64,000 nucleotides of DNA from Candidatus Acidiferrales bacterium (GTDB lineage: Bacteria > Acidobacteriota > Terriglobia > Acidiferrales > UBA7541): the NCBI GenBank assembly GCA_035934015.1, contig DASYYH010000007.1, forward strand, positions 1,750-65,749. Reading direction: 5' to 3'. The notes beneath the pieces are model-generated. The model did no database searches, was not told the DNA's origin, and was given only the letters and a program-made list of their open reading frames with translations. This document shows, piece after piece, positions 1 through 64,000 of the stretch (its first letter is position 1; every line of letters starts with the position of its first letter). Position numbers and translations under genes: made by a program.

Positions 1-594
1 TTCGGGGTGATCAAAAGACTGGTGGAGAAGAAAATCAAAGTGCCGCAGATCGCTTTCGCGACGGCGTTCGACGAATACGCGGTGCAAGCGTTCGAAGTGA
101 ACGCGGTGGATTATGTGCTGAAGCCGTTTGACAAAGGGCGAGTGGCCAAGGCGGTGCAGCGCGCGAAAAAAATGGTGGAGGCGAATGCGTCACCGGTGGA
201 GCGGCTCGAGACGCTGATCGAAAATCTGGGTGCACCGAAGCACATCGCAAGCACGAAGCCGATGAAACTGCTGCTGAAGGCGCAGCAGAAAATGTTTTTG
301 GTGGATGCGGACCAACTGGTTTATGCGTCGATCCAAGACGGGGCGATTACGATTTTCACGCGCGATTCGGAGGGCGTATCGAATTACCGGACGATCGAGG
401 AGCTGCAGGCGTCTCTCGACTCGGAACGGTTCTGGCGCGCTCATCGGTCGTATCTCGTGAACATCGACCACATCAAGGAAGTCGTGCCGTGGTTCAAATC
501 GAGCTACATGCTGAAAATGGATGACAAGCGCGCGAGTGAGGTGCCAGTGAGCCGCGCGCAGACACGGAAGTTGCGAGAGCTGGCGAAGCTTTAG
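1..594 (+). CDS. LytR/AlgR-family response regulator, 5'-truncated by the window edge (end of receiver domain + LytTR DNA-binding domain)
   Basis: Frame is open to base 1. Receiver signature AVDYVLKPF is followed by a LytTR-type C-terminus (FWRAHRSYLVNIDHIKEV...VPVSRAQ). Confidence 0.85.
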   Translation, partial: FGVIKRLVEKKIKVPQIAFATAFDEYAVQAFEVNAVDYVLKPFDKGRVAKAVQRAKKMVEANASPVERLETLIENLGAPKHIASTKPMKLLLKAQQKMFLVDADQLVYASIQDGAITIFTRDSEGVSNYRTIEELQASLDSERFWRAHRSYLVNIDHIKEVVPWFKSSYMLKMDDKRASEVPVSRAQTRKLRELAKL

Positions 595-650
595 ATTCGA
601 ATGGGCCCGGTGAAAATGAGTTCAATCCATCAGGAGAGGAAGGAGCAGCG

Positions 651-1280
651 ATGAAAAAGTACATCGTGGAGCTGATTGGGACTTTCTTTCTGGTATTGAC
701 GGTGGGATGCACGTCGATTGGAAATGGGGCGGGGGCAATGGCACCGCTGGCCATCGGCGCCGTGCTAATGGTGATGATTTATGCCGGAGGGTATATCTCT
801 GGAGCACATTACAACCCGGCCGTGACGCTGGGAGTTTGGTTGCGAGGGAAGTGCGATACAAAGGATGTGATTCCCTACTGGATCGCGCAATTTATCGGGG
901 CGCTGGCTGCGGCAGTTGTCGTCAATCATTGTTTGAAGGTTGGGGCGACGGTGCTGCCAATGACGCTGCCTGTTGCGGCTTCGCTGGTTTCTGAATTCCT
1001 GTTTACGTTTGCGCTGGTGTATGTGGTGCTGACGACGGCGACGGCCAAAGGAACTGAGGGGAATTCATTCTACGGGCTGGCGATCGGCATGACGGTCATG
1101 GCGGGCGCGTACGCCGTTGGGAATATTTCGGGCGCGGTGTTCAATCCGGGCGTTGCGCTGGGCGTTACGATGATGGGCATGGCGGGGTGGTCGAGCCTTT
1201 GGATTTACCTCGTGTCGGAGTTTATCGGCGGGGCAGCGGCCGCGGGAGTTTTCAGGATGGTGAATCCGGCAGACAATTGA
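651..1280 (+). CDS. MIP-family channel (aquaporin / glycerol-facilitator-like)
   Basis: Hydrophobic six-helix pattern. First NPA box is SGAHYNPAVTLG; the second box reads SGAVFNPGVALG (NPG variant). SD aaggag lies 6 nt before the ATG. Confidence 0.85.
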   Translation: MKKYIVELIGTFFLVLTVGCTSIGNGAGAMAPLAIGAVLMVMIYAGGYISGAHYNPAVTLGVWLRGKCDTKDVIPYWIAQFIGALAAAVVVNHCLKVGATVLPMTLPVAASLVSEFLFTFALVYVVLTTATAKGTEGNSFYGLAIGMTVMAGAYAVGNISGAVFNPGVALGVTMMGMAGWSSLWIYLVSEFIGGAAAAGVFRMVNPADN

Positions 1281-1517
1281 TCGGAAGCTGAGGGCCAGAA
1301 GCCGTCGAGAGAATTTTTAAGGGTTAAATTCTGGCGATGGGTATACGTGTGTTTCGGCATGTTCACAAATGTCGCAGAGGATTTGCCGCAAATTATCCCG
1401 CCTGTAACTGATCGTTAGCCGTTCTTTCATCGCAAGGGACTACAAGGGCAGCGCGCGAGATCGAAGCGTTCGGCCGCGCTGACGATTCCGCGACTTTGCA
1501 AAGTGAAGGAGCCAAGG

Positions 1518-3503
1518 ATGAGCATGGAATCCGTTATGCGGAAAGTCTGCGCTTTGAGTATCCGACAAATCGTGTGCCTGATGATGGCCCTGCAATTGGT
1601 CACACTCGGAATGCCGATGCCCGTGAACGCGCATGGAAATGGCGGAAACACCGCGGACAATCGTACGCGCACGCCGATCAAGCACGTCATCGTGATCATC
1701 GGCGAAAACCGGACGTTTGATCACCTGTTTGCGACCTATAAGCCGAAAAATCACCAGACGATTTGGAATTTACGTTCCGAAGGAATTGTCAACGAGGATG
1801 GGACTCCGGGACCGAACTACTCACTCGCGGAACAGGATTCGGCGCTGGATCTGAGCCCGAGCCCGTTCGAGGAAAGCCCGATGGGGAAGTCGCTCTTTCC
1901 GGTGTTGCCTCCGGTATTGACGGGAGGGCCAAAGGCGCCACTTTTCTCGACCGTGGCGCAGGCACAGGCGGCGGAAAACGGGCTGGCGCCTGGCTATTAC
2001 CAATTTTTGACAACGGGAGGAACGGGACAGGCAAGCAGCGTGCCGGACGCGCGCATTTCGTACAACGGCGAGGGCGCGACGATGCTGCCGGATGGGCCAT
2101 TCCAATTGACGCCCGGCGTTCCTTACGATGCCTATGCGGGAAGCCCTGTGCACCGGTTCTATCAGATGTGGCAGCAGGAGGATTGCAACTCGGCTTACGC
2201 GACGCAGCGGAATCCGAGCGGATGCAAAGCGGATTTGTTTCCGTGGGTCGAAGTGACCATCGGCGCGGGAAGCAACGGCAAGCTGCCCGGTTCGCCAGCG
2301 TATGACGCGCCAAGCGGCGAAGGCGCAACGGCAATGGGTTTCTACAACATGGCCCAGGGAGACGTTCCGTATTTCAAGTATCTGGCCGACCATTATTCGT
2401 TCAGCGACAACTACCATCAGGCGGTGATGGGCGGGACGGGCGCAAATCACATCATGCTGGGTACGGGCTACGCGATTCCATTCACCGACGGCAAAGGAAA
2501 TGCCATTACGCCGCCATCGAATGAAATTGAGGATCCCGATCCCCAGACGGGCACAAACAACTGGTACACGCAGGATGGGTATTCGGGCGGAACGTACAGC
2601 GAGTGCGCTGACGCGACGCAACCGGGAGTGGCAGAGATCGACAGTTACCTGGCGTCGCTGGCGCGGCCAATCAACCCGAATTGCCAGGCTGGCAACTACT
2701 ACCTGCTGAACAATTACAATCCGGGATACTACGGCGACGGCACGGTAGCTTTTGGGGATCCCAAAGGCATGGTGTTCACTGTCCCGCCATCGCCTGTGCG
2801 AACCATTGGCGACGACCTGCTCGCCGCGAATATTTCCTGGAAATATTACGGCGACGGCTGGAACAACTACGTCGCCGACCAATACAACCCGAACAATACG
2901 TACTGCAATATTTGCAACTTCGAGCAGTACGCGACTTCGATCATGACGAACGCGGCGGTGCGCACGGCGCACTTGCAGGACACGGCGAATCTTTACACCG
3001 ACATCGCGAATGGGAACTTGCCGGCGGTGTCGTTCGTGAAGCCGAGCGGATTGGTGGACGGGCATCCGGCTTCGTCGAAGTTCGACTTGTTCGAGGGCTT
3101 CGTGAAGAAAATCGTGGATGGAGTGCAGGCGAATCCGAAGCTGTGGGCGAGCACGGCCATTTTCATCACGGTGGATGAAGGCGGCGGATATTACGATTCA
3201 GGGTACGTGCAGCCGCTGGATTTCTTCGGCGACGGCACGCGCATCCCGTTGATTGTGGTTTCGGCGCACACGGATGCGGGGCACATCTCGCACGAATATG
3301 CGGACCACGTCTCGATTTTGAAGTTCATCGAGGCGAACTGGAATTTGCCGCCGGTCAGCAGCGTCGGCCGGGACAATCTGCCAAATCCGCTTGCAGCCAA
3401 GAATAATCCGTATGTGCCGGAGAACAGCCCGGCGATCAGCGATTTGATGGACCTGTTCGACTTCGGCCACGGCAACGGCCATGGCCAAGGGAATGGGCAT
3501 TAA
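1518..3503 (+). CDS. Secreted phosphoesterase-family protein (non-haemolytic phospholipase C / AcpA acid phosphatase family)
   Basis: N-terminal signal-like segment, then the family hallmark IKHVIVIIGENRTFDHLFATY and C-terminal ITVDEGGGYYD. ATG 1518 was chosen because SD aaggag (1506-1511) lies 6 nt upstream. His/Gly tail FGHGNGHGQGNGH. Confidence 0.8.
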   Translation: MSMESVMRKVCALSIRQIVCLMMALQLVTLGMPMPVNAHGNGGNTADNRTRTPIKHVIVIIGENRTFDHLFATYKPKNHQTIWNLRSEGIVNEDGTPGPNYSLAEQDSALDLSPSPFEESPMGKSLFPVLPPVLTGGPKAPLFSTVAQAQAAENGLAPGYYQFLTTGGTGQASSVPDARISYNGEGATMLPDGPFQLTPGVPYDAYAGSPVHRFYQMWQQEDCNSAYATQRNPSGCKADLFPWVEVTIGAGSNGKLPGSPAYDAPSGEGATAMGFYNMAQGDVPYFKYLADHYSFSDNYHQAVMGGTGANHIMLGTGYAIPFTDGKGNAITPPSNEIEDPDPQTGTNNWYTQDGYSGGTYSECADATQPGVAEIDSYLASLARPINPNCQAGNYYLLNNYNPGYYGDGTVAFGDPKGMVFTVPPSPVRTIGDDLLAANISWKYYGDGWNNYVADQYNPNNTYCNICNFEQYATSIMTNAAVRTAHLQDTANLYTDIANGNLPAVSFVKPSGLVDGHPASSKFDLFEGFVKKIVDGVQANPKLWASTAIFITVDEGGGYYDSGYVQPLDFFGDGTRIPLIVVSAHTDAGHISHEYADHVSILKFIEANWNLPPVSSVGRDNLPNPLAAKNNPYVPENSPAISDLMDLFDFGHGNGHGQGNGH

Positions 3504-3551
3504 TCGCCGAAGCGGTTAGACGCATTTTGCAGTAGAAAAGCAGGAAAGTTT

Positions 3552-3589
3552 CCGGCGCCGGCGCTGATCCCCAGCAGCGCTGGCGCCGG
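3552..3589. terminator. Bidirectional intrinsic-terminator-like hairpin between convergent genes
   Basis: 15-bp GC-rich stem CCGGCGCCGGCGCTG / CAGCGCTGGCGCCGG (one G-U pair) with an 8-nt loop. Flanks are T-rich on both strands (gaatgatttatt on +; ctgcttttctac on -). Confidence 0.6.
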
Positions 3590-3625
3590 GAATGATTTAT
3601 TGTCCTTCAGGGTAGGTTTCCGTTG

Positions 3626-4186
3626 CTAGAAAAGCAGTCGGCGCTCAATCAGTATCACTATGCCAATCGAGGTCAAAAGAAGAAAACCCACGGAATAAAT
3701 GTAAAAGACAATACGAATTTTAGGCCACAGCCACATCGGAAATTGATCGGCGAACTTGTCGCCCCATGTTTCGTTGAACCGCGGTACTGCCGCAGATTCA
3801 TCCGCCCCTGGCTTCCACCGTGAGGCAATCCATGTAGCGCGGAGATTTGCCAGGAGCAACGCAGCGATAAGAATTCGAAAAGCAGGATTTCCTCCACCTA
3901 GGGAATCGATCAGAAACATGACAAACACCACCAATGCCGCATACCGGCTATGTTCTCGCACACCAACTCCGCCTAAGTAATAGAAAAAAAGAACGAATAG
4001 CGCTGCTATTGGATGGCCTTCGACCGCTGATAGCAGGAGCGAAAGGACTCCAACAATGAAACACACCCAATAGCCTTGTGTGCCAAGGTAGTCGACGTCA
4101 TTGCTGGTCCGCACAGATGGCCAAAGCAGACTCTTAAGGCGTCCTTCCGCTTTCACGTCGGAGCCGGAAATGCCGAGGGTTTGCAC
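3626..4186 (-). CDS. Hypothetical integral membrane protein
   Basis: 186-aa ORF with 4-5 hydrophobic helices. No recognisable catalytic motif. AT-richer than its neighbours. Confidence 0.55.
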   Translation of the reverse strand: MQTLGISGSDVKAEGRLKSLLWPSVRTSNDVDYLGTQGYWVCFIVGVLSLLLSAVEGHPIAALFVLFFYYLGGVGVREHSRYAALVVFVMFLIDSLGGGNPAFRILIAALLLANLRATWIASRWKPGADESAAVPRFNETWGDKFADQFPMWLWPKIRIVFYIYSVGFLLLTSIGIVILIERRLLF

Positions 4187-4334
4187 GGCATGGATTTAAC
4201 CACAATTGAAAACTAAAGTCTGCATGCCATGGCCGAACGCTCGTGAAGTGGCGTGAGGATACGTATAGAAAAACGCAATCGCTCCCGCTTGCGATTTCGA
4301 GTTGCTGTGGTAGCATCGCCGGTATACTTTTCGC

Positions 4335-5540
4335 GTGGATTTTTCGCTCAATTCGGAACAAAAAGTGCTGCGCGACACAGTGCGGCAGTTCATGGAGACG
4401 GAGATGCGTCCCGTGCTGCGGGCGTACGAGCGCGAGGAGAAATTTCCGGCGGCGGAGCTGCGCAAGCTGGGCGAGATGGGCTGCTGCGGGATGCTCATCC
4501 CCGAGGAGTGGGGCGGCGCGGGGATGGACACGGTCAGCTACGCGGTGATGCTGGAAGAAGTGGCGCGCGTGTGTGCGTCGACGGCGGTGACGCTGAGCGT
4601 GACGAATTCCGTGGTGGCCGCGCCGCTCGGGAATCACGGGAGCGAGGCGCAGAAGAAAAAATATTTGAGGCGATTGGCGAGCGGCGAGATTCTCGGTTCG
4701 TTTTGCCTGACGGAACCACAGGCCGGCTCGGATGCGGCAGGAATTCAGGCGCGTGCGGTGCGCGATGGCGATTTCTATGTGTTGAATGGAACGAAGACGT
4801 GGGTTTCGAGCGGCGGGCAGACGGGAGTGTATGTCGTGTTCGCGAAGACCGTTCCTTCGTCCCTCGCTTCGTCAGGGCAGGCAGGGCAAGCGGACCCGAC
4901 AGCCGGGTCGAAGAGTGTGACGGCATTTCTTGTCGAGCCGACATTTCCTGGGTTCCGCGTGGCGCGGTACGAAGATAAGATGGGACTGCGGCTTTCGAAA
5001 TCGGCGGAACTGTCGCTGACGGATTGCCGCGTGCCGGCGGAGAATCGCATCGGCGAGGAAGGGCAGGGGCTGAAGATTGCGTTCGAGGCGCTCGACGGCG
5101 GCCGCGTGGGCATCGCGGCACAGTCGGTGGGGCTGGCGCAGGCGGCGCTGGAAGCGTCAGTGAAATACGCGAAGCAGCGGCGCGCGTTTGGCAAGACGAT
5201 CAGCGAATTTCAGGCCATTCAGTGGATGCTCGCGGACATGCAAACGGAAATCGAGGCGGCGCGCGGGCTGATGTATTACGCGGCGTGGATGCGCGATCAG
5301 GGCGCGGCGATCGCGCCGATGAGGCGCGGCGCGCAAGCGGCGCGAGCGAAATTGTACGCGAGCGAGATGGCAAATCGTGTTTGCGCGAAGGCTGTGCAGA
5401 TTCATGGCAGCCAGGGATTTTCGCGCGAGAGCGATGTGGAGCGGTATTACAGGGATGCGCGCGTGCTGACGATTTATGAAGGCACGAGCGAGATGCAGCG
5501 GACCGTGATTGCAAGAGAACTGCTGAAGAACAGTGGCTAG
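4335..5540 (+). CDS. Acyl-CoA dehydrogenase (short/medium-chain type)
   Basis: Typical ACAD layout: MDFSLNSEQ..., CLTEPQAGSDA, and a C-terminal YEGTSEMQR catalytic-Glu motif. GTG start. Confidence 0.9.
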   Translation: MDFSLNSEQKVLRDTVRQFMETEMRPVLRAYEREEKFPAAELRKLGEMGCCGMLIPEEWGGAGMDTVSYAVMLEEVARVCASTAVTLSVTNSVVAAPLGNHGSEAQKKKYLRRLASGEILGSFCLTEPQAGSDAAGIQARAVRDGDFYVLNGTKTWVSSGGQTGVYVVFAKTVPSSLASSGQAGQADPTAGSKSVTAFLVEPTFPGFRVARYEDKMGLRLSKSAELSLTDCRVPAENRIGEEGQGLKIAFEALDGGRVGIAAQSVGLAQAALEASVKYAKQRRAFGKTISEFQAIQWMLADMQTEIEAARGLMYYAAWMRDQGAAIAPMRRGAQAARAKLYASEMANRVCAKAVQIHGSQGFSRESDVERYYRDARVLTIYEGTSEMQRTVIARELLKNSG

Positions 5541-5681
5541 TGGCGAGTGGCTAGCGAAAGGCGAAGACATCGCGCGGATGAAACGCGCGACAGGAAGTGG
5601 AACAGAGACTCCGTTTACGTCGCGGCTGAAGCCACGACCCACAACCCACAACGATTCGGCTTGATGGCGGGTGAGCGATAA

Positions 5682-6992
5682 GTGGAAAGCGAAGACAGAA
5701 GCACGCGTAGGGCGAGGGTGCTGAGCGGGATGCGGCCGACGGGGCGGCTGCACATCGGGCATTACTTCGGCGCGCTGTCGAATTGGCTGAAGATGCAGGA
5801 GGAATATGACTGCTTCTACTTTGTGGCGGACTGGCACGCGCTGACGACGCATTACGCGGATAGTTCGCAGGTGGCGGCGAACACGCTGGAAGTGGCAACC
5901 GACTGGCTGGCCGTGGGGCTCGATCCGAAGAAAGCGACGATTTTCATTCAGTCGAGCGTGCCGGAGCATGCGGAGCTGCATCTGCTGCTGTCGATGATTA
6001 CGCCGCTTTCGTGGCTCGAGCGCGTCCCGACGTACAAAGAGCAAATCGAGAATTTGCGCGACAAAGATTTGGGGACGTATGGATTTTTGGGTTATCCGCT
6101 GCTGCAGGGCGCGGATATTGTGATGTACGGCTTGCCCGCCGCGGCGGGTGAACCCGGGCAGAAGCTGTTGGTGCCAGTGGGAGAGGATCAGGCGCCGCAC
6201 ATTGAGATGACGAGAGAGATTGTGCGGAGATTTAATGTTCATTTCGGGGTTGAATTAGATTCGGCTCTTTGGAGCAACGAGTACGTCCTTAGAGAAGTAT
6301 GGTCTCACGTTACGTCTGAAACGATAAAATCCGTCGCAGGTCAAACGCCAATTTTCGAAGAGTTGTTCCCACTTGCAATAAAGAAATATATCGCCGAGAT
6401 AGGTTTTGATAATTTCGTCGCGAAATGCCCACAAGCGGAACCTTTTGTACGAAGGCGCGCCATCCTGCAAGAGCCGGATGTGATTCTCACCGAAACGCCG
6501 CGGGTGCCGGGGACGGATGGGCGGCGGATGGCGAAAAGTTACGGGAACGCGATATGGCTGAGCGACACGCCGGAGGAAATTCGCGCGAAAGCCAAGAATA
6601 TGATGACGGACCCGCAGCGCGTTAAGCGGACGGACCCGGGGCGGCCGGAAGTTTGTCCGGTGTTTGCGTACCACAATTTGTTTCCGGAGAAAAAATCGGC
6701 GGAGGATTGCGCGCGCATCGAGCGTGTGAACCGCGAATGCCGCACGGCGGCGATCGGCTGCGTTGACTGCAAGAAGCTGATGGCCGATGCGCTCGTGAAA
6801 TGGATTGAGCCGATTCAGGCGCGTCGCGCGAAATACGAAAAGAACCCGCGGGAAGTGTGGCAAGTCCTCGAGGATGGTTCGCGACGGGCGAAGAAAGTGG
6901 CGGAAGGAACAATGGAGCGTGTGCGGAAAGCGGTCTTCAACTGGGAGGGGGCGGGCAGACGTGCTCCTTCGCCGGTGACGCAAGGGAAGTGA
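5682..6992 (+). CDS. trpS: Tryptophan--tRNA ligase (Thermotoga-like form with C-terminal Cys cluster and an internal 71-aa insertion)
   Basis: HIGH-type motif PTGRLHIGHY, ADWHALT, VGEDQAPHIE, and KMSKS-type motif RMAKSYGN. Cys cluster C-x27-C-x6-C-x2-C at 6654-6770. Confidence 0.9.
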   Translation: MESEDRSTRRARVLSGMRPTGRLHIGHYFGALSNWLKMQEEYDCFYFVADWHALTTHYADSSQVAANTLEVATDWLAVGLDPKKATIFIQSSVPEHAELHLLLSMITPLSWLERVPTYKEQIENLRDKDLGTYGFLGYPLLQGADIVMYGLPAAAGEPGQKLLVPVGEDQAPHIEMTREIVRRFNVHFGVELDSALWSNEYVLREVWSHVTSETIKSVAGQTPIFEELFPLAIKKYIAEIGFDNFVAKCPQAEPFVRRRAILQEPDVILTETPRVPGTDGRRMAKSYGNAIWLSDTPEEIRAKAKNMMTDPQRVKRTDPGRPEVCPVFAYHNLFPEKKSAEDCARIERVNRECRTAAIGCVDCKKLMADALVKWIEPIQARRAKYEKNPREVWQVLEDGSRRAKKVAEGTMERVRKAVFNWEGAGRRAPSPVTQGK

Positions 6993-7005
6993 ACGACACG
7001 AGCTG

Positions 7006-7050
7006 AATACCTTGCGCAGATAAGGCGCGCAATAGGAAGGGTCTTTGAAG
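7006..7050 (+). repeat. Imperfect direct repeat, copy 1 (matches the 3' end of the 7202-7699 gene)
   Basis: aataccttgcgcagataaggcgcgcaataggaagg aligns with aataccttgcgcgggtaaagcgcacaaaaggaag at 7682-7726. One frame reads ...NTLRR* against ...NTLRG* in the intact gene. Confidence 0.7.
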
Positions 7051-7092
7051 TGCGTTGCGGGTTGGCGGGTCGCGGTTGCCGACGAGCAGGGG

Positions 7093-7164
7093 ATGGAGCG
7101 AGTTCGGAAGGCGGTTTTCAATTGGGAAGGCGCGGGACGAAATACAGTGATGAGTGCCAAGTGA
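7093..7164 (+). repeat. Displaced duplicate of the trpS 3' end (fragment; possibly a 23-aa ORF)
   Basis: 7093-7140 encodes MERVRKAVFNWEGAGR, identical to trpS residues encoded at 6912-6959. 9 of the 16 codons differ and every difference is synonymous. Confidence 0.8.
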
Positions 7165-7201
7165 CGAGTGACGAGCAAGCGACGCGCAAAGGCAGTGACG
7201 A

Positions 7202-7699
7202 GTGATAAACAATACGCCAAAAGCGCACGGTGTCTGGACGGTGGTTTGGATCGGGCTTGTCGCGGGGACGCTGGATATTTCGGAAAACATTATCTTCAAC
7301 GCGTTCCGGCACATCACGCCGTATCAGATTTTTCAATACATCGCGAGCGGATTGATTGACGGCAGGTCCTTCGCGATGGGGGGAGCATCGGTGACGCTGG
7401 GAGTGGCGATTCATTACACGATTGCGATGACCTGGACGGTGGTGTTTTACCTTTTGAGCCGCAGACTGATAATTTTGACGCGGCAGGCCACGATTTGCGG
7501 CATTGTGTACGGCGGCGCGGTTTATGTCATCATGAATTTCGTGGTGCTGCCGATGACGCGCGTGCCGCATGCGCCGGCGGCGATGGCAGTGGCGTCACGA
7601 GTGAGCGGCGTGCTGGCGCTGCTCTTTTGCATTGGGCTGGCGATTGCGCTGATGGTGAAGAGGTTTGCGCCGCCGAGGGCTAATACCTTGCGCGGGTAA
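7202..7699 (+). CDS. Hypothetical integral membrane protein
   Basis: 165-aa ORF with a GTG start and four hydrophobic helices. No family recognised. Confidence 0.6.
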   Translation: MINNTPKAHGVWTVVWIGLVAGTLDISENIIFNAFRHITPYQIFQYIASGLIDGRSFAMGGASVTLGVAIHYTIAMTWTVVFYLLSRRLIILTRQATICGIVYGGAVYVIMNFVVLPMTRVPHAPAAMAVASRVSGVLALLFCIGLAIALMVKRFAPPRANTLRG

Positions 7700-7726
7700 A
7701 GCGCACAAAAGGAAGATTTGTTGTGA
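7682..7726 (+). repeat. Imperfect direct repeat, copy 2
   Basis: See 7006-7050. This copy spans the stop codon of the 7202-7699 gene. Confidence 0.7.
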
Positions 7727-7927
7727 GAGCATGTTGACACAAGGAGTGCGACGCGGTTTTTGAGGCGTTTTGCATCTGACTAGCGATTGGCGCTGCCCGA
7801 GATAAATTTCGCACCGCGGATAGAAACAGACGTTTTGTGAGAGTGAGCGAGAAAAGGTGAGGTGAATTTACCGGCTGCTGGCGCAGCCGCGGGCGACCTG
7901 AAGGTCGCCCCTACGAAAACACAGAAT

Positions 7928-8716
7928 ATGGCGGCAAACGCACAACCCGATTACAGAATTCAGTTGCCGGTCTATGAAGGGCCGCTCGATTTGCTGCTGG
8001 ATCTGGTGCGCAAGCAGGAAATCGACATCCACAACATTCCCATCGCGAAAATCACGAAGCAGTATCTCGATTACCTGCATCAGCTGGAAAAACTGAATGT
8101 GGATATTTCCGCGGACTTTCTCTACATGGCGGCGACTCTGATTCATATCAAATCGAAGATGCTGCTGCCGGTGGACCCGCTCGCGCCGGCCGAAGAGCAG
8201 GGCGACCCGCGCGAGGAATTGGTGCATCGTCTGCTGGAGCACGAGAAATTCAAAAATGCGGCGCAGATGCTCTACGAGAAGCAACAGCTCGAAGCGCACG
8301 TGTGGTCGCATCCGGATCTTTCGCTTTACGAAGGCGAAGAGACGGAAGGCGAACTGGTTGTTTCGCTCGTGGATCTGGTGAAAGTGTTTCAGCAGGTGCT
8401 CGAACGGCGGCGGGAAGTCGCGAAAGTCGAGCTGACGCACGAAACCGTGACCGTGGCGCAGATGATGGAGCAATTGCGCGAGCGGCTGCTGACGAATGAC
8501 GAAGCGGTGTCGCTGACGGAGTTTTTCGAAGCTTGCCCGTCGCGGCGTGCGATGATTGTGGCGCTGCTGGCGGTGCTCGAACTGGTGAGGCTGCAAGCGG
8601 TGGCGCTGGTGCAGGAGAAAATGTTCGGCGACGTGATGCTGCGGAAGCACAAAAGGTTCGAAATCACGTTTGAAGGCGGCGAGGCGATCGCGAAGATTGA
8701 CGAAGAATATTTGTGA
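7928..8716 (+). CDS. scpA: Segregation and condensation protein A
   Basis: YRIQLPVYEGPLDLLLDLVRKQEIDIHNIPIAKIT is the canonical ScpA N-terminus. ATG 7928 is preferred over the upstream alternative start at 7862. Confidence 0.9.
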   Translation: MAANAQPDYRIQLPVYEGPLDLLLDLVRKQEIDIHNIPIAKITKQYLDYLHQLEKLNVDISADFLYMAATLIHIKSKMLLPVDPLAPAEEQGDPREELVHRLLEHEKFKNAAQMLYEKQQLEAHVWSHPDLSLYEGEETEGELVVSLVDLVKVFQQVLERRREVAKVELTHETVTVAQMMEQLRERLLTNDEAVSLTEFFEACPSRRAMIVALLAVLELVRLQAVALVQEKMFGDVMLRKHKRFEITFEGGEAIAKIDEEYL

Positions 8717-8804
8717 GAAGGCGACGGAAGGCCTCACGTCAGTTCCGGCATAGGACGCCGGAACGGGGCGTGAGCTACAAGGGACGCAAAGGGCGAGAGA
8801 AAAT

Positions 8805-9542
8805 ATGACGGAACAGGAATTGATGAGCGCACTGGAAGCGATCATTTACGCGGCGGACGAGCCAGCAACGCTGGAGCAGATCGTCGCCGCGGTGGGCGGA
8901 GAGAAGGCGGAGGTGCGCGCGGCGCTCGATAAGCTCGTCGCGTCGTACGCGCCGGATGAACGCGGCATCGAAATTCGCAAAGTGGCGAGCGGCTGGAAGA
9001 TGTATACGAAGGCGCAGCACCACGATGCGGTGCGACGATTCATCAAGGGACTGCGGCCGCCGCTACGGCTGACGATTCCGGCGCTCGAAACGCTTTCGGT
9101 GATCGCGTACAAGCAGCCGGCGACGCTGCCGGAGATCAACGAAATCCGCGGCGTGAACTGCGGCGGCGTCGTGAAGACGCTGCTTGAACGGCGGCTGATC
9201 ACGACGGCGGGGCGCAAAGACGCGGTCGGGCGGCCAATTTTGTATCGCACATCAAAGGATTTCCTGATGCGCTTCGGACTTGCGGATTTGGATGAGCTGC
9301 CGAGCTTGAAGGAGTTTGAGCAACTGGCGCAGGCGGCGCTGGGCGCGGATGAAGGAATTGCGCCGACGGAGCCGGAGGAAACGGTTCAGGGCAATGGCGA
9401 GGAAATGGCGGCATCTGTGAAACCGACAACCGAAAGTGACGCGACGGAAGGAAACATGACACAGATTGCGCCACAGGAAAGTCTGTCCGCGGAGCAAGAC
9501 TTGCCGGATAGCGAAGGTCAAAGTAAGGCCGCAGGCGCATAA
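8805..9542 (+). CDS. scpB: Segregation and condensation protein B
   Basis: LEAIIYAADEPATLEQI and winged-helix repeats. The acidic C-terminal tail is lineage-specific. It directly follows scpA. Confidence 0.9.
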   Translation: MTEQELMSALEAIIYAADEPATLEQIVAAVGGEKAEVRAALDKLVASYAPDERGIEIRKVASGWKMYTKAQHHDAVRRFIKGLRPPLRLTIPALETLSVIAYKQPATLPEINEIRGVNCGGVVKTLLERRLITTAGRKDAVGRPILYRTSKDFLMRFGLADLDELPSLKEFEQLAQAALGADEGIAPTEPEETVQGNGEEMAASVKPTTESDATEGNMTQIAPQESLSAEQDLPDSEGQSKAAGA

Positions 9543-9574
9543 AGTATCTCCACGAACCGGATGAACGAAATTCC

Positions 9575-10393
9575 ATGGAAGAGCGACTACAGAAAATTAT
9601 TGCGCGTGCGGGCATCGCTTCGCGGCGAAATGCGGAGGAGCTGATTTCGTCGGGTCAGGTGGCGGTGAATGGACGCGTGGTGACCGAACTCGGCACGAAA
9701 GCGGATGCGGGGCGGGATCATATCCGCGTGGCAGGCAAATTGTTGCGGCCTGCCGGAGCGAAGGTTTACATCGCGCTGAATAAGCCTGACAGCGTCGTGG
9801 CCACGATGCGCGACCCGGAGGGCCGGCGAACAATCGCGGATTTTGTGCGTGGCGTGCCGGGGCGCGTTTTTCCCGTGGGACGACTGGAGTATCACGCATC
9901 CGGATTGCTGCTGCTGACGAATGACGGCGAACTGGCGAATCGCGTGATGCGCGCGCACGCTCTGCCGCAGATTTATCTGTGCAAGACTTCGGGCACACCA
10001 AGCGAATCCGAGATTCGCGACGCGGAGCGGGCGGGGCGTGCAAAAATGGAGCGCGCCAAGGGATTGCCGGGCGGATGGTGGCAAGTAACGCTTTCGGGAG
10101 CTACGAAGGACCAATTCCGGCAAGCACTGATGGCGAGCGGGCATGCGGTCGATAAAATGAAACGCATTGCCATCGGATATCTGGAAATGGGACCGCTCGC
10201 GCCCGGGCAATACAGGCATTTGACGAACGAAGAAGTGGGCGAGCTCGAGCGCGCGCTCGCGCGGGCGGAGCGTCACGCGGATGCTTCAAAAGAAACAGAG
10301 AGCGGGAGACGACCGGCGCCAAGAGCAAAGTCACGAAGTTTCCACGCGCGAAAGCGAAGCCAGTCAGCGAGGGAACGATTTCCGAGGCGCTAA
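9575..10393 (+). CDS. rluB: Pseudouridine synthase, RluB/RsuA family
   Basis: N-terminal S4 domain RLQKIIARAGIASRRNAEELISSGQVAVNG and catalytic GRLEYHASGLLLLTNDG. Basic C-terminal tail. Confidence 0.85.
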   Translation: MEERLQKIIARAGIASRRNAEELISSGQVAVNGRVVTELGTKADAGRDHIRVAGKLLRPAGAKVYIALNKPDSVVATMRDPEGRRTIADFVRGVPGRVFPVGRLEYHASGLLLLTNDGELANRVMRAHALPQIYLCKTSGTPSESEIRDAERAGRAKMERAKGLPGGWWQVTLSGATKDQFRQALMASGHAVDKMKRIAIGYLEMGPLAPGQYRHLTNEEVGELERALARAERHADASKETESGRRPAPRAKSRSFHARKRSQSARERFPRR

Positions 10394-10401
10394 CATTTGA
10401 G

Positions 10402-11520
10402 ATGAAAAATACCCCGCATAACGGCATACCGCAGTACATCCAAGAAATTGATCCCTACATACCCGGCAAACCGATCGAGGAAGTCGAGCGCCAATTGGGC
10501 ATGCGCGCGGTAAAACTGGCGTCGAATGAAAATCCGCTGGGACCGTCACCGATGGGTGTGGCAGCGGCGAAGAAGGCGTTTGGCGAAGCGCATCGGTATC
10601 CCGACGGCGGGAGCCACTATTTGCGCGAAGCGCTGGCGAAACGACTGGATGTGGCGCAGGAGAACATCATCATCGGGAGCGGGTCGACGGATTTGATTCA
10701 TCTGGCGGCGTCGGCGCTGCTGGGGCCGGGCGAAAGCGCGGTCACGTCGGAGGGATCCTTTCCGCTGTACTACATCGCAATCGAGAAGATGGGCGCGAAG
10801 CTCATCATGACGTCGCTGAAGGAATATGGATTCGATCTGGACGCGATTCTGCGCGCCATCGAGCTGGAAACGAAAATAATTTACATAGCGAATCCGAATA
10901 ATCCGACGGGAACGGTGTTTGACGCAGATATGTTCGAGGAATTTTTCGCGCAGGTGCCCGAGCGCGTTCTGGTGGTGCTGGACGAAGCGTATTACGAATA
11001 TGTCTCCGTGCCGAACTATTCGCGATCGCTGGACTTGGTGCGCGGCGGGAAAAACATCCTGGTGCTTAGGACGTTTTCGAAAGTGTATGGTTTGGCGGGA
11101 TTGCGCGTGGGATACGGAATCGGTCCGGCGGAGCTCCTTCACGAAATCGATAAGATACGGCTGCCATTTCCGGTGTCCGGAGTTGCGCAAGCTGCGGCGC
11201 TCGCGGCGCTGGAGGACGATGAACATGTGTGCAAGTCGCTCGAGGCGAACCGCCTGGGGCTTGAGCAATTGGAAAATGGAATGCGTGCGCTCGGTGTGAA
11301 GTTCGTGCCGTCGGTGGCGAATTTCATTCTGGTGGAAGTAGGCGGCAATGCCGACGCGCTGGCACAGGAGATGCTGAAATTGGGAGTGATCGTTCGACCG
11401 ATGGCGTGGATGGGATTTCCGAATGCGATTCGAGTGAGCGTGGGAACGGCAGAGGAAAATGACAAGTTTTTGCGCGCCTTGAGCGAAGTGCGCGTGCCCG
11501 CGGAGCGAGCCAGAGGCTAG
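10402..11520 (+). CDS. hisC: Histidinol-phosphate aminotransferase
   Basis: LASNENPLGPSP, NPNNPTG, and the PLP-lysine motif RTFSKVYGLAGLRVGY. Confidence 0.9.
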   Translation: MKNTPHNGIPQYIQEIDPYIPGKPIEEVERQLGMRAVKLASNENPLGPSPMGVAAAKKAFGEAHRYPDGGSHYLREALAKRLDVAQENIIIGSGSTDLIHLAASALLGPGESAVTSEGSFPLYYIAIEKMGAKLIMTSLKEYGFDLDAILRAIELETKIIYIANPNNPTGTVFDADMFEEFFAQVPERVLVVLDEAYYEYVSVPNYSRSLDLVRGGKNILVLRTFSKVYGLAGLRVGYGIGPAELLHEIDKIRLPFPVSGVAQAAALAALEDDEHVCKSLEANRLGLEQLENGMRALGVKFVPSVANFILVEVGGNADALAQEMLKLGVIVRPMAWMGFPNAIRVSVGTAEENDKFLRALSEVRVPAERARG

Positions 11521-11579
11521 AATGCAGAGCCATAGCAACTCGGAACTCGAAAATTGATGAGCACAGAAAAAACGAGCGA

Positions 11580-11993
11580 ATGACGACGGAGACCAAAGAG
11601 GACAAGATCGGGCAGCTGCTGGAAACGAGCCGGACGATTGCCGTCGTCGGGCTTTCGTCGAGCAGAATGCGGCCAAGCTATGGCGTCGCAGAGTATATGC
11701 AGGGAGCGGGATACAAGATTATTCCCGTGAATCCAAACGAGACGGAAGTGCTAGGAGTGAAGGCGGCCAAGCGGCTCGAAGATATTCGCGAGAAAGTGGA
11801 CATTGTGGACGTCTTCCGGCGTCCGGAGTTTGTGCCGGAGGTTGTGGAAAGCGCGATCAAGATTGGTGCAAAATGCGTTTGGATGCAGGAAGGGGTGGTG
11901 AACGAACAGGCCGCGCGCCGAGCACGCGAGGCGGGAATTTTTGTCGTGATGGATCGCTGCATTTTGAAAGAACATGCGAAGCGATTCCACTGA
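11580..11993 (+). CDS. CoA-binding domain protein (YccU/YneT-like)
   Basis: TIAVVGLSSSRMRPSYGVAEYMQGAGYKIIPVNP and DIVDVFRRPE are typical of the small CoA-binding family. Confidence 0.8.
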   Translation: MTTETKEDKIGQLLETSRTIAVVGLSSSRMRPSYGVAEYMQGAGYKIIPVNPNETEVLGVKAAKRLEDIREKVDIVDVFRRPEFVPEVVESAIKIGAKCVWMQEGVVNEQAARRAREAGIFVVMDRCILKEHAKRFH

Positions 11994-12003
11994 AGGTAAG
12001 GGT

Positions 12004-13638
12004 ATGAAGCATAGATCGCTACGAACATCTGTTTATTCCTGGACGATAACATCTGCCGCGCTGATTGCATGCCTGTTCTCGGTTGCTGGCGCTACTACGC
12101 CGAATGATGACAAGGCAGAAGGGAATCGCTGGTGGAACGACGTGAAATATCTGGCCTCGGACGACTTGAAGGGCAGGGGAACTGGTAGCGCGGGATATCA
12201 GGACGCGGCCGGATACGTGGCGGACAAATTCTATGCGGACGGGCTCAAGGAAGCCGGGACGATTAGATATTTTCAGCCCGTGCAATTCGAGTCGCGGCAA
12301 GTCGATGAGGGACACTCATCGGTTGAGCTGGTTGGGGGTTCGAACACGACGCAACTAACGCTGGGCAACGAGGTAATTCTGCGCGCGGGGGGCGACCCGG
12401 CGCCTAAGCTCGATGCCGGAATGGTGTTCGTTGGATACGGGATGAAAGTTCCGGAAGCGAATTACGACGATCTGGCGGGACTGGATCTGAAAGGGAAAAT
12501 CGCCGTGTACCTGACAGGCGGGCCTTCGACGATCAAAGACCCGCTGCGAGCGCATGAGGAATCGCTCGGAGAACGATGGAAAGCGCTGAAGGAGGCGGGC
12601 GCGATCGGGATTGCAGTGATTCCCAATCCAGCAGAGCAGGAAATTGCATGGAACAGGATTGCCGACAATCGGCTGCTGGCGTCACTGGAGCTGGCTGACG
12701 CAAAGCTTCGCCGCGATCGGGGAATCCAAATCGAACTGACGATCAATCCGGACGACGCGGATGAATTTCTCGCCGGTTCGAGCCACACGATGGCGGAAAT
12801 CCTGGAGCTAGCGAAAGCGCACCAGCCGCTGCCAAAGTTTCCGTTGAAGGGAGAGATTCGAGCGGCAATCGCGTTGATCCAGAAGCCGGTCGAATCGCCA
12901 AACGTGGCGGGAGTGCTGGAAGGTTCGGATGCGGTGCTCAAGGGAGAATATGTCGTCGTCAGCGCGCATCTGGATCATCTGGGCGTGGGAGCGCCAGTGA
13001 ACGGCGATGACATCTACAACGGAGCGATGGACAATGCCGCAGGCGTCGCGGCACTGATCCAGATTGCCAACGATTTCAAGAAGTCAGGGACGAAGCCGAA
13101 ACGGTCGATTTTATTTCTTGCGGTGTGCGGCGAAGAAGAAGGCGAGCTGGGCTCTTGGTATTTCGCGAATCATCCGACTGTGCCAGCGAAAGACATCGTG
13201 GCGGACATCAACATGGATATGTTTTTGCCGCTGTTCCCGCTGCAGTACCTTCAGGTGCAGGGGCTCGATGAATCGACGCTCGGCGATGACATTCGGGCCG
13301 CTGGAAAAGAAGAGGGCGTGGACGTGATTGAAGACGAGCAGCCAGAGGCCAATCGCTTCATTCGCAGCGATCAGTACAGCTTCATTCAAAGAGGCATTCC
13401 GGCGCTGGCCTTCAAGTTCGGATACGTGAAAGGCTCACCGCAAGAGAAGATTTTCAACGATTGGGTTCACACGCACTATCACCAACCTTCCGACGATACC
13501 AACCAAAAAGTGGACCAGGAAGCGGCGGGGAAGTTCTGCCACTTGCTGTATCTGCTGGCGGATCGCACGGCAGATGACGCAGCGCGGCCATCGTGGGAGC
13601 CAACAAGCTTCTTCCGGCGATTTGCGCAAAACCAATAG
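12004..13638 (+). CDS. Secreted M28-family metallopeptidase with PA domain
   Basis: Signal peptide from MKHRSL. Metal-ligand motifs VVVSAHLDHLG, NGAMDNAAGVA, LAVCGEEEGELGS and HTHYHQPSD. Confidence 0.85.
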   Translation: MKHRSLRTSVYSWTITSAALIACLFSVAGATTPNDDKAEGNRWWNDVKYLASDDLKGRGTGSAGYQDAAGYVADKFYADGLKEAGTIRYFQPVQFESRQVDEGHSSVELVGGSNTTQLTLGNEVILRAGGDPAPKLDAGMVFVGYGMKVPEANYDDLAGLDLKGKIAVYLTGGPSTIKDPLRAHEESLGERWKALKEAGAIGIAVIPNPAEQEIAWNRIADNRLLASLELADAKLRRDRGIQIELTINPDDADEFLAGSSHTMAEILELAKAHQPLPKFPLKGEIRAAIALIQKPVESPNVAGVLEGSDAVLKGEYVVVSAHLDHLGVGAPVNGDDIYNGAMDNAAGVAALIQIANDFKKSGTKPKRSILFLAVCGEEEGELGSWYFANHPTVPAKDIVADINMDMFLPLFPLQYLQVQGLDESTLGDDIRAAGKEEGVDVIEDEQPEANRFIRSDQYSFIQRGIPALAFKFGYVKGSPQEKIFNDWVHTHYHQPSDDTNQKVDQEAAGKFCHLLYLLADRTADDAARPSWEPTSFFRRFAQNQ

Positions 13639-13657
13639 AACCGCAGAAGACCAGCTT

Positions 13658-14803
13658 TCATTGCAGAGGGAAAACAAAGACGTGGTTGCTCCCCGGCTGC
13701 ATGACGGCGACGGTGTGTGTCGAAACAGAGACGGCAAAACGAACGTAAACATTATCGTGCAAGATGGGGGTGAGATCACCGCTAGGGATAGAAAGCCAGA
13801 CAATATCGCCGGCATTTTTTTCGGGTCCGCGCTTGAGGAGAATTCTGCGTTCGTCAGGGCTCCAGGCGATGGTGCCGTAAGCGCAGTGCACAGTCGTGGC
13901 GATTTGGGGGTTCGCGAGCGAGCGGATTTCGAGCGTGTCGCCATCGCGGAAATAAGCAACCTTGTCGGCGTCAGGGGAAAGTGTGAGCTGGCCGAGATAG
14001 CCTTGCAATGTGGCAATGGGCTGGTCAGTCCCGCGAAGAAGATCGATTCGTGAAAGCTTGATTGCGCCGGTGAACTGCTGGTCGCGCTCGACGGCGATCG
14101 CAGAATTGTGCTGAGCATCCCAGGCGACGGACGTGAAATAGTGATCCTTCAAAATTATGTCGCCGGCGCCTTTGCTGGGATGAATGATGCCGATGTGGTA
14201 GAGCAAATCGGATTCATCGCTCGAAACAAGATAGGCGACAGTGTCGCCATCGGCGAGCCAGTTGGCCTGTTTGCCGTCCTCGATGACGCTGGTGTGCGTG
14301 CCGAAGACGGGGATCTCTTTTCCTTCATCGGTCATCAAGTCGACCAGTTCGCTCTCGTTCGTTGTGCCTTGCTGATCCACGACCTGAGCGATGGTCATTT
14401 GTACGGTGAGTTTCGTTGCATCGGGCGAATACGCCAGGCGGCGGATCATGAAGCTGAAGGGCGTGGTTGTCTTAACCAGCGTTTCGCCGTCGACGATGCG
14501 TTTGCGTTTGCCATTGAGCGTCACGGTCCAAATGTCGTCGCGCTCGATTTCGTAATGTTGAAAATGGAGTTTGTGAAATACGGCGCAAGCGACCGTTCCA
14601 TCCACGGAAATGGCAAAAGCGCGGCAATCGAGATCGATGGAAGAGAGAGGCTTATCCTGAGCGCGAGACGGCGAGACGCCCGCGAAAAGCAGAACTAGAG
14701 CCGCAACCGACCAAACGAGCCAGCGGCAGAAACGATTTGCGGATTTGCCTTCAGTTCCGCGCGGATTTGTTTTCTCTGGGTGGTCTGTCAATTCTATTTT
14801 CAC
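13658..14803 (-). CDS. Secreted TolB-like beta-propeller repeat protein
   Basis: Signal-anchor WLVWSVAALVLLFAGVSPSRAQ. Repeated (A/L)xSPDxxK motifs (LAYSPDATKL, LTLSPDADKV, IAWSPDERRI). The GTG start overlaps the rarA stop (GTGA). Confidence 0.65.
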   Translation of the reverse strand: MKIELTDHPEKTNPRGTEGKSANRFCRWLVWSVAALVLLFAGVSPSRAQDKPLSSIDLDCRAFAISVDGTVACAVFHKLHFQHYEIERDDIWTVTLNGKRKRIVDGETLVKTTTPFSFMIRRLAYSPDATKLTVQMTIAQVVDQQGTTNESELVDLMTDEGKEIPVFGTHTSVIEDGKQANWLADGDTVAYLVSSDESDLLYHIGIIHPSKGAGDIILKDHYFTSVAWDAQHNSAIAVERDQQFTGAIKLSRIDLLRGTDQPIATLQGYLGQLTLSPDADKVAYFRDGDTLEIRSLANPQIATTVHCAYGTIAWSPDERRILLKRGPEKNAGDIVWLSIPSGDLTPILHDNVYVRFAVSVSTHTVAVMQPGSNHVFVFPLQ

Positions 14804-16233
14804 TCGTCTTTCTTCATGTGGGACTTGGTATCGGTCTTTTTGGTTCCGTCCTTCTTCGATTCCTTCGGAGGCTTCGATTCCGACGGCTTAGATTGGATGC
14901 GCCGAATCTCTTCGAGGCGCTGGCGAATTGGCGCCTCTAGGCCTTGATCCGTTGGGTGATAGTAGACGCGGCCCCACAAGCTCTCGGGCAGGCAGGTCAT
15001 GTTCGTCAATTTTTCTTCTGTGTCGTGGGCATATTGGTATCCCTTGCCATAGCCGAGATGGCTCATAAGGCCGGTGACGGCATTGCGCAAATGAAGCGGG
15101 ACAGGTTCGGCGATGGTTTTCTGCAAATCGTCACGGACGGAATTATAAGCCGTATAGACGGCATTGGATTTTGGCGCGAGCGAGAGGTAGACGGCGGCCT
15201 CAGCGAGCGCAAGATGACCTTCGGGCACGCCGAGAAAATCGAAAGCGTTCATGGCTGCAAGCGTGATGTGCAGGGCATTGGGATCGGCAAGGCCAATATC
15301 TTCGCTGGCCATGCGCACCATGCGGCGCGCGAGGTAAAGCGGATCTTCGCCGGACTCCAGCATGCGAGCGAGCCAATAGAGTGCTGCATCAGGATCGGAA
15401 TTGCGCACAGACTTGTGCAGCGCAGAAATCAGATTGAAATGCTCTTCGCCAGCTTTGTCATAGAGAAGGAATTTGCGCTGCAAGACGTCGTCGAGGCGTT
15501 CGCGCGTAACCACGCGGCTGCCGTTTGCGGAGGGTTCCGTGCCGAGGACGAGAGACTCAAGCGTGTTGTAAGCGGAACGCGCATCGCCATTGGCGATTTG
15601 TGCGATGCGGTCGAGGATCTCATCGGGGACGTCCACGGCGACTGCGCCCAAGCCGCGTTCTTTATCAGAGAGCGCGCGGCGCAGCAGTGCGAGGATTTGT
15701 TCGCTGGATAGCGCGTGAAGAACGTACACCTTCATGCGCGAAAGGAGGGGCGCGATGACCTCGAAGGATGGATTTTCCGTCGTCGCGCCAATCAAGAGAA
15801 TTGTGCCGGCTTCGACGTAAGGCAGAAACGCGTCCTGCTGCGCTTTGTTGAAGCGGTGAATCTCATCGACGAACACGACCGTGCAGCGGCCATAGCGCCG
15901 GGCACCCTCGGCGGCGGCCATGACTTGCTTGATTTCCTTGATTCCAGACATCACGGCGCTGAAAGGAACGAATTCGGATTGCGTGGTTTTGGCGATCAGG
16001 CGTGCGAGCGTCGTCTTGCCGCAGCCCGGCGGACCCCAAAGGAGCATGGAGACAATTTCATCGCGCTCGATTTGGATGCGCAGCGGTTTGCCCGGTGCGA
16101 GGAGTTCCCCTTGGCCAGCGATTTCGTCGAGTGTGCGCGGACGCATGCGGTCGGCGAGCGGGCGCGATCCCTGCGGGACTTCTTCGGCGTCAATGGTGCG
16201 GAACAGGCTCATTTTCTTGTCTGGGACGCTCAT
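14800..16233 (-). CDS. rarA: Replication-associated recombination protein A (AAA+ ATPase)
   Basis: Walker A GPPGCGKTT, Walker B VVFVDEIHRFNK, and the MgsA C-terminal domain (YDKAGEEHFNLISALHKSVRNSDPDAALYWLARM). Lys-rich tail. Confidence 0.9.
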   Translation of the reverse strand: MSVPDKKMSLFRTIDAEEVPQGSRPLADRMRPRTLDEIAGQGELLAPGKPLRIQIERDEIVSMLLWGPPGCGKTTLARLIAKTTQSEFVPFSAVMSGIKEIKQVMAAAEGARRYGRCTVVFVDEIHRFNKAQQDAFLPYVEAGTILLIGATTENPSFEVIAPLLSRMKVYVLHALSSEQILALLRRALSDKERGLGAVAVDVPDEILDRIAQIANGDARSAYNTLESLVLGTEPSANGSRVVTRERLDDVLQRKFLLYDKAGEEHFNLISALHKSVRNSDPDAALYWLARMLESGEDPLYLARRMVRMASEDIGLADPNALHITLAAMNAFDFLGVPEGHLALAEAAVYLSLAPKSNAVYTAYNSVRDDLQKTIAEPVPLHLRNAVTGLMSHLGYGKGYQYAHDTEEKLTNMTCLPESLWGRVYYHPTDQGLEAPIRQRLEEIRRIQSKPSESKPPKESKKDGTKKTDTKSHMKKDE

Positions 16234-17090
16234 CCGATAGCGCGACGCTGGCGCGCAGCTTCGTAAAGGATCAGCGAGGCAGCGATGGCTGCGTTCAGCG
16301 AATCTACTGGCTCCGCAACTTGGATGCGGATTCGGGCATCCGCGCTGCGTTCGATTTCGGGCGGGAGGCCGGCCCCTTCGTTGCCGATGAGAATTGCCGC
16401 CGGGCCGCGAAGATCGATCTCGTCAGGCCGGCGCGCACCGGAATCACGCGGGGAGGAGGCCGCAAAGATCTTCAGTCCGGAAACGCGAAGCTGGGTCAAA
16501 GCGATGGACGGAGCGAATTCGGAAAGGATGGGGAGACGCAGAGCAGAGCCGGCCGAGGCGCGCAAAGACTTGGGCGAATAGGGGTGTGCAGTTCCGCGCG
16601 TGGCAATCGCCCCCGAGGCGCCGAGCGCTTCGGCGGAACGGAGAATCGTACCGACGTTGCCGGGATCCTGTACGCCAGCGAGAACCACGACGAGCGGGTC
16701 GGGGACAGCTACGAGAGATTCGAATGAAAATTCGCGCAGGCGCAGCAGGGCGGCGATCCCTTGCGGGGTTTCCGTGGCGGTGACGGAATCGAAGAGCCTA
16801 TCCGTGGTGCGCAGAATCAGAGTGGGACGGTCGAGCTCGGAGCGGAGCGATGCGAGATGGCGTTCGGCGGAATCGCTGGCGAGAATGGCTTCGATTTCTA
16901 GGCCGCAGCGAATCGCCTCCGAAACGAGGCGCACACCTTCGAGCGCAATGAATCCGCTTTCAGGACGCGAAGCATGCAGGGCGGCGCGGAAGGTTTTCAG
17001 CCAGTGATTTTCGCGCGACAGGATTTTCGCGGTCTGCGGAGCACGCGACGCTTGAGATTTAGCTGGAGAGCGCAAAGATTGGGTCCGCAT
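16230..17090 (-). CDS. TrmH/SpoU-family RNA 2'-O-methyltransferase
   Basis: VQDPGNVGTILRSAEALG, LIGNEGAGL and VDSLNAAIAASLILYEA. ATG 17090 is chosen because the longer ORF start (17345) would overlap the upstream gene. The stop overlaps the rarA start (ATGA). Confidence 0.8.
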   Translation of the reverse strand: MRTQSLRSPAKSQASRAPQTAKILSRENHWLKTFRAALHASRPESGFIALEGVRLVSEAIRCGLEIEAILASDSAERHLASLRSELDRPTLILRTTDRLFDSVTATETPQGIAALLRLREFSFESLVAVPDPLVVVLAGVQDPGNVGTILRSAEALGASGAIATRGTAHPYSPKSLRASAGSALRLPILSEFAPSIALTQLRVSGLKIFAASSPRDSGARRPDEIDLRGPAAILIGNEGAGLPPEIERSADARIRIQVAEPVDSLNAAIAASLILYEAARQRRAIG

Positions 17091-17161
17091 GGAATGGAGC
17101 CTAACAGAGACCGAGGCCAACGAAAAGTTCCCGAGCGCGAATTCGCGCTTTGCCCCTGACG

Positions 17162-17506
17162 TTATGCGTAGTTGCGGTTTTCGTCGGCGAGCTTCATGCC
17201 ATCGCTGTGGCATTCCGGGTAAAAGCTCAACTGCGTGAATGGGACCGGCGGGCGAATGCCGCCATATTCGCAGACGACGCAGACGCGGCGCTCGGTGGTG
17301 CAGTTTGCGTGTGAACAGCGATAGAGCAACATGCGTCGGCCGCACTTGGGGCAGTTTTGTTCTGGGAGCATGCGGCAGTATTTTTCCGGTTTTCCTTTAA
17401 AAAGGCAAGAGCGGGTTTCCAAGGAAGAAGCGGGCGCAGTGAATTCAACGAGAGTGCACGCTGAAGAAGCGTCGCGGTGGCCCGCAGCGTTCAGCGTGGG
17501 GGCCAC
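17162..17506 (-). CDS. Small Cys-rich zinc-ribbon-like protein
   Basis: CPKCG...C-x5-C...CVVCE...ECH pattern. GTG 17506 sits 15 nt after the upstream stop. The alternative ATG 17371 would give 69 aa, so the start is uncertain. Confidence 0.45.
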   Translation of the reverse strand: MAPTLNAAGHRDASSACTLVEFTAPASSLETRSCLFKGKPEKYCRMLPEQNCPKCGRRMLLYRCSHANCTTERRVCVVCEYGGIRPPVPFTQLSFYPECHSDGMKLADENRNYA

Positions 17507-17521
17507 CGGTGTTGCGCGCTC

Positions 17522-18304
17522 CTATTGCGCGATGGTTATGGTTACTCCGCCAGCCGCGGTGGATAACTGTGAAAGTACATCGGTGAGTGTACCCTTTGCT
17601 GTGAGTGTAAAGTGCTGCGCAGGAGTGCCGACGACGTCAAATGCGTACCCGGTGATGCGGCTGAGCTTATCTAGGACGACCGGTAGACCTGCGTTTTCGT
17701 GTACACAGAGCGATAAGGTACGCGTCAGGGGCGTGGGCTGAACTTCTCGCACGGCTGCTTGCGGGCGATCACCTATCGCTTGGGCGGGAACGCCCAGCAC
17801 GGAGCTTAGGCTGTTATTTGCGGCGGTCTGGGGGCTTGGCTCTACGACGCCCAGTCTGACTCCTGTCAAACCGGAAAGCCTCGCAAGCGCTTGCCAAGGT
17901 GTCGTGTTGATGCTGAATGGAAGGACCTCGTCGCTTCCGGACAGAATCACGATCTTTGGCATTAGCGCGGTGCTCGCCGATAATGCGGCGACTGCTGAAT
18001 TGACGGTCATGCCTGCCGGGAGAGCAACAGTTGGTGCAAAGATACAATCGCAGGTGCATCCGCCGCCATCGCTGCAGACACAAGCACAGCATCCTCCCTT
18101 GCATGAGCAGGAGCACGGTCCACTGCCAGTGCTACCACTGCAACTACAGTCTCCTGAGGATTGTTTCTGTAGCGGGGCTGACATGCTCGGGGCATTTGAT
18201 TTCGCGACTTGTGCAGTTTGTGCGAGGGCTGGAGCCGCGCTGATTAACAACAATAGCACTGTAAGTGATGACCAACATCGAGGAAACGCGCGTACCGGAT
18301 TCAT
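17522..18304 (-). CDS. Sec-exported protein with a metallothionein-like 12-Cys cluster and two STN-like repeats
   Basis: SD aaggagg lies 7 nt before ATG 18304. Signal peptide ends ...LLLLISAAPALAQ. Cluster DCSCSGSTGSGPCSCSCKGGCCACVCSDGGGCTCDC is at 18044-18151. The C-terminal repeats resemble secretin/TonB short N-terminal domains by pattern only. Confidence 0.7.
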   Translation of the reverse strand: MNPVRAFPRCWSSLTVLLLLISAAPALAQTAQVAKSNAPSMSAPLQKQSSGDCSCSGSTGSGPCSCSCKGGCCACVCSDGGGCTCDCIFAPTVALPAGMTVNSAVAALSASTALMPKIVILSGSDEVLPFSINTTPWQALARLSGLTGVRLGVVEPSPQTAANNSLSSVLGVPAQAIGDRPQAAVREVQPTPLTRTLSLCVHENAGLPVVLDKLSRITGYAFDVVGTPAQHFTLTAKGTLTDVLSQLSTAAGGVTITIAQ

Positions 18305-18358
18305 AGAGGTTCCTCCTTGAGGTCGAGCTAGCGTCAACAAGCTCGAAAATTAGAGTAA

Positions 18359-18386
18359 ATGATACCCCCCCTTCTGCCAGAGTCAA
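18359..18386 (-). promoter_or_regulatory. Putative sigma70-type promoter of the Cys-cluster gene, with a G7 tract in the spacer
   Basis: The minus strand reads TTGACT-N16-TATCAT. The spacer is ctggcagaaggggggg (plus-strand C7 at 18365-18371). Confidence 0.4.
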
Positions 18387-18554
18387 TTAAGTGGGGAGTA
18401 CACGAAACGGCCCTGCGCGAATTAGGGAGATTATGGCACGAGCACACGTACTAGGGAAGTCTAGGGACACACACGAGTACACGTACTTGCGCGGTGTGAA
18501 TGGGTGTGATAGCGTTCTGCGATTGCGGCCGATTCCGCGCCGCGCGAGTGTCCA

Positions 18555-19193
18555 TTGCCAGCGGAAGTCCTGAAAATTTCAATTGAAGCTCCCGAGCCGC
18601 ACATCATCCACTACGCTGCGAGTCTCATCCAGCGCGGCCGAGTGGTTGGCATTCCCACGGATACGTTCTATGGACTCTCCGCCGATCCGTATAATCTGGC
18701 GGCGATTCAGGAAGTGTTTCGCGTCAAGGGGCGCGCGGAAACGAAGGCGCTGCCGATCCTGATAAATTCCGTGGAGCAGGCGGTGACGCTCGCCCGGGAT
18801 CTGCCTGACAGTTTCTTGAAATTGGCGCACAAATTCTGGCCAGGCGCGCTGACGATTGTCGTCGAGGCCACGCACCGGTTGCCGCTCAAGGTAACGGGAA
18901 ACAGCGGACGCGTGGCCCTGCGCTGGCCGAAGTCGCATGTCGCGTGCGAGCTCGTGGAAGCATCGGGCGGGCCTCTGACAGGGACGAGCGCGAATCTTTC
19001 CGGATTCCCTGCGTGCAGCAGCGCAGCGCAGCTTGTGAAGCAGCTTGGCGATCGCTTGCCGCTGATCCTCGATGGAGGCGATACGGGCGGGACGCTGGCA
19101 TCGACGATTGTCGCGCTGCGGGGTGCGGATTGGTCCATCATCCGCGAAGGAGCGGTGCCGGAAGCAGAAGTCCGCAAAGCAATTGAAGCTTAG
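18555..19193 (+). CDS. tsaC: L-threonylcarbamoyladenylate synthase (YrdC/TsaC domain)
   Basis: IPTDTFYGLSADP, KGRAETKALPIL, KFWPGALTIVV and TSANLSG. TTG start. Confidence 0.85.
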   Translation: MPAEVLKISIEAPEPHIIHYAASLIQRGRVVGIPTDTFYGLSADPYNLAAIQEVFRVKGRAETKALPILINSVEQAVTLARDLPDSFLKLAHKFWPGALTIVVEATHRLPLKVTGNSGRVALRWPKSHVACELVEASGGPLTGTSANLSGFPACSSAAQLVKQLGDRLPLILDGGDTGGTLASTIVALRGADWSIIREGAVPEAEVRKAIEA

Positions 19194-19217
19194 GATTTCG
19201 CGCAGGATGCCCTGCGA

Positions 19218-20762
19218 TCAAGGAAGGATCGCGTGCTCGAGGAAGTCGAAATCGCCGCCGGGGGAGAGTTGGATGTTGGTAAGACGACGGCGATGGACAC
19301 AGATGTTGTCGTAGAACCAGAGGTTGATGTACGGCTCGTCGTCGGCGACGATTTGCTGAATCTGGTCAAGGATTGCCTTCCGTTTCGCGCGGTCTGTGGT
19401 GACGCGCGCCACTCCGAGTAATACATCCAACTGTGGATTGTGGTAATGGCCGCGATTCGCACCCTCGGGCGGAAATTTGTCGCTGCCGAAGACGTACTCG
19501 AAAACGTCCGGGTCGAGATTCGCGCCGACCCATCGCAGCGTGTAAAGCTGAAAACTGCCGCGCGTAATGTCGGCATAGAACGTGGCGAATTCGAGCGAGC
19601 GCAAATCGAGTTGCACGCCGATGTGGCGCCATTGATCCTGAAGAGCTGCTGCGAGGATTCGCGTGGATTCATCCGTGGAAGTTTTCATTTCCAGATGAAA
19701 GCGAATGCCGTCGGGGCCACGGGGTAATCCGGCGGCATCGAGCAAGGCATTCGCACGCGCGGGATCGTAGTCGTAATGCGTGACGTTGCCATCGTAGGCC
19801 CAGTGATTCGGAGGCAAGATGCTTTCGGCGGGCCGCGCGAGGCCGCGAATCAAATAGCGAATGAGAGTGTCGCGGTCAGTCGCATAAGCGAGCGCTTGGC
19901 GAACGCGGCGATGCCGGAGGATGGGGTCTTCGCAGTTGAAGGAAATATACGCGAGCATCGTGCCGGGAGCGCGAGCAACTTCCAAATTCAAGTCCCGGCC
20001 GAGGGCGTTGACCATATCCGGCGTGAGCGAATTGGATTCGAGGTCGCCAGAGCCTTTACGCAGTTCGAGCGCGCGAACGAGTGCATCGGGAACGATGCGA
20101 AAGCGAACGCGCTCGAGCGTGGGTGCGCCGCCGAAATAGTCCGGATTGCGTTCGAGCACAATATCTTCGTCCGTGGTCATGCTCGCAAAGCGAAACGGTC
20201 CGGTGCCGATGGGATGCTGTGCGAAATCCGGGCCGGCATCATGAGGCACGACGCCGGCAGCCTGACGAATAAGATTCAGCGGAAACGACGCATAAGGCGC
20301 GCGGAGGCGGAAGATGACCGTCCAAGGATCGGGCGCGGAGATGGAATCGACGAGCTGAAAAGCGCCGCGTTTAGGAGTGCGAATGGCTCCGGAAATGATG
20401 GAATCGAACGTGAATTTGACGTCGGCGGACGTTAGCAACTGGCCATTCGAGAAATGAACGCCGCGGCGGAGATGGAAGATGTAGGTTTGTGCGTCGGGCA
20501 TGCTCCAGGTTTCGGCGAGATCGGGAGCGAGGTCGAGATGATCGTCGCGCTGCAGAAGACTATCGAAGAGAAGATAGTCAACGTGCTCGGAGAAAGCGTC
20601 CGTTCCGATGCGCGGATCGAGATTCGTGGGCATGGATTCGAGGAGAAAGTTAACTGTGTTCGCGCCGGCGGACGAGCGGGCGGAAGAGCAACCATTCAGA
20701 AAAACTAGGATCGGGAAAAGCAGCGCCGTGGGAATCACGCGCAAGCTAGTGCGGACGCGCAT
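19218..20762 (-). CDS. ABC-transporter substrate-binding lipoprotein, family 5 (peptide/nickel type)
   Basis: Lipoprotein signal [27 protein letters not shown]. Family-5 core (LLESMPTNLDP..., ...YISFN..., ...WFYD...). The start is trimmed to 20762; the longer ORF would run through anmK. Confidence 0.8.
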   Translation of the reverse strand: MRVRTSLRVIPTALLFPILVFLNGCSSARSSAGANTVNFLLESMPTNLDPRIGTDAFSEHVDYLLFDSLLQRDDHLDLAPDLAETWSMPDAQTYIFHLRRGVHFSNGQLLTSADVKFTFDSIISGAIRTPKRGAFQLVDSISAPDPWTVIFRLRAPYASFPLNLIRQAAGVVPHDAGPDFAQHPIGTGPFRFASMTTDEDIVLERNPDYFGGAPTLERVRFRIVPDALVRALELRKGSGDLESNSLTPDMVNALGRDLNLEVARAPGTMLAYISFNCEDPILRHRRVRQALAYATDRDTLIRYLIRGLARPAESILPPNHWAYDGNVTHYDYDPARANALLDAAGLPRGPDGIRFHLEMKTSTDESTRILAAALQDQWRHIGVQLDLRSLEFATFYADITRGSFQLYTLRWVGANLDPDVFEYVFGSDKFPPEGANRGHYHNPQLDVLLGVARVTTDRAKRKAILDQIQQIVADDEPYINLWFYDNICVHRRRLTNIQLSPGGDFDFLEHAILP

Positions 20763-21933
20763 AGCAAATTTTCCCCAGAATGGCCGAATGCTGCGCGCCG
20801 GTTGCGCTTGGCAGATTATTCGCGTTCTGACGCCAGGCTTCGTAGGCGAGTACAGCGAAGGCGTAGGCCTCCTTCGCGTCGCCGGGAACGCCGAGAGCTT
20901 CTGCCGGGATGATTTTGAGCGAGGGCAAGAGAGCGCAGAGATAAGCAATAAGCAGCGGGTTGCGCGCGCCGCCGCCGGAGACAATAAGTTGCCTGACGTG
21001 AGTGCGCGGAAAGATGAAGCGCTTGAACGCCTGCGCAATCGATGCGGCGGTGAATACCGTCGCTGTGTGAAGGAGATCGGCAGAGCGAATGTGGTTGCGC
21101 TTGGCCGCGCTCAATAGCTTTTCCACGTAAATCGCACCAAATTCTTCGCGGCCCGCGGTTTTCGGCGGACGCTTGGAGAAAAACGGGTGCGCAAGCCACT
21201 GTTTCAGGAATCCCGGTAGCAAGCGGCCTGTGCGTGCGAGCTGGGAATCCCGGTCAAAATGCAAGCGGCCACGCGTGAAATGCGCGGCCAGTGCGTCGAG
21301 GATCATATTGCCCGGCCCAGTGTCGAAGGCGAAAACGTCTTGCGGGCGCGCACCGGCCGGAATCGCTGTGACATTGGCGATGCCGCCGATATTGAGCGCC
21401 ACGCGGCCTCTGTGCGGATGGCGATAAAGCAGATAGTCGACGAACGGCACGAGCGGCGCGCCTTGGCCGCCGGCGGCAATGTCGGCAGGGCGAAAATCAG
21501 CAATTGCGGTGATGCCGGTGCGCTCGGCGATGATGGCGGGTTCGCCAATCTGAAGTGTGGAGGAGACGCGAGCGCCGAGAAATGCGCCGGGCGCGCCTTG
21601 ATGAAAGATAGTCTGTCCGTGAGAACCAATGAGCGCGACGCTTCGAGGCGAGATGCGGAAGCGGTGGCAGGCGCGTAAAGCGGCGGCAGCAAACAATTCG
21701 CCCAGGCGAAAGTTCAGCTGACTGATTTCGCGTGTCGTCGTAGGAGCGCCGCTGGATACGCGCAAGACGGCTTCGCGAACAGCTGCGGGGTAGGGAAACG
21801 CGGCGAAATGCTTGAGGCGCGCCCGGGGCGCGGCCGGCCCTCCGGAGATGCCGACAAGCGCGACATCGATGCCATCGGCGGACGTGCCGGACATCAAGCC
21901 GAGAACAAGGATTTCGCGCGAGCGCCGAGTCAC
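20746..21933 (-). CDS. anmK: Anhydro-N-acetylmuramic acid kinase
   Basis: [25 protein letters not shown] and GGGARNPLL. The start overlaps the mutS stop by 4 nt. Confidence 0.9.
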
Positions 21934-24629
21934 GAGAGCCGCTTCTTGAGCGCCGCGAGGAGATTGAGCGCTTCGAGGGGTTTCAAATTATCGAGATCGG
22001 CAGAGCGCAGCGCGTCGAGCACGGTTTGGTCGGCAGCCGTGAACATGAGCGGTTGCGCTGGCGCCGAGCCGGGGGAAAGTTCTTCGGTGAGTTGATGCTC
22101 GCTCTTTTCGTGCTCGGCGAGGACTTCGCGAGCGCGTTGAATGACGCTCGCAGGAAGACCTGCCAAGCGAGCGACTTCGATGCCATAGCTTTTGTCGGCC
22201 GTTCCGGGTTCGACGCGACGAAGAAAAATAATTTCGCTTCCGGCCTCTCGCACAGAAACGTGGACGTTCTTAATGCCGGGGAAAAGGCGCTCGAGTTCGG
22301 TCAGCTCATGGTAGTGCGTGGCAAAGAGCGTGCGCGGGCGCGCATTTTCGTGCAGATGCTCGACGACGGCCCAGGCAATCGACAGGCCGTCGAAGGTTGC
22401 CGTGCCGCGGCCGACTTCGTCGAGAAGAACAAGGCTTCCCGGAGTAGCGGTATTCAAAATGGCCGCAACTTCGCTCATTTCCACGAGGAACGTGGAACGG
22501 CCGCGCGCGAGATTATCGGACGCGCCAATGCGCGTGAAGATGCGATCGACGAGCGGGAGTCGAGCCTCGACCGCGGGAACAAACGAGCCGATTTGCGCCA
22601 TGACGATGATGAGTGCGGCCTGCCGAAGATACGTCGACTTGCCGCCCATGTTTGGACCGGTGATCAGCAGGATGGGCTGTGTCGCGTCGTCGAGATAGAG
22701 GTCATTGGGGACGAAGCGTTCGCCGCGCTGTTCGAGAAGGGTCTCGATCACGGGATGACGGCCTCCGGCGATGAACAGTTCGCCGCGTCCCGCGCCCGAG
22801 TGTGCATGGCCGGATTCGCCTTCCGTGAAAGACGGGCGCGAATAGTTACGCTCCGCAGCCAAGCGCGCAAAATTGGCGAGCACATCGAGCTGAGCAATTG
22901 CCGCCGACGTTTGGCGCAGGCGCGGCGCTTGCGCGGCGATGGTTTCGCGAATTTCGCGGTACAGGCGGCGTTCGATCTCAATGATGCGCCCATCGGCCGC
23001 GAGCACCTTGCGTTCGTAATCTTTCAGCTCCGGCGAAGTGAAGCGTTCGGCGTTGACGAGGGTTTGCTTGCGCTCATAGTCGGCAGGCGCTAGCTGAAGA
23101 TTGGCCTTGGAAATCTCGATGTAATAGCCGAAGACACTGTTGAAACGAATCTTGAGCGAGCCGATGCCTGTTCTCTGGCGTTCGCGCTCCTCCATCGCGG
23201 CAATCACTTGCTTCGAGGACTTGCTCAAGTCGCGCAGTTCATCGAGTTCCGCATCGTAACCGCGGCGAATCATGCCGGGTTCGGCCGGCTGCGCGGGAGG
23301 ATCATCGGCAATCGCACCGGCAATGAGGTCACGAACATCCACGAGTTCATCGAGCTGGACACATAACGCCGCGAGACGCTCGCTCTTGCAACGTGAGAGA
23401 AAGCCACGAAGAAGCGGAACGGCCGTCAGGGAACGCCTGAGCGCGAGAAGATCGCGAGGCGTCGCTGTCCCGAGCGTGACACGGCTGGTGAGACGTTCGA
23501 GGTCGAAGATATTTTCGAGGTCGCGGCGGATCTCGTCGCGGACCACGGTTGCAGATTTCAGCTCGGCGACGGCGTCGAGACGGGCTTGAATGTCCTCTAA
23601 AGAAATCGCTGGCCGGAGAATCCAAGAACGCAGCAAACGCGCGCCCATGCCAGTTGCGGTTCCATCAAGGGACGCGAGAAGTGTGGCCGAGTCGTCATCT
23701 CCGGCGCTGGGTTGGATGAGTTCGAGATTGCGCACTGTGACGTGATCGAGAATAAGCGCGTCCTGCTGCTCGTAGTAAATGATGCGGTCGAGATGCTCCA
23801 GCCCGCGACCGGCGGGACGGAGTTGCATCGTCGCTGTGCCATTGCTGGAATCGGTTGCGCCAATCGCCGATGTTTCGCGCAGGTAGTGCAGCAGGCCGCC
23901 CGCCGCGCCAATAGCTTCCGCGTGGCCCGACAGACCGAAACCATCGAGGGAAGCCACGCGAAATTGTTGCTCGAGCAGACGCTGAGAATAGGATTTCTCA
24001 AAAACCCATTCGTCGAGTCGCGTCTCGGTGGCGCCCAGACCGCCTATTGCAGCGCCGGTGGCTGGTGAAAAGAGTGTCGCTGGCTGTGCGAGCAGGATTT
24101 CTCGCGGACGAAGGATTTCGAGTTCGTTACGCAGACGAAGCTCAGCGTCGATGCCTATGAATTCTGTCGCACGAAATTCGCCAGTCGAGAAATCGACAAA
24201 GGCCAGGCCAATCGTTTCGCTGCTCCCGTTGCGCGCGACTGCCGCGAGAAAATTGTTTTCGCGGGTTTCGAGAATGGATGAACCTGCAGCCGTGCCGGGA
24301 GTCAACACGCGGATCACTTCGCGGCGGACGATTTTCCTGGTCTGCGAGGGATCTTCCATCTGTTCGCAGATGGCCAGCTTGTGGCCGGCGCGAATCAGAC
24401 GCGCGATGTAGTTCTCTGCCGCATGGTACGGGACGCCGCACATCGGAACGGCCTGGCCTTTCTCCTTATTACGAGACGTGAGCGTGATTTGGAGCTCGCG
24501 CGAGGCGGTAACGGCGTCGTCATAGAAAAGCTCATAGAAATCGCCCAAACGGAAGAGCAGCAACGCACTGGGATGCTGGCGCTTGATGGAGTGATATTGC
24601 CGCATGAGCGGCGTCGTCGGTTCATTCAT
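21930..24629 (-). CDS. mutS: DNA mismatch repair protein MutS
   Basis: [11 protein letters not shown] mismatch-binding N-terminus, Walker [12 protein letters not shown], and [17 protein letters not shown] 24629 is preferred. Confidence 0.95.
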
Positions 24630-24761
24630 GCTGGCGCCATCGGGGTTGCAAACGAAAACGATTATCGCGGGTGCGAGAGGGTTTGGCAACATCAGGGAAG
24701 GAGAAGTTAACCATGAAGATGTTTCGTCAAAACAGGAACCGCGTATACTCTGATTTCAACG

Positions 24762-25376
24762 ATGAAGGCAAAGCACGAAATCGAGATCAAACTGCGCGTC
24801 GACGACCTGCGCGAGGTGCTCAGAACCCTTCGTCGGCTCGGAGCAAAATGCCTGGGCACCTTGCACGAGCGGAATACGCTTTTCGATACCAAGGAGCGCG
24901 ATTTCCAGCGGCAGGGCTCCATTCTGCGCATTCGCCAGGAACGCCCGGCGAGTTTGCCTGGTAAAACTCGCAGACGGACGCGAGGGTTCGAATCGGGAGA
25001 AGGGCTGCTGACGTTTAAGGGATTGGTGACTGGCCAGCGTGGGGGAAAATATAAGCTGCGTGAGGAAATCGAGCATCGCACCGCGAGGGTATCCCGGCTG
25101 CGGCGGATTCTCAGAAAACTGGGCCTTCGACCATGGTTCCGATATGAAAAGTATCGTACGCGATACCGCCTGAGGGCTTTTCCGGGGCTGGAAGTGGACC
25201 TCGACGAGACTCCGATAGGTCTCTTTCTGGAGCTGGAGGGGCCGAAGCGAGCTATTGACCGCGCCGCAAAGAAGCTTGGCTACAGCAAGTCCGACTATGT
25301 GGTCGACTCCTACCTTGAACTCTACGGCTCCGATTGCCTGATGCAAGGACGCAAACTGGGCAACATGGTGTTCTAA
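24762..25376 (+). CDS. CYTH-domain protein (class IV adenylate cyclase / triphosphatase fold)
   Basis: N-terminal EIEIKLRV (ExExK) signature and alternating charged beta-strand pattern. Confidence 0.75.
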   Translation: MKAKHEIEIKLRVDDLREVLRTLRRLGAKCLGTLHERNTLFDTKERDFQRQGSILRIRQERPASLPGKTRRRTRGFESGEGLLTFKGLVTGQRGGKYKLREEIEHRTARVSRLRRILRKLGLRPWFRYEKYRTRYRLRAFPGLEVDLDETPIGLFLELEGPKRAIDRAAKKLGYSKSDYVVDSYLELYGSDCLMQGRKLGNMVF

Positions 25377-25410
25377 CCGTAAAAATCTCGTGAAGAATTG
25401 CACTCTTTTC

Positions 25411-25439
25411 TTGACAAAGTTCGCAACTGCACTTAACAA
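25411..25439 (+). promoter_or_regulatory. Putative sigma70-type promoter of the sensor/transporter operon
   Basis: TTGACA (25411-25416), 17-nt spacer, TAACAA (25434-25439). Confidence 0.4.
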
Positions 25440-25449
25440 GGAACTGGAA

Positions 25450-25716
25450 GTGGAGAACGAAGAAATGGAGTCTTCCTCTAATCCGGAGCCTGGGGGTCGA
25501 TACCTGCCTGAGCCAAGAATCGGGGCTTGGGTAGGGATTGTTATGGGTTGCACGTCCGGCAAGATGCCGGAAGGGCAGTTCGGTACTCAGGAGGGCCAAG
25601 CCGGCCAGGGCTGAGTTTGCGGGGTATTATCGCGCCCGTGGTCGGAAACGAGTCCGGCCGCGGGTATTTTTTTGTCTGGACATGGAGTGATTAGGCCGGG
25701 TCAAGCAGGGAAGGAG
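25450..25716 (+). promoter_or_regulatory. Long structured 5' leader (candidate riboswitch/attenuator, class unassigned)
   Basis: About 265 nt are non-coding between the putative promoter and the start codon. Local helices are CCAAG/CUUGG (25513-25530) and CCGGC/GCCGG (25556-25570). The leader ends in an intrinsic terminator. Confidence 0.5.
25635..25673 (+). terminator. Intrinsic terminator inside the leader
   Basis: 11-bp stem CCCGUGGUCGG / CCGGCCGCGGG (two G-U pairs), 8-nt loop, then U-A-U7 (T run 25667-25673). It lies 44 nt upstream of ATG 25717. Confidence 0.75.
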
Positions 25717-26967
25717 ATGGCGATGCTGCACGCGACGGAATTATTTGGGGCCGAGGCCTACGACGCCCGGGGAAACTTTGTCGGCCGGGTAAAGGAGTTT
25801 TATGTCGAACCGGCCGAGCATGGCAATCGCATCAGCCGAATTCTGCTCTCCCGAGGGAAGTATCAGCCGCTCGTTGCCAAGCATGACCAGATTGGATTTG
25901 TGGCCCCGGGGACATTGCGCCTGACTGTCGAAGAAGGGGAACTCGAGCACTTCCGGCCAAATGACGCTTGGCTGGCGGTGCGAAAGGATCTGCTGGATCA
26001 GCAAATTATCGACACGCGAGGGCGGAAGGTAGTGCGCGTGAACGATCTCGACATGACTGAGCAGCGAACTAACGGCAACGTCGAGCTGCGAATTACGGGC
26101 GTTGATGTGGGGCTTACGGGGGCTGCAGGCAGATTGCTGCAGGGTATTGCCACACCAGCCATGATTCGGCGTGTCCAGGCAAAGTTGCCGACGCGGCTGA
26201 TCCCTTGGGAGTTCTGCAACCTCATAGAGCCCGACCCGCTCCGGCGCGTAAAGCTGCGGCTGAGGAGCGACAAATTGGCACACATGCATCCGGCGGATCT
26301 TGCGGAGCTGATGGAGGAATTGTCGCCGGACGAGCGGAGGTCCATCATCGATTCGCTGGATGAAGAATCGGCCGCTGAGGTCATCGCAGAGTTGGATAAA
26401 CGCCTTAAGACTCAGGTAGTCGAAACGCTTGATCCAGGAAGGGCTGCGGATATTCTCGAAGAAATGCCACCGGACGATGCCGCAGATGTCCTGGCGGAAC
26501 TCTCGCCAGAAACCTCGCGTGAGGTGCTGCGCGAGATGCCCCGGCGCGAGGCGGCTGAGGTGCGCGGGCTACTTCAATTTGAAGAGAACACAGCCGGCGG
26601 GATGATGACGACGGAAATTGTCGAAGTCGGCGAAGACGCGACGCGAGGAGAAGTTGTCGACTACATACGCTTTCATGAGGTTGTGCTGGACCAACTCGAC
26701 AGCGTCATCGTAATCAACCGGGAGGCCGCGTTTGCGGGCACGGTCTCCGTAGCGAGGCTGCTTCTTGCCGCGCCAGAGCAGCGTATGGCGGAGCTTTTGG
26801 GTGAGTCGCGCATTTCGGTGGGCGCGACGGTCGAGGACAAGGAAGTCTTTGAAACGTTCGATAAGTATAACCTGCGCAGCTTGACCGTCGTGGACGTGGA
26901 GAATCACCCCATCGGCGCAATTGCGGTTGACGACATTGTGAGCAGAATGCACGCAAAGCTGGGATAG
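25717..26967 (+). CDS. Soluble PRC-barrel + MgtE N-domain + CBS-pair protein (MgtE cytoplasmic sensor module without a pore domain)
   Basis: SD ggaaggag abuts ATG 25717 (a second in-frame ATG is at 25723). Acidic helical repeats ADLAELMEELSPDE, AAEVIAELD, AADILEEMPPDDAADVLAEL and AAEVRGLL. CBS pair (GGMMTTEIVEV..., ...LRSLTVVDVENHPIGAIAVDDIV). No hydrophobic helices. Confidence 0.8.
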   Translation: MAMLHATELFGAEAYDARGNFVGRVKEFYVEPAEHGNRISRILLSRGKYQPLVAKHDQIGFVAPGTLRLTVEEGELEHFRPNDAWLAVRKDLLDQQIIDTRGRKVVRVNDLDMTEQRTNGNVELRITGVDVGLTGAAGRLLQGIATPAMIRRVQAKLPTRLIPWEFCNLIEPDPLRRVKLRLRSDKLAHMHPADLAELMEELSPDERRSIIDSLDEESAAEVIAELDKRLKTQVVETLDPGRAADILEEMPPDDAADVLAELSPETSREVLREMPRREAAEVRGLLQFEENTAGGMMTTEIVEVGEDATRGEVVDYIRFHEVVLDQLDSVIVINREAAFAGTVSVARLLLAAPEQRMAELLGESRISVGATVEDKEVFETFDKYNLRSLTVVDVENHPIGAIAVDDIVSRMHAKLG

Positions 26968-28284
26968 ATGAACTGGACTTCGATTTTCGGGACCACGGAA
27001 TCCTGGCGTACCCGCGGGCGCGAAATGCGCCGGCAAGGGCGCCATTGGCGGCGAAGCATTGCGCTTTTTCTTGCCGTTGTAGGACCGGGCCTCATTACGT
27101 CCAACGTCGACAACGACGCGGGCGGAATCACAACCTATTCGGTCACCGGCGCACAGTTGGGTTATGCGCTCTTGTGGACGATGATTCCTCTCACTATCGC
27201 TTTATACGTCAGCGAGGAAATGTGTGCACGCATGGGTGTGGTCACGGGCAAAGGGCTATCGGACCTGATCCGCGAGGAATTTGGTTTCCGCTCGACGTTT
27301 TTCGTAATGCTGGCCGGATTGGCGGTGGATTTTTCGAATACCGTTGCGGAGTTTGCCGGTGTCGCGGCATCCATGCAAATCTTCGGGATTAGCAAGTACA
27401 TTGCAGTGCCGCTTGCGGCTATCTTTGTCTGGGTGCTGGTGGTTCGCGGAACGTACCGCCAAGTGGAGAAAATTTTTCTGGTCGCGTGCGTGTTCTACGT
27501 TTCCTATGTTGGGTCGGCGTTCTTGGCCAGGCCAAACTGGTTACTCGCCGCCAAGCAGACGTTCGTTCCTGAGATTCACATGAACGTAGGATACCTGCTG
27601 GTCTTGACTGCGCTGATTGGCACGAGCGTCGCTCCATGGCAGTTTTTTTACCTTCAGGCCGGATACGTGGAGAAGAAAGTCGGCCCGAAGCAGTACAAAC
27701 ACGCACGCATGGATGTACTCGTGGGCAGCATCACATGCATGGTCGTTGTGTTTTTCATTATCGTATGCACGGCGGCGACGCTAAACGCCTCGGGACACAC
27801 GCAAATCAACGATGCGGCGGATGCGGCTAAAGCGCTTGTGCCTCTTGCAGGTAAATGGGCCGGAGGGCTTTTCGCCTTTGGCTTGTTGAACGCTTCGCTT
27901 TTTTCTGCTTCCGTACTTCCTCTTTCGACGGCACACGTCATCTGCGAGGGGCTGGGCTTCGAGGCGGGGATTGATCGTAAGCTTGGCGATGCGAAGATGT
28001 TCTACGGACTTTACACCGCGCTGATCGTCGCTGGCGCGGGAGTCATCCTGATTCCCAAAGCGCCGCTGCTGAAGATCTTGGTTCTTTCGCAGGTGGCCAA
28101 TGGAATCTGGCTGCCGTTCGTCATGGTTCTCATTTTGCTGCTTGTGAATCGCAAGGACTTGATGGGCGAGCGCGTGAACGGCAAATTCTTCAACATCGTA
28201 GCGTGGGTGATCAGCGTTGCTCTGATCGTGGTGACTGCAGCTCTCGCGTACGTCACGATTTTCACACCCGCCGGCGCAGGATGA
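26968..28284 (+). CDS. NRAMP/SLC11-fold transporter with NRMT-type (Mg2+-like) binding-site substitutions
   Basis: ATG immediately follows the upstream TAG. About 11 TM helices. The TM1 motif reads GPGLITSNVDNDAGG (DAGG in place of DPGN). TM6 reads GTSVAPWQFF (T..AP.W in place of A..MPH). Confidence 0.8.
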   Translation: MNWTSIFGTTESWRTRGREMRRQGRHWRRSIALFLAVVGPGLITSNVDNDAGGITTYSVTGAQLGYALLWTMIPLTIALYVSEEMCARMGVVTGKGLSDLIREEFGFRSTFFVMLAGLAVDFSNTVAEFAGVAASMQIFGISKYIAVPLAAIFVWVLVVRGTYRQVEKIFLVACVFYVSYVGSAFLARPNWLLAAKQTFVPEIHMNVGYLLVLTALIGTSVAPWQFFYLQAGYVEKKVGPKQYKHARMDVLVGSITCMVVVFFIIVCTAATLNASGHTQINDAADAAKALVPLAGKWAGGLFAFGLLNASLFSASVLPLSTAHVICEGLGFEAGIDRKLGDAKMFYGLYTALIVAGAGVILIPKAPLLKILVLSQVANGIWLPFVMVLILLLVNRKDLMGERVNGKFFNIVAWVISVALIVVTAALAYVTIFTPAGAG

Positions 28285-28394
28285 GCGGTTCGTAACGGGC
28301 GACCAGGATGCGCAGCGATGCGGTTTCCCTGCAGTTGCTTCGCCTCGTGCGGCTATGCTAGGTTTTTTATTCGGATGAGCATTGTGAGATCTCG

Positions 28395-29207
28395 GTGAAA
28401 CCGACCGAACTACTGAAATCCACCCGCGCCGAGGAAATCGCGCTCCTTGACCAATTGGATCTGAGGCGCCTCCCCAGGCACGTGGCCATTATCATGGACG
28501 GCAACGGGCGCTGGGCAGAGCGGCGCCATCTGCCGCGCATCGCGGGACATCGCGCTGGCGTGAAAGTGGCGCGCGAGATCATCGAGACGTGCGCCCGCCT
28601 CAAGGTGCCCGCTTTGACGCTCTACGCGTTCTCGCTCGAGAACTGGCGTCGCCCGAGGGCCGAGATCGATTTTTTGATGCGGCTCCTGCGCGAATACCTG
28701 AAAAAAGAGCTTCCTTCGATTCATAAGAACAATATTCAACTGCTGATCATCGGCCGCTCGGCGCAATTGCCCGAGGCGGTTCGGCACGACATTGAAAAGG
28801 CAATGCGGCTGACGGCCCAAAACACCGGTATGAAGCTTATCGTCGCGCTCAACTATGGCGGGCGCGCAGAGCTCGTGGATGCGTTCAATGCCATTCTCGA
28901 TCATGTTCGGCTGAACGGTCTTTCGGCGTTTCATGCGGATGAGGAGACGATTTCGAACAAGCTCTATACGGCCGGGCTGCCCGATCCCGATTTGCTGATT
29001 CGCACGAGCGGCGAAATGCGCGTGAGCAATTTCCTATTGTGGCAGATCGCGTATGCCGAGCTTTATATTACGGAAGCTCTGTGGCCCGATTTTTCACGCG
29101 AAAAACTGCTCGAAGCCTTCGTCAACTTCCAGCAACGCGAGCGCCGCTACGGCGGCTTGGCAACCGCGGACGGGCATCGCAACGGAAGGTATGGCGGAGG
29201 AAGATGA
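28395..29207 (+). CDS. uppS: Di-trans,poly-cis-undecaprenyl-diphosphate synthase
   Basis: HVAIIMDGNGRWA, YAFSLENWRRP and RTSGEMRVSNFLLWQIAYAEL. Confidence 0.95.
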   Translation: MKPTELLKSTRAEEIALLDQLDLRRLPRHVAIIMDGNGRWAERRHLPRIAGHRAGVKVAREIIETCARLKVPALTLYAFSLENWRRPRAEIDFLMRLLREYLKKELPSIHKNNIQLLIIGRSAQLPEAVRHDIEKAMRLTAQNTGMKLIVALNYGGRAELVDAFNAILDHVRLNGLSAFHADEETISNKLYTAGLPDPDLLIRTSGEMRVSNFLLWQIAYAELYITEALWPDFSREKLLEAFVNFQQRERRYGGLATADGHRNGRYGGGR

Positions 29208-29262
29208 AACCGCTGCTTACGAATTTCTTTTCGATTTGCTCTTCCATTGAGACAATGACGCA

Positions 29263-30123
29263 GTGCTGAAGCGCATCGCAACTGCGGCGATCCTGATTCC
29301 CATTGTTGTTTTGGTGGTGTATTGGGGACCGTCCTGGCTGGTTGCCGCGCTGGCCGCGGTTGTAGGGTTGCTGGCGATGTTTGAATTCTTCAAGCTCACT
29401 TCCCAGATGGGCCTGCGAGCGTTTCGCCTGTGGACGATGATTTGCGCTGTAGGATTGTTTTTTGTTCAGTGGACATCGGGCGCAGCAGAGGTCCACACGC
29501 TTGGCGCGAATACCCTCCTGATTCAAGGCTTGCCAAGCGATTACGCTTCAATCGAAGCTGTTTTCCTAACGTTTCTGTTTGGGACGGCCTGCATTGCAGT
29601 GCTGGGTAAAATCGCCCTGGCGGATTTGCTTCCCGGCATTTGTGCCAGCGCAGCCGCATTCTTGTTCGTGGCATTGCCTTTCAGCTACGTGGCGAGAATG
29701 GATGGAGCGCGGAGCGGCCCTGTCCTTGTTCTTTTTGCGCTTGTCGTTGTGTGGGCTGGTGATACGGTCGCTTACTTCGTGGGAAAATCGATTGGCCGCT
29801 TGAAAATGGCGCCGGCGCTTTCGCCGAAGAAAACTTGGGAAGGCGCCGCAGGCAACGTGCTTGGTTCGCTGATCGTCGGTTACTGTTTTGCGCGCTGGCA
29901 GAATGGCGATTGGGTCGCATGGCTTGCAACTGCCGCGCTGGCCAACATCGCCGGGCAGGTGGGCGATCTGGTAGAATCAGCATATAAGCGCGGCGCGGGA
30001 GTCAAGGACTCCGGCGCAATGCTTCCAGGGCACGGAGGAATGTTGGATCGCATCGACAGTTTGATTTTTGCTGCTCCGGTGGTATGGCTTGCTGCCGGAT
30101 GGCTGCTGCAAAACCGCCCGTGA
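29263..30123 (+). CDS. cdsA: Phosphatidate cytidylyltransferase
   Basis: Polytopic membrane protein with C-terminal SAYKRGAGVKDSGAMLPGHGGMLDRIDS. Confidence 0.9.
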   Translation: MLKRIATAAILIPIVVLVVYWGPSWLVAALAAVVGLLAMFEFFKLTSQMGLRAFRLWTMICAVGLFFVQWTSGAAEVHTLGANTLLIQGLPSDYASIEAVFLTFLFGTACIAVLGKIALADLLPGICASAAAFLFVALPFSYVARMDGARSGPVLVLFALVVVWAGDTVAYFVGKSIGRLKMAPALSPKKTWEGAAGNVLGSLIVGYCFARWQNGDWVAWLATAALANIAGQVGDLVESAYKRGAGVKDSGAMLPGHGGMLDRIDSLIFAAPVVWLAAGWLLQNRP

Positions 30124-30136
30124 CGCAACTCTCCCA

Positions 30137-31309
30137 GTGAAACGCATCTCCATTCTCGGATCGACTGGCTCCATTGGATGCCAATGCCTGAAGGTGGTGG
30201 ACTCTCTTCCCGGAAAATTTGAAGTTATCGGAATAGCGGCTGGGAATAACGTCGAGCTCGCGGCCGAACAGACGATCAAGTATCGGCCAAAGGTTGTTTC
30301 GGTGAGCACCTGCGAAGGCGCAAAGCAGCTTCGGGAGCGTCTCACCGGTGCAAAGATCGAGCCGATTCCGGAAATGCTATGTGGTGCCGAAGGCCTGGAG
30401 CGCGTTGCAACGCATCCAGAGGCCGACACGGTTCTTTCGGCAGCCGTAGGCGTCGTGGGCTTACCAGCGACCTACAAGGCGGTTCAGTTAGGCAAGAATT
30501 TGGCGCTCGCCAATAAAGAAGTGCTCGTTGCCGCAGGGGAATTGGTGATGGCCGAAGCCGAACGGCAGAGGAAAGCAGTTCTGCCGGTGGATAGTGAACA
30601 CAATGCCATTCATCAATGCCTGCGTGCGGGCGAAAGACGCGAGGTGAAGCGGCTTGTGCTGACCGCGTCAGGCGGCCCATTTCGCAAAACGCCGGTTTCC
30701 GAGCTAAAGAATGTAACTCCTGAGCAGGCTCTGGCGCATCCTAACTGGAAGATGGGCAAGAGAATCACAACGGATTCGGCGACGCTGATGAACAAAGGCT
30801 TCGAGGTGATCGAGGCGCGCTGGCTTTTCGGCATGCAGCCAGCGCAGATTGATGTTGTCATTCATCCGCAGTCTACGATTCATTCGATGGTAGAATTTGT
30901 GGACGGTTCAATTCTGGCACAGCTTGGTCCGACCGACATGCGCATGCCCATCCAATATGCGCTAACCTATCCAGAGCGCGTGGCATCCAACGGATTTGCC
31001 CTCGATTGGAGCAGCCTGAAGTCGCTCGATTTCGAGCCTGTTCCGGCAGGGAAGTTTCCGTGTTTAACGTTGGCAATGCGTGCGATGCAGCAGGGCGGGG
31101 CATTGCCGTGTGCTTTAAATGCTGCAGATGAAGAAAGCGTCGCGGCATTTCTCGACGGGCGGCTCGGATTTACAGGGATCGCGGAAGTGATCGAGCAGGT
31201 GCTTGACCGGATGCCGGGCACGACGTTAACGAAAATGGAAGATGTCCTCGATGCGGATCGCGAGGCTCGTCGCATGGCGCGGGAAGAAATCGCGAAGAGG
31301 AAGAATTAG
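30137..31309 (+). CDS. dxr: 1-deoxy-D-xylulose-5-phosphate reductoisomerase
   Basis: GTG 30137 gives VKRISILGSTGSIG. Also LANKE, DSEHNAIHQC and HPNWKMG. Confidence 0.95.
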   Translation: MKRISILGSTGSIGCQCLKVVDSLPGKFEVIGIAAGNNVELAAEQTIKYRPKVVSVSTCEGAKQLRERLTGAKIEPIPEMLCGAEGLERVATHPEADTVLSAAVGVVGLPATYKAVQLGKNLALANKEVLVAAGELVMAEAERQRKAVLPVDSEHNAIHQCLRAGERREVKRLVLTASGGPFRKTPVSELKNVTPEQALAHPNWKMGKRITTDSATLMNKGFEVIEARWLFGMQPAQIDVVIHPQSTIHSMVEFVDGSILAQLGPTDMRMPIQYALTYPERVASNGFALDWSSLKSLDFEPVPAGKFPCLTLAMRAMQQGGALPCALNAADEESVAAFLDGRLGFTGIAEVIEQVLDRMPGTTLTKMEDVLDADREARRMAREEIAKRKN

Positions 31310-32641
31310 ATGACACATAGTTGGGTTGGCGTGGTGGCGGCGATCGTTGGCTTAGGGATCATGATCCTTGTGCACGAATGGGGTCATTATATCGTGGCGC
31401 GTTGGTGCGGCGTCCGCGTCGAAGTGTTTTCCATCGGATTTGGGACGCGGATTTTCGGATGGAAACGCGGGGACACGGACTTCCGTCTCGCGGCTTTTCC
31501 CTTCGGCGGGTACGTCAAGATGGCAGGCGAAAACCCTGCCGAAGATCGCGCCGGAGCGCCGGATGAGCTTCTCTCCAAATCGCGCTGGCAGCGGTTTCTG
31601 ATTGTTGTCGCCGGGCCGGTGATGAATATTGTGCTGGCCATAGTGATGATGTGGGGCCTGTATATCGTCGGTGTTCCCACGCCGAGGTTCGTGCACCAGG
31701 CCGCACAGGTCGCGGGAGTTGTGCCGAATTCGCCCGCCGCAAAGGCGGGAATTCATCCCGGCGACAAAATCGTCGAAGTCAACAATGCGAAGGTATCAAC
31801 CTGGGAGCAAGTGATTTCCAACTCGGGCATTCTGCCTGGGGCGAAAATCTCTCTCGAAGTGGAACGCGCGAGCAAACTCATCCCCATAGACGTAGACGTC
31901 CCGAAGAATGTCTTTGACCCCTATGAAGTGACGGGATATCCACACGTGAGTGTTGTCTTGGTGGATTCTGTCGCGCCCGGGTTCCCCGCGGCGCAGGCCG
32001 GTTTGGAGGCTGGAGATCGGATCGTGAGCGTCAATGAGCAATCGGACCCCAATCCGACGGCTATTGCGGCGCTCATTCGCGATTCCGGTGGCAAGCCCGT
32101 CGCCATTGAGGTTCGACGTGACGGCAAGGAAATCTCCAAGGTCATCCAGCCGAAGTACGAAGACCCCGGAGGTGGCGGTGGAAAGCGCTGGGTGATTGGC
32201 GCTGTGTTTGCTCCGGGCGATACAGTACGAAGTTCGTTGTCTGTCTCCGAAGCAGCAGCGCAATCTTGGTCCGAAAATGTCGGAAATGTGAAAGAGGTCG
32301 TTACAGTTTTTGCCGGGCTCTTCTCGGGGCGATTCTCACTCAAACAAATGGCAGGTCCAGTCGGAATCGTGAGCATGTCCACGCAAGCCGCTAAGATGGG
32401 AATGGCGGAGTTCATTGCCTTCATGGCTTTGCTGAGCGTCAATCTCGGGATCGTGAATTTGCTCCCGATTCCCATCCTTGACGGCGGGCGCATCCTGGTA
32501 ATGGCTATCGAGGGTTCGATTCGAAGAGATCTGAGCGTAAGAGTGCAAGAGCGTTTGTTGACCGCAGGACTTGTTTTCATTCTTGCTGTGTTCGGGTTTG
32601 TGATGTATTACGACATCGCCAGACTTTTCCCAAATCACTAA
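31310..32641 (+). CDS. rseP: Site-2 (RIP) zinc metalloprotease RseP
   Basis: HEWGHY (HExxH), two PDZ-like segments, and NLLPIPILDGG. Confidence 0.9.
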   Translation: MTHSWVGVVAAIVGLGIMILVHEWGHYIVARWCGVRVEVFSIGFGTRIFGWKRGDTDFRLAAFPFGGYVKMAGENPAEDRAGAPDELLSKSRWQRFLIVVAGPVMNIVLAIVMMWGLYIVGVPTPRFVHQAAQVAGVVPNSPAAKAGIHPGDKIVEVNNAKVSTWEQVISNSGILPGAKISLEVERASKLIPIDVDVPKNVFDPYEVTGYPHVSVVLVDSVAPGFPAAQAGLEAGDRIVSVNEQSDPNPTAIAALIRDSGGKPVAIEVRRDGKEISKVIQPKYEDPGGGGGKRWVIGAVFAPGDTVRSSLSVSEAAAQSWSENVGNVKEVVTVFAGLFSGRFSLKQMAGPVGIVSMSTQAAKMGMAEFIAFMALLSVNLGIVNLLPIPILDGGRILVMAIEGSIRRDLSVRVQERLLTAGLVFILAVFGFVMYYDIARLFPNH

Positions 32642-32642
32642 T

Positions 32643-33131
32643 ATGGTTCCGACGGCGGCACACCGCGTTTCCACCGGTGAACGCATCAACGTTCACGAAA
32701 AGCCCGGACAATTGCAAAAGCAGCTTGCTGCTCGCTCGATTCGCCTGACGCGGCAGCGGCGCGTGGTTTTGCAAGTTATGGACACCGCGCCACGGCACCT
32801 CGATGCGGGGGAAATCCTCGTGCGTGCGCAGAAAATCGACTCGCGGATTACACGTGTCACGGTTTATCGCACGCTTGACCTGCTCAAGCACCACGGCCTG
32901 ATCGACGAACTCGATTTGCTCCATCTCCGCGGCCACCGCCACTATTACGAAAGTCATGGGCCGCGCGACCACATCCATGTGGCCTGTCTGCGGTGCGGAA
33001 AAGTGCGCGAATTTGAAAGCGAATTGTACGAGCAGCTCAAGCAGCAAATCGAGCAGGACTGCGATATGCGCATCACTGTCGCGCGCACCGAAGTCGGCGG
33101 CTACTGCTCGACTTGCCAATCGAAAGCATGA
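32643..33131 (+). CDS. fur: Fur-family transcriptional regulator
   Basis: RLTRQRRVVLQVM winged helix, HxH metal site HIHVACLRCGKVREF, and C-terminal CSTC. It starts 2 nt after rseP. Confidence 0.85.
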   Translation: MVPTAAHRVSTGERINVHEKPGQLQKQLAARSIRLTRQRRVVLQVMDTAPRHLDAGEILVRAQKIDSRITRVTVYRTLDLLKHHGLIDELDLLHLRGHRHYYESHGPRDHIHVACLRCGKVREFESELYEQLKQQIEQDCDMRITVARTEVGGYCSTCQSKA

Positions 33132-33204
33132 TCTCGCTTTTTACATTATGGCAAGGGAATTGAACGCGATAGAGGCTGGACGCCGGTTGTTGGAGGTTTT
33201 GGTT

Positions 33205-35022
33205 CTATTGCAGTTGAACATCCCGGCTCACGGCGCTCATCTCGCCGTGCATCGCTTCCTCGACCACCACGCGCAAGCGATACGTTCCCGGCGGCGCCTC
33301 CAATGACATCCCGCCATCAATCCCGCTCCTCGAGAAGCGCTCGAAAGTCTCCGGCTTCAGCGCAAGCTCCATCTGCGCTTCTTTGCCCGTGACCATCTTT
33401 CCTTGCGCATCGAATAAAGCTGCGACGAACGTCAGCATGTCCACGCGCCGGTCTTGCTGTCTCGCAAACGGCATCGCGTGGATGTCCACGCGCGTCTGCA
33501 GGCTCAATTCATGCACACCGTTGTTCGCAATTCGAGTCTGTTCGCCAAGGCTCAGCGGAAAATCGCTCTTCTCTTCGGAACCGCGCACTTCCTCATCAAT
33601 CTTCTCCTCGGCAGTCGGCGCGCGCGCCTCCTGCGACTCTTTCGTCGGCGCAAAATACCCCGGCCGTACCTCCACAAATCCGTGCCCCGCCTTGCTTACT
33701 TCCACTTTGATCTTGTGATACTTCCCATCTTCATCGGGGGAAAATCCAAGTTCATAAGCACAAGCAGGCACGAGGCCCAGTTCGCGGAATCCGAAATTGA
33801 GATCGTTATTGTTGCGGAATAAAAGCCCGCCTGTGCTCTCGGCGAAATCGGCCATGGCTGCGTCTTCGCTTTCGAGTCTGTCGCCAAGCGTTCGCGCCTC
33901 GTATAACATGGTCAAGTCGGAAAGCGTCTCAGAAGGCTCATTCAGCGGCCTTCCCGGCGCCTCGGCGTAGAGGCCCTTGGAATCAAGCGAGTTGATGACT
34001 ACGTTAGCATGCAGCGCCTCGTCGATGATCTGGTCCTGTTGAGTGTCCAAATCACCGGAGAAAAATCCGGATGATGCAAACAGAAGCAAGCGTTTCCCTT
34101 GCATTCGCCCTAAATCATCGACGGCGGCCCGGATGGCGTCTAGTGTAGCCTGTGACGTAACGCGCGTCTGATCCCAAGTTGTTTGCGCCTGCGTTTTCAC
34201 GTCGTTAATTAGTTCCCGGGAAAATGATGACATTGGATTAGTGACCTTGCTCGGTGTCATTTTACTTACATCATTAGGGTCACAAATGTCCTGCCCTGCG
34301 CATCCACACGCTTCCACGACCTTCGCTTTAAGGGTAACCAAATCATCATCAACGATTTGATACGCCTCGTAGGGCGTGATCCTAGGGCACGCCTTCAATC
34401 CCGAGGCACTCAAGTGCGGATGAGATTGCACATTTGCGATTGCTCCGAGAATTGCAGAAGCATCGTTGCTGAACCCCAGGATCTGCCCTCCCGATGTCGT
34501 GAAGACCCCGATCTGATCGCCTTCTTCCTCCGCCTCATCAATAAAGCGCTTTGCTGCGATCTTCGCTCGCCCCAAGTCGCCAGTCGGAGTATTAAAATCG
34601 TCGAAAAACAATGCAATCCAACGCTCGGCAGTAGCAGCTCGTTTCGCCTTACTCACCTCGCCTGGAGCCACGGACGGCGCGTTCGGGGTTTTCGTTGGGG
34701 AGGCATTAGCTTCATTTCGATTATTTGACTCGACGGAAAACTCAGCGATCTCACGAAGGCGACCGGAATCGAAAACAGCGAAGTCGCCTTTGGTAAGCCC
34801 AAGAATCGGATGACCGCGGCCATCTCGCACCACCACCTCAATGCGAACCAGGTGACTTTCGGCTCGCAGAATCTGTTCATGAGGATTATACGACCCGCTC
34901 CTGATCCGCACCTCCCCCGGCGACAGCATCTGCGCCGATGACGCTAGCGCAAAAAGGCTCGCAACTATGACGCCTGGGCGAAAATATCGGCTTCTGTGCG
35001 AAGCATCCTTCGTCGTCATCAC
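33205..35022 (-). CDS. VWFA-related acidobacterial-domain protein (TIGR03436-like), secreted
   Basis: Signal peptide, then LVRIEVVVRDGRGHPILGLTKGDFAVFDSGRLREIAEF, typical of that family. The MIDAS position reads DDFNT rather than DxSxS. Composition shifts from GC-rich (C-terminal half) to AT-richer (N-terminal half). Confidence 0.75.
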   Translation of the reverse strand: MMTTKDASHRSRYFRPGVIVASLFALASSAQMLSPGEVRIRSGSYNPHEQILRAESHLVRIEVVVRDGRGHPILGLTKGDFAVFDSGRLREIAEFSVESNNRNEANASPTKTPNAPSVAPGEVSKAKRAATAERWIALFFDDFNTPTGDLGRAKIAAKRFIDEAEEEGDQIGVFTTSGGQILGFSNDASAILGAIANVQSHPHLSASGLKACPRITPYEAYQIVDDDLVTLKAKVVEACGCAGQDICDPNDVSKMTPSKVTNPMSSFSRELINDVKTQAQTTWDQTRVTSQATLDAIRAAVDDLGRMQGKRLLLFASSGFFSGDLDTQQDQIIDEALHANVVINSLDSKGLYAEAPGRPLNEPSETLSDLTMLYEARTLGDRLESEDAAMADFAESTGGLLFRNNNDLNFGFRELGLVPACAYELGFSPDEDGKYHKIKVEVSKAGHGFVEVRPGYFAPTKESQEARAPTAEEKIDEEVRGSEEKSDFPLSLGEQTRIANNGVHELSLQTRVDIHAMPFARQQDRRVDMLTFVAALFDAQGKMVTGKEAQMELALKPETFERFSRSGIDGGMSLEAPPGTYRLRVVVEEAMHGEMSAVSRDVQLQ

Positions 35023-35256
35023 TCGAACCTGGAGGTCTTTGACGTAGAGAAAATCGGATCTCTAAATCTGACATACTCCCCTGGACTCTTTAATTCTTTC
35101 AGCGCACACCACCTTCTTCGAATTCTCAAAACCTCACCCACGCCGAGCACCATCGCATGGAGACTCACATCCGATTTGTCCAGAGTGCTGCGCCGCAGGA
35201 CGCGATCCGATCCCTGCAAGGCCGCGACATCTGCTACAGGGCAAATCCTAAACTGA

Positions 35257-35481
35257 TTAGTGCAGTGGCCTGCAAGTCCCACCATCTTGCTGGCTCTCGC
35301 AATAACAGCCCGGATTCGTGCAGTCCGTCTGGTCGTTGCAGAATCCCGAGCACACAATCAAAGGAGTGCTGCCACTGGACGCAAGGACAACCGCTGATCT
35401 TCCCGCAATCGCGGCCATCGCACCCAACAGCACTACCCAGAATACGGTGACTCTCAATAGCTTTCGGTATGTTATTTGCAT
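35257..35481 (-). CDS. Small secreted 6-Cys miniprotein with cystine-knot-like spacing
   Basis: Strong SD AGGAGGAG lies 7 nt before ATG 35481. Signal peptide MQITYRKLLRVTVFWVVLLGAMAAIAG... The mature part is ...PLIVCSGFCNDQTDCTNPGCYCESQQDGGTCRPLH. Confidence 0.6.
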   Translation of the reverse strand: MQITYRKLLRVTVFWVVLLGAMAAIAGRSAVVLASSGSTPLIVCSGFCNDQTDCTNPGCYCESQQDGGTCRPLH

Positions 35482-35551
35482 CTCGTTTCTCCTCCTCATA
35501 AAGCATTCCAGAACGCGGACAAAACTTAACGAAGGAACCTATGAACAGTCG

Positions 35552-36224
35552 TCACCTGCCGGTGCTTTTATTTTGGTCTAAACCCACGGGCTTTGAAGAC
35601 AGCACAGCCTGCTCAATTTGGCCAATTTGTTCTGACTTGAGCACACCGGACCACACGCCATCGACTCTGCCGCCAGCATCTATGAGGATGGTTTGAGGCG
35701 TGTAGCGGAAACGATAGGACACGATACTATCAACGTCAGGAAGGAGCATTGTCCCAGTCCTTGTCAGGTCAACCAAGCCAAGGTATTGGCTGGATAGGCC
35801 GGCCTTTTCAAGGCTCACTCCTATAATGCGAGCACGCCGCAGGTCAATTTGTTCAAAAAGCTTCTGCCACATCGGCCAGTTTAGCGTACAGGCCGTGCAT
35901 GAACGGGCGAAGATGAAAAGCAGGGTTCTTGGCTGACCAAGCTGATACGTAACAGTAACGGTGTTTCCTAGGAAGCTGACGCCGGAAAGGGGGGGGAACG
36001 ATATCGCCAACATTCAAATGGAAGTTAGCTTCGTAGGTTCGGTTGAGGGTCGCCAGCGCACGGTTCCGCTTCACGAGGGCCACGTTTAATACCATGAGCG
36101 TGGCCGCCAAACCAACGAAGCTTGCAACGAGTGGTTTCGGAAGATTCACTGTCGCACCGCCAATTCGACCGGGCAGAAAATTAGGATATATGGTGTTTCT
36201 AAACGAATGATTGATATTTGTCAA
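35552..36224 (-). pseudogene. Membrane-anchored TlpA-like thiol:disulfide oxidoreductase, interrupted by a frameshift in a C8 tract
   Basis: ORF 36224-35853 encodes the TM anchor and ...NVGDIVPPPF. ORF 36013-35552 in another frame continues ...SGVSFLGNTVTV...FARSCTACTLNWPMW (thioredoxin fold, CxxC). The frames join across the homopolymer at 35989-35996, and one C fewer restores a single roughly 224-aa ORF. Confidence 0.7.
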
Positions 36225-36289
36225 GTAATTAATTATGTCTGGCTGTAAATACTCAGAAAGGAGATTGCGGAGCTAGGAATTTACGCATC

Positions 36290-37276
36290 CTAGCGAGGGG
36301 TCTTTCGAGTTGGAATTGGCGGGAGCTTTAAGCCGTCGAGGCGCAAGAAAAACGAACGCGCGCGAATGATGTCGCGCTGTATCTGCTCTCGCAGTGCTTC
36401 GGTCCCAGAGAATTTCTTTTCGTCGCGCAGCCGCCGCCAGAAGCGAATTTCGAGCGAGCCCGAAGTGACCTGCTTGGAAAAGTCGAAGAGATGGCTTTCG
36501 ATGCTCAGTTGTGTCCCGTCAAACGTTGGGCGCATACCCACATTCGTCGCTGCGCGATAAAGTTCCCCATCGACGATTGCTTCTGTTGCGTAAACACCGC
36601 GCGCGGGAAGCAGCTCTTGCGTGGTGGAAAGATTCAATGTCGGAAAAACGAAATGCCGGCCGGTGCCTGTTCCCGGCTTGATTTCGCCAGCCAGAAGAAA
36701 TGGGCGGCCCAGCAGTCGCGCACCCCAAGTCATCCTGCCGGCAGTCACCGCCGCACGCACAGCTGTGCTCGAAACGACCGTTCCCCGGACAACCACCGGT
36801 GCAATGCAGCCGACGTCAAAGTTCATTGCCGCCCCGAGTTTTCGGAGCAAATTCACGTCGCCTGCCTGTCGATGGCCAAAGCGGAAATTTTCGCCGACAA
36901 GGACGGCGCAGACGTGAAGGCAATCACCGAGGATTCGGTGCACAAATTCCTCGGGATTCGAAGACGCGAGCGCACTGTCAAAATGCAACACCAGCACCGC
37001 ATCCAATCCGAGGGCCTCAATGCGCGCCAGTCGTTGTTCAAGAGTTTCGATCATTTGCGGCGCCGCATCCGGACGTACGACGTGAAAAGGATGCGGATCG
37101 AACGTAAGCGCCGCAGCTACCGAATTTGTTCTGCGTGCACGTTCGACCACCGATCGAAGGATTTTTTGGTGTCCGAGATGGACGCCGTCAAAATTGCCGA
37201 TCGTGACCGCAGCGCGCATGTCGCAGCCGAAGCGCGCCGTCCATTCCTGCGGCGAATGCAGAATTTCGAGAGCCAT
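36290..37276 (-). CDS. ribF: Bifunctional riboflavin kinase / FMN adenylyltransferase
   Basis: GNFDGVHLGHQ, plus the C-terminal riboflavin-kinase segment (GTGRHFVFPTLNL...ATNVGMRPTF). Confidence 0.95.
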   Translation of the reverse strand: MALEILHSPQEWTARFGCDMRAAVTIGNFDGVHLGHQKILRSVVERARRTNSVAAALTFDPHPFHVVRPDAAPQMIETLEQRLARIEALGLDAVLVLHFDSALASSNPEEFVHRILGDCLHVCAVLVGENFRFGHRQAGDVNLLRKLGAAMNFDVGCIAPVVVRGTVVSSTAVRAAVTAGRMTWGARLLGRPFLLAGEIKPGTGTGRHFVFPTLNLSTTQELLPARGVYATEAIVDGELYRAATNVGMRPTFDGTQLSIESHLFDFSKQVTSGSLEIRFWRRLRDEKKFSGTEALREQIQRDIIRARSFFLRLDGLKLPPIPTRKTPR

Positions 37277-38103
37277 CAGAGATCGACCTCGAAGGAAAGG
37301 CCATCGTAGGAAAGCTGGACATTCTGCGGAAGCTTCGCATTCGTGGCTTCGTGGCCCAGATCATGGCAGATGTGCGTGAACCAGGCATGCCGCGGCGCGA
37401 GCTCGCGGACAATGGCCAGCGACTGATCGACAGTGGAATGCATAGGATGTGGCGTGTAGCGCAGGGCGTCGAGAATCAAATGGTCGAGGCCCCCCAGCAT
37501 TGGCCCGGAAGTTTCCGGGATGGAGCTGAAATCAGTCAGATAGGCAATTGTGCCGATGCGGAAACCAAGAACGGTTAATGGTCCGTGCCGAACCGGCACT
37601 GGCGTGATATGAGCGCCGAAAAGATTGAATGGTTCTTTGATGGCGTGGATCTCAATCTGCGGCACGGAACTCTCCGCCGTTTGCGGTTCGAAGATATAAG
37701 CAAAAGTTCTGCGAAGGATCGCAATGGTTTCATCCGAAGCGTAGACAGGAATCGCCGACCGCTGCTTCTGATTGAATGGACGGATGTCGTCGAGGCCGAG
37801 AATATGGTCGGCGTGGGCGTGAGTGTAAAGGATGGCATCGAGATGATCGATTTCTGAGCGCAGTGCTTGCAGACGAAAGTCCGGAGTCGTATCGATGACC
37901 ACGTTTCGGCCATTGTAGGAAAGCAGCACAGAGGGCCGGGTGCGTTGATCCCGTGGGTCGGCGGAACGGCACACGCTGCATCTGCACGCGAGGGTTGGCA
38001 CGCCCATCGAAGTGCCCGAGCCCAGGACTGTTACTTTCAATTTTCGTTTTCCGGGAATGTCGTTACTCACGGCAGGCATGGATCTAGCGTGGAGCTTTAC
38101 CAC
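37276..38103 (-). CDS. MBL-fold metallo-hydrolase (PhnP-like)
   Basis: VTVLGSGTSMGVP, CxCxxC, and YTHAHADHILG. An alternative ATG start is at 38079. Confidence 0.8.
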   Translation of the reverse strand: MVKLHARSMPAVSNDIPGKRKLKVTVLGSGTSMGVPTLACRCSVCRSADPRDQRTRPSVLLSYNGRNVVIDTTPDFRLQALRSEIDHLDAILYTHAHADHILGLDDIRPFNQKQRSAIPVYASDETIAILRRTFAYIFEPQTAESSVPQIEIHAIKEPFNLFGAHITPVPVRHGPLTVLGFRIGTIAYLTDFSSIPETSGPMLGGLDHLILDALRYTPHPMHSTVDQSLAIVRELAPRHAWFTHICHDLGHEATNAKLPQNVQLSYDGLSFEVDL

Positions 38104-38593
38104 CTTCGCGCATCGCTTTCGCCGCTGCTTTTGAGATTTCCATGTAAGAGAGTTTCAGACTTCCCAGCACTTCGGCGAGCAGCCCGTTTTCTTCCGGAGC
38201 GAGATTACCCTTGGTCTTCTCCCGCAGCGTGTCGAGCATGTCGATCATTTCGCGCGCGCCCTCTAGGTCCAGATAAGCCTGTCCTGTGGCAGGATCCGGA
38301 ATGCCTCCCATCAGTGCCGCAGCATTGCGTGCCAGGAGGTCGACGAGCAACTGAAAATTCTTATCCGGATGGATGGCGGACTTCTGCTCCTCAGCTGATT
38401 TTTCAGGAGCCGCCGGGGCAGCGGCAACTGCGGCCGCCTGACTTTTCTCTGCCTTCGCGGAGGGCTGCAGCTTTGGCGTTCTCGCTTCCTCGCGGCGCTG
38501 CTCTTCGACGACCTCGGGCCGCAGATCACCTTCCGACGTGAAGAGGCGCCGGTCTACGACGCGGAATGTGTCCTCTTGCTTCTTGTCAGCCAA
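38084..38593 (-). CDS. DUF1844-like protein
   Basis: TTG 38593 is preceded by SD aaggag (5-nt spacer). C-terminal LLARNAAALMGGIPDPATGQAYLDLEGAREMIDMLDTLREKTKGNL matches my recollection of the DUF1844 pattern. Confidence 0.6.
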   Translation of the reverse strand: MADKKQEDTFRVVDRRLFTSEGDLRPEVVEEQRREEARTPKLQPSAKAEKSQAAAVAAAPAAPEKSAEEQKSAIHPDKNFQLLVDLLARNAAALMGGIPDPATGQAYLDLEGAREMIDMLDTLREKTKGNLAPEENGLLAEVLGSLKLSYMEISKAAAKAMREGGKAPR

Positions 38594-38755
38594 ATTGGCT
38601 CCTTGCCGAACGCGGCCACAAATGAAAGCAGAACAAGATTTACAGTTTACCATTACCTCGCCGCAGGCGTCACGAGTGACTGTAATTTCTGGCTTGTCAG
38701 CCAATGCGCGCGTGCCGTAAAGTGTCGGGTTGCCCAAGCGAAAATCGAGTCACTG

Positions 38756-39676
38756 GTGCCAGCAAACCTACGAAAAAGCAAGAAACCAAACAAACGAATT
38801 GGCAGCAAAGGGCTGCGCCGAGCTCGCTCGAAGGTCAGTGTCGGAGAGTCCTTCGAAGCCCTGGCCGCCCTCCAGCATCGGCTACGTGCTCCCGGCGGTT
38901 GTCCATGGGATCGCGAGCAGACGCACCACAGCCTGAAGCCGTTTCTCATCGAGGAAGCGTACGAAGCTCTTGATGCCATGGAGATAGGGGAGTCGAAGAA
39001 GTTTGCAGAAGAACTTGGCGACTTGCTCTTGCAAGTCGTGTTTCATGCCGAGTTGGCGAAGGAGCAGGGACAGTTTGACATTGCGGACGTCATTCGCGCG
39101 GTGCACGAAAAGATGGTTCGACGGCATCCGCATGTCTTCGGCACCACGAAGGCAAGGACTTCCGCGCAAGTACTGAAGAATTGGGAACAGATCAAGGCGG
39201 AGGAGCGTGCGGCAAGGCCATCCAGTGGGAAAGTTGCTGCGGAATCTGTTTCGGCGCTATCGGCTCTGCCGCGGAATCTTCCAGCATTACTTGAAGGTTA
39301 CCAGATGACACGTCGTGCAGCGAATATTGGATTCGATTGGACGAATATGGAAGGAGTTATTGAGAAACTGAACGAGGAGATTTTAGAACTGCGGGAGGAG
39401 CTAGCGAAGAAAAACAGAGAACCGCACAATGAGAAATTTCAAGCAGAAGCTCAAGAAAAAGTTGAAGAAGAAATGGGCGATTTGCTTTTCGCGGCGGTTA
39501 ATGTAGCCAGATTTGCAGGCATCGATCCGGAGGTCGCACTGAAGCGTGCGAATCGGAAATTTATGCGGCGGTTTCAGTGGATGGAGCAGAAAGCAGAGAA
39601 GAAAAATGGTCGGCTCGCCGACGTTCCACGGGCTGACATGGAAGAGTTATGGAATCAGTCGAAGGTTCACGCGTAG
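38756..39676 (+). CDS. mazG: Nucleoside triphosphate pyrophosphohydrolase MazG
   Basis: GGCPWDREQTHHSLKPFLIEEAYE, and a second MazG repeat EEMGDLLFAAVNVARF. The start is uncertain (GTG 38756 chosen; the ORF is open from 38576). Confidence 0.8.
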   Translation: MPANLRKSKKPNKRIGSKGLRRARSKVSVGESFEALAALQHRLRAPGGCPWDREQTHHSLKPFLIEEAYEALDAMEIGESKKFAEELGDLLLQVVFHAELAKEQGQFDIADVIRAVHEKMVRRHPHVFGTTKARTSAQVLKNWEQIKAEERAARPSSGKVAAESVSALSALPRNLPALLEGYQMTRRAANIGFDWTNMEGVIEKLNEEILELREELAKKNREPHNEKFQAEAQEKVEEEMGDLLFAAVNVARFAGIDPEVALKRANRKFMRRFQWMEQKAEKKNGRLADVPRADMEELWNQSKVHA

Positions 39677-40446
39677 CGCCCGCCCCGATTACGGTCCGGC
39701 ACTGCGTGTCGCTCGCCGAATATGAAGAATGTGTGCGGCTCGAGCTTATCACTTGGGGTGAGGATCTTCTCGTTCCCTCTGGCTTGTTTGTTGTCGCGCG
39801 CGAGACCGGCGGCCAAACGCTTGGGGCCTTCGCGGGTGAGCAGATGATCGGATTCACGCTCGGTTTGGCAGGGATTCAGAATGATCGGCCGATCATTCAT
39901 TCGCATATGACCACGGTGCTCGCGGAATTTCGCGACCGCGGCATTGGCCGCATGTTAAAGCTCGCGCAGAGAAACGATGCGCTCGCAAGAGGCATCCATC
40001 TCGTCGAATGGACATTCGATCCGCTGGAACTGAAGAACTCACACTTCAATATCAACCGCCTGGGCGCAGTCGTGAAACGCTATATCCCGAATTGTTACGG
40101 CATCACGGAAAGCCCTTTGCATGCGGGATTGCCGACAGACAGGCTCATGGCCGAATGGCATCTGGATTCGCCTCGCGTCACGGACGTATTGCGAGGGAAA
40201 GCGCCCCAATATGGCAGGACCGCGGTGAGAATTTCCATTCCTTCTGACATTAGTCAGCGAAAGCAACGGGATGCAGCCGCAGGAGCCCAAGTTCAAGCGG
40301 CTATGCGCGAACAATTCCTAGAGAAAATGGCAAAAGGTTATATTGTTACGGGATTGGAAATCGGCCCCTCGGAAGCAGCCTACATCTTGGAAGATGGCGA
40401 GAGCATCGCCGCACAAATTGCAACGCAACAAACAGAACTGAGGTAA
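39649..40446 (+). CDS. GNAT-family acyltransferase
   Basis: Motif A FRDRGIGRMLK, and the conserved core WTFDPLELKNSHFNINRLG. It overlaps the mazG end by 28 nt. Confidence 0.7.
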   Translation: MESVEGSRVAPAPITVRHCVSLAEYEECVRLELITWGEDLLVPSGLFVVARETGGQTLGAFAGEQMIGFTLGLAGIQNDRPIIHSHMTTVLAEFRDRGIGRMLKLAQRNDALARGIHLVEWTFDPLELKNSHFNINRLGAVVKRYIPNCYGITESPLHAGLPTDRLMAEWHLDSPRVTDVLRGKAPQYGRTAVRISIPSDISQRKQRDAAAGAQVQAAMREQFLEKMAKGYIVTGLEIGPSEAAYILEDGESIAAQIATQQTELR

Positions 40447-40451
40447 AACAA

Positions 40452-41558
40452 ATGCGTATCGAAAAGGTGATCCTTCGTGAAATTCGCATGCCCCTGGTCA
40501 TGCGGTTCGAGACAAGTTTCGGGACGACAACGGATCGCCGAATCATGCTCGTCGAGGTTCAAGCGGAGGGCGTGACCGGCTGGGGAGAGTGCATCGCCGG
40601 CGAAGAACCTCACTATTCTCCGGAGACGATTGAAACTGCTTGGCTGATTCTCCGGGATTATTTGTGGCCTGAAATTCGAGGCAAAGCATTCGACTCAGCG
40701 CGAGATGTGTGGGGCATGCTTCGCCAGACGCGCGGTAACAACATGGCCAAGGGCGCACTGGAATCTGCGATTTGGGACGCTGAAGCCAAGCAGAAAGGAA
40801 TGCCACTTTGGAAGCTCTTGGGCGGCGTACGCGAAGAGATTTCCTCCGGCGTGTCCATTGGCATTCAACCGACTCTGGATGAGCTGATCGCGACGGTAGA
40901 GAAGGAATTGGCGGCTGGATACCAAAGAATCAAAATCAAGATCAAGCCCGGCCAGGATTTAAGGCCGGTGGAAGCCCTGCGCAAGCGCTGGCCACAGGTT
41001 CGTCTGATGGTGGACGCCAATTCTGCGTACTCTCTGGAAGACATCACATTTTTGAAGCAGCTTGACCCATTCGGCCTGATGATGATCGAGCAACCGCTCG
41101 GATGGGACGATATCTACAGCCATGCGAAACTCCAGAAACAAATTCAAACTCCCGTTTGCTTGGACGAATGCATCCATAGGTACGACCATGCCCTGGCTGC
41201 CATTGAACTGGGCGCTTGCAAGATCATTAATATGAAGATGGGCCGGGTGGGAGGACAGTTGCAGGCGCGCCGAATTCACGACCTGTGCCAGAAAAATGCG
41301 ATCCCCGTTTGGTGTGGCGGCATGCTGGAAAGTGGAGTCGGGCGCGCCCAGAACATTGCGCTCTCGACACTCGAAAATTTCACGCTTCCCGGTGACGTTG
41401 CCGCCAGTAAGCGCTACTGGGCGGAGGACATCATCGACCCAGAGGTGGAAGTTACGCCTAAAGGAACGATCAAAGCGCCATCCGGCCCTGGAATTGGATA
41501 TCAAGTAAAACTTGAACGCGTCGAAAAGCTGACTGTTCGCCGCGAAAATCTGGTTTAA
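40452..41558 (+). CDS. Enolase-superfamily o-succinylbenzoate synthase / N-succinylamino-acid racemase (MenC family)
   Basis: KxK motif YQRIKIKIKPG. Metal ligands in MVDANSAY, MIEQPL and CLDEC. Second catalytic Lys in IINMKMGRVGG. Confidence 0.85.
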   Translation: MRIEKVILREIRMPLVMRFETSFGTTTDRRIMLVEVQAEGVTGWGECIAGEEPHYSPETIETAWLILRDYLWPEIRGKAFDSARDVWGMLRQTRGNNMAKGALESAIWDAEAKQKGMPLWKLLGGVREEISSGVSIGIQPTLDELIATVEKELAAGYQRIKIKIKPGQDLRPVEALRKRWPQVRLMVDANSAYSLEDITFLKQLDPFGLMMIEQPLGWDDIYSHAKLQKQIQTPVCLDECIHRYDHALAAIELGACKIINMKMGRVGGQLQARRIHDLCQKNAIPVWCGGMLESGVGRAQNIALSTLENFTLPGDVAASKRYWAEDIIDPEVEVTPKGTIKAPSGPGIGYQVKLERVEKLTVRRENLV

Positions 41559-41559
41559 G

Positions 41560-42483
41560 TTGCTGGAACGCCTCCGCCATCCGTTTGTTTTCTACTCACT
41601 CATCCTGCTGATGGTGCTGAGCTGGTCATTTAATTTCGTCATTGGCAAAATCACGCTGCGCTATATCGACCCGTTCACCTTGACGTCCTTTCGCATCATC
41701 TTGTCCGCTCTGGCGATGCTGCCCGTTTACATCGCTATGCCGGAGCGCTCGCGCTTGAATCGAAAGGATCTTTGGAACTTCATCGTCTTGGGATTCTTCG
41801 GTATGCTCATCAATCGCGGCCTGTTTACCATTGGGCTGGATTACACAACAGCAGGTCATTCGGCCTTGATTGTTGCCGCAGGTCCAATCTTGATTCTGGT
41901 TCTAGCGCAAATGCACGGGTTGGAAGGGACCACATGGCAGAAGATTACGGGGATGACTCTCTGCGTCATCGGAGTGACGGTTCTCGTCGGTGGCGATGAT
42001 CTCCATCTCCACGGGAAGGCCTGGGCGGGAGACTTAATCACGCTTGGCGGGACGATTGGATTTGCGATCTATACGGTCCTCGCAAAGAAGGTTGCGCGCC
42101 AATACGATACGATTTCAATGAATACATTCTGTAATTTGGCGGGAGCGATTTTGGTGTTGCCTTTGGCTTTGCGTCAGAGTGTTCATCTCCAGTGGTCGTC
42201 GGTCGGCTGGGTGGGTTGGGCGGGCTTGGCCTACATGGTGCTGATTTCCTCGGTTGCCGCCTATTTAATCTATTTTTGGGCGCTGCGCTATGTGAACGCG
42301 ACGAGATTGGCGACGTTTACGTATATCGAGCCGCCTTTGGCAACCTTGTTGGGTGTGATTCTCCTTGGCGAGAAACTGACGAACCTGTTGCTTCTTGGAG
42401 GCGGGCTGATTCTTGCGGGTGTTTATCTCGCGGAGTTCGCCATGAGCAGCGCTGAAGCGCCCCCGGATACGGCCGGTGCATAA
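41560..42483 (+). CDS. DMT-superfamily (EamA) transporter
   Basis: Ten hydrophobic helices arranged as two EamA-like halves. TTG start 1 nt after the upstream stop. Confidence 0.8.
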   Translation: MLERLRHPFVFYSLILLMVLSWSFNFVIGKITLRYIDPFTLTSFRIILSALAMLPVYIAMPERSRLNRKDLWNFIVLGFFGMLINRGLFTIGLDYTTAGHSALIVAAGPILILVLAQMHGLEGTTWQKITGMTLCVIGVTVLVGGDDLHLHGKAWAGDLITLGGTIGFAIYTVLAKKVARQYDTISMNTFCNLAGAILVLPLALRQSVHLQWSSVGWVGWAGLAYMVLISSVAAYLIYFWALRYVNATRLATFTYIEPPLATLLGVILLGEKLTNLLLLGGGLILAGVYLAEFAMSSAEAPPDTAGA

Positions 42484-42550
42484 GAAGCGTTTGTTGACTC
42501 AGTCATTTGCGCGTGCTAGGTTCCCGCACGGCTAAAAGGAAACTTGCGAT

Positions 42551-43642
42551 ATGGGAGCAATCGAATCCAAGCGGATCGCTGTAATACCCGGCGACGGCAT
42601 CGGCGGGGAAGTGACTCCTCAGGCCGTGAAGGTGCTCGAAGCCGTGTGCTCAGCAGCGGGCAAGAAATTGGCCTTCACGCATTTTGACTGGGGTGCGGAT
42701 CGTTTTTTGCGCGACGGAACAACTCTGCCGAACGACGCGCCGCAAATGCTTCAGCGCGATTTTGACGCCATCCTGTTCGGTGCGATGGGTGACCCGCGCG
42801 TTCCGTCGAATCAACACGCGGCGGATATTCTGCTCGGTCTGCGCTTCAAGCTCGATTTGTACGTTAATGCGCGACCTTGCATGCTGATCGATAAGCGCCT
42901 GACCCCGCTGCGCGACCGCACCGAGCGTGATATTAATTTCATTGTGCTTCGGGAAAACACGGAGGGCGCCTATGCCGGCGTTGGTGGAAATTTCAAGCTA
43001 GGTACGCCGGATGAAGTTGCCGTCCAGGAAGATGTTAATACGCGCAAGGGCGTCGAACGCATCATTCGCTATGCATTCGAATACGCGCGCCGGAAGGGTT
43101 TGCGGCGCATTTGCATGAGCGATAAATCGAATGCCATGACTTTTGCGCATGGCTTGTGGCAGCGCGTCTGGGCTGAAGTACGCAAGGAATTTTCGGAGAT
43201 CGAATCGCGCCACTTGTACGTGGACACTCTGATGATGGAGATGGTCCGTGACCCCTCGCAATTCGATGTCATTGTCACCTGCAATATGTTTGGTGACATC
43301 GCCAGCGATTTGGGATCGCAATTATCCGGCGGTCTGGGGCTCGCTCCGTCGGGAAATATTCATCCGGGACGAGTTTCGCTCTTTGAGCCTGTGCATGGTT
43401 CCGCACCGAATATCGCGGGCAAGAATATTGCGAACCCGTTGGGTTCCGTCCTGACTGCGGCGATGATGCTCGAATATCTGGGCTGGCTGCGCGAGGCGAG
43501 TGCCGTCGATGAAGTGGTTCGTGCTGCTGTGCGCGAAGGAAAAACGACGCCGGATTTGGGCGGTTCGATGAGCACCCAAGCAGTGGGAGACTGGCTCGCC
43601 GACCGTATTGCAAAGCGCGGTCTCGCCGGAGCGGGCGCTTAG
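42551..43642 (+). CDS. Tartrate / D-malate / 3-isopropylmalate dehydrogenase-family enzyme
   Basis: IAVIPGDGIGGEV, VLRENTEGAY and NMFGDIASDLGSQLSGGLGLAPSGN. The 363-aa length and N-terminal layout resemble the tartrate dehydrogenase subgroup. Confidence 0.8.
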   Translation: MGAIESKRIAVIPGDGIGGEVTPQAVKVLEAVCSAAGKKLAFTHFDWGADRFLRDGTTLPNDAPQMLQRDFDAILFGAMGDPRVPSNQHAADILLGLRFKLDLYVNARPCMLIDKRLTPLRDRTERDINFIVLRENTEGAYAGVGGNFKLGTPDEVAVQEDVNTRKGVERIIRYAFEYARRKGLRRICMSDKSNAMTFAHGLWQRVWAEVRKEFSEIESRHLYVDTLMMEMVRDPSQFDVIVTCNMFGDIASDLGSQLSGGLGLAPSGNIHPGRVSLFEPVHGSAPNIAGKNIANPLGSVLTAAMMLEYLGWLREASAVDEVVRAAVREGKTTPDLGGSMSTQAVGDWLADRIAKRGLAGAGA

Positions 43643-44334
43643 GAAGGGTAGTAATCATAGTCCGGGCGGCGGCGCCGCATGCCGGAAACGAGTAACACCC
43701 CCAATAAAAACCCGCCCACGTGAGCCCACCAGGCAACGCCGCCCGAAGCTGCACTTCCGAGTGAACTGATTCCGCTGAGAAATTGAATCACGAACCACAA
43801 GCCTATAAACAGCACAGCAGGCAAGCGCGCAAAAAACCACCAAAAAAACAGCGTGACAAGCGTGAGAATCTTCGAGGAAGGGAAGAACACAATATAAGCG
43901 CCGAGAACTCCGGCTATAGCTCCGCTCGCGCCCAGTGACGGAATCGTTGATCCCAAACTGAATAATGTCTGCGCCGCTCCGGCCCCGAGTCCGCAGAGCA
44001 GGTAGAAACCAAGATAGGGCAAATGCCCCAGGCGATCCTCCACGTTTCCCCCGAAAAGCCACAGGAACCACATGTTTCCGATAATGTGCAGCCATCCCGC
44101 ATGCAGAAACATCGACGTGAAAAAAGGCAAAAAAGCCTGAGCCATTGTCACATGCGAGCCGGAAACCGCTAGTGGGATGCGCGCCGGAACCAGCGCATAC
44201 GCCATGACGAAAGATTGCAGCGCACGATCGGGGAGTGAAATTTGATAGAAGAAGACAAGGAAATTGGCGATAATGATCGCCAGAGTGACGGCTGGAAACG
44301 TCGCGCTCGAACGCAGATTTTTCAGTGGGATCAC
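43639..44334 (-). CDS. Rhomboid-family intramembrane serine protease
   Basis: HAGWLHIIGNMWFLWLFG, catalytic GASGAIAGVLGAY, and AHVGGFLLG. Confidence 0.9.
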   Translation of the reverse strand: MIPLKNLRSSATFPAVTLAIIIANFLVFFYQISLPDRALQSFVMAYALVPARIPLAVSGSHVTMAQAFLPFFTSMFLHAGWLHIIGNMWFLWLFGGNVEDRLGHLPYLGFYLLCGLGAGAAQTLFSLGSTIPSLGASGAIAGVLGAYIVFFPSSKILTLVTLFFWWFFARLPAVLFIGLWFVIQFLSGISSLGSAASGGVAWWAHVGGFLLGVLLVSGMRRRRPDYDYYPS

Positions 44335-44346
44335 GTTGTCCAGACC

Positions 44347-45324
44347 TCAGATTCGTTCATAATGCCGTAACTGTTCGAGCGAAAAGGCTCGTTTCGATCG
44401 TTGCCCTCTCTTCATTAGATTCCGTATTTCTGCCAAGGACTTAATTCCGCCGCGCGCGCCCGCAGCCGTACAATTCAGAGCCGCCGCAGCGCAACTGAAC
44501 TCTAGCATTTCATCGAGCGGCCATGCGCGCAAGAGCCCATAGACAATTCCTGCATGGAACACGTCGCCAGCGCCGGTCGTGTCGATTGCCCTGGCCTTGA
44601 ATCCCCGGCAGTAGTGGAACCGTTGCCCATCCCATGCCACTGCGCCAAGGGCACCGAGAGTCGCTCCAGTGACTCTACAATGAAATCGGTCAGAGATAAC
44701 GCGAAGGCATTTGAGTAAATTCGAGTTTCTCATGAGACGAAGCGGGAAGCGTTCAGAAGCAAAGAGGTAATCCGTATGTTGAAGTAATTCTTTAAGTCCT
44801 GGATAGAGATTATCGACATCAGCTACAACGGGAATCGCAAACTTTCCTGCCCATTTTGCAGCGCGTGTTGCTGCTGCTGGGTCATGGCCATCCACCAAGA
44901 GAACTCGTGATCCTGAGATCCATTCACGCCGCAGATGACCAGGAAGTAGTTTGAGACGTGCGTCGCGCTGCCAGAGGATTGTTCGTTCACCGGTCGAACG
45001 ATCAAGGAGGATGAAAGATCGCTGGCTTGGGCAGCAAGGAATCTTGATAAAATGCGCCTCGATTTTCCGTCTGCGGAAGTCGTCGCGCTGTAGTTTTGAA
45101 ACCTCATCGTCGCCAACGGTCCCCACGTAACGTGCAGAGATCCCCCAGTTCCGGCACGCAGAAAGAGCCGTAGCGACTTGCCCGCCCAAATGAACGCGTG
45201 CGGAAACGAATTCTAGTTTCGAATTGAACTCCGGAAAGTGGGGCAGCTCAATGACTGTATCTGCCGCGTTTAGCCCCACTCCCACTACATCGACAATTAC
45301 AGAGCGCTGTTTTCGAACAAACAT
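44347..45324 (-). CDS. PfkB-family carbohydrate kinase
   Basis: N-terminal GxGxxA-type sheet and C-terminal DTTGAGDVFHAG anion-hole motif. Confidence 0.85.
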   Translation of the reverse strand: MFVRKQRSVIVDVVGVGLNAADTVIELPHFPEFNSKLEFVSARVHLGGQVATALSACRNWGISARYVGTVGDDEVSKLQRDDFRRRKIEAHFIKIPCCPSQRSFILLDRSTGERTILWQRDARLKLLPGHLRREWISGSRVLLVDGHDPAAATRAAKWAGKFAIPVVADVDNLYPGLKELLQHTDYLFASERFPLRLMRNSNLLKCLRVISDRFHCRVTGATLGALGAVAWDGQRFHYCRGFKARAIDTTGAGDVFHAGIVYGLLRAWPLDEMLEFSCAAAALNCTAAGARGGIKSLAEIRNLMKRGQRSKRAFSLEQLRHYERI

Positions 45325-45526
45325 GAAAAATTACTTTAATGAAATGAACGCGAAATGAAAAGCAGCGTTCTTGCGCGACGCATAAAATCGAACCGCAGAG
45401 TTCATTGGTGCTAGAATTTATTTTCCAGGGTTCGCTTGGATGGATTGCGTCGAGGGTGCGGCTATGGTAGAACGTTTAGTTTTGCTGCGTGCGGCCGCAG
45501 TTTGCTGATGCGCGCTCAAGGAAGAG

Positions 45527-45540
45527 GTCGGCGCGCCGAC
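45527..45540. repeat. 14-bp perfect palindrome GTCGGCGCGCCGAC, copy 1
   Basis: It ends 5 nt before the recO ATG (45546). An identical 14-mer is at 49461-49474. Confidence 0.9.
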
Positions 45541-45545
45541 ACGCC

Positions 45546-46289
45546 ATGCCAATCCATGAATCGGAAGCAATCATTTTGCATGGGTATCCGCTCGGAGAAG
45601 CGGATCGGCTCATCAGTTTTTTGAGCCGGACGATGGGCCGAGTTCGCGGCGTAGCGCCCGGTGCGCGAAGGCCCAAGAGCCGCTTCGGTTCCACGCTCGA
45701 ACTGATGTCGTATGTGCGCATCTGGTTCTTTGAACGCGAAACGCGCGACTTAACCAGGATCAATCAGTGCGAGTTGATTGAATCTTTTGTCAGCGCGTTC
45801 AAGGATTACGACGCCAGCATCGCTTTGACGCTGATGGCGGAAATTACGGAGTCCGTGCTGCCGGATCGGGAGCCGTCCGATCCTGCGTTCCGCCTACTGC
45901 TGCTCTCCGCGCAAAACGTCAAGCGGCGGGGGCAGGTTGCGCTGGCGCTGGCATATTTTGCTCTATGGACTGTGCGTTTGGCGGGCTGGCTCGGCTCCTT
46001 TGAGCTGTGCACGCGCTGCGGAAGGGAGCTGGCAGGCGCCGCGGCTTACACGAGCCCTGCGGTTTCCGGAATTCTCTGTGCAAATTGCCGCACCGCCGGC
46101 ATGAAGGCAATCTCTCCCACGGCTATGGCCGCAGCGCGCAGTATGTTGGGTGAAAGGTTGGATGCAATCAAATCTGACGCTTTTTCAAAGCCGGTCCTTC
46201 GTGAGCTAGCGAATTATTTGTTGGACATGATCGAATATCAAGCGGAGCGCAAGCTGATTTCTCGCGAAATGTGGGAGAGCAATTCTTGA
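45546..46289 (+). CDS. recO: DNA repair protein RecO
   Basis: [29 protein letters not shown]-fold N-terminus and the Cys pair CTRCG...CANC. Confidence 0.9.
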
Positions 46290-47308
46290 TGGCTGCAAAA
46301 TTGACAACGAAAAAAAACGCCGGTCGGCGGGAGACAAAGAAAAGCAGCACGCCCGAGCTACAAAGTCTGACGTTCCAGGACTTAATTTTCTCCTTGCAGA
46401 TTTACTGGTCGCGCCGCGGTTGCATCATCCAACAGCCTTACGACGTGGAAGTCGGCGCTGGTACGATGCACCCTGAGACCTTCTTTCGCGTTCTCGGACC
46501 TAATCCTTACCGCGTCGCTTATGTTCAGCCGAGCCGCCGCCCAGCGGATGGACGCTACGGAGAAAATCCCAACCGCCTGTACAAACACACACAACTTCAA
46601 GTGATACTTAAACCGCCGCCCGCTGATGTTCAGAATGTGTATCTCGAGAGTTTGCGCGCCATCGGAATTGACTTGAAGCATCACGATATTCGATTTGAAG
46701 AGGACAACTGGGAGTCGCCCACGCTCGGTGCTTGGGGCGTTGGATGGCAAGTCCTTCTCGACGGGCTAGAAATCACGCAGTTCACGTATTTCCAGCAGTC
46801 GGGAGGGATCGACCTGGATCCTGTGTCATGCGAGTTGACGTACGGTCTCGAGCGCATCACGGCATTCCTACAGAATGTGGATAGCATCTTCGACCTTCGA
46901 TGGTCCGAGAACATTAAATATGGCGATATTCGCTTGGCCGAAGAGGAGCAGTCCTCCACATATAGCTTCGAGTGGGCTGATCCGGGTCGTACACGCGAAC
47001 TTTTCGATCTTTATGAGCGCGAAGCGAGATCAATTCTGACTCATCACGCGGTGGCAAGTGAAGGGGCGCGCAAAAGACCGGTCCCGATTCTCGCCGCCTA
47101 TGATCTGTGCCTCAAATGCTCGCACCTTTTCAATATTCTCGACGCGCGGGGTGCGATCTCTACCACTGAACGTGCCGCTTTGATCGCCAGAGTGCGCGCG
47201 CTTACGTCTCGCGTCGCGAGCGAGTATTGCATCGCAAACGGATGGAGCGAGGCTGCGGGTTCCAGCGGCGCGGCGAAAGACGTCACGCCTGCACAGGAGC
47301 GCAAATGA
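46289..47308 (+). CDS. glyQ: Glycine--tRNA ligase alpha subunit
   Basis: [27 protein letters not shown] and [20 protein letters not shown]. The ATG overlaps the recO stop (TGATG). Confidence 0.95.
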
Positions 47309-49428
47309 AGGCGCGCGGCGAATTTATCTTTGAAGTTGGCTGCGAAGAAATTCCCGCGGCCCTTTTACCGCGCACAGCAGAGAATCTTCAGCAATTACTT
47401 GAGAAACATTTTTCTGTCTCTGGGATTTTTGCGAGTGCGCTGCGCGCCTATGCAGCGCCGCGGAGGATTGCAATTGTCTCTGATGCCGTCCTCCTTCAGC
47501 AAGCGGACGAAGCCAAAGAGATTCTCGGGCCGCCGAAATCGGTCGCGTTTGACAATGTCGGCCAGCCGACACGCGCTGCCGTGAGTTTCTCCGAAAAGCA
47601 GAAAATTCCTCTGGCGAAGCTTTATGTCACATCAACGCCTCGCGGCGAATATCTCGCCGCAAAGCAAATGATCCAGGGCCGCACAGCTTCGGCGATTCTT
47701 TCTGATCTCTTGCCACGCGCGCTGAATGAATTGCCGTTTCCCCGCGCAATGTATTGGATGGGCAGTAAGGACGTGAAATTTATTCGTCCGGTTCGTTGGA
47801 TCGTCGCGATTCTTGATGGCAAAGTTGTTCCGTTGAATTACGCCGGAGTTTCTGCAGGGAGGGCGACCGAGGGGCATCGCTTTCTGGGGAAGGCGAGAAT
47901 TCAGGTTCGAGGCCCGAGAGAGTATGTTCAAAGACTTAGCCGGAATTTTGTTCTCGTGGATCCTGAGGAGCGCAAGAAAAAAATCGAGCGTGAAGTCCGG
48001 GTACTCGCTACTAAGAATCGCTGGAAAGTGCATCAGGATGTGGGTTTATCCGAGCTCGTAACCTATCTCAACGAATATCCTACGGTGATTGCCGGGGACT
48101 TTGATCCTGCATATCTTGCTCTTCCATCAGAAATCTTGATTACCGTCATGCGCGACCATCAGAAATATTTCGCCGTTGAGAATCGCAGCGGAGACATCGC
48201 CCCTCATTTCCTGGCCGTGATCAATCTCGATCGTGACCGTGCAGGCTTGGTTCGCGCCGGTCACGAGCGCGTTTTGCGTGCGCGTCTGGCCGATGCGAAG
48301 TTTTTCTGGGAGTCCGATCAAAAACGTCGGCTCGCCGACTATTCCCCCAAACTCGCGCACATCACTTTCGAGTCGCGTCTCGGCGGTTACTTGGATAAGA
48401 CGCATCGCATTCGCGAACTCGCGCGCTGGGTCGCTGGCCACTGGTTCGATTCTGGAATTCACGGCGCCGATCTGCCCGCAACGGACCGCGCGGCTGAGCT
48501 GGCAAAATGTGATCTGGCAACGGAGATGGTTCGCGAGTTCACCGAGCTGCAGGGAATTGTCGGTGGGTTGTACGCCCGAGCGCAGGGTGAAGACGAGGTA
48601 GTTGCCTGGGCGATTTATGATCATTACAAACCTGCGGGTGCCGAGGATTTAATTCCCCGAAATCTGGCCGGCTGCGCGGTGTCCATCGCTGACAAACTGG
48701 ATTCACTCGTCGCATGCTTCGCTGTGGGAATTATCCCCTCGGGATCAAGCGACCCGTTTGGCCTGCGCCGTGCGGCTGCGGGAATAGTTCAGATTTTACT
48801 TGAACTCAAACTACCGCTTTCTCTCTCGGCTGCCATCTCGTCCGCGTCAAAAGCGTTGGCAGTCCACAAACCAAAAATCACGGTTGCTCCGGAGGCGGAG
48901 GCGAAAGTTTTGGATTTTATCCTCGACCGCGCAAAATATCTCCTGCGTGAAAAGCAATTGTTTGCCTATGACGAGGTCAATGCCGCAATGGCTGCTGGGG
49001 CCGATGATCTGGTTGACGTACGAAGCCGCATCATTGCGTTGAAAGCCATCCGCAATTCGGAGAACTTCGCGCCTTTGGCGATTGCCTTCAAACGCATTCG
49101 GAAGATTTTGGAAAAGGCTGGGTTGAAAGATCAAAAATCAGATGGCCCGAAGGAATCGCTGTTTCAGGAGCGAGCGGAGCGTGAACTGTATCGTGAGGCG
49201 CAAGTCCTTGGTGAGCGTGCAGGGAGCTTCAAGCGCGCCGGGAAATATAAAGAAGCACTTGAAGCGATCTCCGATCTTCGTCCATCTGTCGATCGGTTTT
49301 TTGAGGATGTTCTGGTGATGGCCGAAGATCAAGAGTTGCGGAAGAATCGCTTGGCATTATTGAGCGGACTCCTCAAGGAATTTTCGACGATTGCCGATTT
49401 TGCGGAGATGGTCGCAGAAGAGAAATAA
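47305..49428 (+). CDS. glyS: Glycine--tRNA ligase beta subunit
   Basis: [19 protein letters not shown]-terminus. The ATGA overlap with the glyQ stop and the roughly 707-aa length are typical of GlyS. Confidence 0.95.
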
Positions 49429-49460
49429 TCGCAGTCAAAAATTTATGGATAGCCGGCCGT

Positions 49461-49474
49461 GTCGGCGCGCCGAC
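49461..49474. repeat. 14-bp perfect palindrome GTCGGCGCGCCGAC, copy 2 (16 bp with flanks: TGTCGGCGCGCCGACA)
   Basis: It ends 4 nt before ATG 49479, at the head of the ppdK ORF. Confidence 0.9.
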
Positions 49475-49526
49475 AAACATGAAATTGGATTTGTCGCGGC
49501 TCCAGCGTGGCCAGAGACGAGGGTCA

Positions 49527-52235
49527 GTGAAATACGTTTATTTTTTCGGGGCAAAGAAAGCAGAAGGTAACGGACAAATGAAGGATATCCTCGGCGGCAA
49601 AGGTGCCGGTCTCGCCGAGATGACGCGTATCGGCCTGCCCGTTCCGGCGGGTTTCACCATTTCGACGGTCGCATGCGACTATTTCTTGAAGCATGACCGC
49701 AAACATCCCAGGGAACTGGCTGCACAGGTAAAGACGAATGTGGTGCGGCTCGAGAAAATCACCGGCAAAAAACTTGGCGACGCGAAAGATCCGCTCCTTG
49801 TGAGCGTGCGCTCTGGCTCGGCGCGATCCATGCCGGGCATGATGGAAACGATTTTGAACTTGGGTCTGAACTCTCGTTCGGTCGTCGGCCTCGCCGAGAG
49901 GACAGGCAATCCGCGATTTGCTTATGATGCCTACCGTCGCTTTGTGCAGATGTACTCATCCGTTGTGATCGGATTGCCCAAAGAAGAGCTCGAAGCCAAG
50001 TTGCGAGACTTAAAGTTGCGCTTGAAGGTGAAAGACGATACGCAAGTCTCTGCAGAAGGCTGGAAAGAACTCGTCGCGGCCTACAAACAATATTTCAAAG
50101 AAAAGACAGGCAAGGAGTTTCCTGAAGATCCGCAGGAGCAGCTCTGGGGAGCAATCGCCGCAGTTTTTGAATCATGGATGGGCGAAAAGGCGGTCACATA
50201 TCGTCGCGTCGAAAAAATCACCGGTCTACTCGGTACGGCCGTGAACGTAGTTCAGATGGTTTTTGGCAATAGCGGCGACAACTCCGGAACAGGCGTGTGC
50301 TTCACGCGCGATCCTTCCACGGGCGAGAAAGATTTTTTCGGCGACTTCTTGATCAATGCACAGGGAGAGGACGTTGTGGCGGGGATTCGCACGCCCATGC
50401 ACCTCAGCGAAATGTCCAAGCTCATGCCCAAGGTGTACAAGCAGCTTGAACAGGTTCGCCAAACGCTCGAACGTCATTATCGAGATATGCAGGACCTCGA
50501 ATTCACCGTCGAGGACGGCAAGCTATATATGTTGCAAACGCGTACGGGGAAGCGCTCGCCGGCGGCCACTTTCCGCATCGCTATGGATATGGCCAATGAA
50601 GGCCTAATCTTGCGCGAGGAAGCCATCCAGCGCATCCAGCCGGAAGATATTGAGCGGCTTTTTTATCCCGTGATCGCTTCCAACGCAGCGAAGGATGACC
50701 TCGCTAAGCGCAAATTGGCCACCGGCGTAAATGCTGTTCCGGGCGCAGCGACCGGGAAGGCAGTTTTCACAGCGCATGAAGCGGAGGATTGGAATGCGCG
50801 AGGCGAAAAAGTGATTTTGGTTCGTCGTGAAACAAGCCCTGAAGACGTGGGTGGCATGAATGCCGCGCAGGGAATTCTGACGGCCACTGGCGGCAAAACA
50901 AGTCACGCTGCGGTTGTGGCGCGCGGTTGGGGAAAATGCTGCGTCGTGGGGTGTGAAGCTTTGGACATCGATTATTCCAAGAAACAGATGCGCGTCGGCG
51001 GACGCGTCATTGCTCAGGGAGATTGGATCACCATCGACGGGAATGAGGGTATTGTTTACGAAGGCCAGGTTCCTCTAGCGCGTCCTGAGGCTCCGAAGGC
51101 GTATGCCATCGTGATGGGGTGGGCCGACGCCGTTCGCAAGCTTGGGGTGCGCACCAATGCCGATACGCCTTTTGACGCCCGGCGCGCGCGGGAGATGGGC
51201 GCTGAAGGGATTGGCCTTTGCCGCACGGAACACATGTTCTTCAAGGATTTCGAGCAGCCGGAGAAGAGCGTCGAACGCCAGTTGGCCATCCAGGAAATGA
51301 TCTTGGCTGATACGAAAGAGGCTCGTCAGCGCGCTCTCGATAAACTGCTGCCATTTCAGCGTCGCGATTTCATCGGAATTTTCGAAGCCATGGACGGATT
51401 TCCCGTCACGATCCGCCTTATCGACCCGCCACTGCATGAATTTGTGCCCCATGAGCGCCCCAAGCAGGAAGAACTGGCCAAGAAGATCGGCGTACCAGTG
51501 GAAACGGTGGTCCGGCGCGTGGCTCAGCTTCACGAAGCGAACCCCATGCTCGGTCATCGCGGCTGCCGCTTGTGTATCACGTACCCCGAAATTCTAGTCA
51601 TGCAGGTGACAGCCATCATCGAAGCGGCCATCGAATGTCAGAAGAAGGGAATTAAAGTATCTCCTGAAATCATGCATCCGCTCACGATGGATAAGAAAGA
51701 ATTGAAAATTCTGGAAGTCGAAACGCGGAACGTTGCCGATGCGGTCATCGCAAAACATAAAGTAAAACTTAACTATCTCGTTGGCACGATGATCGAACTT
51801 CCGCGCGCAGCTCTGCTCGCGGACCAGATTGCTGAAGTCGCCGAGTTCTTCTCTTTCGGCACGAACGACCTTACGCAGACCACCATGGGTCTTTCGCGCG
51901 ATGATGCCGGCCGCTTTTTGCCGGAATATGTCGACGAGAAAAAGGCGGCTATATTCGCCGCTGATCCGTTCCAGACCCTCGACCAATCGGGTGTCGGGAT
52001 GCTGATCCGATGGGCCATCGAACGCGGACGTGAGACACGGCCGAAGCTGAAGGTCGGAATCTGCGGCGAGCATGGCGGAGACGCGGCAAGCGTGAAGTTC
52101 TGCCACAAGGTCGGAATGAATTACGTAAGTGCTTCGCCTTTCCGAGTACCGATCTCCCGTTTGGCCGCTGCCCAGGTGGTGATTGAGGAAAAAGCGGCGA
52201 AGAAAAGCGGAAAACATAAGAGAGCGCGCGCCTGA
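49527..52235 (+). CDS. ppdK: Pyruvate, phosphate dikinase
   Basis: GGKGAGLAEM, phospho-His loop GGKTSHAAVVARG, FSFGTNDLTQ and CGEHGGD. GTG 49527 (VKYVYFFG, SD gaggg) is preferred. ATG 49479 is an alternative start. Confidence 0.9.
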   Translation: MKYVYFFGAKKAEGNGQMKDILGGKGAGLAEMTRIGLPVPAGFTISTVACDYFLKHDRKHPRELAAQVKTNVVRLEKITGKKLGDAKDPLLVSVRSGSARSMPGMMETILNLGLNSRSVVGLAERTGNPRFAYDAYRRFVQMYSSVVIGLPKEELEAKLRDLKLRLKVKDDTQVSAEGWKELVAAYKQYFKEKTGKEFPEDPQEQLWGAIAAVFESWMGEKAVTYRRVEKITGLLGTAVNVVQMVFGNSGDNSGTGVCFTRDPSTGEKDFFGDFLINAQGEDVVAGIRTPMHLSEMSKLMPKVYKQLEQVRQTLERHYRDMQDLEFTVEDGKLYMLQTRTGKRSPAATFRIAMDMANEGLILREEAIQRIQPEDIERLFYPVIASNAAKDDLAKRKLATGVNAVPGAATGKAVFTAHEAEDWNARGEKVILVRRETSPEDVGGMNAAQGILTATGGKTSHAAVVARGWGKCCVVGCEALDIDYSKKQMRVGGRVIAQGDWITIDGNEGIVYEGQVPLARPEAPKAYAIVMGWADAVRKLGVRTNADTPFDARRAREMGAEGIGLCRTEHMFFKDFEQPEKSVERQLAIQEMILADTKEARQRALDKLLPFQRRDFIGIFEAMDGFPVTIRLIDPPLHEFVPHERPKQEELAKKIGVPVETVVRRVAQLHEANPMLGHRGCRLCITYPEILVMQVTAIIEAAIECQKKGIKVSPEIMHPLTMDKKELKILEVETRNVADAVIAKHKVKLNYLVGTMIELPRAALLADQIAEVAEFFSFGTNDLTQTTMGLSRDDAGRFLPEYVDEKKAAIFAADPFQTLDQSGVGMLIRWAIERGRETRPKLKVGICGEHGGDAASVKFCHKVGMNYVSASPFRVPISRLAAAQVVIEEKAAKKSGKHKRARA

Positions 52236-52858
52236 TGAGCTCTAGGCCGTTCGTTATTGGCATCTGCGGGGGAACCGGTTCTGGTAAAACGACGATCACA
52301 AACCGGTTGTCGCAGGCGCTTTCCGCGAGCGGCGTTCTCGTCCTGCAGCAGGACCACTATTATCGCGATCTTCAAAATCTGACATTGGAAGAGCGTTCGC
52401 GGCAGAATTTCGACCATCCCAATGCCATTGATACTGCGCTGTTCGTCGAGCACGTCCGCAAATTGCGCGATGGCCAGTCGATTGACCGGCCCATTTATGA
52501 TTTCACGCAGCACCGCAGACTGCCTGAGACAGTCCGATTGGAGACGCAGCCCGCCATCCTGATCGAAGGTATTTTGATTTTTGAAATCGAGGCTCTGCGG
52601 AAATTGATGGACCTGAAGATTTTCGTCGATACCGATGCCGATTTGCGCCTGATTCGCCGGCTCGTCCGCGACATTCGAGATCGTGGCAGAACGCTCGAAT
52701 CCGTCGTCGAGCAATATCAAAAAACCGTGCGTCCCATGCATCTCGAATTCGTCGAGCCTAGCAAACGCTATGCCGACGTCATCATCCCCGAGGGCGGCCA
52801 TAACGAGGCAGGAGTAGATCTTGTCATCCAGAAAGTCCGTTCGCTGATGGCGAAATAG
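52235..52858 (+). CDS. udk: Uridine kinase
   Basis: P-loop GICGGTGSGKTT and DHPNAID. The ATG overlaps the ppdK stop. Confidence 0.9.
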   Translation: MSSRPFVIGICGGTGSGKTTITNRLSQALSASGVLVLQQDHYYRDLQNLTLEERSRQNFDHPNAIDTALFVEHVRKLRDGQSIDRPIYDFTQHRRLPETVRLETQPAILIEGILIFEIEALRKLMDLKIFVDTDADLRLIRRLVRDIRDRGRTLESVVEQYQKTVRPMHLEFVEPSKRYADVIIPEGGHNEAGVDLVIQKVRSLMAK

Positions 52859-52896
52859 ATTTCGCTCGCCCGAGGAGCTTTCGGCCGCCAGTGCAC

Positions 52897-55260
52897 TTAC
52901 GTTGGCATCTTCAGGAAGAAGTAAAGCCCAACGAATGCAAAGATCGCATCCGGCGCCCATCCCGCGACCAGCGGCGGTAATTGCCCTACGGCGCCCATCG
53001 CCTCAAACAACGCCGCCGCTGCCCAATAAACGATTCCAATTCCCACCGCAAGCGCCAGGCCTCCCGTAGCTCCGCGCGTCCCTACCAGAAATGCAAACGG
53101 AATTGCGACGAACATGATGATCGGCGTAATCAGCGGAAACGCAAATTTCTTATGCCATTCCACCGACAATCGCGCCGTGTCAAACCCAGCCTTGTGCAAG
53201 CTGCGAATGTAATTTCCCAACTGGCTCCAATTCATCTGGTAATACTGAAAAACTTCGCGCTTGAAATACGTGGGCGGTTCCGAAATGTCCGGCAGGGAAT
53301 CGACACGAAAGGGCGTGTAGGCGCTCACCGTTGAATTATTGAACTCTCGAATCCAGCCGCTCTCCAGGACCCACGTCTTCAGCGTCGGTTCCCATTTAGC
53401 TCGCTGTGCGAAAATGCGCTGGCGCACTTGAAATGTCGTGGGATCGAGTTCAAACACATTCAACCCGCCGAAAAGGTTATTGTCAGGGTCGAAGAATTGG
53501 TAATTATAAATGTCGTTGTGTTCGCCAAAGATCCATTGGTGTGCCGGCTGGAAATAGGTTTGCGCCGGGCGGCCCTTGATCTGATCGTGAAGAGCGTCCT
53601 GCCGCTGATTTGCGTATGGAAGAAATGTGTCATCGAGCAGGAACATGCACGCGGTCAACAGCAGGCCAGTAAGCAACAGGGGTATCGCCAGCCGGAACAT
53701 GCTCACGCCGGAGGCCTTGCAAGCCGTCACTTCGTTGTTCTTCGCCATCAGTCCAAGCGTCACGAGCGTGGCCACGAGCGCGGCCAGAGGCAGGAGTTGA
53801 TAGACCATCATCGGCAAAAGATGGAAAAAATAATCCATCACGATGAAAACGGCGATGTGATTGCGCGCGATGTCGCCGAGTAGGTCAAATAACGTGAAGG
53901 CGTCGAACAAGACCATAAAGCCGGCCAGCATCACCACCAGCCAGAAAAAAAACGTGCGAAGGACGTAGAGATCGAGGATCAATGGAAACGCGCCGGTGGA
54001 ATAGTTCATCCGATCTCGCGCGTCCTGTCGCTTTTCAAGGCGTCCATTGGACGTTACGCTGGCCGTCGCCGCCGAGCTCTTTTCCGCTGCCGCGAACACG
54101 GAAGGGCCAGCTTGCTTTCGCGCTCTGTGCGGCAAAATTCTTCTCACGTGCTCCAGCCATCGCGCTTCGGGTCGAATCTGCTCGATGCGCCGGAAAAACC
54201 AAATGGCAACCAAAAGAGTGGCAATGTTCGGCGCCCAAACGCCGAGGAACGGCGATATCGAACCTTGCTGCGCGAAATGCACGCCTGCAACGAAGACAAG
54301 GTAGTAGGCGCAGATCAGTAAAATCGTCACAATGAAACCGCTGGCGCGCCCGCCGCGTCGTGGCCGCACTCCCACGGGGATTCCGAGTAGTGCAAAAAAC
54401 AGACATGCAGCCGGAAACGCAAGCCGCTGCTGCAACTCCACGCGCGCATCTCGCCGGGCGGCTCCCTTAGCGACGAGCAGGTCGTGCAGCGATTGCTCTC
54501 TGATGGATAGGCTTCGCGCGCCTTGCGACGTCGCGGCCGGCGAGGTGAGCGGCAGGTCCGTCGCTTGTTCCGCAGAAGTCGAAAGGTCGTAGCGCTCGGG
54601 ATCATCCGGATCGTATTCGTGTGTGGAAACGTCATCAAAGTGCAGTGTGAGCTTGCCCTGCTTGGAATCGGCGACTACAATGGCGTCCTTTGCCAGGGTC
54701 ACCTTCGAGCCCGCTGAGGAATTTGACTCCGCCACGAAGACGCCGCGCCATTGTGCGCCGGAAGCGCTGACGTCCCGAACGTACAGAACGTAGTGGGGAA
54801 AGCGTTCGTCGAAAACGCGCGGCTGAATGGCGAGCGATGCTTGCGAGGTTCGAAGCTGATATTCGAGCGTGCGCAATTTTTGCAGGGAAAGCGGCCCGAG
54901 CCAAAGTGTGATCGCGAAACTGACAATCGTCGTCGCCAGCGCCACTGCGCCGATCGGCACCAGCAACCGCCGCAGTCCCACGCCGCTGGCATTTAGCGCT
55001 ACGATTTCGCTATCGGCGGAAAATCTTCCGAGTCCGATCAGTACGCCGACCAGCATGGACATCGGCAGCGTAAAAATCAGGACCGGCGGCAGCGAGCAGA
55101 GAAACAGAGTGATGGTTTGTCCCGCCGTGCCTGCGTGCTGCACAATCAATCCCATCAATTGCACAAGCTGTGGCACGAAAAAAACGAATGTGAAAACGGC
55201 CAGCCCCAGCAAGGCGTGCGAGACGACTTCACGGCTAATGTATCGATCGAGGATGCGCAT
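52897..55260 (-). CDS. LptF-LptG (YjgP/YjgQ permease) modules in one continuous reading frame
   Basis: ATG 55260 gives MRILDRYISREV (LptF-type start). A second module starts at MNYSTGAFPLILDLYVLRTFF (ATG 54009) with no intervening stop codon. Each half has the 3TM + periplasmic domain + 3TM layout. Confidence 0.75.
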   Translation of the reverse strand: MRILDRYISREVVSHALLGLAVFTFVFFVPQLVQLMGLIVQHAGTAGQTITLFLCSLPPVLIFTLPMSMLVGVLIGLGRFSADSEIVALNASGVGLRRLLVPIGAVALATTIVSFAITLWLGPLSLQKLRTLEYQLRTSQASLAIQPRVFDERFPHYVLYVRDVSASGAQWRGVFVAESNSSAGSKVTLAKDAIVVADSKQGKLTLHFDDVSTHEYDPDDPERYDLSTSAEQATDLPLTSPAATSQGARSLSIREQSLHDLLVAKGAARRDARVELQQRLAFPAACLFFALLGIPVGVRPRRGGRASGFIVTILLICAYYLVFVAGVHFAQQGSISPFLGVWAPNIATLLVAIWFFRRIEQIRPEARWLEHVRRILPHRARKQAGPSVFAAAEKSSAATASVTSNGRLEKRQDARDRMNYSTGAFPLILDLYVLRTFFFWLVVMLAGFMVLFDAFTLFDLLGDIARNHIAVFIVMDYFFHLLPMMVYQLLPLAALVATLVTLGLMAKNNEVTACKASGVSMFRLAIPLLLTGLLLTACMFLLDDTFLPYANQRQDALHDQIKGRPAQTYFQPAHQWIFGEHNDIYNYQFFDPDNNLFGGLNVFELDPTTFQVRQRIFAQRAKWEPTLKTWVLESGWIREFNNSTVSAYTPFRVDSLPDISEPPTYFKREVFQYYQMNWSQLGNYIRSLHKAGFDTARLSVEWHKKFAFPLITPIIMFVAIPFAFLVGTRGATGGLALAVGIGIVYWAAAALFEAMGAVGQLPPLVAGWAPDAIFAFVGLYFFLKMPT

Positions 55261-55317
55261 CGGTGCGCGGGGCCATTCTAGCACGAGCGGCCGGACGGCA
55301 TTGGAAAGACATCTCGC

Positions 55318-57513
55318 ATGAGCCGTGTTCACCTCGTCCTCCTCTGGCACATGCACCAGCCGCTTTACCGCGACCCCACAACCAATCGATACATCCTCCC
55401 GTGGACTCGGTTGCATGCGTTGAAAGATTATTGGGGTATGGTGGAAAGCCTTCGTGAATTTCCCAACTTTCATGCGACCTTCAACATTGTGCCTTCCATG
55501 GCCGAACAAATCGAGGAATACGCCAGCGGCATATTCAACGACCCCTGGGTCGACACGGCGTTCAAGCCGGCGGCCGAACTGAGCAAAATCAATAAGGAAG
55601 AAATCCTCGGCCGCGCTTTTCAGGTAAATCACGAAAACCTGATGGGCCGCTGGTCGCGATTCGTAAATTTGTTCCAGTGGTCGCAAAAGCTTGGCCGGGA
55701 GCGCACGCTCGCAGAATTCAACATCCGCGACTGGTGTGACTTGCAATTGCTCTCGCAGCTTGCCTGGATGGACGAAGAATATCTCGCGCTGGATCCCGTC
55801 GTTTCCGAACTCGCGCGCCGCGGAGAAAATTTCACTGAAGAAGACAAACAGAAGCTTTACGCCAAACAGGCGGAATTGTTGCGAAGGGTTTTGCCCGCGT
55901 ACCGTGAGTTTGCCGAGCGAGGCCAAATCGAAATTTCAACGACGCCGTTTTTCCATCCCATTCTTCCGCTGCTCTGCGATTCGCGAATCGCGCGTGTCGC
56001 TAACCCGCATTCACCGGAACTCGCTCCGCCCTTTCGTTTCCCGCAGGATGCGCATGAGCAATTGCTTCGCGCTCGCCGGTACCATGAAACGCGATTCGGT
56101 CGCCTTCCTGAAGGCCTCTGGCCCTCCGAAGGCTCTGTTTCCGATGAAGTACTCGCCATCGCCGCCGAAATGGGTTTCCGCTGGTTCGCCACGGATGAGG
56201 GAATCCTTGGCCGTACGCGAAATATCGGTTTTTGGCGCGACGAAGGCGGCGTGCCGGAAAATGCCCACGAACTCTATTCGCCGTGGCGATTTAAGTTCGG
56301 CGACAAGGAAATTGCCGGATTTTTCCGCGACCATTATCTTTCCGACCTCATCGGCTTTGTCTATTCCCGTATGGGCGCCAATGACGCGGCGGCGGATTTT
56401 CATCGCCGCCTTCGCATCATCGGCGAAAAGACTTCGGGCGACAAACCCGCGACGGTGTCGGTGATTCTCGACGGGGAAAACGCCTGGGAATACTATCGCG
56501 GCGGCGGCCGCGAGTTTTTGAAGCAGTTGTACAAAAAAATCTCCGAAGACCCCGAGATTCGCGCGCTCACGGCGTCGGAAGCCATCGCGGCAGGCGAAAT
56601 CGGCACTCTCGAAGGAATTTTCCCCGGCTCGTGGATCGATGCGAATTTCGATATCTGGACCGGTTCTTCTGAGGATATTCGTGCCTGGGAGCTTTTGCGC
56701 GATGCGCGCCAGGCCTATGCCGAGGCGGAAGCGGCAAGCCACGCTGCTGCACCGGCCGCCGCGGTCGCGCCGAATCTTGCCGCTGCGTATGACTCCTTGC
56801 TCGCTGCCGAAGGGAGCGACTGGTGCTGGTGGTACGGGCCGGAGCACGGCTCGGAGAACGATCGTGAGTTCGACGAACTCTATCGCAAGCACCTGACGCA
56901 AGTTTACGCCGCTCTCGGCCGCGAAGCGCCGCGCGCATTGGCCGAGCCCATCAAGAAAATCGGCGTGGCGCCCCAGGCCGCGCCGCCGACGGACTGGCTC
57001 CATGTTTTCATCGACGGACGCGTAAGCTCCTATTTCGAGTGGCTCGGTGCCGGACAGTTCGGCGCAGCGCGACGCGGCGCCTCGATGCACGGCCAGCCGT
57101 ATGTCCTCGGCGAACTCCTCTTTGGCTTCAATGAAGAATGGCTATTCGTGCGCCTCGACCCGACGCGCGAAGGATTCGAACAGCTTGCGAATTGCGAGTT
57201 TCGGTTCATCTTCCAGGCGGGTTGCGAAATCGAGGTTTCTCTTAAGCTTGGCGAAGGCAAGCTTGTGAGTGCCATAGCCGAAAAAGACACTGCCGAAATC
57301 TCGCCTGATTCGGCTAAATATGCCGCGGCAATCGGCAAAGTCATCGAAGTCGGCGTTGCCAAGGAACTTTTTTCTCTTCGAGGGCAGCAGTCCGTCCTCT
57401 TGAGCGTCTCTTTGTGGCGCGGTGGCCTTCCCATCGAACTGCTTCCGCCGGAAGGCTCGATTGAAATCCGCCTAGGAGAAGAGAATTTCGCATGGCCAGT
57501 CGAACCGTCCTAA
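55318..57513 (+). CDS. Glycoside hydrolase family 57 protein (alpha-glucan-active)
   Basis: N-terminal LVLLWHMHQPLYRD and ...ISTTPFFHPILPLL..., DGENAWEYY, WIDANF. Confidence 0.85.
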   Translation: MSRVHLVLLWHMHQPLYRDPTTNRYILPWTRLHALKDYWGMVESLREFPNFHATFNIVPSMAEQIEEYASGIFNDPWVDTAFKPAAELSKINKEEILGRAFQVNHENLMGRWSRFVNLFQWSQKLGRERTLAEFNIRDWCDLQLLSQLAWMDEEYLALDPVVSELARRGENFTEEDKQKLYAKQAELLRRVLPAYREFAERGQIEISTTPFFHPILPLLCDSRIARVANPHSPELAPPFRFPQDAHEQLLRARRYHETRFGRLPEGLWPSEGSVSDEVLAIAAEMGFRWFATDEGILGRTRNIGFWRDEGGVPENAHELYSPWRFKFGDKEIAGFFRDHYLSDLIGFVYSRMGANDAAADFHRRLRIIGEKTSGDKPATVSVILDGENAWEYYRGGGREFLKQLYKKISEDPEIRALTASEAIAAGEIGTLEGIFPGSWIDANFDIWTGSSEDIRAWELLRDARQAYAEAEAASHAAAPAAAVAPNLAAAYDSLLAAEGSDWCWWYGPEHGSENDREFDELYRKHLTQVYAALGREAPRALAEPIKKIGVAPQAAPPTDWLHVFIDGRVSSYFEWLGAGQFGAARRGASMHGQPYVLGELLFGFNEEWLFVRLDPTREGFEQLANCEFRFIFQAGCEIEVSLKLGEGKLVSAIAEKDTAEISPDSAKYAAAIGKVIEVGVAKELFSLRGQQSVLLSVSLWRGGLPIELLPPEGSIEIRLGEENFAWPVEPS

Positions 57514-57605
57514 TCTTTACTCCCGCCTCTTCGAATGATCGCCATATTGCAAGAAAATGGCGTTGCTCGGCGACCTCTGGGCATAATTGTCCCCACAGTA
57601 AACGA

Positions 57606-57633
57606 TTGACAGAATTCGAGATATGCGTATATT
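57606..57633 (+). promoter_or_regulatory. Putative near-consensus sigma70-type promoter of the giant surface-protein gene
   Basis: TTGACA (57606-57611), 16-nt spacer, TATATT (57628-57633). It lies 45 nt upstream of ATG 57679. Confidence 0.45.
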
Positions 57634-57678
57634 GGTTCTCTGTCCCCCATTGCTTGGGATAAGACGTCAGCCTTCCCT

Positions 57679-60600
57679 ATGATACGTGTCTTCACCTCTC
57701 GGTCACGGTGCTGGGTGTCGCTCAATTCTCGTTCTAAGGTATTTTTTCGGTTCGCCGCCTTCGCCGTGCTCGCCTTGGGCCTTGGGTGCGTTTTCATCGT
57801 CCGGCGGGCGCCTCGTCGCCATGTTCCTTTCCCTCAAGATACGCAACATCCTGCTGCTGCCCGCGCCCGTTTTTCGTTCGCGCCTCTCAAGCAAGGTGCC
57901 AGTCCGCCGCAGAATCTCTCCTGGGAGTTTGAACCCAACGTTGGCCAAGCTGCGCCGCGAGCGAAATTCCTCGCTCGTGCGAATGACGCTTCCTTGTTTC
58001 TGGCGCAGGACAGTTTGGCCATCGTATGGTCCAGTCGCGCCGCGAAGCCCGGGACTCAATCCCTTGCACCGCGCCAGACAGCTCTCCAAATGGATTTCGA
58101 AGGCGCGCAGAAGAATGTTCGCCTCAGCGGCGAACGATTGCTTCCGGGCAAGACCAACTATCTCCTCGGCAACGATCCTCGCAAATGGCACACAAACGTT
58201 CCGCACTATGCCAGCGTTCAATATCGCGGCCTTTATCCGCAGATTGACGCTCAGTTCTATGGCAATCTCCACGGCCTCGAATACGATCTGATCGTCCAGC
58301 CCGGCGGCGATTTGCGAAACGCCCGGCTCCTTTTTCACGGAGCGAGCGCCCTGCAAATGAATCGCGTCGGCGACGTCCTTGTGCGTGTCGGCAGTCGTCA
58401 AATCGCTATGCATCGCCCGCAGGTTTATCAGCAGGATCACGGACGCCGCATCGATGTCGCTGGCGGCTACAAACTGCTCAGTCGTGATGAGATTGGCTTC
58501 ACCGTCGGCAAGTATCGCGCCGATCTTCCACTCGTCGTCGATCCCCAGATTTCTATTGCCTATACAACTTTCCTCGGCGGCAACGGCGCGGACAAGGCCA
58601 ACAGCGTCGCTGTCGATTCTTCAGGGAACGTTTACGTCGGCGGAACAACCACCAATATCACAACGTTTCCTGAATCGACGACCTGCAACGACGTAACATC
58701 TACGACCTGCGGTGGCGCCAGCTCAGGTGCTACATCGAATCTCTTCGTGGCAAAAATCAATCCTAACCCCAGCGGCGGCGCCAGCGGCCTCGTGTACCTG
58801 ACCTTCATCGGTGGCTCCGGCAACGATCAAGGCGGAATGATCGCATTGGACAATTCTCCCGGGGCTTCGAACCCTCCCAATCTCGCCATCCTCGGCTGGA
58901 CCACCTCCGCCAATTTTCCAGTGACCGTGACTTCCGGCAATCCCGGCAGTTCTCTCGACGGCTCCTCGGATATGACCGTCACTGACTTGAACGGCGCCGG
59001 CAGCGGATTGAACTATTCTGAATATTACGGTGGCAGCGGCGCGGAAGCCGCGCAAGGCTATGCCGGCATCGCCACAGATTCCACCGGAGACGTGTTTATA
59101 ACCTCCGATACATCCTCCACGGATTTGCTGACAGCGATACCGCCAATCACGACGGGTTTTCAGTCAACCTATGGCGGCGGTGCGAGCGACGGTTTCCTCG
59201 CCGAATTTACGGCATCCACAGGCACCCTCGCGTACGCAACCTACTTTGGTATCGACGCCACGGTGGCGAGCACGAGCATTGCGCTCGATAGCTCTGGCCA
59301 TGCCTACATTGCCGGATTTACGTCTCTCCCAGCGACTAACTTTCCGGCGACCAACCGTTTTTCCGGCGGCCCCGGCGGTGGCTCGTCTGACGCTTTTGTA
59401 ATGCAGATCAATCCCGCTTCAGGCGGCGGGATCGTTTACGCTTCGACCTTCGGCGGCAGCGGCGCAGACCAGGCGCTCGCCATCGCTGTCGACACTTCAT
59501 CACCGCCAGACGCCTACATCACCGGCGTAACTCAATCGGCAGATTTCATCGTTTCCGGCCTGCCCGATTCACCTTTTCAGTCGTCGCTCAACGGTACCAG
59601 CAACGCGTTTCTCGCTGTTGTGTCTCAGACCAGCGCCACGCCTACGGTTACTTCCCTCCAATACGAAACCTATCTTGGCGGAACGGGCTCAGATTCGGGA
59701 CAGGGAATTGCCGTGGTTTCGCCGCCGGTGGTTTCTGCGCCACAGGTATACGTTGTCGGCAAGACGACCTCGAACAATTTCCCGGTCCTGTGCTCTTTAC
59801 AAAGTTTCACCGGCAGTCAGGACGCCTTTCTCGCCGAACTAAATCCCACAGTGAGCGGTGCTTCGTCGCTCATTTACAACAGTTTTCTCGCTGGCAGCGC
59901 GAGCACGGAAGCCAACGCTGTCGCGACGGACTCTGCCGGAGATGCCGTCGTCGCTGGCGACACCACATCCAATGATTATCCGCTCGTCACCGGCGCTCCT
60001 CAGACCGGCATACAGCCAACCTGCACAAGCTGCGCGCTCACGCCCGCAGAGTCGGACACTTTTCTAACCACTGTCACGCTCCCCAGCGGCCCTCCCGCCT
60101 GCGGCGCGTATGCCCCTTCGGTCGGCGCCATAGGCTCCTTCGCGGAGGGCACATCCTCTCCTCCGCTGAATGTGCAATTCACAAATGACGGCTCTGCTGG
60201 CTCAACTCTGAACATTACCGGTTTCACGGTTTCAGGCACAAACGCTTCCGATTTCGTCGCCAGCGGCCCAAGCACAGGCACAAGTTGCCTGGCCAACCCG
60301 CCGCTTGCGCAAGGAGCCAGGTGCGACTTCCAGGTCGTTTTTACTCCTTCGACCGTCGGGCCGGAAACTGCCGAAGTGCAAATTACCGACGACGGCGTTG
60401 GCAGCCCGCAAGTCTTGGATCTGACAGGAACAGGCACTTCGGTTGAAGTCAATCTCGCTCCGAACTCATTAGTCTTCCCGAGCACGCCGCAAGGTCTAAC
60501 CAGCCCCGCACCGCAGAACCCTGTGCTGATGAACGTCGGCTCCAACAACTTTACTCTGACTACAGTCCAGCTTTTGGGGACCAACGCGTCGGACTTTGCG

Positions 60601-62337
60601 TTTACCACCGGTAACACCTGCACGACTGGTTTACAGCTCACCCCTGGATCACCATGCACAATCGCCGTGAATTTCGCCCCGAATGAACCAAATCCTCCGC
60701 AAACACTTTCAGCCCAAGTCTCCATCTTGCTCACGGATACCACGAATGCCACGGAGACCGTCACAGTGTCGCTTTCCGGGACCGAGGTAGCTGCTACGCC
60801 GGAGGCCATCCCCTCTCCCGCATCACTCACATTTACAAACGAAAACATCGGCGTCGCCTCCGGGTCACAGCCCGTTACTCTCACAAACAACGGCAACGTT
60901 GCTCTTTCGATCTCCAGCATTTCGCTTGCCGGCTTAAACCCGGGTGATTTTTCTCTTTTGCCCGCGGGCAATTGCCCGATTTCGCCCTCCACACTCACTT
61001 CTACTTCGCCGAATAATTCCTGCACAATCAATGCAACTTTCAAGCCGACCGCGACCGGCCTTCGCTCCGCCAGCATCACGGTTACCGACAACGCCAGTAC
61101 ATCTCCTCAATCAATTCCTCTATCCGGCACGGGAACATCCCCCGGCGTGAATTTCTCGCTGCCGAACTTAACTTTCGGCCCGCAGGATGTCTCGACTTCG
61201 AGCACGCCGCCTCAGACGGTGATGCTCTCAAACACCGGCAGCGGCCCGCTAACCATCAGCAGCATTGGGTTCACGGGTACAAATCCCGGCGACTTTTCGC
61301 AGACAAACAATTGCCCCTCGTCTTCGTCGACTCTCAATCAAAATAGTTCTTGCACGATTTCCGTCACGTTCACGCCCACGGCCACCGGCTCTCGCTCCGC
61401 GCTTCTGACCGTCACCGACGACGCCACCACGTCACCGCAGACGTTGCCTGTTTCCGGCACCGGCGCGCAGCCGACCGCTCTCTTCGTTCCCAACGGTCTG
61501 CAATTTCCCACGACCGTCGTGGGGATCAAGGTCGCGGGCGTGCCTGTTCAGGTGCAAAACACCGGCAACGGTCCACTCGTGATTAGCAATATCGCTTTCA
61601 CTGGCACGGATCCGGGCGACTTCTCCGCCGCCGGCACTTGCGTTCCCGCTGGATCGAACGTCACCGTCGCTGCAGGAGGAAATTGCTCGCTCAATCTCTC
61701 GTTCTTGCCGACAAGCTCCGGAACGCGCACGGCAAGTCTCGTCCTTACTGACAACGCGCCAAACAGCCCCCAGGCAGACGCGCTCAATGGTTCGGCGCAG
61801 GACTATCAATTGCAACCCATTTCCGGCGGCTCGACCTCCGCGACTGTCGCCGCAGGCTCATCAGCGACCATCAGCATGCAGGTGACGCCATTTAACGGTT
61901 TCACCGGCACCGTGAATCTCTTATGCAGCGACTCGATAACCGGCAGCGCGTGTTCAATCACTCCTTCCGTCACGGTGTCGGGGAATTCGGCGGCTCCTTT
62001 CACCGTGAACCTCACGACAACGGCTGCCAAGAGCTTCGCGCCGTTCAGCGGTCCTTTCGGTTCGCGTCCATTACGGCGCACTCCGGTGCCGCTGTGGACA
62101 GTCTGGCTCTTGGCTCTTGCTATGTTGGCGTTCTTGATGAAGACGAAGGCGCGCCGCCGTTATCTACGGCCTTTGCTGGTTCTCAGTCTGCTGGCATTGT
62201 CTTCCTGCGGAGGAGGGAACAGCAACAACACAACGCAAGGCACGGCCACGCCTCCCGGCACATACACCGTCGTGGTGACGGGAACGATCACCGGTACATC
62301 CCGCTCAGTGAATCTGACGCTGACCGTCACGCCGTAG
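57679..62337 (+). CDS. Giant (1552-aa) cell-surface protein: FEPNxGQ N-domain, SBBP beta-propeller repeats, five choice-of-anchor-D-like Ig modules, membrane-anchor tail
   Basis: Signal-anchor VFFRFAAFAVLALGLGCVFIV. FEPNVGQ motif. SBBP-type repeats (YTTFLGGNGADKANSVAVDSSGNVYVGGTT...). Repeated L.F....G..S..Q.V.L.N.G...L.I..I...G....DF modules. Confidence 0.85.
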   Translation: MIRVFTSRSRCWVSLNSRSKVFFRFAAFAVLALGLGCVFIVRRAPRRHVPFPQDTQHPAAARARFSFAPLKQGASPPQNLSWEFEPNVGQAAPRAKFLARANDASLFLAQDSLAIVWSSRAAKPGTQSLAPRQTALQMDFEGAQKNVRLSGERLLPGKTNYLLGNDPRKWHTNVPHYASVQYRGLYPQIDAQFYGNLHGLEYDLIVQPGGDLRNARLLFHGASALQMNRVGDVLVRVGSRQIAMHRPQVYQQDHGRRIDVAGGYKLLSRDEIGFTVGKYRADLPLVVDPQISIAYTTFLGGNGADKANSVAVDSSGNVYVGGTTTNITTFPESTTCNDVTSTTCGGASSGATSNLFVAKINPNPSGGASGLVYLTFIGGSGNDQGGMIALDNSPGASNPPNLAILGWTTSANFPVTVTSGNPGSSLDGSSDMTVTDLNGAGSGLNYSEYYGGSGAEAAQGYAGIATDSTGDVFITSDTSSTDLLTAIPPITTGFQSTYGGGASDGFLAEFTASTGTLAYATYFGIDATVASTSIALDSSGHAYIAGFTSLPATNFPATNRFSGGPGGGSSDAFVMQINPASGGGIVYASTFGGSGADQALAIAVDTSSPPDAYITGVTQSADFIVSGLPDSPFQSSLNGTSNAFLAVVSQTSATPTVTSLQYETYLGGTGSDSGQGIAVVSPPVVSAPQVYVVGKTTSNNFPVLCSLQSFTGSQDAFLAELNPTVSGASSLIYNSFLAGSASTEANAVATDSAGDAVVAGDTTSNDYPLVTGAPQTGIQPTCTSCALTPAESDTFLTTVTLPSGPPACGAYAPSVGAIGSFAEGTSSPPLNVQFTNDGSAGSTLNITGFTVSGTNASDFVASGPSTGTSCLANPPLAQGARCDFQVVFTPSTVGPETAEVQITDDGVGSPQVLDLTGTGTSVEVNLAPNSLVFPSTPQGLTSPAPQNPVLMNVGSNNFTLTTVQLLGTNASDFAFTTGNTCTTGLQLTPGSPCTIAVNFAPNEPNPPQTLSAQVSILLTDTTNATETVTVSLSGTEVAATPEAIPSPASLTFTNENIGVASGSQPVTLTNNGNVALSISSISLAGLNPGDFSLLPAGNCPISPSTLTSTSPNNSCTINATFKPTATGLRSASITVTDNASTSPQSIPLSGTGTSPGVNFSLPNLTFGPQDVSTSSTPPQTVMLSNTGSGPLTISSIGFTGTNPGDFSQTNNCPSSSSTLNQNSSCTISVTFTPTATGSRSALLTVTDDATTSPQTLPVSGTGAQPTALFVPNGLQFPTTVVGIKVAGVPVQVQNTGNGPLVISNIAFTGTDPGDFSAAGTCVPAGSNVTVAAGGNCSLNLSFLPTSSGTRTASLVLTDNAPNSPQADALNGSAQDYQLQPISGGSTSATVAAGSSATISMQVTPFNGFTGTVNLLCSDSITGSACSITPSVTVSGNSAAPFTVNLTTTAAKSFAPFSGPFGSRPLRRTPVPLWTVWLLALAMLAFLMKTKARRRYLRPLLVLSLLALSSCGGGNSNNTTQGTATPPGTYTVVVTGTITGTSRSVNLTLTVTP
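60090..61800 (+). repeat. Tandem array of five roughly 100-115-aa choice-of-anchor-D-like modules (protein-level repeats)
   Basis: Modules end in ...TGTG/SGTG/SGTE linkers. Recurrent motifs are FxPT(A/S)xGxRSAx(L/I)xVTD and GxNPGDFS. Confidence 0.7.
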
Positions 62338-62343
62338 CAAATC

Positions 62344-63510
62344 TCAGAAGAGTTTGATTGCCAGATCACGCGGACTTCGGCCCACGGGCACGAGAGTAAT
62401 CAGCGCATTCGTATCCGTGCGAATCGCCGCCAGGTCATCCGAGCCTGCATCCACCACCAGCGCCATATCCCCGATCGGCGCAAACTGAATGACGCCGGGG
62501 CCCTGTCCCGTTGTTACCGGAGGGCCGATCTGCCTGGTTCCGATCTCTACAGGCACCACATGCGAAGCGCCCGCGTCGGAAACGTACAGCGACGCGCCGT
62601 CTGGCGACAGGATCGCCCGTGTCGGCGCCGCTCCAAGCATTAGGTAGCCCGAAACCTCGTTCGTCCACGTGTCCACAAAAATTAATCCATGCGCGTCCGG
62701 CGACACGACATACAGCTCTCCACCGTCCTTCGAAAAGACAAAACTTCCAGTTGTGCCGCCGAGATCAAGATTTGTGATCGTCTCGAATTTTCGCAGGTCG
62801 ACGATCGAAATGCGGTTGCTGCTCCCTGAGGAGATATAAGCCTTCGAGCCGTCAGGAATGATTCCTATCTGTTCCGGATCGGCAACCACGTGCGCGACGC
62901 CGCGAGGCGCAAGCGTCGCTGCATCCAGCACGGAAACCGTTGCGTCGCCGCGATTCGTCACCACAACGAGCTTGCCATCGGGCGTCGTTCGCGCAATCCA
63001 CGGACGTCGCCCCGCTCGCCCGCGTGCCACAATTTGCCGCGAGGCGCAATCAACCGCCATCACGGCGTCCGCACCAGAAGCCGCGACGTACACACGAGCG
63101 CCATCAGGCGAAAAATCCAGCGCGTAAGGAGTCGCCCCAACGCGAATTCGCGAAACAATTTGGTTCGAGCGCGTGTCGAGCACCCAGACGTATCCGCCCG
63201 CCGTGCTGACTCCCCAGATTTCGTCCCGTTTTGGATCCGCGCGAATCCCGCTCGGCTCCGGGCCTACAGGAATCGTCGCCTCCGGCTTCAGGCTCACCAG
63301 ATCCACCACGGTCAGCGTGCCGTCCGCCGTGTTTGCCACATACGCATATAAATGCAGTCCCGGCCGCAGAAATGACGGGCGGTGCTCGCGGGCGATCTCA
63401 ATCGCGGCCACTCCCAGCAGAACAATGAGGACAAAGATCAGCCGCGCATTCCAGCGGGAACGATTCCTGCGCGGTGGGCCAGGGACAGCCGAGAGTGGCG
63501 GGACGCTCAC
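62344..63510 (-). CDS. YVTN-family beta-propeller repeat protein with N-terminal membrane anchor
   Basis: Anchor LIFVLIVLLGVAAIEIA. Repeated ...YV(A/S)N...g.v(s/t)V(i/l)D... blades (YAYVANTADGTLTVVDL, VTNRGDATVSVLD, YISSGSSNRISIVDL, YVSDAGASHVVPVE). Confidence 0.8.
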   Translation of the reverse strand: MSVPPLSAVPGPPRRNRSRWNARLIFVLIVLLGVAAIEIAREHRPSFLRPGLHLYAYVANTADGTLTVVDLVSLKPEATIPVGPEPSGIRADPKRDEIWGVSTAGGYVWVLDTRSNQIVSRIRVGATPYALDFSPDGARVYVAASGADAVMAVDCASRQIVARGRAGRRPWIARTTPDGKLVVVTNRGDATVSVLDAATLAPRGVAHVVADPEQIGIIPDGSKAYISSGSSNRISIVDLRKFETITNLDLGGTTGSFVFSKDGGELYVVSPDAHGLIFVDTWTNEVSGYLMLGAAPTRAILSPDGASLYVSDAGASHVVPVEIGTRQIGPPVTTGQGPGVIQFAPIGDMALVVDAGSDDLAAIRTDTNALITLVPVGRSPRDLAIKLF

Positions 63511-63516
63511 AGGATC

Positions 63517-64000
63517 TTAATTCAGCGCGCGATGAACCACGGATGCAATTTGCCGGATTTCGCCCATCAACTGCTCGAGCTCTTCAGGAACGATCGACTG
63601 CATGCCGTCGGAAAGCGCCTTGTCGGGATTGTGATGCACTTCGACAATCAATCCATCCGCGCCCACGGCAACAGCCGCCCGCGAAAGCGGCAAAACCTTA
63701 TTCCGGCGTCCCGTTCCGTGGCTCGGGTCCACTAGGATCGGCAGATGGCTGCGCAATTGCACCGCCGGAATCACGCTCAAATCCAGTGTGTTTCGCGTGA
63801 AATCGGAAAACGTCCGCACGCCGCGCTCGCAGAGCATCAGTTGATAGTTGCCTTCCGAAAGGACGTACTCCGCGGCCATCAGAAATTCATCCAGAGTCGC
63901 CGAAAGACCGCGTTTCAGCAGCACGGGTTTCGAAGCTTTCCCCGCGCGCTTCAGCAGCGAAAAATTTTGCATGTTTCGCGCGCCGATTTGAATCACGTCC
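63517..64000 (-). CDS. aroF: 3-deoxy-7-phosphoheptulonate (DAHP) synthase, type I-beta, 5' part outside the window
   Basis: [70 protein letters not shown]. The ORF runs off the right edge. Confidence 0.85.

Follow-up and report, generated by a model that had tools for sequence, protein, structure and literature searches.

What does a soluble, MgtE-like protein do beside a transporter of the unrelated NRAMP fold, and what controls the expression of the two? The question is raised by a locus in a 64,000-nucleotide stretch of DNA (the window) from a Candidatus Acidiferrales bacterium, in which a gene of this kind (gene 1) directly precedes an SLC11-type transporter gene (gene 2). An earlier note on this DNA had read the two as a Mg2+ uptake system in which an MgtE-type sensor regulates the transporter in trans, and had taken such a partnership to be undescribed. 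The claim of novelty did not survive a look at the literature: Shin et al. 2014 (PLoS Genet; PMC4072509) report that most NrmT genes have an adjacent gene for an MgtE N-terminal cytoplasmic domain, present the genomic context of NrmT and the MgtE-like gene in a supplementary figure (Fig. S5), examined the Acidobacterium capsulatum pair ACP_2976/ACP_2977 experimentally, and give the C. acetobutylicum CA_C0685 operon as another case. Those authors speculated about 'cytoplasmic feedback regulation of transport'. A term search of the accessible text of that paper returned no mention of two N-terminal beta domains, a Mg2+-ligand pattern or a uORF leader, and we found no later work on the NrmT partner in the literature. 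This kind of gene pair is already known, and the leader upstream of it is probably undescribed. The locus is best explained as an operon of Acidobacteriota (Candidatus Acidiferrales / Terriglobia) made up of a regulatory leader, gene 1 and gene 2.

Two abutting genes

The ORF listing gives two reading frames on the + strand, the first running from 25672 (TTG) or 25717 (ATG) to 26967 and the second from 26968 to 28284. As the earlier note had seen, nothing separates them: the TAG at 26965-26967 is followed at once by the ATG at 26968. From this 0-nt spacer, together with a single promoter and terminator upstream, we infer that the genes are co-transcribed. The best start for gene 1 is the ATG at 25723, with 25717 and 25672 as alternatives; it is the likely start because AAGGAG stands 6 nt upstream of it and homologues begin with MLHATE.

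25711-25716, + strand: Shine-Dalgarno sequence AAGGAG for gene 1 (conserved GAAGGAG 6-7 nt before the ATG in relatives)
25723-26967, + strand: gene 1, a soluble PRC / beta-domain / MgtE_N / CBS-pair protein of 414 aa
26968-28284, + strand: gene 2, an NRMT-clade SLC11 transporter of 438 aa (PF01566, 311 bits)

Gene 2 groups with NRMT transporters

The Nramp profile match of gene 2 covers 352 of 357 profile positions. Against EleNRMT (7qia), gene 2 aligns over 400 residues with about 50% identity (E=3.6e-98, 332 bits), and against DraNramp the best chain gives about E=1e-30 and 110 bits. In a simple neighbor-joining tree without bootstraps, gene 2 groups with EleNRMT and NRMT representatives, far from DraNramp and E. 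coli MntH (distances 0.56 to EleNRMT, 0.79 to DraNramp and 0.84 to EcoMntH), which agrees with the proposed placement in the NRMT clade and outside that of MntH. Two motifs mark the substrate site.

27115-27126, + strand: TM1 site D50-A-G-G53 (canonical D-P-G-N), by alignment
27622-27639, + strand: TM6 site T219-S-V-A222-P-W224 (canonical A-x-x-M-P-H), by alignment

The reading of these motifs as DAGG and TSVAPW was confirmed by alignment with EleNRMT and DraNramp, which places Gly and Ala, not Asn and Met, at the coordinating positions; NDAGG and GTSVAPW of gene 2 line up column for column with NDAGG and GTTIAPW of EleNRMT and with DPGN and A..MPH of E. coli MntH. Residues D50, G53, E128, T219, A222 and Q375 correspond to D55, G58, E133, T224, A227 and Q379 of EleNRMT, and every functionally tested site residue of that protein is retained. 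The positions of the proton-path histidines in helix 6b are occupied by W224 and L229 in gene 2 and by Trp and Asn in EleNRMT. Among 81 relatives of gene 2, D50 and G53 are present in all that have a residue at those columns; T219, P223 and W224 are invariant, and A222 is kept in 73. By sequence, gene 2 is an NRMT-clade SLC11 protein, and by analogy with EleNRMT its expected substrates, without coupling to H+, are Mg2+ and Mn2+ but not Ca2+.

Of the 'Mg2+ uptake system' proposed earlier, the NRMT signature therefore stands and exclusivity for Mg2+ does not, since EleNRMT from Eggerthella lenta accepts Mn2+ in addition to Mg2+ (Ramanadane et al. 2022, PMC8806188) and the A. capsulatum orthologue, the only acidobacterial one tested, favored Mn2+. 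Could the protein mainly import Mn2+, taking Mg2+ as a secondary substrate, and have a partner that senses Mn2+ or some other cation? The A. capsulatum transporter rescued Mn2+ uptake fully and Mg2+ uptake partially, the latter only at low-millimolar Mg2+, and Shin et al. suggested that the partner may respond to Mn2+ (PMC4072509); besides the transport of Mn2+ by EleNRMT itself, the lack of an M-box in the window and in A. capsulatum, as that locus is described, also fits. We nevertheless consider this reading unlikely. The site matches that of EleNRMT residue for residue, T224 among them, a position at which mutation eliminates transport of Mg2+ but not of Mn2+; M-box leaders precede the operon in acidobacterial relatives with 55-60% identical transporters; and the motif of the uORF described below resembles Mg2+-responsive uORFs (PMC11552253). 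In the account of Shin et al., Firmicutes NrmT operons lie behind an M-box, and two Clostridium NrmT proteins rescue a Mg2+ defect (PMC4072509).

Gene 1 matches the MgtE cytosolic domain and lacks a pore

The profile searches suggested by the earlier note all returned matches, to PRC, MgtE_N and CBS in gene 1 and to Nramp in gene 2. Gene 1 divides into four parts.

25723-25962, + strand: domain 1, PRC barrel, aa 1-80 (PF05239 and AF2 model)
25975-26262, + strand: domain 2, a second beta-rich domain, aa 85-180 (AF2 model, conservation)
26284-26589, + strand: MgtE N-domain of acidic helical repeats (PF03448, 97 bits, residues 190-291)
26599-26958, + strand: CBS pair (Pfam CBS, 24.5 bits), the protein ending where the MgtE plug helix would begin

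TIGR00400 (mgtE) matches gene 1 at profile positions 19-249 of 450 only, with 137 bits against a cut-off of 233, indicating that the pore part is missing. PF01769, the MgtE pore, has no match in gene 1, and a hydropathy scan of the protein found no transmembrane helix, no 19-residue window having a Kyte-Doolittle mean above 1.14. The view of gene 1 as a pore-less MgtE N and CBS module is thus upheld by Pfam, TIGR00400 and hydropathy alike. Residues 181-413 align to the cytosolic domain of T. thermophilus MgtE (E=1.6e-27) and end at about TtMgtE residue 257, and the AF2 model (pLDDT 85) superposes on the Mg2+-bound MgtE cytosolic domain 2yvy with a target-normalised TM score of 0.85 and an rmsd of 2.1 A. 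With neither plug helix nor pore, gene 1 falls outside the MgtE transporter family and cannot work as a channel.

The two PRC-barrel-like segments that had been described at the N-terminus fared differently. The first matches PF05239 at residues 3-47 with 28.6 bits (cut-off 21.2; 22.7 bits for the isolated segment), has the same match precomputed for most homologues, and is modeled by AF2 as a beta barrel with pLDDT of about 90. The second, at residues of about 85-180, has no Pfam match even at E<=10; the AF2 model shows a beta-rich domain there, and a profile-profile comparison with domain 1 gives a weak match (hhalign P=2.5e-4, probability 43%). Domain 2 is the most conserved part of the protein: mean identity over 61 homologues is 57%, compared with 54% for MgtE_N, 43% for CBS and 37% for PRC, and the conserved stretches read LLDQQIIDxxGxKVVRVND, VDVGxRG..RRL and IPWEF.

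The cation ligands of MgtE are retained selectively. Across 62 homologous sequences, down to 25% identity, the Mg4 ligands D253 (TtMgtE D91) and D406 (D247) are each kept in 56, and the Mg6 ligand D257 (D95) in 61 (416-aa numbering for D253 and D257). The Mg5 ligands D226 and D250 of TtMgtE are replaced by N385 and S409 in gene 1, E59 of Mg7 is kept in only 32 of the 62 sequences, and there is no plug helix, where MgtE has its sites Mg2 and Mg3; because of these three differences, the response to cations may differ from that of MgtE.

The pairing is conserved across phyla

Conserved synteny, which the earlier note had predicted, is seen in 57 of 77 evaluable NRMT loci, where the partner gene lies on the same strand within 400 nt upstream; extending the distance to 6 kb raises the count to 63. 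Smithella, WOR-3, Planctomycetia, Nitrospirota and Binatia MAGs are among the syntenic loci; the complete 1-410 architecture is present throughout, and the genes often overlap or abut.

How far does this pairing bear on function? The partner may not gate the transporter directly, and may instead be a cytosolic sensor of cations and/or adenine nucleotides or a metal chaperone, co-expressed for metal homeostasis, whose PRC-type barrels bind some other target. PRC barrels serve generally as modules for interaction with protein or RNA. The partner was not found at 14 of the 77 close NRMT loci (1.3-6 kb upstream examined, by locus), and unrelated genes separate it from the transporter at two others (L031 and L074), so adjacency of a partner is not essential to the transporter. 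Shin et al. name the chaperone alternative, and in their B. subtilis experiments co-expression of the A. capsulatum partner left Mg2+ rescue unchanged (PMC4072509). Set against this, tight junctions (-25 to about +100 nt at most of the loci) are maintained from phylum to phylum. The partner family is also seen only beside NRMT genes, yet all loci were retrieved with the transporter or the leader as query, so that this exclusivity reflects ascertainment and is no test. On balance, a partner without a direct gating role seems improbable to us, and we retain direct gating as the preferred reading.

A conserved leader precedes gene 1

Upstream of the two genes that the earlier note described, positions 25401-25673 form a conserved leader with a promoter, a 49-codon uORF and an antiterminator/terminator.

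25411-25439, + strand: sigma70-like promoter, -35 TTGACA (25411-25416), 17-nt spacer, -10 TAACAA (25434-25439)
25465-25614, + strand: uORF of 49 codons plus TGA, MESSSNPEPGG...QAGQG, a candidate leader peptide
25601-25645, + strand: candidate antiterminator, in which the terminator 5' arm (25630-25645) is base-paired to the 3' end of the uORF, stop included (25601-25614)
25634-25673, + strand: intrinsic terminator with a 13-bp stem (25634-25665) and T-run (25667-25673), by terminator scan

The promoter columns CA.TCT...CTTGACAAA..C..TTA..A are invariant in 12 related loci. A simple promoter scan missed this promoter because its -10 rule requires T at position 6. When a 19-base promoter pattern was used to scan metagenomes, 120 loci were recovered, 116 of them with the leader, and gene 1 lies downstream in every one that has enough downstream DNA.

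An ATG ORF of 42-74 codons begins at the uORF site in all 114 distinct leaders, a length that shuffles equal in 24% of trials per sequence, and in about 100 of the 114 its stop falls 48-62 nt before the terminator T-run. A Glu-Pro pair occurs in 95 of the 114 uORFs; within the Pro codon, the wobble base varies without constraint (1.93 bits), whereas the first two bases are at 0. The motif in a second leader family is E-P-G-P. The middle of the uORF is hypervariable and its ends are conserved, with a conserved 3' box whose reading frame in the window and its closest relatives is not that of the majority.

The candidate antiterminator is the MFE fold of 25570-25648. Over 66 leaders its outer helix is 92.9% paired, with compensations of GC to AU in eight sequences and of CG to UA in two, and its inner helix is 73% paired. 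The terminator, about 50 nt before gene 1, is 95.9% paired over the same leaders and also shows compensatory changes. Pairing drops to 70-79% in all leader helices except the terminator and the outer helix of the antiterminator. This computational evidence predicts mutually exclusive RNA structures that would decide termination, and the leader probably switches the operon on and off.

A different reading would make the leader an independent small gene, for a small protein or an sRNA, with gene 1 transcribed from a promoter of its own and no attenuator at all. The unit does have its own promoter and terminator, and its ORF is long for a leader peptide and conserved at both ends. Several features make this very unlikely: the T-run and the Shine-Dalgarno sequence of gene 1 are just 20-50 nt apart in most loci, leaving no room for a gene 1 promoter; the middle of the ORF is hypervariable and its 3' box is read in different frames; the stop keeps its place with respect to the terminator; compensatory changes accompany the pairing of the box with the 5' arm of the terminator; and relatives have an M-box at the same position. 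The M-box itself (RF00380) has no Rfam match at E<=1 within 24500-28600, and in three related loci (L026, L027 and L053) it lies directly upstream of gene 1 with 115-127 bits.

A proposed mechanism with two layers of control

We propose, with roughly even confidence and wholly by inference, that the NRMT operon is controlled in two layers, through negative feedback in trans by gene 1 and through Mg2+-sensing attenuation by the uORF. By homology, gene 2 would take up Mg2+ in hydrated form, as well as Mn2+, and would need no proton coupling. In gene 1, a divalent cation from the cytosol would bind between the N and CBS domains through the conserved counterparts of Mg4 and Mg6, and the protein would then clamp shut as MgtE does. 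In this clamped state it may dock on the transporter and slow import, probably by way of the highly conserved N-terminal beta module that MgtE lacks.

The operon would be transcribed from the conserved promoter through the leader. Efficient translation of the uORF to its stop is predicted to melt the antiterminator, so that the terminator forms and the operon is off; a ribosome stalled at the acidic/proline motif (S-N-x-E-P-G), as in mgtL and corL at low Mg2+, would let the antiterminator persist and transcription proceed. Control by Mg2+ that works through proline and acidic codons of a uORF is known elsewhere (PMC11552253), and the M-box at the same position in related loci suggests that the signal is Mg2+. 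More tentatively, and somewhat short of an even chance, we suggest that a previously undescribed Mg2+-sensing attenuator, with a 42-74 codon uORF, an S-N-x-E-P-G or E-P-G-P motif and a stop inside the antiterminator, is widespread in Acidobacteriota and replaces the M-box of sister lineages, and that the double beta-barrel module may serve as the adaptor through which an MgtE-type Mg2+ clamp gates, in trans, a carrier of the LeuT fold.

These results narrow, without solving, the question of what the MgtE-like protein beside most NRMT transporters does, which has stood since 2014. In the partner, conservation lies in the N/CBS clamp ligands (Mg4 and Mg6) and in the N-terminal beta module, which are obvious targets for mutagenesis and for reconstitution of the complex. 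If the partner gates the carrier, one regulatory module would be shared by a channel, MgtE, and the unrelated fold of a secondary carrier. If the leader is read correctly, a Gram-negative soil phylum and intrinsic termination would be added to the few cases of Mg2+ sensing through proline/acidic uORFs.

Comparison with known systems

Gene 1 is homologous to the N domain and CBS pair of T. thermophilus MgtE (2yvx, 2yvy, 2zy9), but has no plug helix and no 5-TM pore, and carries about 180 extra N-terminal residues, comprising the PRC barrel and the second beta domain. Gene 2 has the EleNRMT site residues D, G, T, A and Q as well as the Glu of alpha3, and both proteins carry substitutions at the proton-path histidines; a term search of the main text of the EleNRMT structural paper finds no discussion of a partner protein (PMC8806188). 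The NrmT operons of Shin et al., so far as their text describes them, likewise have an MgtE-like soluble gene directly upstream of the transporter, with the same proposed feedback role. The A. capsulatum pair comes from the same phylum as the present locus, and both lack an M-box. The present locus belongs to another order (Acidiferrales-like MAG lineage), and its transporter shares about 53-57% identity with the ones encoded at the Acidobacteriaceae loci that were fetched; ACP_2976/2977 were compared by description.

The nearest parallels to the leader are mgtL and corL, which lie in the leaders of mgtA and corA in Salmonella and E. coli, each likewise a short 5'-leader ORF with conserved proline and acidic residues (PMC11552253). 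There, too, two exclusive RNA structures are involved, as predicted here, and efficient translation of the present uORF is predicted to repress. The two systems differ in that termination would be intrinsic here and is Rho-dependent there, in phylum, and in the standing of the Mg2+ response, which is a prediction for the present leader. The mgtL ORF has fewer than 20 codons. The uORF peptide is unrelated to MgtL and CorL in sequence, except for an EPLPRRR variant, which resembles MgtL. The M-box (ykoK) riboswitch occupies the same promoter-proximal position before gene 1 in the three related loci, which suggests that it is functionally analogous to the present leader, although the two are different elements; uORF and M-box before orthologous operons thus offer a natural comparison.

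Gene 2 encodes an NRMT-clade transporter

The earlier note had described two directly abutting genes, and reading of the ORFs in the window bears this out: the TAG of gene 1 (26965-26967) is followed immediately by the ATG of gene 2 (26968). The pair and its surroundings are arranged as follows.

21930-24692, minus strand: 920-aa ORF, neighbour of the pair
24762-25376, plus strand: CYTH-domain protein (Pfam, 52 bits), upstream of the pair
25711-25716, plus strand: Shine-Dalgarno sequence AAGGAG of gene 1, with spacing that favours ATG 25723
25672/25717-26967, plus strand: gene 1 ORF, with alternative starts
26968-28284, plus strand: gene 2 ORF
28395-32641, plus strand: downstream ORFs

Because of the Shine-Dalgarno spacing, and because the N-termini of gene 1 homologues read MLHATE..., ATG 25723 is probably the true start, giving a product of 414 aa; the start at 25717 proposed earlier probably lies two codons upstream of it. 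Candidatus Acidiferrales, Acidoferrales and Terriglobia MAGs supply the named homologues, which are 77-87% identical. Judging from the translations of the neighbouring ORFs, we take the 920-aa ORF to resemble mutS and the ORFs from 28395 to resemble uppS, cdsA, dxr and rseP, and the neighbours of the pair look like housekeeping genes. GC content is 0.57 throughout, with no sign of a mobile island.

Gene 2 matches Pfam Nramp with 311 bits, and its closest solved relative is EleNRMT, the Eggerthella lenta NRAMP-related Mg2+ transporter (7qia; E=3.6e-98, versus ~1e-30 for Deinococcus Nramp). In the HMMER alignment of the two, D50, G53, E128, T219, A222 and Q375 of gene 2 correspond to D55, G58, E133, T224, A227 and Q379 of EleNRMT, respectively. 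At the TM1-site columns, E. coli MntH and DraNramp instead read DPGN; at the TM6-site columns, MntH reads A..MPH and the DraNramp chain used (8e6i) A..APH. Where proton-coupled Nramps carry two helix-6b histidines, gene 2 has W224 and L229. Across 81 relatives the site residues do not vary, except in two sequences truncated at D50/G53 and one with Asn at E128, while the A222 position is Thr in 8/81. A neighbour-joining tree places gene 2 in the EleNRMT clade (distance 0.56; DraNramp 0.79, MntH 0.84), and a whole-library search at E<=1e-30 returned relatives forming 859 clusters at 50% identity. None of the sequence outcomes that the earlier note had named as refuting its reading was observed, and gene 2 very probably belongs to the NRMT clade.

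Ramanadane et al. (2022; PMC8806188) showed that EleNRMT transports Mg2+ and Mn2+, not Ca2+, uncoupled from H+. Gene 2 would likewise be an importer of Mg2+ and Mn2+, and Mg2+ is somewhat likely as its physiological substrate. Shin et al. (2014; PMC4072509), who defined NrmT and obtained Mg2+ rescue with two Clostridium acetobutylicum proteins, also assayed the Acidobacterium capsulatum pair ACP_2976/ACP_2977: its transporter overcame Mg2+ auxotrophy only when Mg2+ was in the low-millimolar range, and fully rescued a Mn2+ transport mutant. The latter result would suit a system centred on Mn2+, which we consider unlikely for gene 2, given the match of its site residues to EleNRMT.

Gene 1 encodes a pore-less MgtE module with a conserved beta domain

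Gene 1 matches Pfam PRC (28.6 bits, residues 3-47), MgtE_N (97 bits, residues 190-291) and CBS. Of the 450 positions in the profile of the NCBIfam mgtE equivalog, it aligns to 19-249 only, scoring 137 bits versus a cut-off of 233, and no 19-residue window reached membrane-helix hydropathy (maximum 1.14), in agreement with the earlier description of an MgtE module that lacks its pore. Residues 181-413 align to the T. thermophilus MgtE cytosolic domain (E=1.6e-27). An AF2 run from 27 close homologues (pLDDT 65, middle region unreliable) was superseded by one from a 66-sequence alignment (pLDDT 85), in which the protein comprises four parts.

Residues 1-80: beta barrel
Residues ~94-180: second beta-rich domain with two inserted helices
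Residues 182-284: helical MgtE N domain
Residues 295-413: CBS pair

Foldseek matches this model best to 2yvy, the cytosolic domain of MgtE with Mg2+ bound (target-normalised TM 0.85, rmsd 2.1 A, 230 columns). Foldseek was uninformative on the beta domains because MgtE and CBS proteins dominate its matches. Pfam found no match in isolated residues 83-190, and a second PRC barrel was not confirmed by this search; the second beta domain resembles the first PRC barrel weakly (hhalign P=2.5e-4). This domain is the best conserved region of gene 1 (57% mean identity), above the N domain and CBS pair, and contains the invariant motif LLDQQ(I/V)(I/V)DxxGxKVVRVND.

We transferred MgtE site assignments (Maruyama et al., 2018; PMC5882242) through the gene 1-TtMgtE alignment, verifying native MgtE numbering through I28, I84, I168, I190 and I242, and counted ligand conservation over 62 gene 1 sequences.

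MgtE metal sites and their equivalents in gene 1
Mg4: MgtE D91/D247 = gene 1 D253/D406, kept in 56/62 and 56/62
Mg6: MgtE D95 = gene 1 D257, kept in 61/62
Mg7: MgtE E59 = gene 1 E221, kept in 32/62
Mg5: MgtE D226/D250, replaced by gene 1 N385/S409
Mg2, Mg3: MgtE plug helix, absent from gene 1

Hattori et al. reportedly placed Mg2 and Mg3 on the plug helix. In alignment A7, the partners from six other loci (L028, L033, L058, L060, L061 and L069) continue beyond the CBS pair into an additional basic tail (..AWRKKxR..); the tail of these distant partners occupies the plug-helix position of MgtE, and the window protein is without it.

The pair is conserved in synteny and may form a gated transporter

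We surveyed species-representative genomes with a 14-sequence alignment (A3) and took the best 80 of at least 595 related loci; building the query on 14 closer sequences favoured transporters at least 50% identical to it. A gene 1 HMM was run against all ORFs of these loci, and counts were made over the 77 with enough upstream DNA.

Position of the gene 1 homologue relative to the transporter gene
Full-length, same strand, within ~400 nt upstream: 57/77 loci
Further upstream, 0.6-5.7 kb: 6/77 loci
Not found within 1.3-6 kb upstream: 14/77 loci (Terriglobales/Acidobacteriaceae)

With the partner within ~400 nt upstream at 57 of 77 surveyed loci, the pair is syntenic in most relatives. The full partner architecture, including the N-terminal 180 residues, is kept in Smithella, WOR-3, Planctomycetia, Nitrospirota, Binatia and Aminicenantes MAGs at 25-34% identity. 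The pair can nevertheless be uncoupled, since unrelated genes lie between partner and transporter at two loci: one for a PQQ-repeat protein (L031:3239-5812), and those for a glycosyltransferase, a GMC oxidoreductase and an aldo-keto reductase (L074:2140-5849).

Other arrangements were also seen. Tandem NRMT genes at L040 (4263-5522 and 5592-6884) have no MgtE-like partner upstream, and in L068 the opposite strand encodes an additional, divergent Nramp-family protein (8387-9961). At L008:4725-5976 two ORFs, matching HMM positions 2-322 and 322-411, take the place of a single partner gene: either the gene is frameshifted or a pseudogene, or the assembly is in error. Shin et al. (PMC4072509) describe a naturally split partner in C. 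acetobutylicum, of which this is reminiscent.

The suggestion that such a partnership had never been described fails, as the pair is of the kind described in 2014 (PMC4072509). In that study, co-expression of the A. capsulatum MgtE fragment had no further effect, and feedback regulation or a chaperone role was offered as speculation. In PMC8806188, searching the main text by terms turned up no partner protein, and no later paper characterising the partner was found in the openly accessible literature; the partnership has therefore been described but apparently not mechanistically characterised.

In our proposal, the soluble MgtE-type cation clamp of gene 1 would gate gene 2 in trans, docking through its beta module, a possibility we place slightly below even. 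That the partner acts elsewhere or as a chaperone is improbable: the null co-expression result and the uncoupled loci would accommodate it, and the prevailing synteny speaks against it. The assay of PMC4072509 scored improved rescue at low Mg2+, and a gate closing at high Mg2+ would not have been visible in it; its null result is compatible with an inhibitory gate.

A conserved leader may attenuate the operon

The 340-nt spacer that precedes gene 1 shows conservation of its DNA sequence among related loci, and the following elements are predicted in it.

25401-25673, plus strand: whole leader element, directly upstream of gene 1
25411-25439, plus strand: invariant promoter TTGACA-17-TAnnAn (leader alignment)
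25465-25614, plus strand: uORF of 49 codons, MESSSNPEPGG..., with conserved ATG at 25465
25601-25614 with 25630-25645, plus strand: antiterminator, in which the box (the conserved uORF 3' end, including the stop codon) pairs with the terminator 5' arm (MFE fold of the window)
25634-25665 plus T7, plus strand: intrinsic terminator (terminator scan), 20-50 nt before the gene 1 Shine-Dalgarno sequence

No Rfam family matched 24500-28600 at E<=1, which rules out a divergent M-box or other curated family. A 19-base promoter pattern found 120 loci in a metagenome scan, 116 of them with the leader; in all, 13 species-representative genomes and 116 or more metagenome contigs carry it, and gene 1 lies ~300-450 nt downstream of the pattern in every leader locus with enough DNA.

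The conserved ATG opens an ORF of 42-74 codons in 114/114 distinct leaders, with its stop 48-62 nt before the T-run in ~100 of them; shuffling leaves an equally long ORF in 24% of trials for each leader sequence. At its N-terminus the ORF shows peptide-level conservation (M-E-x-x-S-S-N-S-E-P-G-S), with Glu-Pro in 95/114 and the wobble position of the Pro codon free (1.93 bits versus 0). Mean entropies at codon positions 1, 2 and 3 are 0.84, 0.74 and 1.22, the central part is hypervariable and differs in length while staying in frame, and variants include SPN, KSE and DQEPLP. Such peptide-level conservation could also mark an independent small gene, a reading we consider very unlikely: in the window and the leaders closest to it, the reading frame across the conserved 3' box (CAGGGAGGCGAGGCCCGGCCUGA) differs from that of the others, which argues that the box is conserved as RNA. 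Over 66 leaders at <=88% identity, the helix between box and 5' arm is 92.9% paired, with GC->AU and CG->UA compensations, and the terminator stem 95.9%. A whole-leader RNAalifold structure was set aside, its long-range helices being only 70-79% paired, as was a fold pairing promoter bases, which are not transcribed. We consider it likely that this uORF/antiterminator/terminator leader, as predicted, would attenuate the operon.

Related leaders vary. A second family, missed by the promoter pattern, lies ~250-430 nt upstream of its own gene 1 in a sister clade (L006, L008, L010, L013, L014, L016, L019, L021, L022 and L025). Its uORFs of ~50 codons start MSASNELEPGPS.../MNVSSEPEPGPS... and end ...AVGWGGFTxG before a T-run; they contain ...E-(L/P)-E-P-G-P-S... 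and have an acidic-proline core in common with the window uORF. The variant peptide MSYSLDQEPLP(R/S)RR...RAD occurs in the leaders of L087, L089, L095, L107, L123, L131, L147, L148, L164, L175, L184, L194 and L197; its EPLPRRR stretch recalls Salmonella MgtL, maybe by coincidence. In three acidobacterial relatives with transporters 56-60% identical to gene 2, an M-box (RF00380, 115-127 bits) lies immediately upstream of the partner (L026:4438-4622, L027:4439-4612, L053:4343-4520), and a partial one lies upstream in L037:993-1073; orthologous operons therefore have an M-box in some cases and a uORF leader in others. Unrelated to the operon, Acido-Lenti-1 sRNAs (RF01687, 39-43 bits) occur at L035:11279-11325 and L045:4191-4240.

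As a whole, the best reading, to which we give an even chance, is an NRMT importer with a trans-gating partner and an attenuating leader. Beyond the kind of pair described in 2014, this analysis shows how conservation is distributed over the domains of the partner and how often the two genes are syntenic, and it adds the leader, which was found in neither Rfam nor the searchable literature and would be a previously undescribed form of uORF-mediated control of a Mg2+ transporter. For mgtL and corL, the dependence of uORF translation on Mg2+ comes from proline and acidic codons, and the transporter gene is repressed when translation is efficient (PMC11552253). The predicted logic of the window leader matches theirs, with an intrinsic terminator where mgtL and corL are Rho-dependent.
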